Below the pieces are notes generated by a model, which was given only the letters and a program-made list of their open reading frames with translations, made no database searches and was not told where the DNA came from. From Candidatus Staskawiczbacteria bacterium (GTDB lineage Bacteria; Patescibacteriota; Minisyncoccia; Minisyncoccales; Staskawiczbacteraceae), in assembly GCA_903885445.1 (NCBI GenBank), contig CAISIO010000029.1, positions 1-38,380 on the forward strand: a stretch of DNA of 38,380 nucleotides, given 5' to 3'. This document shows positions 1-38,380 of this stretch, piece by piece; the first letter of the stretch is position 1, and every line of letters starts with the position of its first letter. Position numbers and translations under genes: made by a program.

Positions 1-19
1 ATAAATTAAATAACATATT

Positions 20-2128
20 ATGGAAATGAATTACAAAAAAATAAGTTTTTTAATAATAATCATTGTTGCAGTTGTTCTATTAGGAGGCTTGGCTGTAAAT
101 CATTTCAAATATAATTTATCGTCATTTTTAACAGCATCATTAATACCTCCGCCTACGCAAATTAAAGATCAGCATATCACTGCTTTTGCGGTTTTCGCCG
201 GCGCAGCCATAAGCGATGCCACTCCTGCCTCTGGCTCTATAACCGGCGATGTCGGTTTGACGCCCACCGGCGGCACTGCTATCACCGGATTAACATGCGC
301 TGAAATGACAGGGGTTAGCAAAATATACGATAATAATGCCGGATATACGGGCAATCCTGCTGGCACAGCATGTTTAACAACCGATTCGGCCCTCCTAATT
401 ACAGCCAAGGGCGAACTAAGCGCGGCATATAACGATGCTAAAGGCCGAACAGGCGCCACCACAGTTACCGCCAATGCTACAGATTCTTTCGCTGGCATTG
501 GTACCGGCGTTGGCGGGTATACTTTAGCGCCCGGTGTCTATAAATCTGGCTCTTCAATGGGGGTTCCTGTATCGCTTACCCTTGATGGCGGTGGTAATAC
601 GAATGCAGTTTTTATATTCCAAACAGGCACTACGCTTAACACCGCAAACAGCAGCGTAATTAATTTGATTAATGGCACTCAGGCCTGCAATGTCTTCTGG
701 CAGGTTGGCAGTTCTGCGATACTTGGAACAGGTTCCGATTTCTCCGGAACTGTCATGGCCGCAGTTTCAATCACAGATGCCGGTGGCTCAACTGTTCACG
801 GAAGGCTGTTGGCCGATGCTGATAACACAGATGCCGATTCTACCGGTGCGGTCGCATTGAGCGGCACTCACGTTATTGTACCAACATGCGCGGATGCTCT
901 TGCTAATGGCGCTTGCGGAACCGCTGCTAAAAGTTATCTTTATACTGACGTAGCTTTTTCAGGAACAATGTGCGGCGATGGTAATGGAGTGACAACTCCT
1001 GCAAGCCCAGCCTTTCCAGCCGCCGGTAACTCAGTAACGTGGACATGCGCTGGAATTTATGGTGGAATTCCTTCCGGCACGTGTACGGCCTCAGCTGGTA
1101 GCGTGCCGCCCGCAACTCTCACTTTGGTTAAAACCATTATTGGCGGCGCTCAAACATTCGCAGATTTTCCATTAACAGCTACTGGGACAACTACCATCAC
1201 CGGTGTTTATCCTGCATCAGCTATTACTAATGCCATTGTTTCCGCCGGCACATATGCTCTTTCGGAAAAAACACAATCTGATTATACGGCAGGGGTATGG
1301 AGTTGTTTAAAAAACGACACTCCTCCAGCAGTTACTGGCGCTTCAATCGCACTCGCTTCTGGCGATAGCGCAATCTGTACTATTCAAAATACTTACTCGG
1401 GCGGTGGCGGAAACAGTTATCCCAAGACATTAGTGCCGCCGCTCATTGAGGTAGTAAAGGTGCCAAGTCCTTTGGCTTTGCCGAGTGGTCCTGGTCCTGT
1501 GACATATACGTATAAGCTTCGCAATATTGGAACGGTCCCGGTAAATAATATAACAATGGTTGATGACACTTGCGGGCCGGTAATTTTTGTTTCCGGTGAC
1601 ATGAATAGTGATTCAAGGCTGGACATGAATGAAACATGGACATACGATTGTTTTAAGACGCTTTCGGCAACCGACACAAACACCGTCGTCGCAACCGGAT
1701 GGGCTGATGGCGTAAGCGCGACCGATATAGCAACCGCCACAGTAGTTGTCGGTTCTCCTATAGTGCCTCCATTAATTCACGTGACAAAAGTTCCGAGTCC
1801 GTTGGCATTGCCTGCCGGAGGCGGAATGGTTACTTATACTAAAAAAGTTACCAATCCTGGAACAGTAGCGTTGAGCAATATCCAAATTGCCGATGATAAG
1901 TGTGGTGCTGTAAAATATGTTTCAGGAGACGCGAACAGTGATTCAAAGCTTGATCCCGCCGAAACATGGACATATTCATGCAGCGCGAATCTTACCAAAA
2001 CTACGACAAACACAGTCACTGTGAGCGGCCAAGCCAACGGTTTGACGGCTAGAGACTTTGCAATTGCTACTGTTATTGTGGCTACGCCTAAGTTACCAAA
2101 TACGGGTTTTGCTCCTAGCGTTAAATAG
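20..2128 (+). CDS. Surface protein: N-terminal TM, ice-binding-like (DUF3494) domain, Cys-rich module, two Ig-like repeats, C-terminal LPNTG
   Basis: DUF3494-type motifs TLAPGVY, AVFIFQ, NVFWQVGSSA; duplicated VPPLIxVxKVPSPLALP units; ends in KLPNTGFAPSVK; sortase gene adjacent. Confidence 0.85.
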   Translation: MEMNYKKISFLIIIIVAVVLLGGLAVNHFKYNLSSFLTASLIPPPTQIKDQHITAFAVFAGAAISDATPASGSITGDVGLTPTGGTAITGLTCAEMTGVSKIYDNNAGYTGNPAGTACLTTDSALLITAKGELSAAYNDAKGRTGATTVTANATDSFAGIGTGVGGYTLAPGVYKSGSSMGVPVSLTLDGGGNTNAVFIFQTGTTLNTANSSVINLINGTQACNVFWQVGSSAILGTGSDFSGTVMAAVSITDAGGSTVHGRLLADADNTDADSTGAVALSGTHVIVPTCADALANGACGTAAKSYLYTDVAFSGTMCGDGNGVTTPASPAFPAAGNSVTWTCAGIYGGIPSGTCTASAGSVPPATLTLVKTIIGGAQTFADFPLTATGTTTITGVYPASAITNAIVSAGTYALSEKTQSDYTAGVWSCLKNDTPPAVTGASIALASGDSAICTIQNTYSGGGGNSYPKTLVPPLIEVVKVPSPLALPSGPGPVTYTYKLRNIGTVPVNNITMVDDTCGPVIFVSGDMNSDSRLDMNETWTYDCFKTLSATDTNTVVATGWADGVSATDIATATVVVGSPIVPPLIHVTKVPSPLALPAGGGMVTYTKKVTNPGTVALSNIQIADDKCGAVKYVSGDANSDSKLDPAETWTYSCSANLTKTTTNTVTVSGQANGLTARDFAIATVIVATPKLPNTGFAPSVK
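1433..2085 (+). repeat. Two tandem ~110-aa domain repeats in the ice-binding protein
   Basis: Units start at 1433 and 1763 (330-nt spacing) and share VPPLI..KVPSPLALP..VTYT..DDxCG..DSxLD..ETWTYxC..TNTV. Confidence 0.85.
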
Positions 2129-2136
2129 CATCTAAA

Positions 2137-2787
2137 ATGTTATCAAAACAAACATTGTTGGTAACTCTTTTTATAGGATGCGCGTTTTGTATAACAGCTA
2201 TTTTATTTTTGTTTTTTAATTTATTCGGTAATTTTAATGTAAAATTAGTATCGCATGCAGACAGTAAAGCTCCACAAAATTTGGTTAACAACAAGCCGGT
2301 AGAGTTTATCAAAAGCGTCTCTTCGTCAGTACAAGCGAGCTCAGGAATTCCAATTCGCCTCAAGATTCCAAATATTAGCGTTGATGCGCCGATAGATTCG
2401 GTGGGCGTTACATCCGGCGGAGCAGTCGGCGTGCCAAATGGCCCCACTAATGTAGCATGGTTTAATCTTGGACCGCGTCCTGGAGATAATGGCAGCGCTG
2501 TTATCACCGGACATTATGGCCATTGGAAAAATGGCGGAGGGTCGGTATTTGATGATTTAAATAAATTAAAACCAGGCGACAAAATAAATGTTGAATATAT
2601 ACAAGGAGTGACTGTCACTTTTGTGGTGCGAGAATTGCGTACGTATGGCCAGAATGAATATGCTCCGGAAGTATTTGGCTCGGGCGATGGAAAAGCGCAT
2701 CTTAACCTCATTACTTGCGAAGGAACCTGGATTGTGGCTCAAAAAACTTACTCCAACAGGCTCGTGGTATTTACTGATAAAGAATAA
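2137..2787 (+). CDS. Class F sortase
   Basis: N-terminal TM; PIRLKIP, PGDNGSAVITGH (His), LITC (Cys), NRLVV (Arg). Confidence 0.9.
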   Translation: MLSKQTLLVTLFIGCAFCITAILFLFFNLFGNFNVKLVSHADSKAPQNLVNNKPVEFIKSVSSSVQASSGIPIRLKIPNISVDAPIDSVGVTSGGAVGVPNGPTNVAWFNLGPRPGDNGSAVITGHYGHWKNGGGSVFDDLNKLKPGDKINVEYIQGVTVTFVVRELRTYGQNEYAPEVFGSGDGKAHLNLITCEGTWIVAQKTYSNRLVVFTDKE

Positions 2788-2857
2788 ATAAAGTTAGACT
2801 AAACTATGCCAGTTAATACTGGCATTTTAGTTAAATTTGGGATATAAATAATAAAGA

Positions 2858-3187
2858 ATGCTGAATAAAAACAGTAAGAGTTTGGTTTTTTCTAAAGTCT
2901 CTGTAAACGAGCTGATTCTTTTTTGCGTACATTCTGTAATTTCTAATTCCGAGCAATGCAGTTTTGAAAGATTAGTGAAGGAATGTTTTACGCTATTTCC
3001 CGACACGCTTAGGTTCGCACGATATCCTATTTGGCCAGACTCGCGCAAGTTAGACAGGCCATTGAGGGCGCTTCGCAACGAAAAACTGATAATTGGCGAC
3101 CCAAAAACATATTTTATTCTTACGAGGACAGGAGAAGAAAAAGCAACGGCGGTTTCAAAATCATTAAGGCAGGGGAAATTGTTATGA
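2858..3187 (+). CDS. Hypothetical protein, possibly winged-helix
   Basis: 109-aa ORF; its stop overlaps the mltG ATG (ATGA); LTxxG near the C-terminus is reminiscent of a wHTH wing. Confidence 0.6.
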   Translation: MLNKNSKSLVFSKVSVNELILFCVHSVISNSEQCSFERLVKECFTLFPDTLRFARYPIWPDSRKLDRPLRALRNEKLIIGDPKTYFILTRTGEEKATAVSKSLRQGKLL

Positions 3188-4245
3188 TAAGAAATAATTT
3201 TTTTAAAAATAAAAACTATTCTGCGGTACCGCTAAAATCTTTAAAAAAGGTTTCATCACTTATTGGGATTGTTTTTTTGTTGCTGGTTTCATATATTTTT
3301 TTCCAGGTTTATGTTCCGGCAGATCCAGCCTCTCACGAGACAGTAACTTTTACCGCGCAAAAGGGATTGGGAGACGATGAAATAGGAAATAGCTTGCAGA
3401 AAATGGGAATAATCAGAAGCAGTTATTTTTTTAAGTTTTATGTGATACTGTCTTTGAGGCATTCCAGCCTGAAAGCAGGGGATTATATCGTTTCTCCGAA
3501 AATGTCCATCTATGAAATCGCAAATGAAATATCTCAAGGAAATGTAATTAAAGATAAAATTGTTGTTTATGAAGGTTGGGATATAAATGATATAGGCAAG
3601 TATTTGGAGTCGCGCGATATTTGCACGGAGGCTGATTTTGTCAAAGCCGCAAGTAAAGATTACAGCAGTAATTTTGATTTTTTGAAAGACCTGCCTCGCG
3701 ATAGGGCGGGCAAGCCAAGCGCCAGTTTGGAGGGATATCTTTTCCCCGATACCTACGAGATTTCAAAAGGCGAAACCTGCGACGGCTTTGTACTGATGAT
3801 GCTGGAAAATTTTGACAAAAAGTTAACTCCTGACTTGCGCGCTGAAATTACAAGACAAAAAAAATCAATTTTTGACGTGGTAACGATGGCTTCGCTGATA
3901 GAAAAAGAAGTCAGGACTTTGAGCGACAAAAAAATAGTTTCGGGAATTTTGTGGAAACGATTATTAATTGGCATGGCGTTGCAATTAGACTCAACGATAA
4001 ATTATATTACAAACGGAAATGATCCGTCGGTTTCAATTAAAAACACAAAAATCGATTCGCCATATAATACCTATAAATATCCGGGTTTGCCAAAAGGTCC
4101 AATTTCGAACTCGGGAATTGATTCTATAAACGCCGCAATTTATCCGACAGCAACTAAATATTGGTTTTATCTTTCCGACGGCAAAACTTATTTCAGCGAA
4201 ACTTTAGATCAGCACAACGCCGCCAAAGCCAAATACCTGGATTAG
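3184..4245 (+). CDS. mltG: Endolytic transglycosylase MltG
   Basis: LEGYLFPDTY, ASLIEKE, SPYNTYKYPGLPKGPI motifs; N-terminal TM; ATG 3184 preferred over the TTG at 3031. Confidence 0.93.
   Translation: MIRNNFFKNKNYSAVPLKSLKKVSSLIGIVFLLLVSYIFFQVYVPADPASHETVTFTAQKGLGDDEIGNSLQKMGIIRSSYFFKFYVILSLRHSSLKAGDYIVSPKMSIYEIANEISQGNVIKDKIVVYEGWDINDIGKYLESRDICTEADFVKAASKDYSSNFDFLKDLPRDRAGKPSASLEGYLFPDTYEISKGETCDGFVLMMLENFDKKLTPDLRAEITRQKKSIFDVVTMASLIEKEVRTLSDKKIVSGILWKRLLIGMALQLDSTINYITNGNDPSVSIKNTKIDSPYNTYKYPGLPKGPISNSGIDSINAAIYPTATKYWFYLSDGKTYFSETLDQHNAAKAKYLD
3690..3710. repeat. 21-nt palindromic in-frame insertion in mltG
   Basis: CCTGCCTCGCGATAGGGCGGG, 7-bp stem with G-U pairs; its removal turns KDLPRDRAGKP into KDKP. 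Confidence 0.65.
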
Positions 4246-4254
4246 TCGAGGCTA

Positions 4255-4283
4255 TTGACATATAGGGGAAGATAGATTAAGAT
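4255..4283 (+). promoter_or_regulatory. Sigma70 promoter of rplJL
   Basis: TTGACA (4255-4260), 17 nt, TAAGAT (4278-4283). Confidence 0.75.
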
Positions 4284-4298
4284 AATAACATAATTAAT

Positions 4299-4398
4299 AA
4301 TCCGCAGACAGCAGGTGGCGAGAGCCGTAATTCCTGCCGAGGATAAACATATTTTTAAGTGTTTATTTTCATCTGCGTAAAGGCAGATTTTTATTTTT
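4299..4398 (+). ncRNA. Ribosomal protein L10 leader with an attenuator-like hairpin
   Basis: ATCC-GCAGACAGCAGG...CCTGCCGA-GGAT matches the L10 leader pattern; then ATCTGC..GCAGAT followed by a T-rich run just before the rplJ ATG. Confidence 0.8.
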
Positions 4399-4896
4399 AT
4401 GGCACTAACAAAAGCGCAGAAAACAAAGCAAATAGACAGCGTAAAAGAAAAGATTGCGAAACAGAAATCGGTGATTTTTGTTGATTTCGCAAAGGTTCCG
4501 TCAAAGGATATGTTCAGCTTGAGAAAAACTTTGAAGGAAGGAGGGTGCAATTTAAAGGTCGCTAAGAAGACATTGGTAAGAATCGCCTTTGGTCAGTCCG
4601 GAGTTACTTTCTGGAACAAAATGAAAGCGGTAATCCCAGGACAATTGGCGTTGGTTTTTGGAATTGAGGACGAAATTGCTCCAGCAAGAATCGCCAATGA
4701 TTTCGCCAAAAAGCAGGAGAATTTGAAGATTTTGGGAGGAATTTTTGAGAACAGGTTTATTGAAAAGGCTAAAGTATTGGAATTGGCCAGCATACCGCCA
4801 AGGAATATATTGCTGGGAAGATTGGTTGGTTCTATATACAGTCCGGTATCAAGTTTTGTGAGAGTTTTAAATAAAATATCAGAAAAAAATAATTAA
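4399..4896 (+). CDS. rplJ: 50S ribosomal protein L10
   Basis: KVAKKTL motif, ILGGIFE, LASIP; L10 leader upstream and rplL downstream. Confidence 0.95.
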   Translation: MALTKAQKTKQIDSVKEKIAKQKSVIFVDFAKVPSKDMFSLRKTLKEGGCNLKVAKKTLVRIAFGQSGVTFWNKMKAVIPGQLALVFGIEDEIAPARIANDFAKKQENLKILGGIFENRFIEKAKVLELASIPPRNILLGRLVGSIYSPVSSFVRVLNKISEKNN

Positions 4897-4911
4897 TTAT
4901 CGCTCGGCAAC

Positions 4912-4984
4912 AAACTTTTTTCCGGCTGTTGGTAGCCCCCTTTGTCTCTTCGGAGACAAGTGGACCAAGGCCTACAAAAAGTTT
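4912..4984 (+). other. Structured intergenic element between rplJ and rplL
   Basis: Outer perfect pair AAACTTTTT/AAAAAGTTT; inner TTGTCTC-TTCG-GAGACAA hairpin. Confidence 0.55.
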
Positions 4985-5008
4985 ATTACCTCGCTTAAAT
5001 AAAACAAT

Positions 5009-5410
5009 ATGACAGAAGAAACAAAAGTAGAAGTTCCAGCTAAATTTGAAAAAATGGTAGCTGAAATAGAAAAAATGCCAGTTGTAGAATTGGCAGAATT
5101 AGTGAAAGTTTTGGAGGCTAAATTCGGCGTTTCAGCAGCAGCTCCAGTGGCAGTTGCAGCAGCGGCAGCCGGACCGGTTGAGGAAAAGACATCTTTCAAT
5201 GTTGAGTTGAAAGAAGTCGGAGCTCAGAAAATTGAAGTCATCAAAGTTGTCAGAGATGTGACTGCAAAAGGATTGAAAGAATCAAAAGACTTGGTTGACG
5301 CCGCCGCAGCAGGAACAGCCCAGATGGTAAAAGAAGGAGTCAAGAAAGAAGAAGCAGCTGAAATTCAAAAGAAATTTACAGCAGCCGGAGCCAAAGTAGA
5401 AATCAAATAA
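5009..5410 (+). CDS. rplL: 50S ribosomal protein L7/L12
   Basis: [45 protein letters not shown]. Confidence 0.97.
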
Positions 5411-5420
5411 ATCTTTTTAA

Positions 5421-5458
5421 CAAAAGCAGGGGATTGAACCCCTGTTTTTGTTTGTTTT
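5421..5458 (+). terminator. Intrinsic terminator after rplL
   Basis: CAAAAGCAGGGG-ATTGAA-CCCCTGTTTTTG followed by a T-rich tail. Confidence 0.8.
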
Positions 5459-5464
5459 AAATTA

Positions 5465-5493
5465 TTGACATAAATATTTTGTTATGCCATACT
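5465..5493 (+). promoter_or_regulatory. Sigma70 promoter of the GC-rich ORFan
   Basis: TTGACA, 17 nt, CATACT preceded by TGn. Confidence 0.6.
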
Positions 5494-5584
5494 AATTTTA
5501 GTTTGAACGTTGAGTCTGATGGCTGTATAAATGTGTCGCAAGGCGCGCCACACAGCTGTTGCCATATGGGATGGGAGATGAATC

Positions 5585-6394
5585 ATGAAGTATGTAGCGA
5601 TTGTTTTGGCGTCGGTGGCGATTGCCGGGTACTGCGGGTACGTCGCGGGTAAGCTCGATAGGATTTCTTCCCAACTAGAGCCCGTTCCCAAACCTGCTTT
5701 AGCAGCTCCGGCGAGCGCGCCGGCGGCATCGCAGCCGAATGCGAGTGTTTGTGTCGATTTCACACGGTCGAAAACCGTCGACCTCTCGGCGGGCGCGTTG
5801 GACGAAAGCACACTGTCGAGAATTCGAGACGAGGACAAACAAAATGTCGGCGGTGTGCTGAAGAATCGCTTGTCAGTTTTTCAAACGTCCAAAGGTTTTT
5901 TTCGGGTCGTTCTATGTTTCGGCCGGCAATCAATCGACCCGAATTCGGCAAGTGACGGCAAGGGTGTTATGTACGCTACGCTCCAACTGCCTAGCGGCAA
6001 ATGGACGGCTGACACCCTGGACATCGTTGGTGTATCTACATCTGCCGATGATGGCTACCTTATTTGCCGGTTTGGCGTTTATCAGCTAGTGGGCGCCGAT
6101 AAACTCATCAGGATAGTTTCATTCGCGGACAACGGCTCGCGAGGAGCGCCGATGATTCGGCGTGGAAGCCCCTGGGCGAATCGGTACTGGGAGGTCTCAA
6201 AGTCCGACTCATCGGGCTTTGGTGGATTTCTGGAATGTGCCAACGGGGTTTGGCTATTCCGTCGCTACAATGGAATCCGCAAGGGCTGGGTGGACAAGTT
6301 TCTCCCTGACGGAGATAAACGCGTGATTTTCCTTTCCGAGGGACTCCACCCGATCGAGTTTTACCCTGAGATTGGGGAGTTCACCGATTTGTGA
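5585..6394 (+). CDS. GC-rich hypothetical membrane-anchored or exported protein
   Basis: 269 aa; N-terminal hydrophobic helix, Pro/Ala linker; GGGAG upstream; GC far above the flanks (39/60 at 5701-5760). Confidence 0.7.
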   Translation: MKYVAIVLASVAIAGYCGYVAGKLDRISSQLEPVPKPALAAPASAPAASQPNASVCVDFTRSKTVDLSAGALDESTLSRIRDEDKQNVGGVLKNRLSVFQTSKGFFRVVLCFGRQSIDPNSASDGKGVMYATLQLPSGKWTADTLDIVGVSTSADDGYLICRFGVYQLVGADKLIRIVSFADNGSRGAPMIRRGSPWANRYWEVSKSDSSGFGGFLECANGVWLFRRYNGIRKGWVDKFLPDGDKRVIFLSEGLHPIEFYPEIGEFTDL

Positions 6395-6410
6395 GCTATG
6401 CATGCGTTAA

Positions 6411-6461
6411 GGCGTTGGCGGAGCGAGAGTAAAATCTCGTTCTGCCAACGCTGTTTTTTTT
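6411..6461 (+). terminator. Long GC-rich intrinsic terminator
   Basis: GGCGTTGGCGGAGCGAGA-GTAAAA-TCTCGTTCTGCCAACGCT, then G and T8. Confidence 0.8.
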
Positions 6462-6497
6462 GCGAAAAAGTGGTAAAATCTTTAAATGGGTATAAGC

Positions 6498-6569
6498 GGG
6501 CAGTTAGCTCAGTGGTAGAGCGTTCCGTTCACATCGGAAAGGCCATAGGTTCGAATCCTATACCGCCCA
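6498..6569 (+). tRNA. tRNA-Val(CAC)
   Basis: Cloverleaf: GGGCAGT/ACCGCCC acceptor (one A-C mismatch), GCTC/GAGC D arm, TTCCG-TTCACAT-CGGAA, ATAGG-TTCGAAT-CCTAT; CCA not encoded. Confidence 0.93.
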
Positions 6570-6585
6570 CATTTATTATAAAATT

Positions 6586-6930
6586 ATGAACTGGAAGAGT
6601 AATTTTAAAGAAGGTAGGGAATTATTTTTAGCAACATCTTCTAAAGATGGCGTCCCTCATGCCAATATAGTTATCTCTTGTGGCTTTGCCGATGATAAAT
6701 TATTGGTTGCGGATTGCCAGATGGTAACAACTGTAAAAAATCTTAAAGAGAATCCGAATATTTGTTTAGTTGGAGGGCACATCAGGTTGAAAGGATTTGT
6801 TGATATTTTTTCTTCGGGCGAGTATTTTGAGGCGTGTGTTAGGAAATCTAAGGGGTATAACGTTAGGCACGCGATAGTTGTTGATGTAGAAGAAGTTTTT
6901 GATTTAAATAAAGTTACTGTGATAAATTAA
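6586..6930 (+). CDS. Pyridoxamine 5'-phosphate oxidase-family (FMN split-barrel) protein
   Basis: LATSSKDGVPH and TVKNLKENPNICL motifs. Confidence 0.8.
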   Translation: MNWKSNFKEGRELFLATSSKDGVPHANIVISCGFADDKLLVADCQMVTTVKNLKENPNICLVGGHIRLKGFVDIFSSGEYFEACVRKSKGYNVRHAIVVDVEEVFDLNKVTVIN

Positions 6931-7322
6931 TGAGCGGTAATTTTAGAAAACTAGTTTGGACTGAGCACTCTCAGATAAAAATGAGACAGTACGGGCTTTC
7001 AAAACAGAAACTTTTAGGAATACTTTCAAAGCCCGAACGGAAAGAGCAGGGGATTGCGCCTGGCACAACCGCGGTAATGAGGACTAATAAGGTCTTCTTT
7101 AATGCAAAACAAGTAACTCTAAAAACCGCCTGGCAAAAGCCGAAAAAAGCTCCAGGGGAAATTTGGATAATGTATAAAGACGTTAAAAACTCTGCTAAAT
7201 ACAGCGAGCAGGTAAGAAGAATTATCAGCGCCTGGCGTTATCCGGGCATTTCAAAGCCTGGCGAAGCCATCCCTGTCCCAGACGATATTAAAATCTTTCT
7301 GGAAAGTGGTATAATGGATTAA
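6930..7322 (+). CDS. Hypothetical protein, DUF4258/RelE-BrnT-like fold possible
   Basis: WTEHSQIKMRQYGLS N-terminus and IISAWRYPG; translationally coupled on both sides. Confidence 0.6.
   Translation: MSGNFRKLVWTEHSQIKMRQYGLSKQKLLGILSKPERKEQGIAPGTTAVMRTNKVFFNAKQVTLKTAWQKPKKAPGEIWIMYKDVKNSAKYSEQVRRIISAWRYPGISKPGEAIPVPDDIKIFLESGIMD
7307..7322 (+). promoter_or_regulatory. Extended -10 promoter, likely leaderless
   Basis: TGG-TATAAT, then 6 nt, then ATG 7322. Confidence 0.55.
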
Positions 7323-7711
7323 TGGAAAATAACGCCAGGCAAAACACGTTGTCTCTTTGGTTTTTTTGGCAATTTTACGGGATGCCGAGTTTTTTGCTTG
7401 GAGTCTGGAAAAACTATATTTTGTTCGCCCTCAATTATTTTTCCTTGCCGGTTTTGTTAAAATCACTTTTTGCGCCATGGCGCAAATATAAATGGAGCTA
7501 TCCTAAAGGGATTCGTGTCACAGAGTTTTTCAGCACGCTTATTTCAAACGTATTTTCCCGGCTGATGGGGGCGCTAGTAAGGATTGTTTTAATTGCGGCT
7601 GGAATTGTATTCCAAGTTTTCGTTATTTTTGCGGGATTAATAATTTTTCTGCTGTGGCTGGCAGTACCGTTTATTATTATAGCCGGAATTTTATTTGTTT
7701 TTTTCTACTAA
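7322..7711 (+). CDS. Hypothetical membrane protein
   Basis: LFAPWRK motif and long hydrophobic C-terminus; stop lies 1 nt before the Clp-like ATPase start. Confidence 0.75.
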   Translation: MENNARQNTLSLWFFWQFYGMPSFLLGVWKNYILFALNYFSLPVLLKSLFAPWRKYKWSYPKGIRVTEFFSTLISNVFSRLMGALVRIVLIAAGIVFQVFVIFAGLIIFLLWLAVPFIIIAGILFVFFY

Positions 7712-7712
7712 G

Positions 7713-10253
7713 ATGAATTTTGAACTCAAAAATACAAAAATTTTTCGGGCAGTGAAAAGGGCTAATTTCCCATTGCTTAGATTCGCAAAAATTTTAAGGA
7801 ATATTTTTTTGATTTCATTTTTGGTAGCGTTTTTATCCGCAGGGTTTTCTTTTTTGAGCTTTAATTCAACCAGGACTTTAGCTCTATTTTTTTCGTTGGC
7901 CCTCTTTTTTTGGAATGTTAATTTGTTCAGGGAGCTGGAGATTAGAGAGCCAAAGGATAATTTGGGAATAACAGATGCGACTTTAAATCCCGATGAATAT
8001 AACTTGGCGGAATTTCTGGGTTTTGAAACGACAAAAATTGTTTTGGATGCGATTAAGTTTTGCAAGAAAAAAAGGATTCAGGTTAATTCAACGGCGCTTT
8101 TTTATTCTGCTATAAAATTCAGTAAAGATATTAACCTGATTTGCTTCCGTTTGGGACTAAACCATAGGAAGCTGCTGTCTGACGCAAAAAATTATTTAGA
8201 GAAAATTCCCAAACAGAGCGAACAAGGAGATATATTTTCGAATGATTTTCAGGAGGCGATAAAGTACGCCTTTGAAACTGCCGTCGCAAGGAAGCATAAA
8301 TTTATCGGCAAAGAAGAAATATTGACCGGTTTGGCTAAAAGCGATGAATTTTTTAAGCAGGTTTTGATAAATTACGACTTAAAACCGGAAGATGTTGAGA
8401 GCCTGACTTTGTGGTTAGATTCCGCGGAAGATTTAGCGGAAAGAAGCAGGAAGTTTTGGACATACGAAAATCTTGTAAAAAAAGGTTCTTTTGGCAAAAA
8501 TTTTTCATCCGGTTACACCGTAACCTTGGACAAATATTCTGTTGATTGGAAAAAAGTTGTTTCAAAATGGAAATTCAGAGAAATCATCGGCCACAAAAAA
8601 GAAATAGAAGAAACAGAAGTAATTTTGGCCAAGTCTAATTTGTCGAATGTTTTGATAGTCGGCGACCAGGGTACGGGCAGGAAAAGCATAGTTGAGGCGC
8701 TCGCCCAGAAATGTTATTTGGGGACATCATTGCCGGAATTAAATAATAAAAGAGTCGTTGAATTGGATGCTGTTATGTTGGCCGCCCAGGTTCCTGATTT
8801 TGAGAAACTTGAATCTACGTTAGACCAGATATTTTCCGAAGTTACCGCTTCGGGAAATGTAATTTTGGTGATTGACGACATCGAAAATTTTGTTGGCCAA
8901 AAAGTGCAAAAAGCCGGAGCTTTTGATATTTCCGGGATGCTTTCCAAATACCTGCCAATTCCTAAATTTCAATTTGTCGGGATAACAACCTACGAGGGTC
9001 TGCATGAAAACATCGAAAAAAACGTTTCTTTCGCCAGTTTATTTGAGAAAGTAGAGGTTTCTGAAGTTACCGAGGCTGAAACAATAAATATTCTGCAATC
9101 AGCATCCTTGGAAGAGGAATATGAACACAAGGTTTTGGTTTTGTATCCTAGCATTAGGGAGATAGTAAATCTTGCGGCTCGGTATATGCCGTCTTTGCCT
9201 TTTCCTAAAAAAGCGTTGGATATTTTAGACGAGGCAGTTGTTTATGTGCAAAAGTTGAGGGAAAAGGTTGTTTTGCCCCATCATATTGCCGAAATTGTTT
9301 CTAAAAAAACAGACATACCGGTAGGCAAAATGGAAGTTAAAGAAAAAGAAGTCTTGCTTAATTTAGAGAATTTAATTCATGGAAGGATTGTAAATCAGGC
9401 GGAAGCGGTGAGCGAAATTTCTATAGCAATGCGAAGGGCAAGAATGGGGCTTGCCTCAAAGACAAGGCCGATGGGAACATTTATGTTTATGGGGCCGACC
9501 GGCGTGGGCAAAACCGAAACAGCTAAAGCCTTGGCTGAAATTTATTTTGGTTCCGAGAAAAAAATGATACGGCTGGATATGTCTGAGTTCCAAGCAATTT
9601 CGGATATTCCAAGATTAATCGGCGCGACTTCTCCGGTTGAAATGCAGGGACTTTTAACAACTCCGGTGCGAGAAACTCCATTTTCTTTAATTTTATTAGA
9701 TGAGATAGAAAAGGCTCATCCTAATATTTTAAATTTGTTTTTACAGGTTTTAGACGAGGGCAATATAACAGACGGCCAAGGCAGAAAAGTTGTTTTCACA
9801 AACACTATAATTATTTGTACGTCCAACGCCGGAGCTGATATGATTTTTAAACAAGTGGAAGAAAACCTGCCAATCGAAAAAGACAAATTATTGGATTATC
9901 TTTTCGAGAAAAATATTTTCAGGCCGGAATTTATAAACCGTTTTGACGCCACGGTGATTTTCCATCCCTTAACAAAAGAAAATCTTTTGCAGATTGCCCA
10001 ACTGTCGTTGCGGGGGTTGCAAAAAAGCTTAAAGGAAAAAGATATTGGTTTTGAAATTACAGAGGCATTAAAAGAGAAAATTGTTGAATTATCTTATAAG
10101 CCTGAGTTTGGCGCCAGAGAGATGAGGAGGGTTATTCAGGATAAAGTAGAAAGCGCGGTGGCGGGAGCTCTATTGTCAGACAAAATTAAAAAAGGGGACA
10201 GAATTGAAATTAATCCGGAAAACTTTGAAGCGACAGTTAATCCGGTCAAATAG
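7713..10253 (+). CDS. ClpA/B-family AAA+ ATPase with N-terminal TM segments
   Basis: NBD2 GPTGVGKT, RLDMSE, LLDEIEKAHP, FRPEFINR, FGAR; degenerate NBD1 (GDQGTGRKS, VIDDIE); start placed at ATG 7713. Confidence 0.9.
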   Translation: MNFELKNTKIFRAVKRANFPLLRFAKILRNIFLISFLVAFLSAGFSFLSFNSTRTLALFFSLALFFWNVNLFRELEIREPKDNLGITDATLNPDEYNLAEFLGFETTKIVLDAIKFCKKKRIQVNSTALFYSAIKFSKDINLICFRLGLNHRKLLSDAKNYLEKIPKQSEQGDIFSNDFQEAIKYAFETAVARKHKFIGKEEILTGLAKSDEFFKQVLINYDLKPEDVESLTLWLDSAEDLAERSRKFWTYENLVKKGSFGKNFSSGYTVTLDKYSVDWKKVVSKWKFREIIGHKKEIEETEVILAKSNLSNVLIVGDQGTGRKSIVEALAQKCYLGTSLPELNNKRVVELDAVMLAAQVPDFEKLESTLDQIFSEVTASGNVILVIDDIENFVGQKVQKAGAFDISGMLSKYLPIPKFQFVGITTYEGLHENIEKNVSFASLFEKVEVSEVTEAETINILQSASLEEEYEHKVLVLYPSIREIVNLAARYMPSLPFPKKALDILDEAVVYVQKLREKVVLPHHIAEIVSKKTDIPVGKMEVKEKEVLLNLENLIHGRIVNQAEAVSEISIAMRRARMGLASKTRPMGTFMFMGPTGVGKTETAKALAEIYFGSEKKMIRLDMSEFQAISDIPRLIGATSPVEMQGLLTTPVRETPFSLILLDEIEKAHPNILNLFLQVLDEGNITDGQGRKVVFTNTIIICTSNAGADMIFKQVEENLPIEKDKLLDYLFEKNIFRPEFINRFDATVIFHPLTKENLLQIAQLSLRGLQKSLKEKDIGFEITEALKEKIVELSYKPEFGAREMRRVIQDKVESAVAGALLSDKIKKGDRIEINPENFEATVNPVK

Positions 10254-10263
10254 AATTTAATAT

Positions 10264-10293
10264 AAAGCGCCGCCCACAAGGCGGTGTTTTTTT
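10264..10293 (+). terminator. Intrinsic terminator
   Basis: AAAGCGCCGCC-loop-GGCGGTGTTT followed by a T run. Confidence 0.8.
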
Positions 10294-10333
10294 GTGAAAT
10301 AGCCATTGTGCGACAATAATCATGAAACGCAAC

Positions 10334-10451
10334 TGTGGATAACTTGGGCAAAAAACCCGATTTTGAGACTATTTTTAACAAAATCTTGATGGTGTTGACT
10401 GTACCCTATAAAGTGGAGTATAAAGAATATGAAATGGGTACTTGTGGATAA
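10334..10451. promoter_or_regulatory. Two perfect DnaA boxes upstream of mraZ
   Basis: TGTGGATAA (reverse complement of TTATCCACA) at 10334-10342 and 10443-10451. Confidence 0.55.
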
Positions 10452-10458
10452 AGGTGGG
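10395..10458 (+). promoter_or_regulatory. dcw promoter and MraZ operator repeats
   Basis: TTGACT, 18 nt, TATAAA; ATGGG/GTGGA/GTGGG at 10434, 10444 and 10454 (10-nt period, as known for MraZ boxes). Confidence 0.7.
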
Positions 10459-10500
10459 AAAACTACCAAAACAGGTGCATAACTATATATACTTATTTTT

Positions 10501-10932
10501 ATGTTGATAGGACAATACGAACACACGATTGACGTCAAAAAGCGCTTAGCCTTGCCTGCAAAGTTCAGGGGAGAGCTTGGAGACAAAATAGTAATCACAA
10601 GAGGAATTGAGGGCTGTCTTGCCGTATATACAGAGGCAGAATGGAAAATAATGTCAGATAAGTTGGGAGCCTTAACTATAAGCCAGGCGGAAGCAAGGTC
10701 TTTTACCAGAATGATTTTAGCGGGAGCTATGGAAGTTTCCTTGGATAAATTGGGCAGAATACTGGTGCCCGATTATTTGAAAGAATATGCCGGGCTTCGC
10801 AAAAATGTTGTAATTTGCGGGCTGTCCAACAGATTAGAAATTTGGGATTCTGAAAAGTGGGAAACCTATAAAAAGTCGGCTGAAAAAGGAGTTGATGAAA
10901 TTGTTTCAAAATTAGGAGGGTTGGGAATTTAG
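10501..10932 (+). CDS. mraZ: Division/cell wall cluster repressor MraZ
   Basis: GQYEHTIDVKKRLALPAKFR, LDKLGRILVP, RLEIW. Confidence 0.96.
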   Translation: MLIGQYEHTIDVKKRLALPAKFRGELGDKIVITRGIEGCLAVYTEAEWKIMSDKLGALTISQAEARSFTRMILAGAMEVSLDKLGRILVPDYLKEYAGLRKNVVICGLSNRLEIWDSEKWETYKKSAEKGVDEIVSKLGGLGI

Positions 10933-10934
10933 CC

Positions 10935-11822
10935 ATGATACATTCAGCAGTTCTTAAAAAAGAAGTTTTAGAATATCTGGACCCGAAGCCCAATGAAAAT
11001 TTTGTTGATTGCACGATCGGCGAGGGCGGGCATTCGGAAGATATATTAAATAAAAATGGCCCGGACGGAAAAGTTTTGGGAATTGATTTGGACCCGCAAC
11101 AAATTGTAGCCAGCCAATGGTTGCATGTTCAGTTTAAAGACAGGATAATTTTAGCGAATGATTCTTATACAAACTTAACGGAAATCGCGCAAAGGAAAGG
11201 ATTGGGGATAATTAACGGAATTTTGTTGGATTTGGGAATGTCGTCGGCGCAGCTGGAAGGAACGCACAAAGGATTCTCTTTTCAGGTAGACCAGGGCTTG
11301 GATATGAGGTATAACGATGACGCAAATTATATGACCGCGGAAAAGGTTGTCAACGAATGGTCTGAAGAGAAAATTGCAGAGACTTTGGAAAATTACGGAG
11401 AAGAAAAATTTGCCAAAAAAATTGCGAAAGCCATCGTGGAACAAAGAAAGCAGGGAAGAATTAAAACCACATTCCAATTAATAGAAATTATTAAAGAAGC
11501 GACGCCTCCGGCGTACTGGAGAGGGAAAATTCATTATGCGACAAGAACGTTTCAGGCTTTGAGGATTGCGGTGAACGATGAATTGGAAAATATAAAAAGA
11601 GTTTTGCCGCAGGCAGTTTCGCTTTTAGCTCCCGAAGGACGGCTTGTGGTCATATCATTCCATTCTTTAGAAGACAGGATTGTTAAAAATTTCCTGGCGA
11701 ACGAATTTAAAAAGGGAATTGTAAAAATATTAACTAAAAAACCAATTACAGCGAGCAGGGATGAACTTGGGAAAAACCCAAGGGCGAGATCCGCGAAGCT
11801 GAGAGTGGCAATAAAAATTTAG
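10935..11822 (+). CDS. rsmH: 16S rRNA m4C1402 methyltransferase
   Basis: DCTIGEGGHS, LLDLGMSS, FQALRIAVNDEL, ISFHSLEDRIVK, NPRARSAKLR. Confidence 0.97.
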   Translation: MIHSAVLKKEVLEYLDPKPNENFVDCTIGEGGHSEDILNKNGPDGKVLGIDLDPQQIVASQWLHVQFKDRIILANDSYTNLTEIAQRKGLGIINGILLDLGMSSAQLEGTHKGFSFQVDQGLDMRYNDDANYMTAEKVVNEWSEEKIAETLENYGEEKFAKKIAKAIVEQRKQGRIKTTFQLIEIIKEATPPAYWRGKIHYATRTFQALRIAVNDELENIKRVLPQAVSLLAPEGRLVVISFHSLEDRIVKNFLANEFKKGIVKILTKKPITASRDELGKNPRARSAKLRVAIKI

Positions 11823-11823
11823 T

Positions 11824-12207
11824 ATGACAACAGCAGTATTGGGTTATTTAAAAGTCCAAAGAAAAATACAAACCAAGATCAGCTCGGCGGCGCTTCCTAC
11901 GATAAATTGGAAAGCAGTTTGTTTCATCGGATTTTTTCTGGCGTTGCCCCTGCTAGTTTTTTATGTTTTTCAGATAAATGACTTAACGAGAGGGTCGTAT
12001 CTGGTGAACAGTTATGAAAAACAGATTATCAAAATTTCCGAGGAAAATAAAACATTGCAGGTTTCTTTCGCGGAAAGCAGTTTTTTGGGGCAGGCTCTGG
12101 AAAAAGTAAAAGCATTAAATTTTCAAAAAATAAACTCAGCTTCAGTAAAGTATATGCAGATTCCAGACGATTCGGTCGCGGTAATTTCTGCTGGCACTAT
12201 TAGATGA
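11824..12207 (+). CDS. FtsL-like cell division protein
   Basis: Single TM plus coiled coil, located between rsmH and a class B PBP. Confidence 0.65.
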   Translation: MTTAVLGYLKVQRKIQTKISSAALPTINWKAVCFIGFFLALPLLVFYVFQINDLTRGSYLVNSYEKQIIKISEENKTLQVSFAESSFLGQALEKVKALNFQKINSASVKYMQIPDDSVAVISAGTIR

Positions 12208-13922
12208 AAAAGCCCAGCAATTGGCGGATAAACACAATTTTAATTTTTATTATAATATTCGGGGCAGCCATTATAAGCCGCCTGTTTTTTCTGCAGGTTT
12301 TGGAACGCAAGCTTTTTGCTTCACAGGCCTTGGGCCAGCAAGTGGCTTTTAACAGTATTACTGGTTCGCGAGGACAAATTTTCTGCGTGAACAGCCAGGA
12401 AAGCAAAGGTGTTCATGGTTCGGGAGAAGTGAAAAGTTTAGCCATAAACAAAGACAGCTGGACAATATCTGCAAATCCAAAAGACATCTTAGACAAGCCG
12501 GCCTTCGCTGAATCCTTAAGCATGGCTGTTAGTGACTCGCAAGAGCAGATACTTTCAGAATTAGGCGGCCAGGAATCGTATGTAATTTTGAAAAAGGACT
12601 TGTCTTCAGACGAGTTAAGTAAAGTCAAAAAATTAAATCTTAAAGGCTTGTCGTGGCAGAATGCAGCCGACAGGTTTTATCCGCAAGGAGAGATGCTTTC
12701 GCAAACTTTGGGATTTTTGGGCGGAGCCGGGGCGGGCCAATACGGCGTTGAGGGCTATTACGAAGACACTTTAAAGGGCGAGGTGGGTGTCCGGGAAGAA
12801 AAATCGGGGTTGGACTCAATTTTTTCGAACGGCAACCAAGCGTCTTTTGAAGGATCGGATGTTTATCTGACAATTGATTATAATATACAGTTTCAGGCCG
12901 AAGAATTATTAAAACAAGAGCAGAAAAAAGACGATATAGATTCCGGCCAGATAATAGTTATGAGGCCCGATACCGGGAGGATTTTAGCTTTAGCGAATTT
13001 TCCAAATTTTAACCCTAATCAATATTCGAAGGAAAATGATTTGGATATTTTTCAGAATTCGGCCGTCCAAAAGCTTTTTGAGCCCGGTTCCATAATGAAA
13101 CCCTTTACGATGGCAGCCGCGTTAAACGAAGGCAAAATAATTCCCGACACAACCTATACAGACACGGGAGTTGTCAATTTTGGTACAAAATCAATTCATA
13201 ATTTTGCTAACGAGGTTTATGGGAAGCAAACAATGACTCAAGTCTTGGAAAACTCCATTAATACAGGCGCGGTTTTCGTCGAGCAGCAAATTTCTCATGA
13301 TGTATTTTTCAGTTATATTGATAAATTCGGTTTCACCGAAAAGACCGGAATCGATTTACGGGGCGAGGTTTCTTCGCACAACGACAGTTTAAAAAGCGGG
13401 CCGGATATGAACTATGCAACAGCTTCGTTCGGGCAGGGAATAGAGCTTACTCCTCTTCAGATTGCCAGGGGTTTTTGCGCGATCGCTAATGGGGGGAAAC
13501 TGGTAAGACCGTATATTGTTGAGAAAATTGTAAACGGAAAGGACGGAACCGATGCAAGACCGGAAATTTCTGATCCAATTATTACCCAACAAACTCTTTC
13601 GCAACTGAACTCGATGTTGATTAATGTTGTTGACAAGGGGTTTAACAGCGTGGCGAAAATTCCGGGATATTATTTGGCAGGAAAAACGGGGACAGCCCAG
13701 GTCCCGTTGAAAAAAGGAAAGGGGTACGAAGCGGATAAAACTATTCAAAGTTTTGTCGGATATGGCCCGGCTTTTAATCCGCAGTTTTTAATATTAGTGA
13801 AACTAGATAATCCGAAAGTTCCCAAATCTGCGCTTTCTGCTGTTCCAGTTTTCAAGGAATTGGCGCAATATATAATAAATTACTGGCACATTCCGCCCGA
13901 CTACGACGCTAACGCAAAGTAA
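12204..13922 (+). CDS. Class B penicillin-binding protein (FtsI/PBP2 family)
   Basis: EPGSIMK (SxxK), SIN (SxN), GKTGTAQ (KTG); dimerisation domain; dcw position. Confidence 0.93.
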   Translation: MKKPSNWRINTILIFIIIFGAAIISRLFFLQVLERKLFASQALGQQVAFNSITGSRGQIFCVNSQESKGVHGSGEVKSLAINKDSWTISANPKDILDKPAFAESLSMAVSDSQEQILSELGGQESYVILKKDLSSDELSKVKKLNLKGLSWQNAADRFYPQGEMLSQTLGFLGGAGAGQYGVEGYYEDTLKGEVGVREEKSGLDSIFSNGNQASFEGSDVYLTIDYNIQFQAEELLKQEQKKDDIDSGQIIVMRPDTGRILALANFPNFNPNQYSKENDLDIFQNSAVQKLFEPGSIMKPFTMAAALNEGKIIPDTTYTDTGVVNFGTKSIHNFANEVYGKQTMTQVLENSINTGAVFVEQQISHDVFFSYIDKFGFTEKTGIDLRGEVSSHNDSLKSGPDMNYATASFGQGIELTPLQIARGFCAIANGGKLVRPYIVEKIVNGKDGTDARPEISDPIITQQTLSQLNSMLINVVDKGFNSVAKIPGYYLAGKTGTAQVPLKKGKGYEADKTIQSFVGYGPAFNPQFLILVKLDNPKVPKSALSAVPVFKELAQYIINYWHIPPDYDANAK

Positions 13923-13931
13923 ACAAGAAAT

Positions 13932-13962
13932 AAAAAAAACAACGCTAAGGCGGTGTTTTTTT
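13932..13962. terminator. Bidirectional terminator between the PBP gene and tRNA-Glu
   Basis: A8-CAACGC-TAAG-GCGGTG-T run between convergent genes. Confidence 0.65.
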
Positions 13963-13966
13963 AGTG

Positions 13967-14041
13967 TGGCCCCAACCAGATTTGAACTGGTGTTTTTTGG
14001 TTGAGAACCAAACATCCTAGACCAGGCTAGATGATGGGGCC
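13967..14041 (-). tRNA. tRNA-Glu(CTC)
   Basis: Reverse strand GGCCCCA/TGGGGCC acceptor, TTTGG-TTCTCAA-CCAAA anticodon arm, ACCAG-TTCAAAT-CTGGT T arm; CCA not encoded. Confidence 0.9.
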
Positions 14042-14119
14042 GATTTATGTTATTTTCTGATTTTAACTCAAATTTTGCTTATTGTCCACAATAGCAATAT
14101 AGCCCGTTTTTTGTTTTAA

Positions 14120-14135
14120 TGGTAAAATACAACAA
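14120..14135 (+). promoter_or_regulatory. Extended -10 promoter, likely leaderless
   Basis: TGG-TAAAAT, then 6 nt, then ATG 14135. Confidence 0.55.
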
Positions 14136-15259
14136 TGGTTAGAGATTTGTTTAGAAATTACGTTTATCCGACCGTTGTTTTCGCGGGTGGAATGATTGGT
14201 GTCGGATTTTTATCCTTGCCATACATCGCTTCGCATGTGGGCATTTGGCTTATGCTTTTGTATTTTTTAATTATTACGGTTTTAGTAGTATCAATTAATC
14301 TGATATTTTGTCAGATAAGTTTGAAAACGCCCGATTTTAAAAGATTTCCAGGATTTGCGAGATATCATCTAGGAAAATGGGGAGGAGCCATCGCCATGGT
14401 CTGCACGATTATCGGGGCGATTGGCTCTCTCTTGGTTTTTTTAATAGTTGGAGGCAGATTTTTGTCTGATATTTTAATCCCGGTTTTAGGCGGGACCGTT
14501 GTTTCGTGTACGATTGTTTATTTTTTAGCCGCCAGTATTATTGTTTATTTGGGTATAAAAATTATTTCGCGCGCGGAGTTATGGATTTTAGGATTTTTAG
14601 TTTTGTCTTTATTGCTTGTTTTTGTAGAAGGATTTTCGCAGATAAAGTTGAGCAATGTATTAATTTCAAATTTTAGATTCCAAACCTCAAATTTATTTTT
14701 GCCGTATGGCCCGATTTTATTCGCGATGTGGGCGGTAGGGCTTATTCCTGAGGTGGAGGAAATGATTGTGGGAAGGAAAAAATTGCTTAAGAAAATTGTG
14801 ACGATTGCCACTATGGCAGTTTCAGTGTTTTACTTTTTATTTATACTTTTGATTTTAAGCATTACGGGCTCTCACACCACAGAAACTGCGCTCACCGGAC
14901 TGAAGGATTTTTTGGGAAGCGACTTGATAATTGTTTCTCTTTTGGCGGGAACTCTGGCGACCTTTGCGGCCTTTATAACCCAAGGAATTATTTTAAAAAA
15001 GGTTTTTATGTATGACCTGGGTGTAAAGCATTGGCAGGCATTTGTGATTGCGTGCTTCCCGCCTCTTATCCTTTTTCTGGTAGGATTTGATTCCTTTATT
15101 TCCATCCTCTCTTTTTTTGGAGGATTTTTCTTCGGCATTTTTGGCATTATGATTTTGATGATGTATAAAAAAATCGGGGGGAAAAACATAATAATTTATC
15201 CGCTGTCGGCAGTTTTTTTATTGGGCATAATTTACGAGTTAATTTATTTTATTAAGTAA
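14135..15259 (+). CDS. Aromatic amino acid permease family transporter
   Basis: GGMIGVGFLSLPY in TM1, LPYGPILFA, about 11 hydrophobic segments. Confidence 0.8.
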   Translation: MVRDLFRNYVYPTVVFAGGMIGVGFLSLPYIASHVGIWLMLLYFLIITVLVVSINLIFCQISLKTPDFKRFPGFARYHLGKWGGAIAMVCTIIGAIGSLLVFLIVGGRFLSDILIPVLGGTVVSCTIVYFLAASIIVYLGIKIISRAELWILGFLVLSLLLVFVEGFSQIKLSNVLISNFRFQTSNLFLPYGPILFAMWAVGLIPEVEEMIVGRKKLLKKIVTIATMAVSVFYFLFILLILSITGSHTTETALTGLKDFLGSDLIIVSLLAGTLATFAAFITQGIILKKVFMYDLGVKHWQAFVIACFPPLILFLVGFDSFISILSFFGGFFFGIFGIMILMMYKKIGGKNIIIYPLSAVFLLGIIYELIYFIK

Positions 15260-15270
15260 GAAGGCAATTT

Positions 15271-16239
15271 ATGATTGTTGAAATAATAATTTTTATCGCG
15301 TCTGTATTTATTCTTTCGTGGTTGAGTTCCAGGTTGGTGGCAACGCTGGTCAACACCGCTAAATATCTTCATTGGAGGGAGTTTATAATTGCTTTTTTTG
15401 TGATGGCATTTGCCGGGTCGCTTCCAAATTTATTTGTCGATATTAACGCCGCCCTGCACGGTTTGCCGCAAATTGCCTTTGGAGATGTTGTCGGAGGAAA
15501 TTTGGTTGACCTGACACTGGTTATGGCGATAGCTATTCTTTTTGGCGCCGGTTCTCTGCCCGCAGAGAGCGAAATGGTGCAAAAATCAGCCATTTTTACA
15601 TCGATAATTGCGGTTTTGCCGATACTTTTAGTTTGGGACGGGAAATTAGACAGGATAGATGGCGTAGTGCTTTTGGGGGCATTTGCTTTGTACACTTTTT
15701 GGTTGTTCTCAAAAGGAGACAGGTTCAAGAAAAAATACGCGGGGCGGCCTAAAAATAATGCGAAAGGGTATTTCTCTTTTTTACTGAACATTGCTAAAAT
15801 AATTATCTTTTTGGGTTTGCTTCTGGCGACTTCTTACTTTATTGTTAATTCTGCCCAGTTTTTTTCTGTCCAATTGGGAATATCATTGTCGCTTGTCGGC
15901 ATTTTGATTATAGGTTTGGGAAATTGTTTTCCTGAGGCTTATTTTTCAATTATATCGGCAAGACGGGGAGAAAACTGGATGGTTCTCGGAGATTTGATGG
16001 GCTCTGTCATAGTTTGCGCGACTTTAGTGCTTGGGATAGTCGCTATGATTTCTCCGTTTGAAATTAACGACCTGTCTCCATTTCTGATTACCAGAATATT
16101 TACAATTGTAGCCTCCCTTATTTTTCTCGTTTTTATAAGAACCGGCAGGAAAGTTACAAAGATGGAGGGCCTGCTTTTCCTTTTTATTTATATTTTGTTT
16201 CTTTTGGTGGAAATATTTCTGCCCAATGTAATTAAATGA
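15271..16239 (+). CDS. Sodium:calcium (CaCA) antiporter
   Basis: Two alpha repeats: AGSLPNL..GDVVGGN and GNCFPE..GDLMGS. Confidence 0.85.
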   Translation: MIVEIIIFIASVFILSWLSSRLVATLVNTAKYLHWREFIIAFFVMAFAGSLPNLFVDINAALHGLPQIAFGDVVGGNLVDLTLVMAIAILFGAGSLPAESEMVQKSAIFTSIIAVLPILLVWDGKLDRIDGVVLLGAFALYTFWLFSKGDRFKKKYAGRPKNNAKGYFSFLLNIAKIIIFLGLLLATSYFIVNSAQFFSVQLGISLSLVGILIIGLGNCFPEAYFSIISARRGENWMVLGDLMGSVIVCATLVLGIVAMISPFEINDLSPFLITRIFTIVASLIFLVFIRTGRKVTKMEGLLFLFIYILFLLVEIFLPNVIK

Positions 16240-18749
16240 TTTTTTCTGAATACACAAATAAATCAGCTGATGACGTTTTAGTTTTACTGAAAAGCTCCAA
16301 GGACGGCCTCTCAAAAAAAGAGGCGGTTTCAGCCCAGCAAAAATACGGCTTGAACGAAATAAAAACTAAAAATATCAGCGCCGTTGACATTTTTGTCAGG
16401 CAGTTTAAATCACCGTTTGCTTATTTGTTGCTGGTTGCGGCAATAATTTCATTTTTTATCGGCCAGCTAATTGATAGCGTCGCGGTCGTAGCATTCGTCA
16501 TACTAAATGTTATTATCGGGTTTTACCAAGAATATAAGGCTGGAAAAGCGGTTTCTCTTTTGCAAAAATTTATTCCGCAAAAGGTCAAAATTTTGAGGGA
16601 TTCAAAAGAAGAATTAATTGATAAAAAATTTTTGGCGCCAGGCGACATCGTTTTGCTGGAGGCCGGTGATATTGTGCCGGCGGATTTGAGGGCAATAATT
16701 TTGCAGAACTTTTTAGTTAACGAGTCGGCCCTTACGGGAGAATCTGTTCCGGTCTCAAAAATTACCGATGCGCTAGATCGGCAGGAGGAAGAAATTTTTC
16801 TTGCGAAAAATATTATTTTTTCAGGTTCGTCTGTGGTTTCGGGCAAAGCGCAGGCGGTTGTCTTGGCCGTGGGGAAAGAAACGGTTTTTGGCGGAATTGT
16901 AAAAATTGTCTCGGGAATAAAACGGGAAAGCGCTTATGAAAAAAGCATTTTGTATTTTTGCAAACTGATTTTAAGGATTGTCGCTACAACGATGATCCTG
17001 GTTTTTGTTGTAAATATTTTATTCAAGGGATTAAACGATGTTTGGGAGCTTCTTTTGTTTTCAGTCGCCTTAATAGTGAGTATTCTGCCCGAAGCCCTGC
17101 CGGCTGTGGTTACATTTGCCTTGTCCGCAGGGAGTTTGAAAATGGCAAAACAAAATGTGGTTGTTAAGCGGTTATCTGCAATTGAAGATTTGGGTAACAT
17201 AGAAGTTTTGTGCGCGGACAAGACCGGCACGCTTACGCAGAATAAATTATCGCTTGAGGAGGTTGTTTCGTCTGATAAAAGAAAATGTTTTCTGTACGGC
17301 GTTTTGGGCGGGAAAATAATTAATCCCTTTGACGCCGCGCTTTATAAGCGGGTTCCCGAGGAAACTTTAAGGGACTCGAAAAAGTTCAAAATCATTTTTG
17401 AATTGCCGTTTGACTCGTACAGGATGAGATCTGCCTTTTTGATACAATCTGGCAAGGGAGAAAAGTTTTTGGTTGTAAAAGGCGCCCCGGAATCCATAGT
17501 AAAAGTTTGTTCAAAATTTGGCGGCAATTCCGACAGAAAGGAAATTATAGAGGACATAGCAAAGGAAGGCAGCGAAGGAAAAAGAGTCTTGGCTATAGCG
17601 TTTAAAAAACTTGATATAAATAAAAGTGAAATTACAGCAAACGATGAAAAACAGCTTATTTTTCAAGGATATTTTGTTTTTAGCGACCCTATAAAAACAA
17701 CCGCGAAAGAGGCGCTGAATTTGTCTAAAAAATTAGGAGTTAAAATTAAAATTATTACCGGGGATTCAAAAGAAGTTGCCGGTTATGTGGCAAGGCAGAC
17801 GGGATTGGCGTCCGGAACGCAAGATATTATTTCTGGCGAGGAACTGCTCAAATTATCGAAGGAAGAGTTTGACGACGAGTGCGATGGCAAGTCGGTTTTT
17901 GCCAGGATTTCTCCTGATTTAAAATATAGGATAATCCAATCTCTCCAAAAAAAATATGAAGTCGGATTTATGGGAGAGGGTTTTAACGATGCGCCGGCTT
18001 TAAAAGCAGCCGATGTCGGTATCGCCGTTGCCGAGGCATCTGATGTTGCAAGAGACGCCGCAGATGTTGTTCTTTTGCAGAAGGATTTGCGGGTTGTTGT
18101 AAACGGGATTAAAGACGGCAGGATGATTTTTGCTAACATAAATAAATATATTAAGTGCGCGCTGGCAAGCAATTTCGGTAATTTTTATTCAATTGCAGCG
18201 ATTTCTGTATTTATTAATTTCTTGCCAATGCTTCCAGTGCAAATTTTGCTTGGAAACTTGCTGTCTGATTTTCCGCTTATAACCGTTGCCACAGATTCCG
18301 TTGACCTAGACGAATTAAGAAAACCGAAACAATATCAATTGCACAATGTTTTGCCTTTAATAATTTCCTTGGCGCTGGTCAGCACGATTTTTGATTTTAT
18401 ATTTTTTGCAATATTTTTCAGGTCCTCGCCGGCCGTCATTCAGACTTTATGGTTTATAGAAAGCATTTTAACAGAAATTTTATTGATATTCATCATCAGG
18501 ACGCGCGGCAAGTTTTGGAAGGCAAGAAGGCCCAGCGCGTGGCTTTTGTCGCTTACAATTATTGACGCGGTTTTTATTATTGCCTTGCCGTTTTTAAAAA
18601 TCGGACAAAACTGGTTCCATTTTGTGGCCCTGCCGATTTTGCCGCTGCTGATTGTGTTTCTTGAACTGGCCGCCTATTTTTGGGTCAGCGAATTTGTGAA
18701 ATTAGTTTATTTCCATTATTGGAAACCAAAAACTTCTGTGATAAGCTAA
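16236..18749 (+). CDS. Cation-transporting P-type ATPase, MgtA-like
   Basis: LTGES, PEALP, DKTGTLT, KGAPE, TGD, GEGFNDAPAL; ASNFGN and QILLGNLLSD resemble Mg2+-ATPase motifs. Confidence 0.9.
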   Translation: MIFSEYTNKSADDVLVLLKSSKDGLSKKEAVSAQQKYGLNEIKTKNISAVDIFVRQFKSPFAYLLLVAAIISFFIGQLIDSVAVVAFVILNVIIGFYQEYKAGKAVSLLQKFIPQKVKILRDSKEELIDKKFLAPGDIVLLEAGDIVPADLRAIILQNFLVNESALTGESVPVSKITDALDRQEEEIFLAKNIIFSGSSVVSGKAQAVVLAVGKETVFGGIVKIVSGIKRESAYEKSILYFCKLILRIVATTMILVFVVNILFKGLNDVWELLLFSVALIVSILPEALPAVVTFALSAGSLKMAKQNVVVKRLSAIEDLGNIEVLCADKTGTLTQNKLSLEEVVSSDKRKCFLYGVLGGKIINPFDAALYKRVPEETLRDSKKFKIIFELPFDSYRMRSAFLIQSGKGEKFLVVKGAPESIVKVCSKFGGNSDRKEIIEDIAKEGSEGKRVLAIAFKKLDINKSEITANDEKQLIFQGYFVFSDPIKTTAKEALNLSKKLGVKIKIITGDSKEVAGYVARQTGLASGTQDIISGEELLKLSKEEFDDECDGKSVFARISPDLKYRIIQSLQKKYEVGFMGEGFNDAPALKAADVGIAVAEASDVARDAADVVLLQKDLRVVVNGIKDGRMIFANINKYIKCALASNFGNFYSIAAISVFINFLPMLPVQILLGNLLSDFPLITVATDSVDLDELRKPKQYQLHNVLPLIISLALVSTIFDFIFFAIFFRSSPAVIQTLWFIESILTEILLIFIIRTRGKFWKARRPSAWLLSLTIIDAVFIIALPFLKIGQNWFHFVALPILPLLIVFLELAAYFWVSEFVKLVYFHYWKPKTSVIS

Positions 18750-18753
18750 AGCC

Positions 18754-19788
18754 ATGGATTTAACGATAATACTATTACTAATAATTGCGGTGGGGATGGT
18801 GGTGGCGATTTTTTTGTTGCTCCGCAAAAAGCCGGAAATTGAAAAGAAAGAAGATAACTCGCTTTTGGTGTTGCAACAGTTAAATAATATTTCGCAGGTT
18901 TTGGATTCTAAATTGTCTGAAACGAATAAAAATACCCAGTTTCAGTTTGACCAGTCTGCAAAAATAATTGGAGACGTAAGAGAAAGATTGGCTAAACTGG
19001 ATGAAACAAACAGGCAAGTGGTTGGATTCGCCGACCAGTTAAAAAGTTTGCAGGATATTTTAAAGAACCCGAAACAGCGGGGGATTCTTGGAGAGTATTA
19101 TTTGGAAACTGTTTTGAAAAATGTTTTGCCTCCCAGCTCTTTCCAAATGCAATACTCGTTTTCAAACGGCGAAATTGTTGACGCGGTTGTTTTTGTTGAT
19201 AAAAGAATAATCCCGATTGACTCAAAATTTTCTTTGGATAATTATAATAGAATGTTGCAGACGAACGACCCGGTTGAGAAAAAAAGATTGGAAACGGCCT
19301 TTGTGAATGATTTAAAACTAAGGATTGACGAAACCTCAAAATATGTAAGGCCGGAAGAAAAAACAATGGATTTTGCTTTTATGTTTATTCCCTCGGAAGC
19401 GGTTTATTATGATTTGCTGATAAATAAAGTTGGTGTTATTGCCGAAGACACGAATAATTTAATTTATTACGCGGGGAAGAAAAAAGTTATTGTTGTTTCG
19501 CCGACTTCATTTTTGGCATATTTGCAGACAGTTTTGCAGGGGCTGAGAAACCAGAAGATTTCCGAGCAGGCGCAAACCATAATAAAAGAAGTCGAACGGC
19601 TGGGAAAGCATTTATTTACATATGCGGAGCATTTTAATAGATTGGGCCAGCATTTAGACGGAACAGTCAGCAGTTTTAATAAGGCAAAGCTGGAATTCGG
19701 CAAAATAGACAAAGATGTTATAAAACTCACGGGAGGCGAATCAAAGCTGGAACTGGACGAGGTTAACCGTCCGGCAGTTGACGAATAA
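18754..19788 (+). CDS. rmuC: DNA recombination protein RmuC
   Basis: KQRGILGE, IPIDSKF, DFAFMFIPSEAVY, VSPTSF; N-terminal TM and coiled coil. Confidence 0.92.
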   Translation: MDLTIILLLIIAVGMVVAIFLLLRKKPEIEKKEDNSLLVLQQLNNISQVLDSKLSETNKNTQFQFDQSAKIIGDVRERLAKLDETNRQVVGFADQLKSLQDILKNPKQRGILGEYYLETVLKNVLPPSSFQMQYSFSNGEIVDAVVFVDKRIIPIDSKFSLDNYNRMLQTNDPVEKKRLETAFVNDLKLRIDETSKYVRPEEKTMDFAFMFIPSEAVYYDLLINKVGVIAEDTNNLIYYAGKKKVIVVSPTSFLAYLQTVLQGLRNQKISEQAQTIIKEVERLGKHLFTYAEHFNRLGQHLDGTVSSFNKAKLEFGKIDKDVIKLTGGESKLELDEVNRPAVDE

Positions 19789-19832
19789 CGGTTTTTTTGC
19801 TAAACTATGTTTATACTAAAACACTCATAAAT

Positions 19833-20138
19833 ATGATAGCAATTATAAGAACTGGCGGGAAACAATATGTTGTCCAGCCGGGAGATAAAATCAAAGTAGA
19901 AAAATTGGATAAAAAAGAAGGAGAGGAATTTTCCTTTTCTGATGTTTTGTTGGTTGAAAAGAGCAAAAAAATTGAGGTTGGAAATCCAACAGTTAAAGTG
20001 GAAGTCCAGGCAAAAGTTTTAAGCCACGGAAAGGGAGACAAAGTAATCGTTTTTAAATATAAAGCCAAGAAAAGAGAAAGCAAGAAAATTGGACACAGGC
20101 AAACATACACGGAAATAGAAATTACAGGAATTAAATAA
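19833..20138 (+). CDS. rplU: 50S ribosomal protein L21
   Basis: MIAIIRTGGKQY and GHRQTYT; start at ATG 19833. Confidence 0.96.
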   Translation: MIAIIRTGGKQYVVQPGDKIKVEKLDKKEGEEFSFSDVLLVEKSKKIEVGNPTVKVEVQAKVLSHGKGDKVIVFKYKAKKRESKKIGHRQTYTEIEITGIK

Positions 20139-20151
20139 ATCTTAACTAATT

Positions 20152-20176
20152 AAAAGACCCGTGAAAGCGGGTTTTT
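20152..20176. terminator. Bidirectional terminator
   Basis: AAAAGACCCG-TGAAAG-CGGGTTTTT between convergent genes. Confidence 0.7.
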
Positions 20177-20438
20177 AGTTGGCAAACAATTCCTTTGTTT
20201 TCTCAATTATCGCGTTTTCCAACAGCTTACTGGTTTCCTCGTTTGTTGGGCGGTATACATTGATATCCTTAGCGCCAACCTTTTTTGTGGGGTAGGTTAT
20301 TCTATAACCCGAGCCGTCAAGCCGCGTGTGTACTCCAATAGACCCTAAATAGATGCTATTATCAATAAGCACGCTAGCGAAAGCGACTAATCCGTTATGG
20401 GGAGTGATCGGCGTAATTTGTATATCTGTAATTTTCAT
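20175..20438 (-). CDS. SpoVG family protein
   Basis: MKITDIQI, LVAFASVLID, ITYP, YRPTNEE pattern. Confidence 0.75.
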   Translation of the reverse strand: MKITDIQITPITPHNGLVAFASVLIDNSIYLGSIGVHTRLDGSGYRITYPTKKVGAKDINVYRPTNEETSKLLENAIIEKTKELFAN

Positions 20439-20504
20439 ATTTATTGTTATATAACTAATACGTATGCGCCACCTATTTACGCAGCATTACCCTAAAGAGA
20501 GAAT

Positions 20505-21233
20505 ATGTTAGAAAAAGAAAAAAGTTGGCTTTTAAAAGAGAAATATAATAATAAGCCGACCAAAAAATATTATAAAGATGTTGAACGGCTCAACTCAGGT
20601 GAGCCGTTAGATTATGTAATTGGGTTTACAGAGTTTTTGAATTGTAAAATTGATTTATCCAGAAGCCCGTTGATTCCGAGGCCGGAAACCGAATATTGGG
20701 TGAGCCAAGAATTAAAAAATATTAAATCGGGAAAAGTGTTGGATATTTTTTCAGGTTCCGGCTGCATCGGGATCGCGATTTTAAAACATTCGCAAAGTTT
20801 ATTGTGCGACTTCGCAGATAAAGATGTCGGAGCGATAAAACAAGTAAAAATAAATTTAAAAATAAATAATATAAGTTCGGCGAGGTATAAAATAATAAAA
20901 TCAGACGTTTTTGACGGCGTAAAAAGTAAGTATGATTATATCTTCGCTAATCCACCGTATATCTCGACTGTAAAGAAAAATAAAATCCAAAAATCAGTTT
21001 TGAAATACGAGCCAAAGTCAGCTCTATTCGGCGGGAAAGACGGACTTTTTTATATCAGAAAATTTTTAAAAGATGCGCGGAATTATTTAAATCCCGGCGG
21101 ACAAATTTTTATGGAATTTGATTTTATTCAAAAGAGGGGGATTGAGCTTTTATTAAAAAAATATAGTTACAAAATATGGGAATTTCACAAGGACCAATTC
21201 AGCAAATGGAGGTGGGTTTCTGTCTTAAATTGA
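20505..21233 (+). CDS. prmC: Release factor glutamine methyltransferase (HemK/PrmC)
   Basis: GEPLDYVIG, LIPRPETE, DIFSGSGCIG, NPPY, ALFGGKDGL. Confidence 0.92.
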   Translation: MLEKEKSWLLKEKYNNKPTKKYYKDVERLNSGEPLDYVIGFTEFLNCKIDLSRSPLIPRPETEYWVSQELKNIKSGKVLDIFSGSGCIGIAILKHSQSLLCDFADKDVGAIKQVKINLKINNISSARYKIIKSDVFDGVKSKYDYIFANPPYISTVKKNKIQKSVLKYEPKSALFGGKDGLFYIRKFLKDARNYLNPGGQIFMEFDFIQKRGIELLLKKYSYKIWEFHKDQFSKWRWVSVLN

Positions 21234-21256
21234 AAAGTCCCTAGCGGGATTTTTTT
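21233..21256 (+). terminator. Intrinsic terminator after prmC
   Basis: AAAAGTCCC-TAGC-GGGA followed by a T run. Confidence 0.65.
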
Positions 21257-21257
21257 G

Positions 21258-21285
21258 TTGCTTTTTGATATCTAAATGGTAGTAT
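21258..21285 (+). promoter_or_regulatory. Putative sigma70 promoter of purC
   Basis: TTGCTT, 16 nt ending in TGG, TAGTAT. Confidence 0.45.
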
Positions 21286-21380
21286 TTAATAATCGTGATA
21301 GAGAGCGTCCGACCTCGTAACCTCTTGAGGGAGTCATGGAAATGATTGAGTTGCGACCGTCCTTTGAAAATGGGTGTTTC

Positions 21381-22262
21381 ATGTCCGCTAACGCTACGGG
21401 TTGTCCTGCTCGTAGCGGGAAGGTGCGCGAGATCTTGGATCTCGAGGAGGAGTTGCTTCTCTTGGTTACTGATCGTCTCAGCGCCTTCGACGTGGTCATG
21501 CCCAACGGCATCCCCGACAAAGGCCGCGTACTCACGCAGATCAGCGCGTTCTGGTTCCGCTTATTGGAGGACATTACGCCCAACCACATGCTGTCCATTG
21601 ACGTGGACGATTTGCCGGAGGGACTCCTCGCCCACGCCGAGGAGCTTGCCGGGCGGTTCATGCTTTGTCGCAAGTGTCGCGTGGTGCCCATTGAGTGCAT
21701 CGTCCGTGGATATCTCGCCGGCAGCGGATGGAAGGAGTACAAGCAGAGCGGCACGGTGTGTGGCATTCCCCTGCCAGAGGACCTCAAGCAGTGCTCCGAG
21801 CTGCCTGAGCCGATCTTTACCCCCTCCACCAAGGCCGAGAAGGGCCACGACGAGAACATAACCTTCGAGCAGACCTGCGACTTGGTTGGCCGGGACGTGG
21901 CCGCCCAGATCCGCGAGAAGTCCCTGGCCGTCTACAACCGAGGGCGGGCTTACGCGGCCGAACGAGGCATCATCCTGGCCGACACGAAGTTCGAATGGGG
22001 CTGGGACGCCGATGGTCGGCTTCTGCTGATCGACGAAGTGCTCACGCCGGATTCCTCCCGCTTCTGGCCGGCCGATGGGTACAAGCCCGGGCGTGACCAG
22101 CCGAGCTTCGACAAGCAGTTCGTCCGCGACTATCTGGACCAGATCGGCTTCGACCGCAGGCCCCCCGGCCCGGTCCTGCCGGCCGACATCGTCCAGAAGA
22201 CCCGCGCCAAGTACATCGAGGCCTTCACGCGCCTCAGCGGCCAGGAATTCGCCTGGGAGTAG
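21381..22262 (+). CDS. purC: SAICAR synthetase
   Basis: GKVRE, TDRLSAFD, ECIVRGY, FTPSTKA, ADTKFE, DEVLTPDSSRFW, DKQFVRDYL; start is 21381 or 21336; very GC-rich. Confidence 0.95.
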   Translation: MSANATGCPARSGKVREILDLEEELLLLVTDRLSAFDVVMPNGIPDKGRVLTQISAFWFRLLEDITPNHMLSIDVDDLPEGLLAHAEELAGRFMLCRKCRVVPIECIVRGYLAGSGWKEYKQSGTVCGIPLPEDLKQCSELPEPIFTPSTKAEKGHDENITFEQTCDLVGRDVAAQIREKSLAVYNRGRAYAAERGIILADTKFEWGWDADGRLLLIDEVLTPDSSRFWPADGYKPGRDQPSFDKQFVRDYLDQIGFDRRPPGPVLPADIVQKTRAKYIEAFTRLSGQEFAWE

Positions 22263-22298
22263 TCGAGAGGCTTCAATTTTATGTTAGTCATGCGAGAG

Positions 22299-22332
22299 GC
22301 CTGGCACGTGCGTTGTGCCGGGCGTTTTTTTT
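22299..22332 (+). terminator. Intrinsic terminator after purC
   Basis: GCCTGGCACG-TGCGT-TGTGCCGGGC, then G and T8. Confidence 0.8.
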
Positions 22333-22425
22333 GCAAAAAATTGATTGATTTAAATGATTTTAATCTGGTCTTGCCCTCAACGATAAATTTGAAAAATTTA
22401 TAAAAAGGGGGTAAAATAAGGAAAA

Positions 22426-23112
22426 ATGGGCGAGAAAAAAATACAACTTTCACCGAACTCGTTAAATCTGTTTCTGGAATGCCCGCATTGTTTTTGGCTA
22501 GATAAAAATTTGGGAGTTAAAAGGCCGCCGGCGTATCCTTATGCTTTAAATTCCGCGGTTGATGAATTACTGAAAGAAGAGTTTGATGCTTATCGCGCTA
22601 AAAATTTAATGCATCCTTTATTATCAGAGAATAATATAAAAGCGCATTTGTTTCCAAACCAAAAATTATTAAATCAGTGGAGGAATAATCTTGCCGGAAT
22701 AAGATATTTTGACCAAGATATTGGAGCAACGTTATTTGGCGCAGTTGACGATGTCTTGCAATTCGACGATAATAAAATAGCCCCGCTAGATTACAAATCA
22801 ACCGGAAGCACCACAGCGAATGTTTATGACAGATTTCAATTGCAACTGGACACGTACGCGTTCTTGATGGAAAAAAATGGATATAGCATTTCAGGGAAAG
22901 GGTACCTGGCATTCTATGTCGTTGACAAGAGCAGGGGATTTATAGACAGGTTGCCTTTTAGAAAAGAAATTATGGAGGTAGAAACTAATTCCGCGGGCAT
23001 ATACGATATTTTTAAAGACGCGGTAAACGTATTAAAAAAAACAGCTCCGAGCGCGCACAGCCGAGATTGCCAATTCAAAAAATGGTTCGACGGAGCAAAA
23101 GCATTTAATTAA
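22426..23112 (+). CDS. PD-(D/E)XK nuclease superfamily protein (RecB/Cas4-like fold)
   Basis: LSPNSL..CPHCFW, GAVDD, LDYKS, QLDTY; promoter TTGAAA-17-TAAAAT directly upstream. Confidence 0.85.
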   Translation: MGEKKIQLSPNSLNLFLECPHCFWLDKNLGVKRPPAYPYALNSAVDELLKEEFDAYRAKNLMHPLLSENNIKAHLFPNQKLLNQWRNNLAGIRYFDQDIGATLFGAVDDVLQFDDNKIAPLDYKSTGSTTANVYDRFQLQLDTYAFLMEKNGYSISGKGYLAFYVVDKSRGFIDRLPFRKEIMEVETNSAGIYDIFKDAVNVLKKTAPSAHSRDCQFKKWFDGAKAFN

Positions 23113-23122
23113 ACAATAAACT

Positions 23123-24658
23123 ATGAAAATACCCAAATTTTTAAAAAGAAAAAGAAACATCTGGATTATAATAATTTTGGTTGTGGTTATTTTGCTCGGG
23201 TTTCTAATTTTTAGCCCGAAAAATAATACAAGTTCTATCCAAACCGGTTTTGTTACCAAACAAAATTTACAGGAGACGGTTCTCTCGACCGGGCAGGTTG
23301 TCAGCGAGATAGACCTTAGTTTGGGCTTTCAGGGTAGCGGGGTTGTCAGGCGAGTTTTGGCTAATGAGGGTGATAAAGTAAGGCAAGGCCAGCTCTTGGC
23401 TTCGCTTGACCAATCAAGCGCTCTGGCGACCCTGACTACGGCCCAAGGTTCTTTGGCGCAGGCGAAGGCGAACTACGAGAAGCTTTTAGCAGGCGCGTCG
23501 CAGCAGAGCGTTAAAACAGTTCAGGATTCCATAAACTCGGCTAAGCAGGATTTAACTAACGCCTACAACGGCGCAATAAACACTTTAAATAGCGCCCACA
23601 CCAGCATGTTTAACGCTTTTTCTGTGGCTAATTTAATTCAAAACGCTTATTTTTCAGCCAGCGACCAACAAGGAGTCGCGGTGTCCGCCGCTAAAATCAA
23701 TATTAACAGCAATATGCAGACCGCGCAAAATTATTTAAATACTGCAGAGACAAGCATGGATCCTGGAGACATTGATACGGCAATAGGGAAAACGATATTA
23801 GACCTCAATAAAATCTATGATGATTTAAATATCATCCGGGCACAATGCGACCAAGGGCTTTATTATACAAGTGTCGCATCCGCCGATAAAGCATCTTTGG
23901 ATGCGCAGAAAACATATATTAATACTGCGTTAGCTGGAGTTACTTCGGCGCAACAAAGTGTTGCTTCTCTAAAATTGGCGTTGCAAAAAGCAGAAGACCA
24001 GCTAAGCGTTACGACCGCTCCGCCGACCCAAGCAGACGTTGATTTGGCAAAGGCCCAGATGCTTTCGGCGCAGGGCCAGGTTGATTCGGCGCAAGCTGTT
24101 TTAAATAATTCAGTTATAATTGCGCCGGCTGCGGGGACCATTACTAGAGTTGATATAAAAGTTGGCGAGCAGGCAACTCCTTCAAAAGAAGTGATGGTTT
24201 TGCAGGACGTTGGAGATCTGCACGCCGAAGCCGACGTAAGTGAGGCCAATGTTGCGTCTTTGCAAATTGGGCAAAGCATTGATTATACGTTTGATGCACT
24301 CGGACCAGACCAACATTTTATCGGAAAGGTTTTAACAATAAACCCGTCTTCAACGGTAATTTCCGGAGTTGTTGACTATAAGGTTGCAGGCAGTTTTGAT
24401 AATGTACCCAGCATAAAACCCGGCATGACTGCCAATATGACAATTCTAGTCGCGCAAAAAATTGATGCGCTGGCCGTTCCGTCTACGGCGATAATAAACA
24501 AAAACAATAAGCAATACGTGAGGGTTATTGATGATCCAAAAACAAAAACCTATCACGAAGTACAAGTGCAAACAGGATTGCAGGCAGACGGCGGGCTTGT
24601 TGAAATTATTTCCGGGTTAAGTGATGGCCGGCAAATAGTAGTTTATATGAAACCATAA
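23123..24658 (+). CDS. Efflux membrane-fusion (MacA-like adaptor) protein
   Basis: N-terminal TM, EGDKVRQGQLLASLD, long coiled coil, IIAPAAG, KPGMTA, VEIISGL. Confidence 0.9.
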   Translation: MKIPKFLKRKRNIWIIIILVVVILLGFLIFSPKNNTSSIQTGFVTKQNLQETVLSTGQVVSEIDLSLGFQGSGVVRRVLANEGDKVRQGQLLASLDQSSALATLTTAQGSLAQAKANYEKLLAGASQQSVKTVQDSINSAKQDLTNAYNGAINTLNSAHTSMFNAFSVANLIQNAYFSASDQQGVAVSAAKININSNMQTAQNYLNTAETSMDPGDIDTAIGKTILDLNKIYDDLNIIRAQCDQGLYYTSVASADKASLDAQKTYINTALAGVTSAQQSVASLKLALQKAEDQLSVTTAPPTQADVDLAKAQMLSAQGQVDSAQAVLNNSVIIAPAAGTITRVDIKVGEQATPSKEVMVLQDVGDLHAEADVSEANVASLQIGQSIDYTFDALGPDQHFIGKVLTINPSSTVISGVVDYKVAGSFDNVPSIKPGMTANMTILVAQKIDALAVPSTAIINKNNKQYVRVIDDPKTKTYHEVQVQTGLQADGGLVEIISGLSDGRQIVVYMKP

Positions 24659-25374
24659 TGAGCTTAATAGAAGTAGAAAATCTTGGAAAAGATTACATTA
24701 ACGACGAAGTTGTAACGCGCGTTTTGCACGACGTCAGTTTTAAGATAAAAGAAGGGGAGTTCGTGGCAATTATGGGCCCCTCCGGTTCTGGGAAGTCAAC
24801 TTTAATGCACATATTAAGCTTTTTGGACCGGCCAACCGCCGGTGTTTATAAATTTGAGGACAAAAATACAAAAGATTTTAACGACGATTATCTGGCGAAG
24901 TTGAGGAACGAAAGAGTCGGGTTTGTTTTTCAATCCTTTAATTTATTGGCGCGCACAACAGTTTTAGATAATGTAAGATTGCCCCTAATTTACAGCAAGA
25001 AAAAAAATTATGACGAATTAGCGGAAAAAGCGCTGGAATCGGTTGGAATGTCGCACAGGTTAAATTATTTTACAAACCAGATTTCCGGCGGAGAAAAGCA
25101 GAGAGTCGCAATCGCCAGGGCGCTGGTAAATAATCCGGCTGTAATTTTTGCCGACGAGCCGACAGGAAATCTTGATTCAAAATCTGGAAACGCGGTAATG
25201 CATATTCTGCAGAAATTAAATAACCAGGGCCACACAATTATTTTGGTCACGCACGAAACAGATACTGCTAATCACGCAAAGAGAATTATCCGCATAAAAG
25301 ACGGAAATATTATTTCTGATGAAAAAGTAGAAAGGCGTACGATTGCTGAAACCGACAAAGAGCTGGTGAAATAA
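24658..25374 (+). CDS. ABC transporter ATP-binding protein (MacB/LolD-like)
   Basis: GPSGSGKST, ISGGEKQRVAIARAL, ADEPTGNLD, VTH. Confidence 0.95.
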   Translation: MSLIEVENLGKDYINDEVVTRVLHDVSFKIKEGEFVAIMGPSGSGKSTLMHILSFLDRPTAGVYKFEDKNTKDFNDDYLAKLRNERVGFVFQSFNLLARTTVLDNVRLPLIYSKKKNYDELAEKALESVGMSHRLNYFTNQISGGEKQRVAIARALVNNPAVIFADEPTGNLDSKSGNAVMHILQKLNNQGHTIILVTHETDTANHAKRIIRIKDGNIISDEKVERRTIAETDKELVK

Positions 25375-25379
25375 TTTAA

Positions 25380-26651
25380 ATGGATTTTATTGGAACAATT
25401 AAATTGGTTTTCAGGACTCTGCTTGCCAGAAAAGGCAGGTCGTTTTTGACTATTTTGGGAATTGTTATCGGAGTTGCAGGAGTAATTATTATAATTGCTT
25501 TGGGGGCCGGAGCGCAGAGTTTAATTTTGGGGCAGGTTACAAAATTGGGCTCTAACCTTTTGAGCGTAGCTCCCGGCGGAGGAAACGAAAAGGGCCCGCC
25601 ATCAACTATATTTGGAATTACTGTTACAACCTTGGTGAATTCCGACGTTGATTCATTGCGGAGCAAAACACAAGTTCCGCACGCCTCAGCGGTTAATGCT
25701 ATGGTTCGCGGAACCGCGACCGCCGTTTGGCAAAATAAAAATGTTGATACAAATTTTATTGGAACAGAAAGCAGTTATTCCGATGTTATCAGTTTTACAA
25801 TGCAGGAAGGTCAATTTTTTAACCAATCAGAAGAGCGGGGAAGCGCAAATATTGCTGTTTTAGGTTCCACGGTTGCTGATGAATTGTTTGGCGGAACTGG
25901 CGTTGACCCGGTGGGGCAGGTGATTAAAGTTAAAAGCTCTTCAAACACGGAAGCGGGCGGAATTCCTTTGCGGGTAATAGGAGTTATAACTCCGCGAGGA
26001 AGTTCATTTTTTCAAGACAACGATGACCAGATATTTCTTCCTTTAGTAATCGGCCAGCAGCAATTGCTCGGCATTCACTATTTAGAGGCAATAAATATAA
26101 AAGTTGATTCATCGTCAAATATTGACCAAACAATCAGCGATGTGACAAGGGTTTTAAAGCAAAACCACCACATTCAAAGCAACTCGGATATTGATTTTAC
26201 TGTTTATAATGTCGCTGACGCAATAAGTGTTTTGAGCACGATCACAAACGCGCTGAGATTATTTTTGACTGCAATGGCGGCAATTGCCTTGGTCGTGGGC
26301 GGAATTGGAATTTTGAATATTATGCTGGCGACAGTTGCGGAAAGGACAAGGGAAATTGGTTTGCGAAAAGCGGTCGGCGCGACAAATGGAGCAGTAATGC
26401 GGCAATTTTTACTGGAAGCCGGGACTTTAACTTTTTTGGGCGGGATTGCGGGGATTATTATTGGGACGGCAATTTCTTATTTGATAACTTTACTGATGCA
26501 TTATTTAGGATACGATTGGGCGTTTATGGTTTCAATTTCCTCTATTTTATTGGCCGTGGGAGTTTCGATATTAACCGGCGTAATTTTTGGCTTGTACCCG
26601 GCGTTGAAAGCATCAAGATTAAATCCAATCGAAGCACTAAGATATGAATAA
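25380..26651 (+). CDS. ABC transporter permease (MacB/FtsX family)
   Basis: RSFLTILGIVIGV, VGGIGILNIM, ERTREIGLRKAVGA, PIEALRYE. Confidence 0.93.
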   Translation: MDFIGTIKLVFRTLLARKGRSFLTILGIVIGVAGVIIIIALGAGAQSLILGQVTKLGSNLLSVAPGGGNEKGPPSTIFGITVTTLVNSDVDSLRSKTQVPHASAVNAMVRGTATAVWQNKNVDTNFIGTESSYSDVISFTMQEGQFFNQSEERGSANIAVLGSTVADELFGGTGVDPVGQVIKVKSSSNTEAGGIPLRVIGVITPRGSSFFQDNDDQIFLPLVIGQQQLLGIHYLEAINIKVDSSSNIDQTISDVTRVLKQNHHIQSNSDIDFTVYNVADAISVLSTITNALRLFLTAMAAIALVVGGIGILNIMLATVAERTREIGLRKAVGATNGAVMRQFLLEAGTLTFLGGIAGIIIGTAISYLITLLMHYLGYDWAFMVSISSILLAVGVSILTGVIFGLYPALKASRLNPIEALRYE

Positions 26652-27891
26652 TAGAAAAGCGTTTCAACAATCGGTAAGGGCATTGTCGGCAAATCCGGTG
26701 CGGACGGTTTTAACGACTCTGGGAATTGTAATTGGAATTGCCACAGTGATTATGGTTCTATCAGCGGGAGCTGGGTTTAGAAGCCTGATAAACGACGAAA
26801 TTAAATCTTTAGGAAGCGATACTTTGTTTATTAAAACGCGCGTGCCTCCAACAACGAAAAATCGCGCGGCGAGTTCCTTGACTCCCGGAATATCGGTTGG
26901 AATAACAACCTTCAAGCAGCGCGATTTGGAAGATATTAAAAAACTAAACAACGTTGCAAATGATTACGGAATGGTGACAGGGATGGCGGTTACAAATTAC
27001 AGAGACAACAAGAAAAGCGTTATTTATTTCGGGTCTTCCGCGGAAAGATTTATTATCGACCAGCACACTTTAAAAAGCGGAAGATTTTATACGCAAGCCG
27101 AAGACAATGGAGCCGCGCAAGTTGTTGTTTTGGGAAGCAATCTTTCGAATAACTTATTTTTACAGGACGACCCGCTGGGTAAATTAATCCGCATCGGAAA
27201 TTTGAATTTTCAGGTCATTGGAGTTTACAACTCGCAAGGGTCGGTCGGCGGAAACGGAGCAGACGATAGCGCTTATATGCCCTTGGGGACAGCGCAGAAA
27301 AAAATGCTTGGAGTTGATTACGTCACCGTCGCGGTCGTGCAATTAAAAAATGTTAATCTGGCCGACGCGACAGCTTCGCAAATTAGTTTAACTTTGGAGC
27401 GTAATCACAATATAGCAGATTCGGCAAAAGACGATTTTATTGTAATGACGCAGGCGCAGGTTTTAGATATTTACAATACAATTTTTAACGGCATAACTAT
27501 TTTGCTGATTGCGATTGCCTCTATTTCTCTGGTTGTCGGCGGAGTTGGAATTATGAATATTATGTATGTTGTGGTTACAGAAAGAACAGCGGAAATAGGG
27601 CTGAAGAAATCTCTAGGAGCGACAGGCGGAGACATCTTAAAAGAGTTTTTAATTGAATCTATTTTAGTTACTATTCTGGGGGGAATCATAGGCATTTTAT
27701 TGGGAACTGTTTTGAGTTGGTTGGTTTCGGTTGTGGCAATTTCAAGCGGATTAGTTTGGACATTTACGGTTCCATTGTATGCGATAATTATTGCCGTAGG
27801 AGTTTCGGGCGCGATTGGAATATCTTTTGGAGTTTTGCCGGCGCGTTCGGCGGCTAAATTGGATCCTATTGAAGCATTGCGGTACGAGTAA
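26644..27891 (+). CDS. ABC transporter permease (MacB/FtsX family), second paralog
   Basis: RTVLTTLGIVIGI, VGGVGIMNIM, ERTAEIGLKKSLGA, PIEALRYE. Confidence 0.93.
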   Translation: MNNRKAFQQSVRALSANPVRTVLTTLGIVIGIATVIMVLSAGAGFRSLINDEIKSLGSDTLFIKTRVPPTTKNRAASSLTPGISVGITTFKQRDLEDIKKLNNVANDYGMVTGMAVTNYRDNKKSVIYFGSSAERFIIDQHTLKSGRFYTQAEDNGAAQVVVLGSNLSNNLFLQDDPLGKLIRIGNLNFQVIGVYNSQGSVGGNGADDSAYMPLGTAQKKMLGVDYVTVAVVQLKNVNLADATASQISLTLERNHNIADSAKDDFIVMTQAQVLDIYNTIFNGITILLIAIASISLVVGGVGIMNIMYVVVTERTAEIGLKKSLGATGGDILKEFLIESILVTILGGIIGILLGTVLSWLVSVVAISSGLVWTFTVPLYAIIIAVGVSGAIGISFGVLPARSAAKLDPIEALRYE

Positions 27892-27950
27892 AGTTGTATT
27901 TTATATTTATAAGAGTTAAAATTAGACAATTAATATTGTTTAACAAAACT

Positions 27951-28598
27951 ATGAATAAAGAATCAGGCTCGCCTCGATTCGGCGAAGCGGGACAGGCATC
28001 AAAACTGCTTTTAGTTTTGGCGGTTGTGGTTTTGGTTGCGGTAGTAATAACTTATTTAGTCATGCGCATGGCGACAAAACCTGCTCCGCCCGTAGGACCG
28101 ACTGGACCGTCGGTAGATTTACCGGTTTATGAAAAAACTTTGGGAAATATAAGATTTGTTTTTGAATCAGCAATCGACAGGGCAGGCGTTTTAAAAGTAT
28201 CGGAAATAGTAAATTCCCAATTCGCTTTGTCTACGCAAAAAGATTTTGTAATTGACAACACCGGAGCAAAATTTATACAGGTCACTGTCGGCGCGCAAAA
28301 CAAAGGTACAGAAAATACCGAACAGAATTCGTGGGACATAGGAAATATTGTAGACTCGGAGGGCAGAAAATTCGTGGCGGTTGATAGTTTTGCCGTCAGT
28401 CCATGGCTTCCTAATCCTAATTTGTGCGGAGCGTTGTTAAAGCCGGCATTCGACCCGACGCCGTGCACAAAAATATATGAGGTTTCCAAGGCATCGGAAG
28501 GGTTAAAAATAGAAGTTAAAACCGGCCAAGACAACACATCGCAAAATTTCACGTCCGGAAAAATAGATTCGTTTTTAATTGATTTAATAGTTAAATAA
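27951..28598 (+). CDS. Membrane-anchored protein with a DUF4352-like Ig domain
   Basis: TM helix; KFIQVTVGAQNKG, IVDSEGRKF, LKP, KIYEV; start at ATG 27951. Confidence 0.7.
   Translation: MNKESGSPRFGEAGQASKLLLVLAVVVLVAVVITYLVMRMATKPAPPVGPTGPSVDLPVYEKTLGNIRFVFESAIDRAGVLKVSEIVNSQFALSTQKDFVIDNTGAKFIQVTVGAQNKGTENTEQNSWDIGNIVDSEGRKFVAVDSFAVSPWLPNPNLCGALLKPAFDPTPCTKIYEVSKASEGLKIEVKTGQDNTSQNFTSGKIDSFLIDLIVK
27968..27991. repeat. 24-nt palindromic in-frame insertion
   Basis: CTCGCCTCGATTCGGCGAAGCGGG; its removal turns ESGSPRFGEAGQA into ESGQA. Confidence 0.65.
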
Positions 28599-28604
28599 AA
28601 TTTA

Positions 28605-29024
28605 ATGGCAGACCAAGATAAAAAAGAAGATTTAAAAACGCCCGAGAGAGGAGCTCCTGCCGGTGAACAGGCAGTGCGTTTTGAGCAAGAAAATCAGGTT
28701 GAGAAAAGGGAGGTTTCGCCTGACGAAGCAAGAGTATCCGCTGAATTAAGGAAAGAAATAGAAATGATGGAGCTGGATGATACTGCAAAGGCAGAGGCGG
28801 AAAAGAAAGCTGAAAAAATTGGATTTCTGGGCGAAAAGGAAAAGATTGAACATCTTTTGCAAATGGCGCGCGAAAAGGGTCTGATTTTTGCAATCCAGGT
28901 TGCCAGGCGCATGAACGAGCCGTATCTTCTGGATATTTTGCACGACACTCTGTCGCAGGAAGGTTTTTATAAAGATTTTCTTCCCGGCAAAAGCGCAAAC
29001 GACGATGACGATAAAAAAGTTTAA
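28605..29024 (+). CDS. Hypothetical protein
   Basis: Acidic N-terminus and helical C-terminal domain; co-oriented and 10 nt upstream of the VirD4-like gene. Confidence 0.7.
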   Translation: MADQDKKEDLKTPERGAPAGEQAVRFEQENQVEKREVSPDEARVSAELRKEIEMMELDDTAKAEAEKKAEKIGFLGEKEKIEHLLQMAREKGLIFAIQVARRMNEPYLLDILHDTLSQEGFYKDFLPGKSANDDDDKKV

Positions 29025-29034
29025 ATTATAAGTA

Positions 29035-31521
29035 ATGGCAATTATTATTCCGGGACTTATTGCGGTGTTTCTGCTGGTAGTGCTGGCTTTTGTGATGGTT
29101 TTAAATGCGGAAACCAAAGAGAAAGAGTCGGTTTTCGGCGGGCTTGATATGGTTTTGTTTTTGGTGATGATGCCAAAAAATCAGCCAAGAAAAGAAGGTG
29201 AACAGCAGAAAGAAGAAAAAACAATGGTGGCGCAAATGGAACAAGTTTTCGCCAACTTTTTGTATTTGAAAAAACCGAAAATGTTTCAGACCGCGCCCGC
29301 AGTCGCCTTTGAGATTGCTTCACAAATTGGAAGTTCAGATATTTCTTTTTATGTGGCGGTTCCAAAATATTTGGAATCTGTTTTTGAAAAATATGTGCAA
29401 GGCGTTTATCCAAACGCGGTTGTCGACAAGGTTCCGCAGGACTACACAATTTTTGAGCCTCAAGGGGCTACCGCCGCCGCCTATTTACGGCTTTCAGAAA
29501 ATTCTCTTTTTCCAATCAGCACATATCAGACATTGGAAACCGATCCATTATCTGTGGTGACAAATAATTTGAGCAAAATTACCGCTAATGAAGGCGGAGC
29601 AGTCCAGGTCTTGATAAGGCCTTTGTCGAAATTAAATTTGAGGAAAGCGGGGGAGAAAGCTTTGAAAAAAATTAGGGAAGGCAAATCCGTGAAGGGCGCG
29701 GTTGAAAGAGCATCAGGCTGGGGTCCTGCTAATCTTATAGAAATAATCGATGAAATTTTTGTGCGAGGACCGAGAGATTCGAAGCGGAAAGAGGCAGAGG
29801 GAAAAAGCCTGCCTGCCGGCAGACAGGAGCAGGGGATTGACCAGAAGGGTTATGACGCAATCCAAAGTAAAATCCAGAAACAGCCGTTTGAAGTGAATAT
29901 AAGGGTTGTCGCCGCAGCGCAATCAGAAGGCCGGGCCGAGGAAATTTTGAACCATCTGGTTTCGGCATTTAGCCAGTTTTCTTTGTCGGCGATAAACAGC
30001 CTGGAACCGCGAGAAGTTTACAAAAAGGAATTGCAAAAACTGGTTTATGACTTCAGCTTCCGCTCTTTTAATAAGAATCAAAGCAATATTTTAAATCTTG
30101 AAGAGCTGGCGAGTATTTATCACTTTCCAACGCATTATATTGAAACGCCGTATATTAAAGCCGCCAAATCGGCAACAACTCCTCCGCCGTCGGATTTGCC
30201 GGAAAAAGGCGAGACGTGCGTTGGAAAAGTTTCGTACAGGAACGAAGAAAAAAAAGTTTATTTTGGAAGCAGGGCTGACCGCAGAAGGCATCTTTATCTT
30301 ATTGGGCAAACCGGCGTTGGAAAATCTGGTTTTATGGAAGGACTGATTGCCCAAGACATTGCAAACGGCGAGGGTGTGGCCGTTGTTGATCCGCACGGAG
30401 AATTGGTTGACCATATTTTAGCCATGATTCCAAAGAACAGAGTTGAAGATGTGGTTATTTTTGAGCCGTTTGATATTTCGCGTCCGTGCGGCTTGAATAT
30501 GTTGGAATACGATTCGCCAGAACAAAAAGATTTTGCCGTGCAGGAAATGATTGCTATTTTTATGAAGCTTTTTCCGCCCGAAATTATCGGCCCGATGTTT
30601 GAGCACTATATGAGAAACGCCATGCTGGCGTTAATGGCAGACAAAGATAATCCGGGAACTCTGGTTGAAATTCCGAAGATGTTTACCGATCCTGCGTTTT
30701 TACAAACAAGAATGGCGAAAGTTTCCGATCCGATTGTGCGAAGTTTTTGGACAAAAGAATGGGCGCAGACAACCGGCTCTACAAGGTCTGATATGTTGGG
30801 CTACGTTGTTTCAAAACTCGGCAGATTTATTGAAAACGAAATGATGCGAAATATCATCGGGCAGTCGCACTCCGGGTTTGATTTAGCCGAGATAATGGAT
30901 TCTAAAAAAATATTCTTGGCAAATTTATCCAAGGGTTTGACTGGCGAGGTAAACAGTTCTTTGCTTGGTCTAATTTTGGTTTCTAAAATTCAGATGGCAG
31001 CCATGCGACGCGCCAGAATTGCCGAAGACCAAAGAACGGATTTCTATTTATATATTGACGAATTCCAAAACTTTACAACAGATTCCATTGCTACGATTTT
31101 GTCTGAAGCCAGAAAATATAAATTAAACTTGATAATGGCCCACCAGTACATGCCACAGTTAAAGCAGGAAATTCGCGACGCGGTTTTAGGAAACGTTGGC
31201 ACGATTGGAGCCTTCAGGATTGGAGCTGAAGACGCCGAAAATCTGGAGAAACAATTTGAGCCAGGATTTTCCAGATTTGACCTGGTGAATCTGGACAACT
31301 TTACAATGATAATTAAGATGATGATAAACAACAAGATTTCAACACCGTTTAAAATGAATACGCTGCCGCCTCCAAAAGGAAAGCCGGAAATTGTAGATGT
31401 AATCAAAAAGATTTCCAAATTAAAATATTCCCGCGCTAAAGATATTGTAGAGCAAGAAATCTCCCAGCGTTCGTTTGTCGAGTCTGCCCCAGTTGTCCCG
31501 ATACCGCCAATCAAGAAGTGA
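29035..31521 (+). CDS. VirD4/TraG/TrwB-like ATPase
   Basis: N-terminal TM; DRRRHLYLIGQTGVGKS (Walker A), DPHGEL, LYIDEFQNF (Walker B), LSEARKY, AHQ. Confidence 0.88.
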   Translation: MAIIIPGLIAVFLLVVLAFVMVLNAETKEKESVFGGLDMVLFLVMMPKNQPRKEGEQQKEEKTMVAQMEQVFANFLYLKKPKMFQTAPAVAFEIASQIGSSDISFYVAVPKYLESVFEKYVQGVYPNAVVDKVPQDYTIFEPQGATAAAYLRLSENSLFPISTYQTLETDPLSVVTNNLSKITANEGGAVQVLIRPLSKLNLRKAGEKALKKIREGKSVKGAVERASGWGPANLIEIIDEIFVRGPRDSKRKEAEGKSLPAGRQEQGIDQKGYDAIQSKIQKQPFEVNIRVVAAAQSEGRAEEILNHLVSAFSQFSLSAINSLEPREVYKKELQKLVYDFSFRSFNKNQSNILNLEELASIYHFPTHYIETPYIKAAKSATTPPPSDLPEKGETCVGKVSYRNEEKKVYFGSRADRRRHLYLIGQTGVGKSGFMEGLIAQDIANGEGVAVVDPHGELVDHILAMIPKNRVEDVVIFEPFDISRPCGLNMLEYDSPEQKDFAVQEMIAIFMKLFPPEIIGPMFEHYMRNAMLALMADKDNPGTLVEIPKMFTDPAFLQTRMAKVSDPIVRSFWTKEWAQTTGSTRSDMLGYVVSKLGRFIENEMMRNIIGQSHSGFDLAEIMDSKKIFLANLSKGLTGEVNSSLLGLILVSKIQMAAMRRARIAEDQRTDFYLYIDEFQNFTTDSIATILSEARKYKLNLIMAHQYMPQLKQEIRDAVLGNVGTIGAFRIGAEDAENLEKQFEPGFSRFDLVNLDNFTMIIKMMINNKISTPFKMNTLPPPKGKPEIVDVIKKISKLKYSRAKDIVEQEISQRSFVESAPVVPIPPIKK
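29808..29827. repeat. 20-nt near-perfect palindrome within the CDS (encodes LPAGRQ)
   Basis: CCTGCCTGCCGGCAGACAGG, one mismatch away from a perfect palindrome. Confidence 0.7.
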
Positions 31522-31549
31522 TTGACGTGATTCTCTGATAGTATATAAT
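31522..31549 (+). promoter_or_regulatory. Sigma70 promoter
   Basis: TTGACG, 16 nt, TATAAT. Confidence 0.65.
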
Positions 31550-31570
31550 AAAATCATAAATAATAAAAAT

Positions 31571-31780
31571 ATGGCGGACAAAAAAATAACAATTGAGGAA
31601 TTGGCAAAAATGATAAATAAAGGATTTAATAATGTCACAGGACAAATTAACGGTTTAAAAACAGATGTTGCAGATATAAAAAAAGATGTTAAAGAAATAA
31701 AGAACGAACTTGTCAGAGTTGATGCGGTAGAAAAAAGAGTTGATTACATCGAAAACACATTAAACATCTCGGCTAATTAG
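31571..31780 (+). CDS. Small coiled-coil hypothetical protein
   Basis: 69 aa with heptad pattern LKTDVADIKKDVKEIK; own promoter upstream. Confidence 0.7.
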   Translation: MADKKITIEELAKMINKGFNNVTGQINGLKTDVADIKKDVKEIKNELVRVDAVEKRVDYIENTLNISAN

Positions 31781-31824
31781 TTTGATTTTAAATGAATAAA
31801 TTATGTCAGCTAAACTCCGAATCC

Positions 31825-31847
31825 GAGAGAGAGAGAGAGAGAGAGAG
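31825..31847 (+). repeat. (GA)11 simple sequence repeat
   Basis: Perfect GA x11 plus G; the only long dinucleotide tract noticed in the window. Confidence 0.95.
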
Positions 31848-31921
31848 TAAATCTCGCTCGCCAATTTTTTAACTCTTACTTTTTCAAAACCGCCGCAATT
31901 TTATTATGTGCCGGTTTTCTA

Positions 31922-34900
31922 TTGCCATCGTTAGTGCTGGCTTATCCCGAAATACCTCAAAATTCTGATCTAGTTGTCGCGGGTCCATACGACACCGCAG
32001 CGTCTGGAGCGGGGAATTGGGGTTGCGCTGGTTGTCTTCCTGGTGAATATCGTTATTTCGTAACAATAGGACAGAAATACCGCATAAGAGAGAATGGGAC
32101 AATTTCCAGGGTGCGCATATATACATATCTTAAGACAAACGTCACGGGCTTTTATATTGATGTGTGGAGGAAAAATGGATCTAATTATGATTTGGTAGGA
32201 ACTAGCGAGAATATTATAGACAGCCTAGTTTCGGCCGATTATGCAACCATTGACTTAGCTTCGCCTATTTCTGGTGTGCAGGAGGGGGACTATTACGGAT
32301 ATCATATGACATTTAGTGCTGGTTCCAGCAGCGCTTTCTTTGCAAGAACGAGCGTAAGTGGTGTGACAACCTATTACGCTACCAACTCTACGCCCAATTC
32401 AACAAATTATAACTGGACGGGCCAGTCATCGCTCGCCGGTGCGGTTTTGCCGATAGAGTTGTATATGACAGCTCCGCAATTTGCTTTTATCGGTGACTCT
32501 ATAATTGCCGGCCACCCCGGCCATTATAGTTTCCTCGAAGCAACCGCAACTACCAATATTGCTTCAACAATTGAAAATCAATTTGGCGCCTTAGGGAGTT
32601 ACACATATCAAAACATGGGCATTGGTTCTCAAACCACGACTAATATTGCCGCCCGTTTTACAAACGATATAATAAATCTACACCCTACGGTTGTTGTATT
32701 AGAGGGTGGTGTAAATGATATAGCGGGGGGCGCTGCAAAATCTACTTTTATTTCTAATTGGACAACGATGCTGGCAGCCGCGCAGGCCAGTAGTAGTGTT
32801 CAATATATTTTAGTCTTGAAAATTTTGCCGTGGACAAATGGTACCAACACACAAATGCAAACCCGAGATGATTGGAATGCTTCATTGGTTGCACTTGCCT
32901 CAAGTTATTCAAAAGCTATTGTTGTTGACGCGAGCACTTATGTGGGAGAATTTCGTGCTGGTGGTGATGCTGGAAATCTTTGGAATATTCAGGCTATTTA
33001 TAACGCAGATGGAGTTCATTTTAACCAGGCTGGTCATGGGCAAGTAGCCCTTGCTCTTGGCGAAGCTCTTAATAATATTGGCCCGACCATCTCCACCTTG
33101 TCTCCCGTGGATAACGCAACAGGAGTTGACATGGACACTAATCTCGTGATTACCTTTGACAGAGTTGTTATCCCGCAGGCAGGAGCAGACAATAACATCG
33201 TTATCAAAAAAACTAGCGATAATTCAACTATTGAAACTATCGATGCGGAAAGCGCGCAGGTTACCGGCAGCGGGACAGCAACAATTACCATTAATTCATC
33301 TGTTACGTTGGATCCTTCAACAAGTTATTATGTCCAAATTGGAGTGGATGCTTTTGATGATGCCAGTGGCAATAGTTTCGTGGGCATCAGTAACACAACA
33401 ACCTGGAATTTTACAACCGTTGATATTGAAAACCCTCTAGTCTCCACCTTATCTCCTGCAGATAACGCTGTAAGCGTCGATGTGAGCGCCAACCTCGTGA
33501 TTACTTTTGACGAAGCTGTCACTCCGCAGGCCGGCGCTAACAATGATATTATTATTAAAAAATCCAGTGACAACAGCACGGTAGAAACGATAGATGCCCA
33601 AAGCGCGCAGGTTACCGGCAGCGGGACAGCAACAATTACCATTAATCCATCTATCACACTGGCTTCCGCGACAGATTATTACGTCCAGATTGGAGCCGAT
33701 GCGTTTGACGACACAAGTGGCAATAGTTTCGTGGGTATAAGCAATACTACAACTTGGAATTTTACAACAGGAGCGGGTCCTTTGGATGGATTTTTATATT
33801 ATAAACAGATAACGGTTAGCAATGCCAATATAGATGCTGTTCTTACTGATTTTCCGTTGCGTGTTTACATATCGGCAGATTCGGATATGGGCGCCGTTAC
33901 GAGAGATGATGGTTACGATATACGTTTTACTGCGCCTGATCAAGCTACAATCCTGCCATATCAGCGCGAAACTTGGAGTGGTGGCAACGGGTCGGCTGTT
34001 ACGGCCAATTTTTGGGTGAAAACAACGCTTAATGCCGATAATAACACTGCAACTAATGATACGATCTATGTTTATTATGGAAAATCTGACGCAATTGATG
34101 GCCAGGATGCTGCTGATGGCGATAATGATGTTTGGAACAGTAATTTTGCCGGAGTTTGGCATTTGGACGAAACTGCAACTGACGAGGGAACCGTTGCTGG
34201 GCTTCATGCCGACTCCACTTCAAATAATAAAGATGGTAGTCAGAGTGGTAACACCAATACTGTCGGTAAGATTTCTAACGCTCAAGATTTTGATGGAATC
34301 AATGATGTTATAGAAATTAATTCCGCATATAACAGCGCCGATATAACTGTTTCATGGTGGTCCAATTGCGCTATTTCAAATCCAACAGCGGAAGGAATCT
34401 TAGCAATTTATCGCCAGGCGAGTGGCGATAGTCTTTGGGGGTATCATTGGAATCTTGTCACTAGCGGAGTATATATTGTTTACAGAGACGCTTCAACGAA
34501 CACGTTTTATAAAAGAATTTTGGATTCTTCAATAACGCAAGCAGATTGGCATTATTATTCCGTGGCGTGGGATGAAACAGCTAAAACTTTTACTTTGTAT
34601 GTGGACGGTGTAGTGCAATCTGGTGTTGGCACTGGAAATCCTGATTTTCCGACGACACTTGCCACAACGAGATTGGGTTATAGTCATGAAAATTGGCCGG
34701 GAGATGTAAATATAGATGAATTCAGAATTTCTTCGATTGTCCGGCCGGTGGCGTGGACAAAATTTGAATATAGAAATATGGGAGTGGCGGGCAATGATAT
34801 TAATTTTGGTGATCAAACTTCAACGGCTAGTACCGACGCGACCATCTCTGCAGGAACCTTAGCCTCGCAAACCATCTCGGGGACATTCACCGGCGGAGCT

Positions 34901-37645
34901 AATATCGCGGGCAGTTCGGCCTTAACGGTCACAGTCCCAGATGCTGACAAAACAAACGCGGCCTTGGCGCTAACAAAAGGCGACTCAGGTTCAACTATCA
35001 AGTACGTCAAAGGTTCTCAGCCTAGCGTTGATGGCGACTACACTGGCACCTACTCTCAAGGCAGCACAACCATCACCGTAGTCAACAACGACATCATCTG
35101 GTTATTGGTAACCGCGGCAGACACGACAACCAAGCTGTATTACAAGATTACGGTTACGGTCAATGCGCCACTCGTAACAGATATTACAACTGCAGGCGTG
35201 ACTGGATTTGTGGCTCCGGCAACAGGTGGAACGCCTCAAGTGTTCGGAAACTTAACAGCAGGCTCAGTACAATATACTGTTACGGGTTTAACATGGTCTC
35301 CAACTGATAATCCTTTCCACGCATCAACAGCTTATACAGCCACAGTCGTGCTTACTTCCGCTGCAATTTACAAGTTTCCGACAGGAAACATAGCATCTCC
35401 GACTGCTGATGTCGGAACAGTAAACAGCATAGGCACAACCAGCGGTGGTGATGTGTCGGGCAACCATCTCACATTCACAGTGCTGTTCCCGGCAACGGCT
35501 GCCAAAATTACTCCAACTCTTTCAGTCACCAATTCGCCCGTAACTTACAATGCATCTCAGCAGACAGCCACAGTTTCAGGTTCGGTTGCAGGAACTGTAA
35601 GTAATGTTGAATATTCAGGTTCTCTGACTGTTCCAACTAATGCCGGCACCTACGCAATTACAGCTGACTTTGCTCCGACAGATTCCACAAATTATAACTC
35701 GTTGACCGGAGCATCGGCAGGAAACTTTGTTATCAGCAAAGCCACCCAATCAACATTAACCTTTGCGGGCCGGACCGTTACTTCTCCTGCAACCTTTTCA
35801 GCTCTTTCAACGACCGGCGGTTCTGGAACCGGAGTTGTCTCGTACGCTGTCACAACAGCAGGAACAGCAGGTTGCAGTATTGTCGGAACCACGCTTTCGT
35901 ATACATCAGCTGGAACATGCGGAGTCACAGCAACCAAAGCCGCTGACTCAAATTATAATTCAGCTTCATCATCTGAAGCTACGTTTACAATTAACGCAGC
36001 GCTGAATTCAGCTAAATCAATTACAGCATTCAGTTTTCAGGGGTTGAGTCCGGCGGTCACAGCAATAATCAACGGGACAAATATTACCGCAACTTTTCCG
36101 TTCGGCACAACAATCACTAATCTTGTGGCAACATTTACAACCACTGGCTCGTCAGTTGCAGTCGGCGCAACACCGCAAACAAGCGGAACAACGGCAAACA
36201 ATTTCACAAGTCCGATCACTTATACAGTTACCGCCGAGAACTCAACTACACAAGATTATACGGTTACTATTAATGTGATTGCTTCGTTGGTTATTTCCGA
36301 CGTTCTATCTGTCCCAAATTCTTCGGGGGCAGTTATTACCTGGACAACTAACGAAAACTTATCTTCTAAAGCTGACTATGGATTAACAACTTCCTACGGC
36401 GATTCAACGGCAGAAACAGACACATCAACAAGAGTCGCTAGCCACTCAGTATCTCTGTCCGGCCTTTCTGCTTGTACAACTTACCATTATCGCGTTCGGT
36501 CACGAGACGCGGCTGCTAATGAAATAGTCGATAATGACAATACTTTTACAACTACAGGTTGTGTCGGCTCTGCGCCGGTGACCGCTACTGCGACGGAGCA
36601 AATTAATAAAGCTACAGGAGGAACATTAACGTTAGAAGACGGTAGCTCTCATGGATTAACATTAACCGTTCCAGCTTTGTTTGCCGGATCCGACGCCAAC
36701 TTTCAGGCTCATCAATTAGACAAAGCGACGGTTTTAGCAACAACAGCTAGTCCGGCTGGATACTCTGCTGCCAGCAACCATATCTATGAATTAAAATCAT
36801 TGGCTGATAACGCAACAACCATTTCTACTTTTAGTAATGCGCTGACGGTTAGCATTTCCTACGGAGCTAGCGATATTGTTGGTTTAGATGAGTCAACCTT
36901 AAAAATATACCGATATGACGGCAGCAGCTGGAGCCAATTAACCGGGTGCACAGGGGATACGAGCGCGAAAACGGTTACTTGCACCACTACCAATTTCTCC
37001 GTGTTTGGGCTTTTTGGAGTAGCCGTAGCAAGCACAAGCGTTACCTCCGGGGGAGCCGCGTTGCCAGAGGGGTCATGGAATAAACCCGTAGCTCCCATAA
37101 ATGGGTTTGGAATCATGATCAATAATGGAGAAAAACAAACCAGTTCGACTAAGGTTATTCTAACTCTTGTTGGCGGACCAGACACCGTTAACATGGCAAT
37201 CTCTGATACAATTAATTTTATTAATTCATGGCAAGAGCCATACTCGTTAAAAAAATCTTGGACATTGCCAAGCGGTCAGGGGTTGAAAACGGTTTTTGTA
37301 AAATTTTATACAAAATGGGGTCAGTCATCTGATCCGGTTTCTGCGAGTATTATTCTAGCGAATGTAACCTCAGCGAACACAATTTTAAATCCATCATTAT
37401 CACCAGGGCTATTCACTCAAGCCCTACAATATGGTTCGAATAATAAGCAAGTTGTCTTACTTCAAGATACTCTGAAAAAATTAGGGTTTTTTCCTCAATC
37501 TATAAAATCCAATGGTAACTTCGGGCCAGCCACCCTTAAGGCTGTGCAATCCTTTCAGGTAAAATATAACATCGCAAAGCTAGGCGTTGTGGGTTACGGC
37601 CAAGTTGGGCCTAAAACTAGGTCGTTCTTGAATCAACTAAAATAG
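31922..37645 (+). CDS. Giant multidomain surface protein: SGNH hydrolase, two Ig-like (Big_5-type) domains, DUF2341-like, LamG-like, MBG-like, FN3-like, C-terminal peptidoglycan-binding domain; true 5' end lies upstream across the GA tract
   Basis: GDS/GVND/DGVH SGNH blocks; repeated STLSPxDNA..WNFTT; LTDFPLRV..DIRFT; GVWHLDE..IDEFRIS; TTYHYRVRS; LQDTLKKLG..GNFGPATLKAVQSFQ; the frame is open upstream of 31922 and encodes a signal peptide. Confidence 0.85.
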   Translation: MPSLVLAYPEIPQNSDLVVAGPYDTAASGAGNWGCAGCLPGEYRYFVTIGQKYRIRENGTISRVRIYTYLKTNVTGFYIDVWRKNGSNYDLVGTSENIIDSLVSADYATIDLASPISGVQEGDYYGYHMTFSAGSSSAFFARTSVSGVTTYYATNSTPNSTNYNWTGQSSLAGAVLPIELYMTAPQFAFIGDSIIAGHPGHYSFLEATATTNIASTIENQFGALGSYTYQNMGIGSQTTTNIAARFTNDIINLHPTVVVLEGGVNDIAGGAAKSTFISNWTTMLAAAQASSSVQYILVLKILPWTNGTNTQMQTRDDWNASLVALASSYSKAIVVDASTYVGEFRAGGDAGNLWNIQAIYNADGVHFNQAGHGQVALALGEALNNIGPTISTLSPVDNATGVDMDTNLVITFDRVVIPQAGADNNIVIKKTSDNSTIETIDAESAQVTGSGTATITINSSVTLDPSTSYYVQIGVDAFDDASGNSFVGISNTTTWNFTTVDIENPLVSTLSPADNAVSVDVSANLVITFDEAVTPQAGANNDIIIKKSSDNSTVETIDAQSAQVTGSGTATITINPSITLASATDYYVQIGADAFDDTSGNSFVGISNTTTWNFTTGAGPLDGFLYYKQITVSNANIDAVLTDFPLRVYISADSDMGAVTRDDGYDIRFTAPDQATILPYQRETWSGGNGSAVTANFWVKTTLNADNNTATNDTIYVYYGKSDAIDGQDAADGDNDVWNSNFAGVWHLDETATDEGTVAGLHADSTSNNKDGSQSGNTNTVGKISNAQDFDGINDVIEINSAYNSADITVSWWSNCAISNPTAEGILAIYRQASGDSLWGYHWNLVTSGVYIVYRDASTNTFYKRILDSSITQADWHYYSVAWDETAKTFTLYVDGVVQSGVGTGNPDFPTTLATTRLGYSHENWPGDVNIDEFRISSIVRPVAWTKFEYRNMGVAGNDINFGDQTSTASTDATISAGTLASQTISGTFTGGANIAGSSALTVTVPDADKTNAALALTKGDSGSTIKYVKGSQPSVDGDYTGTYSQGSTTITVVNNDIIWLLVTAADTTTKLYYKITVTVNAPLVTDITTAGVTGFVAPATGGTPQVFGNLTAGSVQYTVTGLTWSPTDNPFHASTAYTATVVLTSAAIYKFPTGNIASPTADVGTVNSIGTTSGGDVSGNHLTFTVLFPATAAKITPTLSVTNSPVTYNASQQTATVSGSVAGTVSNVEYSGSLTVPTNAGTYAITADFAPTDSTNYNSLTGASAGNFVISKATQSTLTFAGRTVTSPATFSALSTTGGSGTGVVSYAVTTAGTAGCSIVGTTLSYTSAGTCGVTATKAADSNYNSASSSEATFTINAALNSAKSITAFSFQGLSPAVTAIINGTNITATFPFGTTITNLVATFTTTGSSVAVGATPQTSGTTANNFTSPITYTVTAENSTTQDYTVTINVIASLVISDVLSVPNSSGAVITWTTNENLSSKADYGLTTSYGDSTAETDTSTRVASHSVSLSGLSACTTYHYRVRSRDAAANEIVDNDNTFTTTGCVGSAPVTATATEQINKATGGTLTLEDGSSHGLTLTVPALFAGSDANFQAHQLDKATVLATTASPAGYSAASNHIYELKSLADNATTISTFSNALTVSISYGASDIVGLDESTLKIYRYDGSSWSQLTGCTGDTSAKTVTCTTTNFSVFGLFGVAVASTSVTSGGAALPEGSWNKPVAPINGFGIMINNGEKQTSSTKVILTLVGGPDTVNMAISDTINFINSWQEPYSLKKSWTLPSGQGLKTVFVKFYTKWGQSSDPVSASIILANVTSANTILNPSLSPGLFTQALQYGSNNKQVVLLQDTLKKLGFFPQSIKSNGNFGPATLKAVQSFQVKYNIAKLGVVGYGQVGPKTRSFLNQLK
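33249..33646 (+). repeat. Direct DNA repeat from a duplicated Ig domain
   Basis: Identical 47-mer AAAGCGCGCAGG...ACCATTAAT at 33249-33295 and 33600-33646 (351-nt spacing, 117 aa). Confidence 0.9.
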
Positions 37646-37676
37646 CCCCTCCGCCGCCAATTAAAAAATAACAACT

Positions 37677-37702
37677 AAAAACCAGCCATTCGGCTGGTTT
37701 TT
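37677..37702. terminator. Bidirectional terminator
   Basis: AAAAACCAGCC-ATTC-GGCTGGTTTTT between convergent genes. Confidence 0.85.
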
Positions 37703-37715
37703 GTTTAGTTTCCTT

Positions 37716-38276
37716 TTAGACGCGCTTTACGTATTCACCGCTATCGGTGTTGACTTCTATTACGTCGCCCTCTTCTACAAACAAAGGGACCTGAATAACT
37801 GCTCCTGATTCTAATGTTGCTTCTTTTGTTCCGGCTTGGGCGCGGTCTCCCTTTAGTCCGGGAGCTGTTTCTTTGACCTTCAAAGTAACTTTTATTGGCA
37901 ATTTGAATGTAATTATTTTTTCTTCAAAAACGATTCCGACAACTAATTCATTCGGTCGTAAAAATTTTGCCTGGGTGCCGATTTGCGCCTCGGTGAAAGA
38001 AAATCTTTCTGACGGATTTTTTGGGTTGCAGAAAAAGTATTGTTCTTTTGTTGTGTAAAGATATTTTATTTCACGCTTTTCTAAATCAGCTTCGTCAAAA
38101 ACATCTCCCTGCTGGAAGTTTTTTTCCTGGACTCTTCCGTCTATAAGATTTCTTATTTTGCTTTGGATAACCGGGCGCCTTTGGGCTGTTTTCATCATGC
38201 TGGCCTCCACAACTTCCCATGGCTGGCCCTCAAAAATAAATTGTATTCCCGGATGCAAATCTGTGTGTGACAACAT
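37716..38276 (-). CDS. efp: Translation elongation factor P
   Basis: SKIRNL, PGLKGD, KEATLESGAVIQVPLFVEEGD, GEYVKRV. Confidence 0.95.
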   Translation of the reverse strand: MLSHTDLHPGIQFIFEGQPWEVVEASMMKTAQRRPVIQSKIRNLIDGRVQEKNFQQGDVFDEADLEKREIKYLYTTKEQYFFCNPKNPSERFSFTEAQIGTQAKFLRPNELVVGIVFEEKIITFKLPIKVTLKVKETAPGLKGDRAQAGTKEATLESGAVIQVPLFVEEGDVIEVNTDSGEYVKRV

Positions 38277-38295
38277 GTTTTTTATATTTTATTTT

Positions 38296-38380
38296 TTATT
38301 TATCTATTATTTTCCACTCAATCGTGGATTGTTTATCGGCAAATTCCAACCATTCGCCGTATTTTGAAATTACAAACCAT
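38296..38380 (-). CDS. 3' end of an upstream gene (partial)
   Basis: Open frame WFVISKYGEWLEFADKQSTIEWKIIDK* running in from the window edge. Confidence 0.35.
   Translation of the reverse strand, partial: WFVISKYGEWLEFADKQSTIEWKIIDK

Follow-up and report, generated by a model that had tools for sequence, protein, structure and literature searches.

The window, by which we mean the whole stretch of 38,380 nucleotides that was analysed, contains a giant gene for an esterase-like surface protein that has no start codon of its own, and a perfect run of GA dinucleotides stands between its signal peptide and two upstream ATGs in the two other frames. The explanation that we favour, and consider likely, is that the locus is a contingency switch driven by slipped-strand mispairing. 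Firm parts of that explanation are the anatomy of the locus, the uniqueness of the tract in the genome, the fold of the enzyme, and the finding that homologues have such a tract in the equivalent position but with different lengths and frames. What we infer is variation in tract length within this population, the use of both ATGs, and an adaptive role of the switching as surface variation towards hosts or phages.

Members of the CPR, or Patescibacteria, are believed to spend their lives attached to other microbes, and most of what is known about how they vary their surfaces concerns diversity-generating retroelements. A literature search gave no paper on repeat-driven frameshift switching in this group. 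If our explanation is true, an 0.8-Mb genome without a detected mismatch-repair domain keeps one hypermutable site, and keeps it on its largest surface enzyme, while in relatives this GA/TC device is found on the genes of pilins and of retroelement reverse transcriptases. The repeat would then be a simple marker, readable in the sequence, of the genes that matter most where symbiont meets host or phage, and the switch could be tested directly by counting tract lengths in existing metagenomes. The best named relatives of the PBP2 encoded in the window belong to Candidatus Staskawiczbacteria of the Parcubacteria group, which fits the CPR origin proposed in an earlier note on this DNA.

Repeat tract, start codons and reading frames

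The features of the 5' region are the following.

31522..31549, + strand: sigma-70-like promoter (TTGACG, 16 nt, TATAAT), 11/12 matches, best site in 31300-32300, function inferred
31571..31780, + strand: 69-aa ORF of no known family (ORF analysis, 0 Pfam families)
31792..31794, + strand: start codon 1, ATG, entering the long frame at n=12 (or 9), from the sequence
31803..31805, + strand: start codon 2, ATG, entering the long frame at n=10 (or 13), from the sequence
31811..31813, + strand: TAA that shuts the long frame on its 5' side, from the sequence
31814..37645, + strand: whole long open frame of the regulated gene, 1,943 codons plus stop (ORF analysis)
31825..31847, + strand: slippage-prone tract, (GA)11 plus G (sequence and TRF), when in frame an Arg-Glu run in the n-region of the signal peptide

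The tract is perfect (TRF: period 2, 11.5 copies, 100% matches). Only five dinucleotide repeats of at least 5 units exist in the 804,281-base genome, four of them with exactly 5, and (GA)11 is the sole one above 5 units in these 804 kb; a 16-mer GA pattern has no second copy in the genome. The length of the tract is beyond chance.

Start codons lie upstream of the tract in two of the three frames, and both frames are open as far as the repeat. At n=11 the frame of ATG 31792 reads MNKLCQLNSES, an ER run and SKSRSPIF before it meets TAA 31870-31872, and that of ATG 31803 reads MSAKLRI and an RE run up to TAA 31848-31850, which abuts the 3' end of the tract. The long frame has a TAA at 31811-31813 and can therefore not be reached from starts farther upstream. 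Its 1,943 open codons end at 37642 and are followed by the stop at 37643-37645, and 1,931 of them are downstream of the tract. No ATG, GTG or TTG was found in this frame between TAA 31811 and the signal peptide, and the first one, TTG 31922, is situated within the hydrophobic core of the latter. The unit is not a multiple of three, and the gain or loss of a GA links or unlinks a start codon and the long frame: by frame arithmetic, one unit less (or two more) links ATG 31803, and one unit more (or two less) links ATG 31792. The sequence agrees with the earlier note on this anatomy, that is (GA)11, two ATGs in the two other frames, and a giant frame with TAA 31811 and no start of its own; the note's statement that n=11 is the only OFF register of three was recomputed and is correct. 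An alternative genetic code could be ruled out, since all three stops concerned are TAA and the frames thus read the same whichever code is used.

The transcript that reaches the switch probably comes from the promoter listed above, which is ahead of the 69-aa ORF and whose function is inferred from its sequence; rule-based prediction gave no terminator-like site between that promoter and the switch. The stop of the 69-aa ORF precedes ATG 31792 by 11 nt. Directly before the two ATGs no promoter-like site was found, and initiation there is inferred. An Rfam scan of 31400-32100 gave nothing relevant, the sole match being a chance snoRNA (E 0.7). Only 61/600 ORFs of the genome have a Shine-Dalgarno site, a background level of 10.1%, so the absence of such a site at the switch is no problem, and for the same reason the two starts cannot be ranked from sequence. 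The GA run itself was also considered as a ribosome-binding site for a downstream start. This was rejected because no start codon is within reach on its 3' side and the genome makes no general use of Shine-Dalgarno sites.

In the mechanism that we propose, slippage during replication would add or remove complete GA units. In the assembled state, n=11, the two ATGs would both be out of frame, and as one frame ends at the TAA behind the tract and the other 22 nt farther, no exported protein would be made and the gene would be OFF. With n=10 or 13 ATG 31803 would come into frame, with n=12 or 9 ATG 31792, and from either start the signal peptide would be long, with the Arg-Glu run, a net positive n-region and a hydrophobic core, and would be cleaved after VLA. 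What is exported would be a wall-anchored protein of about 1,900 residues, whose head consists of a β-sandwich and an SGNH carbohydrate (O-acyl) esterase, followed by Ig-like and lectin-like spacers and a peptidoglycan-binding tail. Related genes carry the same repeat at other lengths, which makes a heritable on/off switch likely. Slippage is also likely to go uncorrected, since no MutS_V or MutL domain was found in this 95%-complete genome (the controls match in 11/14 genomes).

Read data from the population are few. Four lake-water runs from a single study were available as assembled contigs only (Logan), with 14 short pieces of depth 2-8, and one piece spans the tract. This independent unitig of 151 nt (run X3, depth 2) has n=11 and 0 differences, and it may share its sample with the assembly; that runs X1, X2 and X4 leave the tract uncovered carries no information. 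A single spanning piece allows no tract-length table, and the switch is supported by comparison with homologues and not by reads. The assembled length could be wrong, the result of stutter in sequencing or assembly, in which case the real gene would have 10 or 12 units and always be on. Dinucleotide runs are indeed error-prone in PCR-based libraries, and the public runs that hold the sequence have only 2-3 fold coverage. We nevertheless find stutter a quite improbable explanation: the X3 unitig repeats the assembled length, out-of-frame lengths are usual in independent assemblies (4/5 leader tracts and 7/9 fused-type loci), and even at an in-frame length the 22-nt perfect repeat and the ATGs in two frames would remain.

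The encoded protein

The signal peptide and the domains of the mature protein are distributed as follows.

31848..31942, + strand: remaining coding part of the signal peptide (VNLARQFF..KTAAILLCAGFLLPSLVLA), putative cleavage after Ala 31940-31942, from homologous cleavage sites
31943..32470, + strand: N-terminal β-sandwich domain of the mature protein (AlphaFold2 mean pLDDT 87.4, strands over residues 10-176)
32486..33037, + strand: SGNH/GDSL hydrolase domain with intact catalytic blocks (Lipase_GDSL_2, E 7.5e-17)
33425..33769, + strand: Big_5 Ig-like domain, one of two matched stretches (E 6.3e-25)
33908..34114, + strand: DUF2341 domain (E 9.9e-07)
36305..36511, + strand: Pur_ac_phosph_N, a fibronectin-type-III-like domain (E 1.9e-07)
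37442..37594, + strand: PG_binding_1, C-terminal peptidoglycan-binding domain (E 1.8e-07)

The hydrophobic core TAAILLCAGFLLPSLVLA and the V-L-A were both found, and they line up with the sites of cleavage in relatives; where relatives have ordinary ATG starts, the leaders end at the matching place (..FA, followed by YP.Y.ANSDLV). Judged by this homology there is probably a real signal peptide, putatively of the Sec type, whose n-region exists only in the ON registers. Genes of this kind are routinely called with truncated starts, which is a warning for annotation; here the database gene call, P0003, begins at GTG 31934 and the signal peptide is lost.

It is conceivable that the protein is made at any n, from a non-canonical or internal start (ATT 31898, TTG 31922 or GTG 31934) or through ribosomal or transcriptional slippage on the GA run, and that the tract tunes its level instead of switching the gene. 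The database call at GTG 31934 would suit such a view, as would the OFF registers that prevail among relatives, which are wasteful if truly null. Starts at or beyond 31898, however, give at most 15 leader residues and no charged n-region, whereas all relatives with a normal ATG have a full signal peptide, and the six leaders compared have no conserved in-frame near-cognate codon from the tract to the hydrophobic core. In reverse-transcriptase genes the GA tract is found mid-gene, out of frame in 4/7, where no alternative start could rescue the protein, and slippage on dinucleotide runs is to our knowledge not an established recoding signal. Expression at any n is thus improbable in our judgement, and we keep to the switch.

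SGNH blocks I (GDS), II (G), III (GxND) and V (DxxH) were all found, and G184-D185-S186, G226, G256/N258 and H359 (mature numbering) are invariant in 16/16 aligned sequences. Foldseek matched the head to two-domain carbohydrate esterases (9kr1, 7toh, 2wab, 2wao) with E 1e-15 to 5e-10. Its order of domains, an N-terminal β-sandwich and then the SGNH catalytic domain, is that of the CE2 family, the acetylxylan esterase PbeAcXE and a polyvinyl-alcohol esterase, but the sequence identity to the two-domain enzymes is 12-16%, the TM-scores are about 0.5 and the domain orientation is unmatched (rmsd 9-13 Å). Unlike them, the protein of the window has about 1,500 more residues after the head, and a peptidoglycan-binding tail. 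On the strength of the model and the domain matches, the predicted product is a β-sandwich and SGNH carbohydrate-esterase head with Ig-like repeats and a peptidoglycan-binding tail, of which the substrate is unknown and the catalysis inferred. That the protein may be an esterase had already been suggested in the earlier note, and the Lipase_GDSL_2 match, the invariant catalytic blocks and the AlphaFold2/Foldseek matches support it; an adhesin, the note's other suggestion, is possible.

The repeat in related genomes and the hairpin in the leader

Five of the 34 homologous loci carry (GA)9-12 at the equivalent 5' position, between upstream ATGs and the homologous signal peptide. The tract has n=9 in L012 and L034 and n=12 in L024, L025 and L033; L025 is in frame and each of the others is one unit off an ATG. 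Loci L008, L011, L022 and L026 have (GA)7-16 as well, there within a short leader ORF that precedes the gene by about 450 nt. Two genomes of the same genus have the same leader, with its repeat, on unrelated signal-peptide ORFs, one of them (G003, locus L068) with n=10, ATGs in both other frames and the gene OFF, the other (G015, locus L070) with n=9, one ATG in frame and the second one unit off. A (TC)n-strand variant occurs in L065, L066 and pilin-like genes of relatives. In the order as a whole (GA) runs of at least 9 units are present in 30/401 genomes, and (CA)9 in 0/401, so that no general microsatellite drift is seen.

The length of the tract evolves faster than its flanks. Loci L071 and L072 have flanks that are 95.3% and 99.0% identical over 300 nt and yet n=11 and 13, and L059 and L110 are 100% identical over 83 nt and yet have n=14 and 12. 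Ten of the 25 coding tracts examined are in frame, and the register states look like random draws as far as can be judged from these genomes. The flanks share only G-TAA-A (18/37 instances) and a loose ..CGC..CGCCGAGTTTT motif. We considered whether tract and flanks could be a mobile palindromic element, but neither ends nor target duplications could be defined. As part of the best explanation, we read the locus as one instance of a leader module with (GA)n that is found widely in this order of Parcubacteria.

The idea of a contingency locus, put forward in the earlier note, has comparative support only, from the 5/34 homologous loci, the leaders of the same genus and the 30/401 against 0/401 genomes; length variation at this locus remains unshown. 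The scan of relatives for 5' (GA)n that the note called for did find the repeat, on homologous loci and on other surface genes. Its comparison of orthologues could be carried out only in part: the homologous loci differ in n, but a search of 60 relatives with the N-terminal 468 residues gave no orthologue, the only other match being a Big_5 piece in G030. When 8 proteins of the window were looked up by exact match, all were singletons, so there is no close strain on record. Nor was the gene found in 25 genomes of the same genus. This and the out-of-frame consensus would be expected of a decaying accessory gene in which the GA run is a neutral microsatellite, expanded by chance. Against decay stand the 1,931 stop-free codons downstream and the invariant SGNH catalytic blocks, a tract that is perfect and placed alike in diverged homologues, and the lack of (CA)9 in all 401 genomes, and we regard it as very improbable indeed.

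The note had further suggested that the contingency switch is possibly biased 2:1 towards ON, and this agrees with the architecture but not with the observed states. Dual-frame ATGs are found in 4/9 fused-type loci, against 220/1,776 (12.4%) of pseudo-tracts at real gene starts (binomial P 0.018, or about 0.02), and the dual-start layout of the window is seen again in L024, L068 and L070. On the other hand 7/9 fused-type loci are OFF, including 3/4 of those with dual starts, where about 4.3 ON would be expected under random registers; this points to a preference for OFF or to second ATGs of which some go unused. The compared loci are related to one another, and such counts are not independent.

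Behind the tract there is one more feature.

31886..31918, + strand: hairpin with a 12-pair stem (one mismatch), a 9-nt loop and a T-rich tail, within the signal-peptide coding region (folding)

The hairpin starts 38 nt behind the tract and has a folding energy of -10.1 kcal/mol (z -2.63; 4/200 shuffles were equally good). Homologous hairpins exist in L033, L034 and L068, and in G015, of the same genus, a sequence nearly identical to it serves as a true terminator at a 3' end. Rule-based terminator prediction gave 0 sites in 31300-32300, and the hairpin is seen only by folding and with a looser finder, which gives hits in 10% of random windows as well and in 18-22% of the 5' regions of ORFs. 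Against the latter figure hairpins are present in 6/9 fused loci, which drops to 3 of about 5 independent groups, and a search with the hairpin pattern in the family found it in only 3/79 genomes. The hairpin may be an intrinsic terminator, formed in the absence of a ribosome reading through it, although there are no transcript data, and the terminator-like structure in the leader hints at a transcriptional coupling that is unproven. A short ORF close to the promoter lies upstream of the structural genes in L008, L011, L022 and L026, and it stops at a canonical intrinsic terminator or immediately before it.

A bolder idea, which we hold as tentative and more doubtful than not, is that the (GA)n leader is a portable module in which the frame set by the repeat gates both the protein and the melting of the terminator by the ribosome, and hence downstream transcription. 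It would be a heritable, repeat-driven attenuator, and together with its (TC)n mirror it would make up an order-wide phasome. The layout may be a -10 box, an ATG, 25-50 nt, (GA)n, G-TAA-A and, 40-90 nt farther on, the terminator hairpin, and the phasome would govern giant enzymes of the surface, type IV pilins and also the reverse transcriptases that belong to diversity-generating retroelements. The genomes concerned gave no match to a Rho, MutS or MutL domain.

Comparison with known systems

Attenuators of the trp/pyrBI type let the supply of charged tRNA or nucleotides govern the position of the ribosome. The short ORF followed by an intrinsic terminator in L008, L011, L022 and L026, and the terminator-like hairpin behind the tract of the window, resemble them, but here the position of the ribosome would be fixed heritably by repeat length, and no experiment or transcript data exist for termination. 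As a phase-variation mechanism, the switch would by analogy be a classical one, like those of licA and oipA, in a lineage where our literature search found none described.

The opa genes of Neisseria are a family of surface-protein genes with a common conserved leader, which has CTCTT repeats in the region coding for the leader peptide and so acts as a module. Their unit is a pentanucleotide and they are paralogues of one protein family, whereas the leader considered here heads unrelated mature proteins (the gene of the window, L068 and L070).

The licA gene (lic1 locus) of Haemophilus influenzae has a (CAAT)n translational switch just inside the 5' end of the frame, with upstream initiation codons in two of the three frames, which leaves two registers ON and one OFF (PMC2212159). 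The window shares with it a repeat at the 5' end whose unit is not a multiple of three, starts in two frames upstream, and two registers that would be ON and one OFF. In licA, however, the unit is a tetranucleotide, the product a cytoplasmic choline kinase of a Gram-negative pathogen, and the switching was shown experimentally; in the window the unit is a dinucleotide, placed where the signal peptide of a giant secreted enzyme is encoded, the organism is a CPR bacterium from a free-living habitat, and the switching is only inferred.

Helicobacter pylori is not known to have classical mismatch repair. Its oipA gene has a CT/AG run in the 5' region coding for the signal peptide, and the number of units sets it ON or OFF (PMC10564699). 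The dinucleotide run in the 5' region encoding the signal peptide is the likeness between the window and oipA and other outer-membrane-protein genes of H. pylori. The repeat of oipA encodes part of the hydrophobic leader behind a single start, whereas in the window there are two starts to choose from and the GA strand encodes a charged run of Arg and Glu in the n-region. Among the relatives, the (TC)n-strand variant in L065, L066 and the pilin-like genes is nearer to the layout of H. pylori.

The proposed switch locus and its setting

The tract that we interpret as a switch lies between two ATG codons and the signal peptide of a giant protein, and the sequence agrees with the earlier description of 31792-31945, both ATGs, the stops and the tract included.

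Features of the window
20-2787: surface protein, 702 aa (Ice_binding, SpaA_2, DUF7507), followed by a sortase, at the window start
29035-31521: VirD4/TraG-like coupling ATPase, 828 aa, directly upstream of the switch locus
31792: ATG; MNKLCQLNSES, Glu-Arg through the tract, stop TAA at 31870
31803: ATG; MSAKLRI, then Arg-Glu, stop TAA at 31848, immediately behind the tract
31811: TAA of the third, long frame, then 1,943 open codons up to 37642
31825-31847: (GA)11; period 2, 11.5 copies, 100% matches (Tandem Repeats Finder)
31886-31918: hairpin found by folding, 38 nt past the tract, where the signal peptide is encoded
31922: TTG within the hydrophobic core of the signal peptide, the earliest ATG, GTG or TTG of the long frame

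By frame arithmetic, loss of one unit (or gain of two) joins ATG 31803 to the long frame, and gain of one (or loss of two) joins ATG 31792 to it; the relevant stops are all TAA, so this holds whatever the genetic code. Neither ATG is preceded by a Shine-Dalgarno motif, which is not exceptional since the genes of this genome in general lack one (similar motifs stand ahead of 61 of 600 ORFs of at least 150 aa, equal to the background of 10.1%). The database gene call for the giant protein, P0003, starts at GTG 31934 (MLAYPEIPQ..) and cuts off the signal peptide. Such start errors are probably systematic for repeat-switched genes of this type.

The giant protein matches Lipase_GDSL_2, two Big_5 stretches, DUF2341, a fibronectin-III-like domain and a C-terminal PG_binding_1 in Pfam, and has relatives of 50-68% identity in many metagenome-assembled genomes labelled Patescibacteria and in metagenome contigs. 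Relatives with ordinary ATG starts carry a Sec-type leader ending in ..FA before YP.Y.ANSDLV, and exactly at that position the window has ..VLA before YPEIPQNSDLV. The SGNH catalytic blocks are invariant across an alignment of 16 sequences. An AlphaFold2 model of mature residues 1-387 gives a beta-sandwich followed by an SGNH fold (mean pLDDT 87.4, pTM 0.84), and among PDB structures it matches two-domain carbohydrate esterases best (a polyvinyl-alcohol esterase, the acetylxylan esterase PbeAcXE and CE2 enzymes; E 1e-15 to 5e-10). Where the earlier note had left the choice between adhesin and esterase, the Pfam match, the invariant blocks and the fold support an esterase, while an adhesive role stays possible. 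In our reading the protein is a polysaccharide O-acyl esterase of unknown substrate, anchored to the wall and carried on a long stalk.

The window otherwise holds housekeeping genes (MraW, PBP2, a ClpB-like ATPase, a P-type ATPase, RmuC, SAICAR synthetase, a MacB-type ABC transporter, YceG and EF-P). Among named relatives, its PBP2 is closest to those of Candidatus Staskawiczbacteria (74-79% identity), which NCBI places in the Parcubacteria group of Patescibacteria, in line with the supposed membership of the candidate phyla radiation. In a collection of 15 billion proteins, eight from the window stand alone as singletons at 90% identity, so there is no close strain on record. The genome has 804,281 bases in 45 contigs and is 95% complete; the window makes up one entire contig of it, C29, of 38,380 bases. 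Searches that do match in 11 of 14 control genomes detected neither a MutS_V nor a MutL domain in the genome, which is consistent with high repeat instability, and no Rho RNA-binding domain was found in it. A scan of the whole genome gave five dinucleotide repeats of at least 5 units, four with exactly 5 and the switch tract with 11, and no internal homopolymer is longer than A10. Contig C37 opens with a C17 homopolymer (positions 1-17), which could be an artefact of assembly at the contig end or a further unstable tract at which the assembly broke.

Repeat tracts in homologues and across the order

Of the 34 loci encoding relatives of the giant protein we inspected the 5' ends of 27, leaving out seven whose match started far inside the query. 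At five of the 27, (GA)n separates the homologous signal peptide from upstream ATGs, and no in-frame ATG, GTG or TTG occurs between the tract and the hydrophobic core in these five leaders or in that of the window. A scan of all collected loci for (GA)n of at least 7 units gave four more (L008, L011, L022, L026), in which the tract belongs to a short leader ORF, some 450 nt ahead of a homologue with its own start.

Repeat tracts at the loci compared (n, number of units)
L012: n=9, one unit away from an ATG
L024: n=12, one unit away; ATGs in both other frames, as in the window
L025: n=12, in frame
L033: n=12, one unit away from an ATG
L034: n=9, one unit away from an ATG
L008:100-300, L011:2450-2650, L022:330-550, L026:170-375: common fixed layout upstream of the esterase homologue, in the order promoter, leader ORF (MNKI..) with (GA)7-16, intrinsic terminator, gene of a 130-aa membrane protein, esterase gene
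L068: n=10, ATGs in both other frames, OFF (no upstream ATG in frame)
L070: n=9, one ATG in frame, a second one unit off
L059, L110 (genome G150); L060, L079, L103 (G213); L062 (G402): pilin-like genes, (TC)8-24, tract 24-29 nt after the ATG
L050, L071-L075 (G179, G263, G244, G163, G308, G195); L067 (G031): reverse-transcriptase genes, (GA)9-18

Some homologues carry other short elements in this region. L033 (2935-2990) and L034 (2960-2995) each have, as an in-frame insertion separating tract and signal-peptide core, a short palindrome (..cattcccgcgaaagcgggaatcc..), followed in L033 by a second one; these elements resemble miniature palindromic insertions within coding sequence. One homologue has an in-frame G9 run within its leader (L027:2932, ..KVRGGGLNGKV..), and another a T13 run and (AT)8 just upstream of the start (L018:2840-2895).

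Of 401 genomes sampled from the order, 30 have a tract of at least nine GA units, the window's own included, and none has the composition-matched control (CA)9. Several genomes have two to six tracts (six in G210, four in G105), and G-TAA-A follows the tract in 18 of 37 instances, irrespective of reading frame. Two genomes of the same genus have a similar leader ahead of unrelated signal-peptide ORFs (L068, L070), in one with a hydrophobic core homologous to that of the window. On the other strand, (TC)n lies in the leaders of six type-IV-pilin-like genes (motif ..AFTL[IV]E[IL]L..; Pfam confirms N_methyl in L060 and in L062), three in frame and three out, and in three other secreted ORFs, two of them in frame. 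A TATAAT box about 9 nt before the ATG of the pilin-like genes suggests that they are transcribed as leaderless mRNAs. Seven reverse-transcriptase genes (Pfam RVT_1) also have a tract, mid-gene between the RT motifs in six; three are in frame and four out. They contain ..IGNLTSQLFANVYL.., a motif which we take to be typical of the reverse transcriptases of diversity-generating retroelements (DGRs), and may be phase-variable DGR reverse transcriptases. Altogether 10 of 25 coding tracts are in frame, close to the expectation for a random register.

Loci with nearly identical flanks differ in n: L071 and L072 (95.3% and 99.0% identical, 300 nt on each side) have 11 and 13 units, L059 and L110 (100% over 83 nt) have 14 and 12, and L079 and L103 (95.1% over 164 nt) have 8 and 24. 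A further pair, from different families (L056, genome G210, family f40; L058, G105, f65), has upstream flanks 81% identical over 300 nt, nearly identical leader ORFs (MKIIKEVTKISAR..) and tracts of 14 and 15 units, and this likeness in sequence hints at a horizontal spread of the GA-leader cassette.

Comparing homologues and scanning genomes, as the earlier note had suggested, thus recovers the same 5' tract with other lengths (n=9, 12, 12, 12 and 9, one in frame) and its recurrence in the order. With the differing n between near-identical flanks, this makes the interpretation as a contingency switch well supported, as far as sequence can tell, but not yet shown in reads. Parts of the window occur in only four public runs, all of one study, as low-depth contigs. 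One 151-nt unitig of depth 2 spans the tract without a difference, at n=11, which argues against a consensus artefact, though it possibly comes from the assembly's own sample; variation in length within the population is inferred from the comparisons alone.

ATGs in two frames are found at four of nine fused loci, where the tract is joined to upstream ATGs and the gene's own signal peptide, compared with 12.4% of pseudo-tracts at real gene starts (P 0.018), but these nine loci are not independent. Seven of them, including three of the four with dual starts, are OFF in their consensus state, and the 2:1 bias towards ON that had been suggested is not visible.

A possible transcriptional layer

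The hairpin at 31886-31918 has 12 pairs with one mismatch and a T-rich tail (-10.1 kcal/mol, z -2.63), and both OFF frames stop ahead of it, at +3 and +25 from the tract end. Homologous and stronger hairpins are present in L033 (z -3.9), L034 (z -4.9) and L068, the last with one compensatory change, G-C to A-T. In genome G015, of the same genus, a stop codon is immediately followed by a perfect terminator hairpin of almost the same sequence (L078:1500-1535; C1:85758-85790). Behind the leader ORF of L008, L011, L022 and L026 comes a canonical terminator, at +49 to +73, with an 8-bp stem and a U-run. Counted from the tract, the stops of the three leader frames are at +3, +46 and +53. Cassettes of similar layout are present in other genomes too.

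These arrangements suggest that the repeat, by setting the frame, would also determine whether the terminator is masked by a ribosome, an idea which we keep outside the main claim. Such a hairpin is found at 16 of 34 tract loci against 10% of random windows, and in 18-22% of ORF 5' regions; the fused loci form about five independent groups once relatedness is allowed for, after which the enrichment statistics are weak. The terminator rule of the search tool gave no match in the switch region, 31300-32300. The transcriptional layer would be more novel than the translational switch, but is plausible only.

Comparison with known systems

The literature that we searched for phase variation, part of it accessible only incompletely, gave no description of a frameshifting repeat switch in Patescibacteria, the candidate phyla radiation, Parcubacteria or Saccharibacteria. 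The in-frame 9-mer repeat of a Gracilibacterium, going by the portion of that paper available to us (PMC6851277), is a different thing. In the accessible parts of the sources, licA of H. influenzae has start codons in two frames, the same layout as the switch locus (PMC2212159), and oipA of H. pylori has a CT/AG dinucleotide repeat in its signal-peptide region, as here (PMC10564699). Judged by analogy with these, the mechanism is of the classical contingency-locus kind, and the novelty lies in the lineage and in the modular leader.
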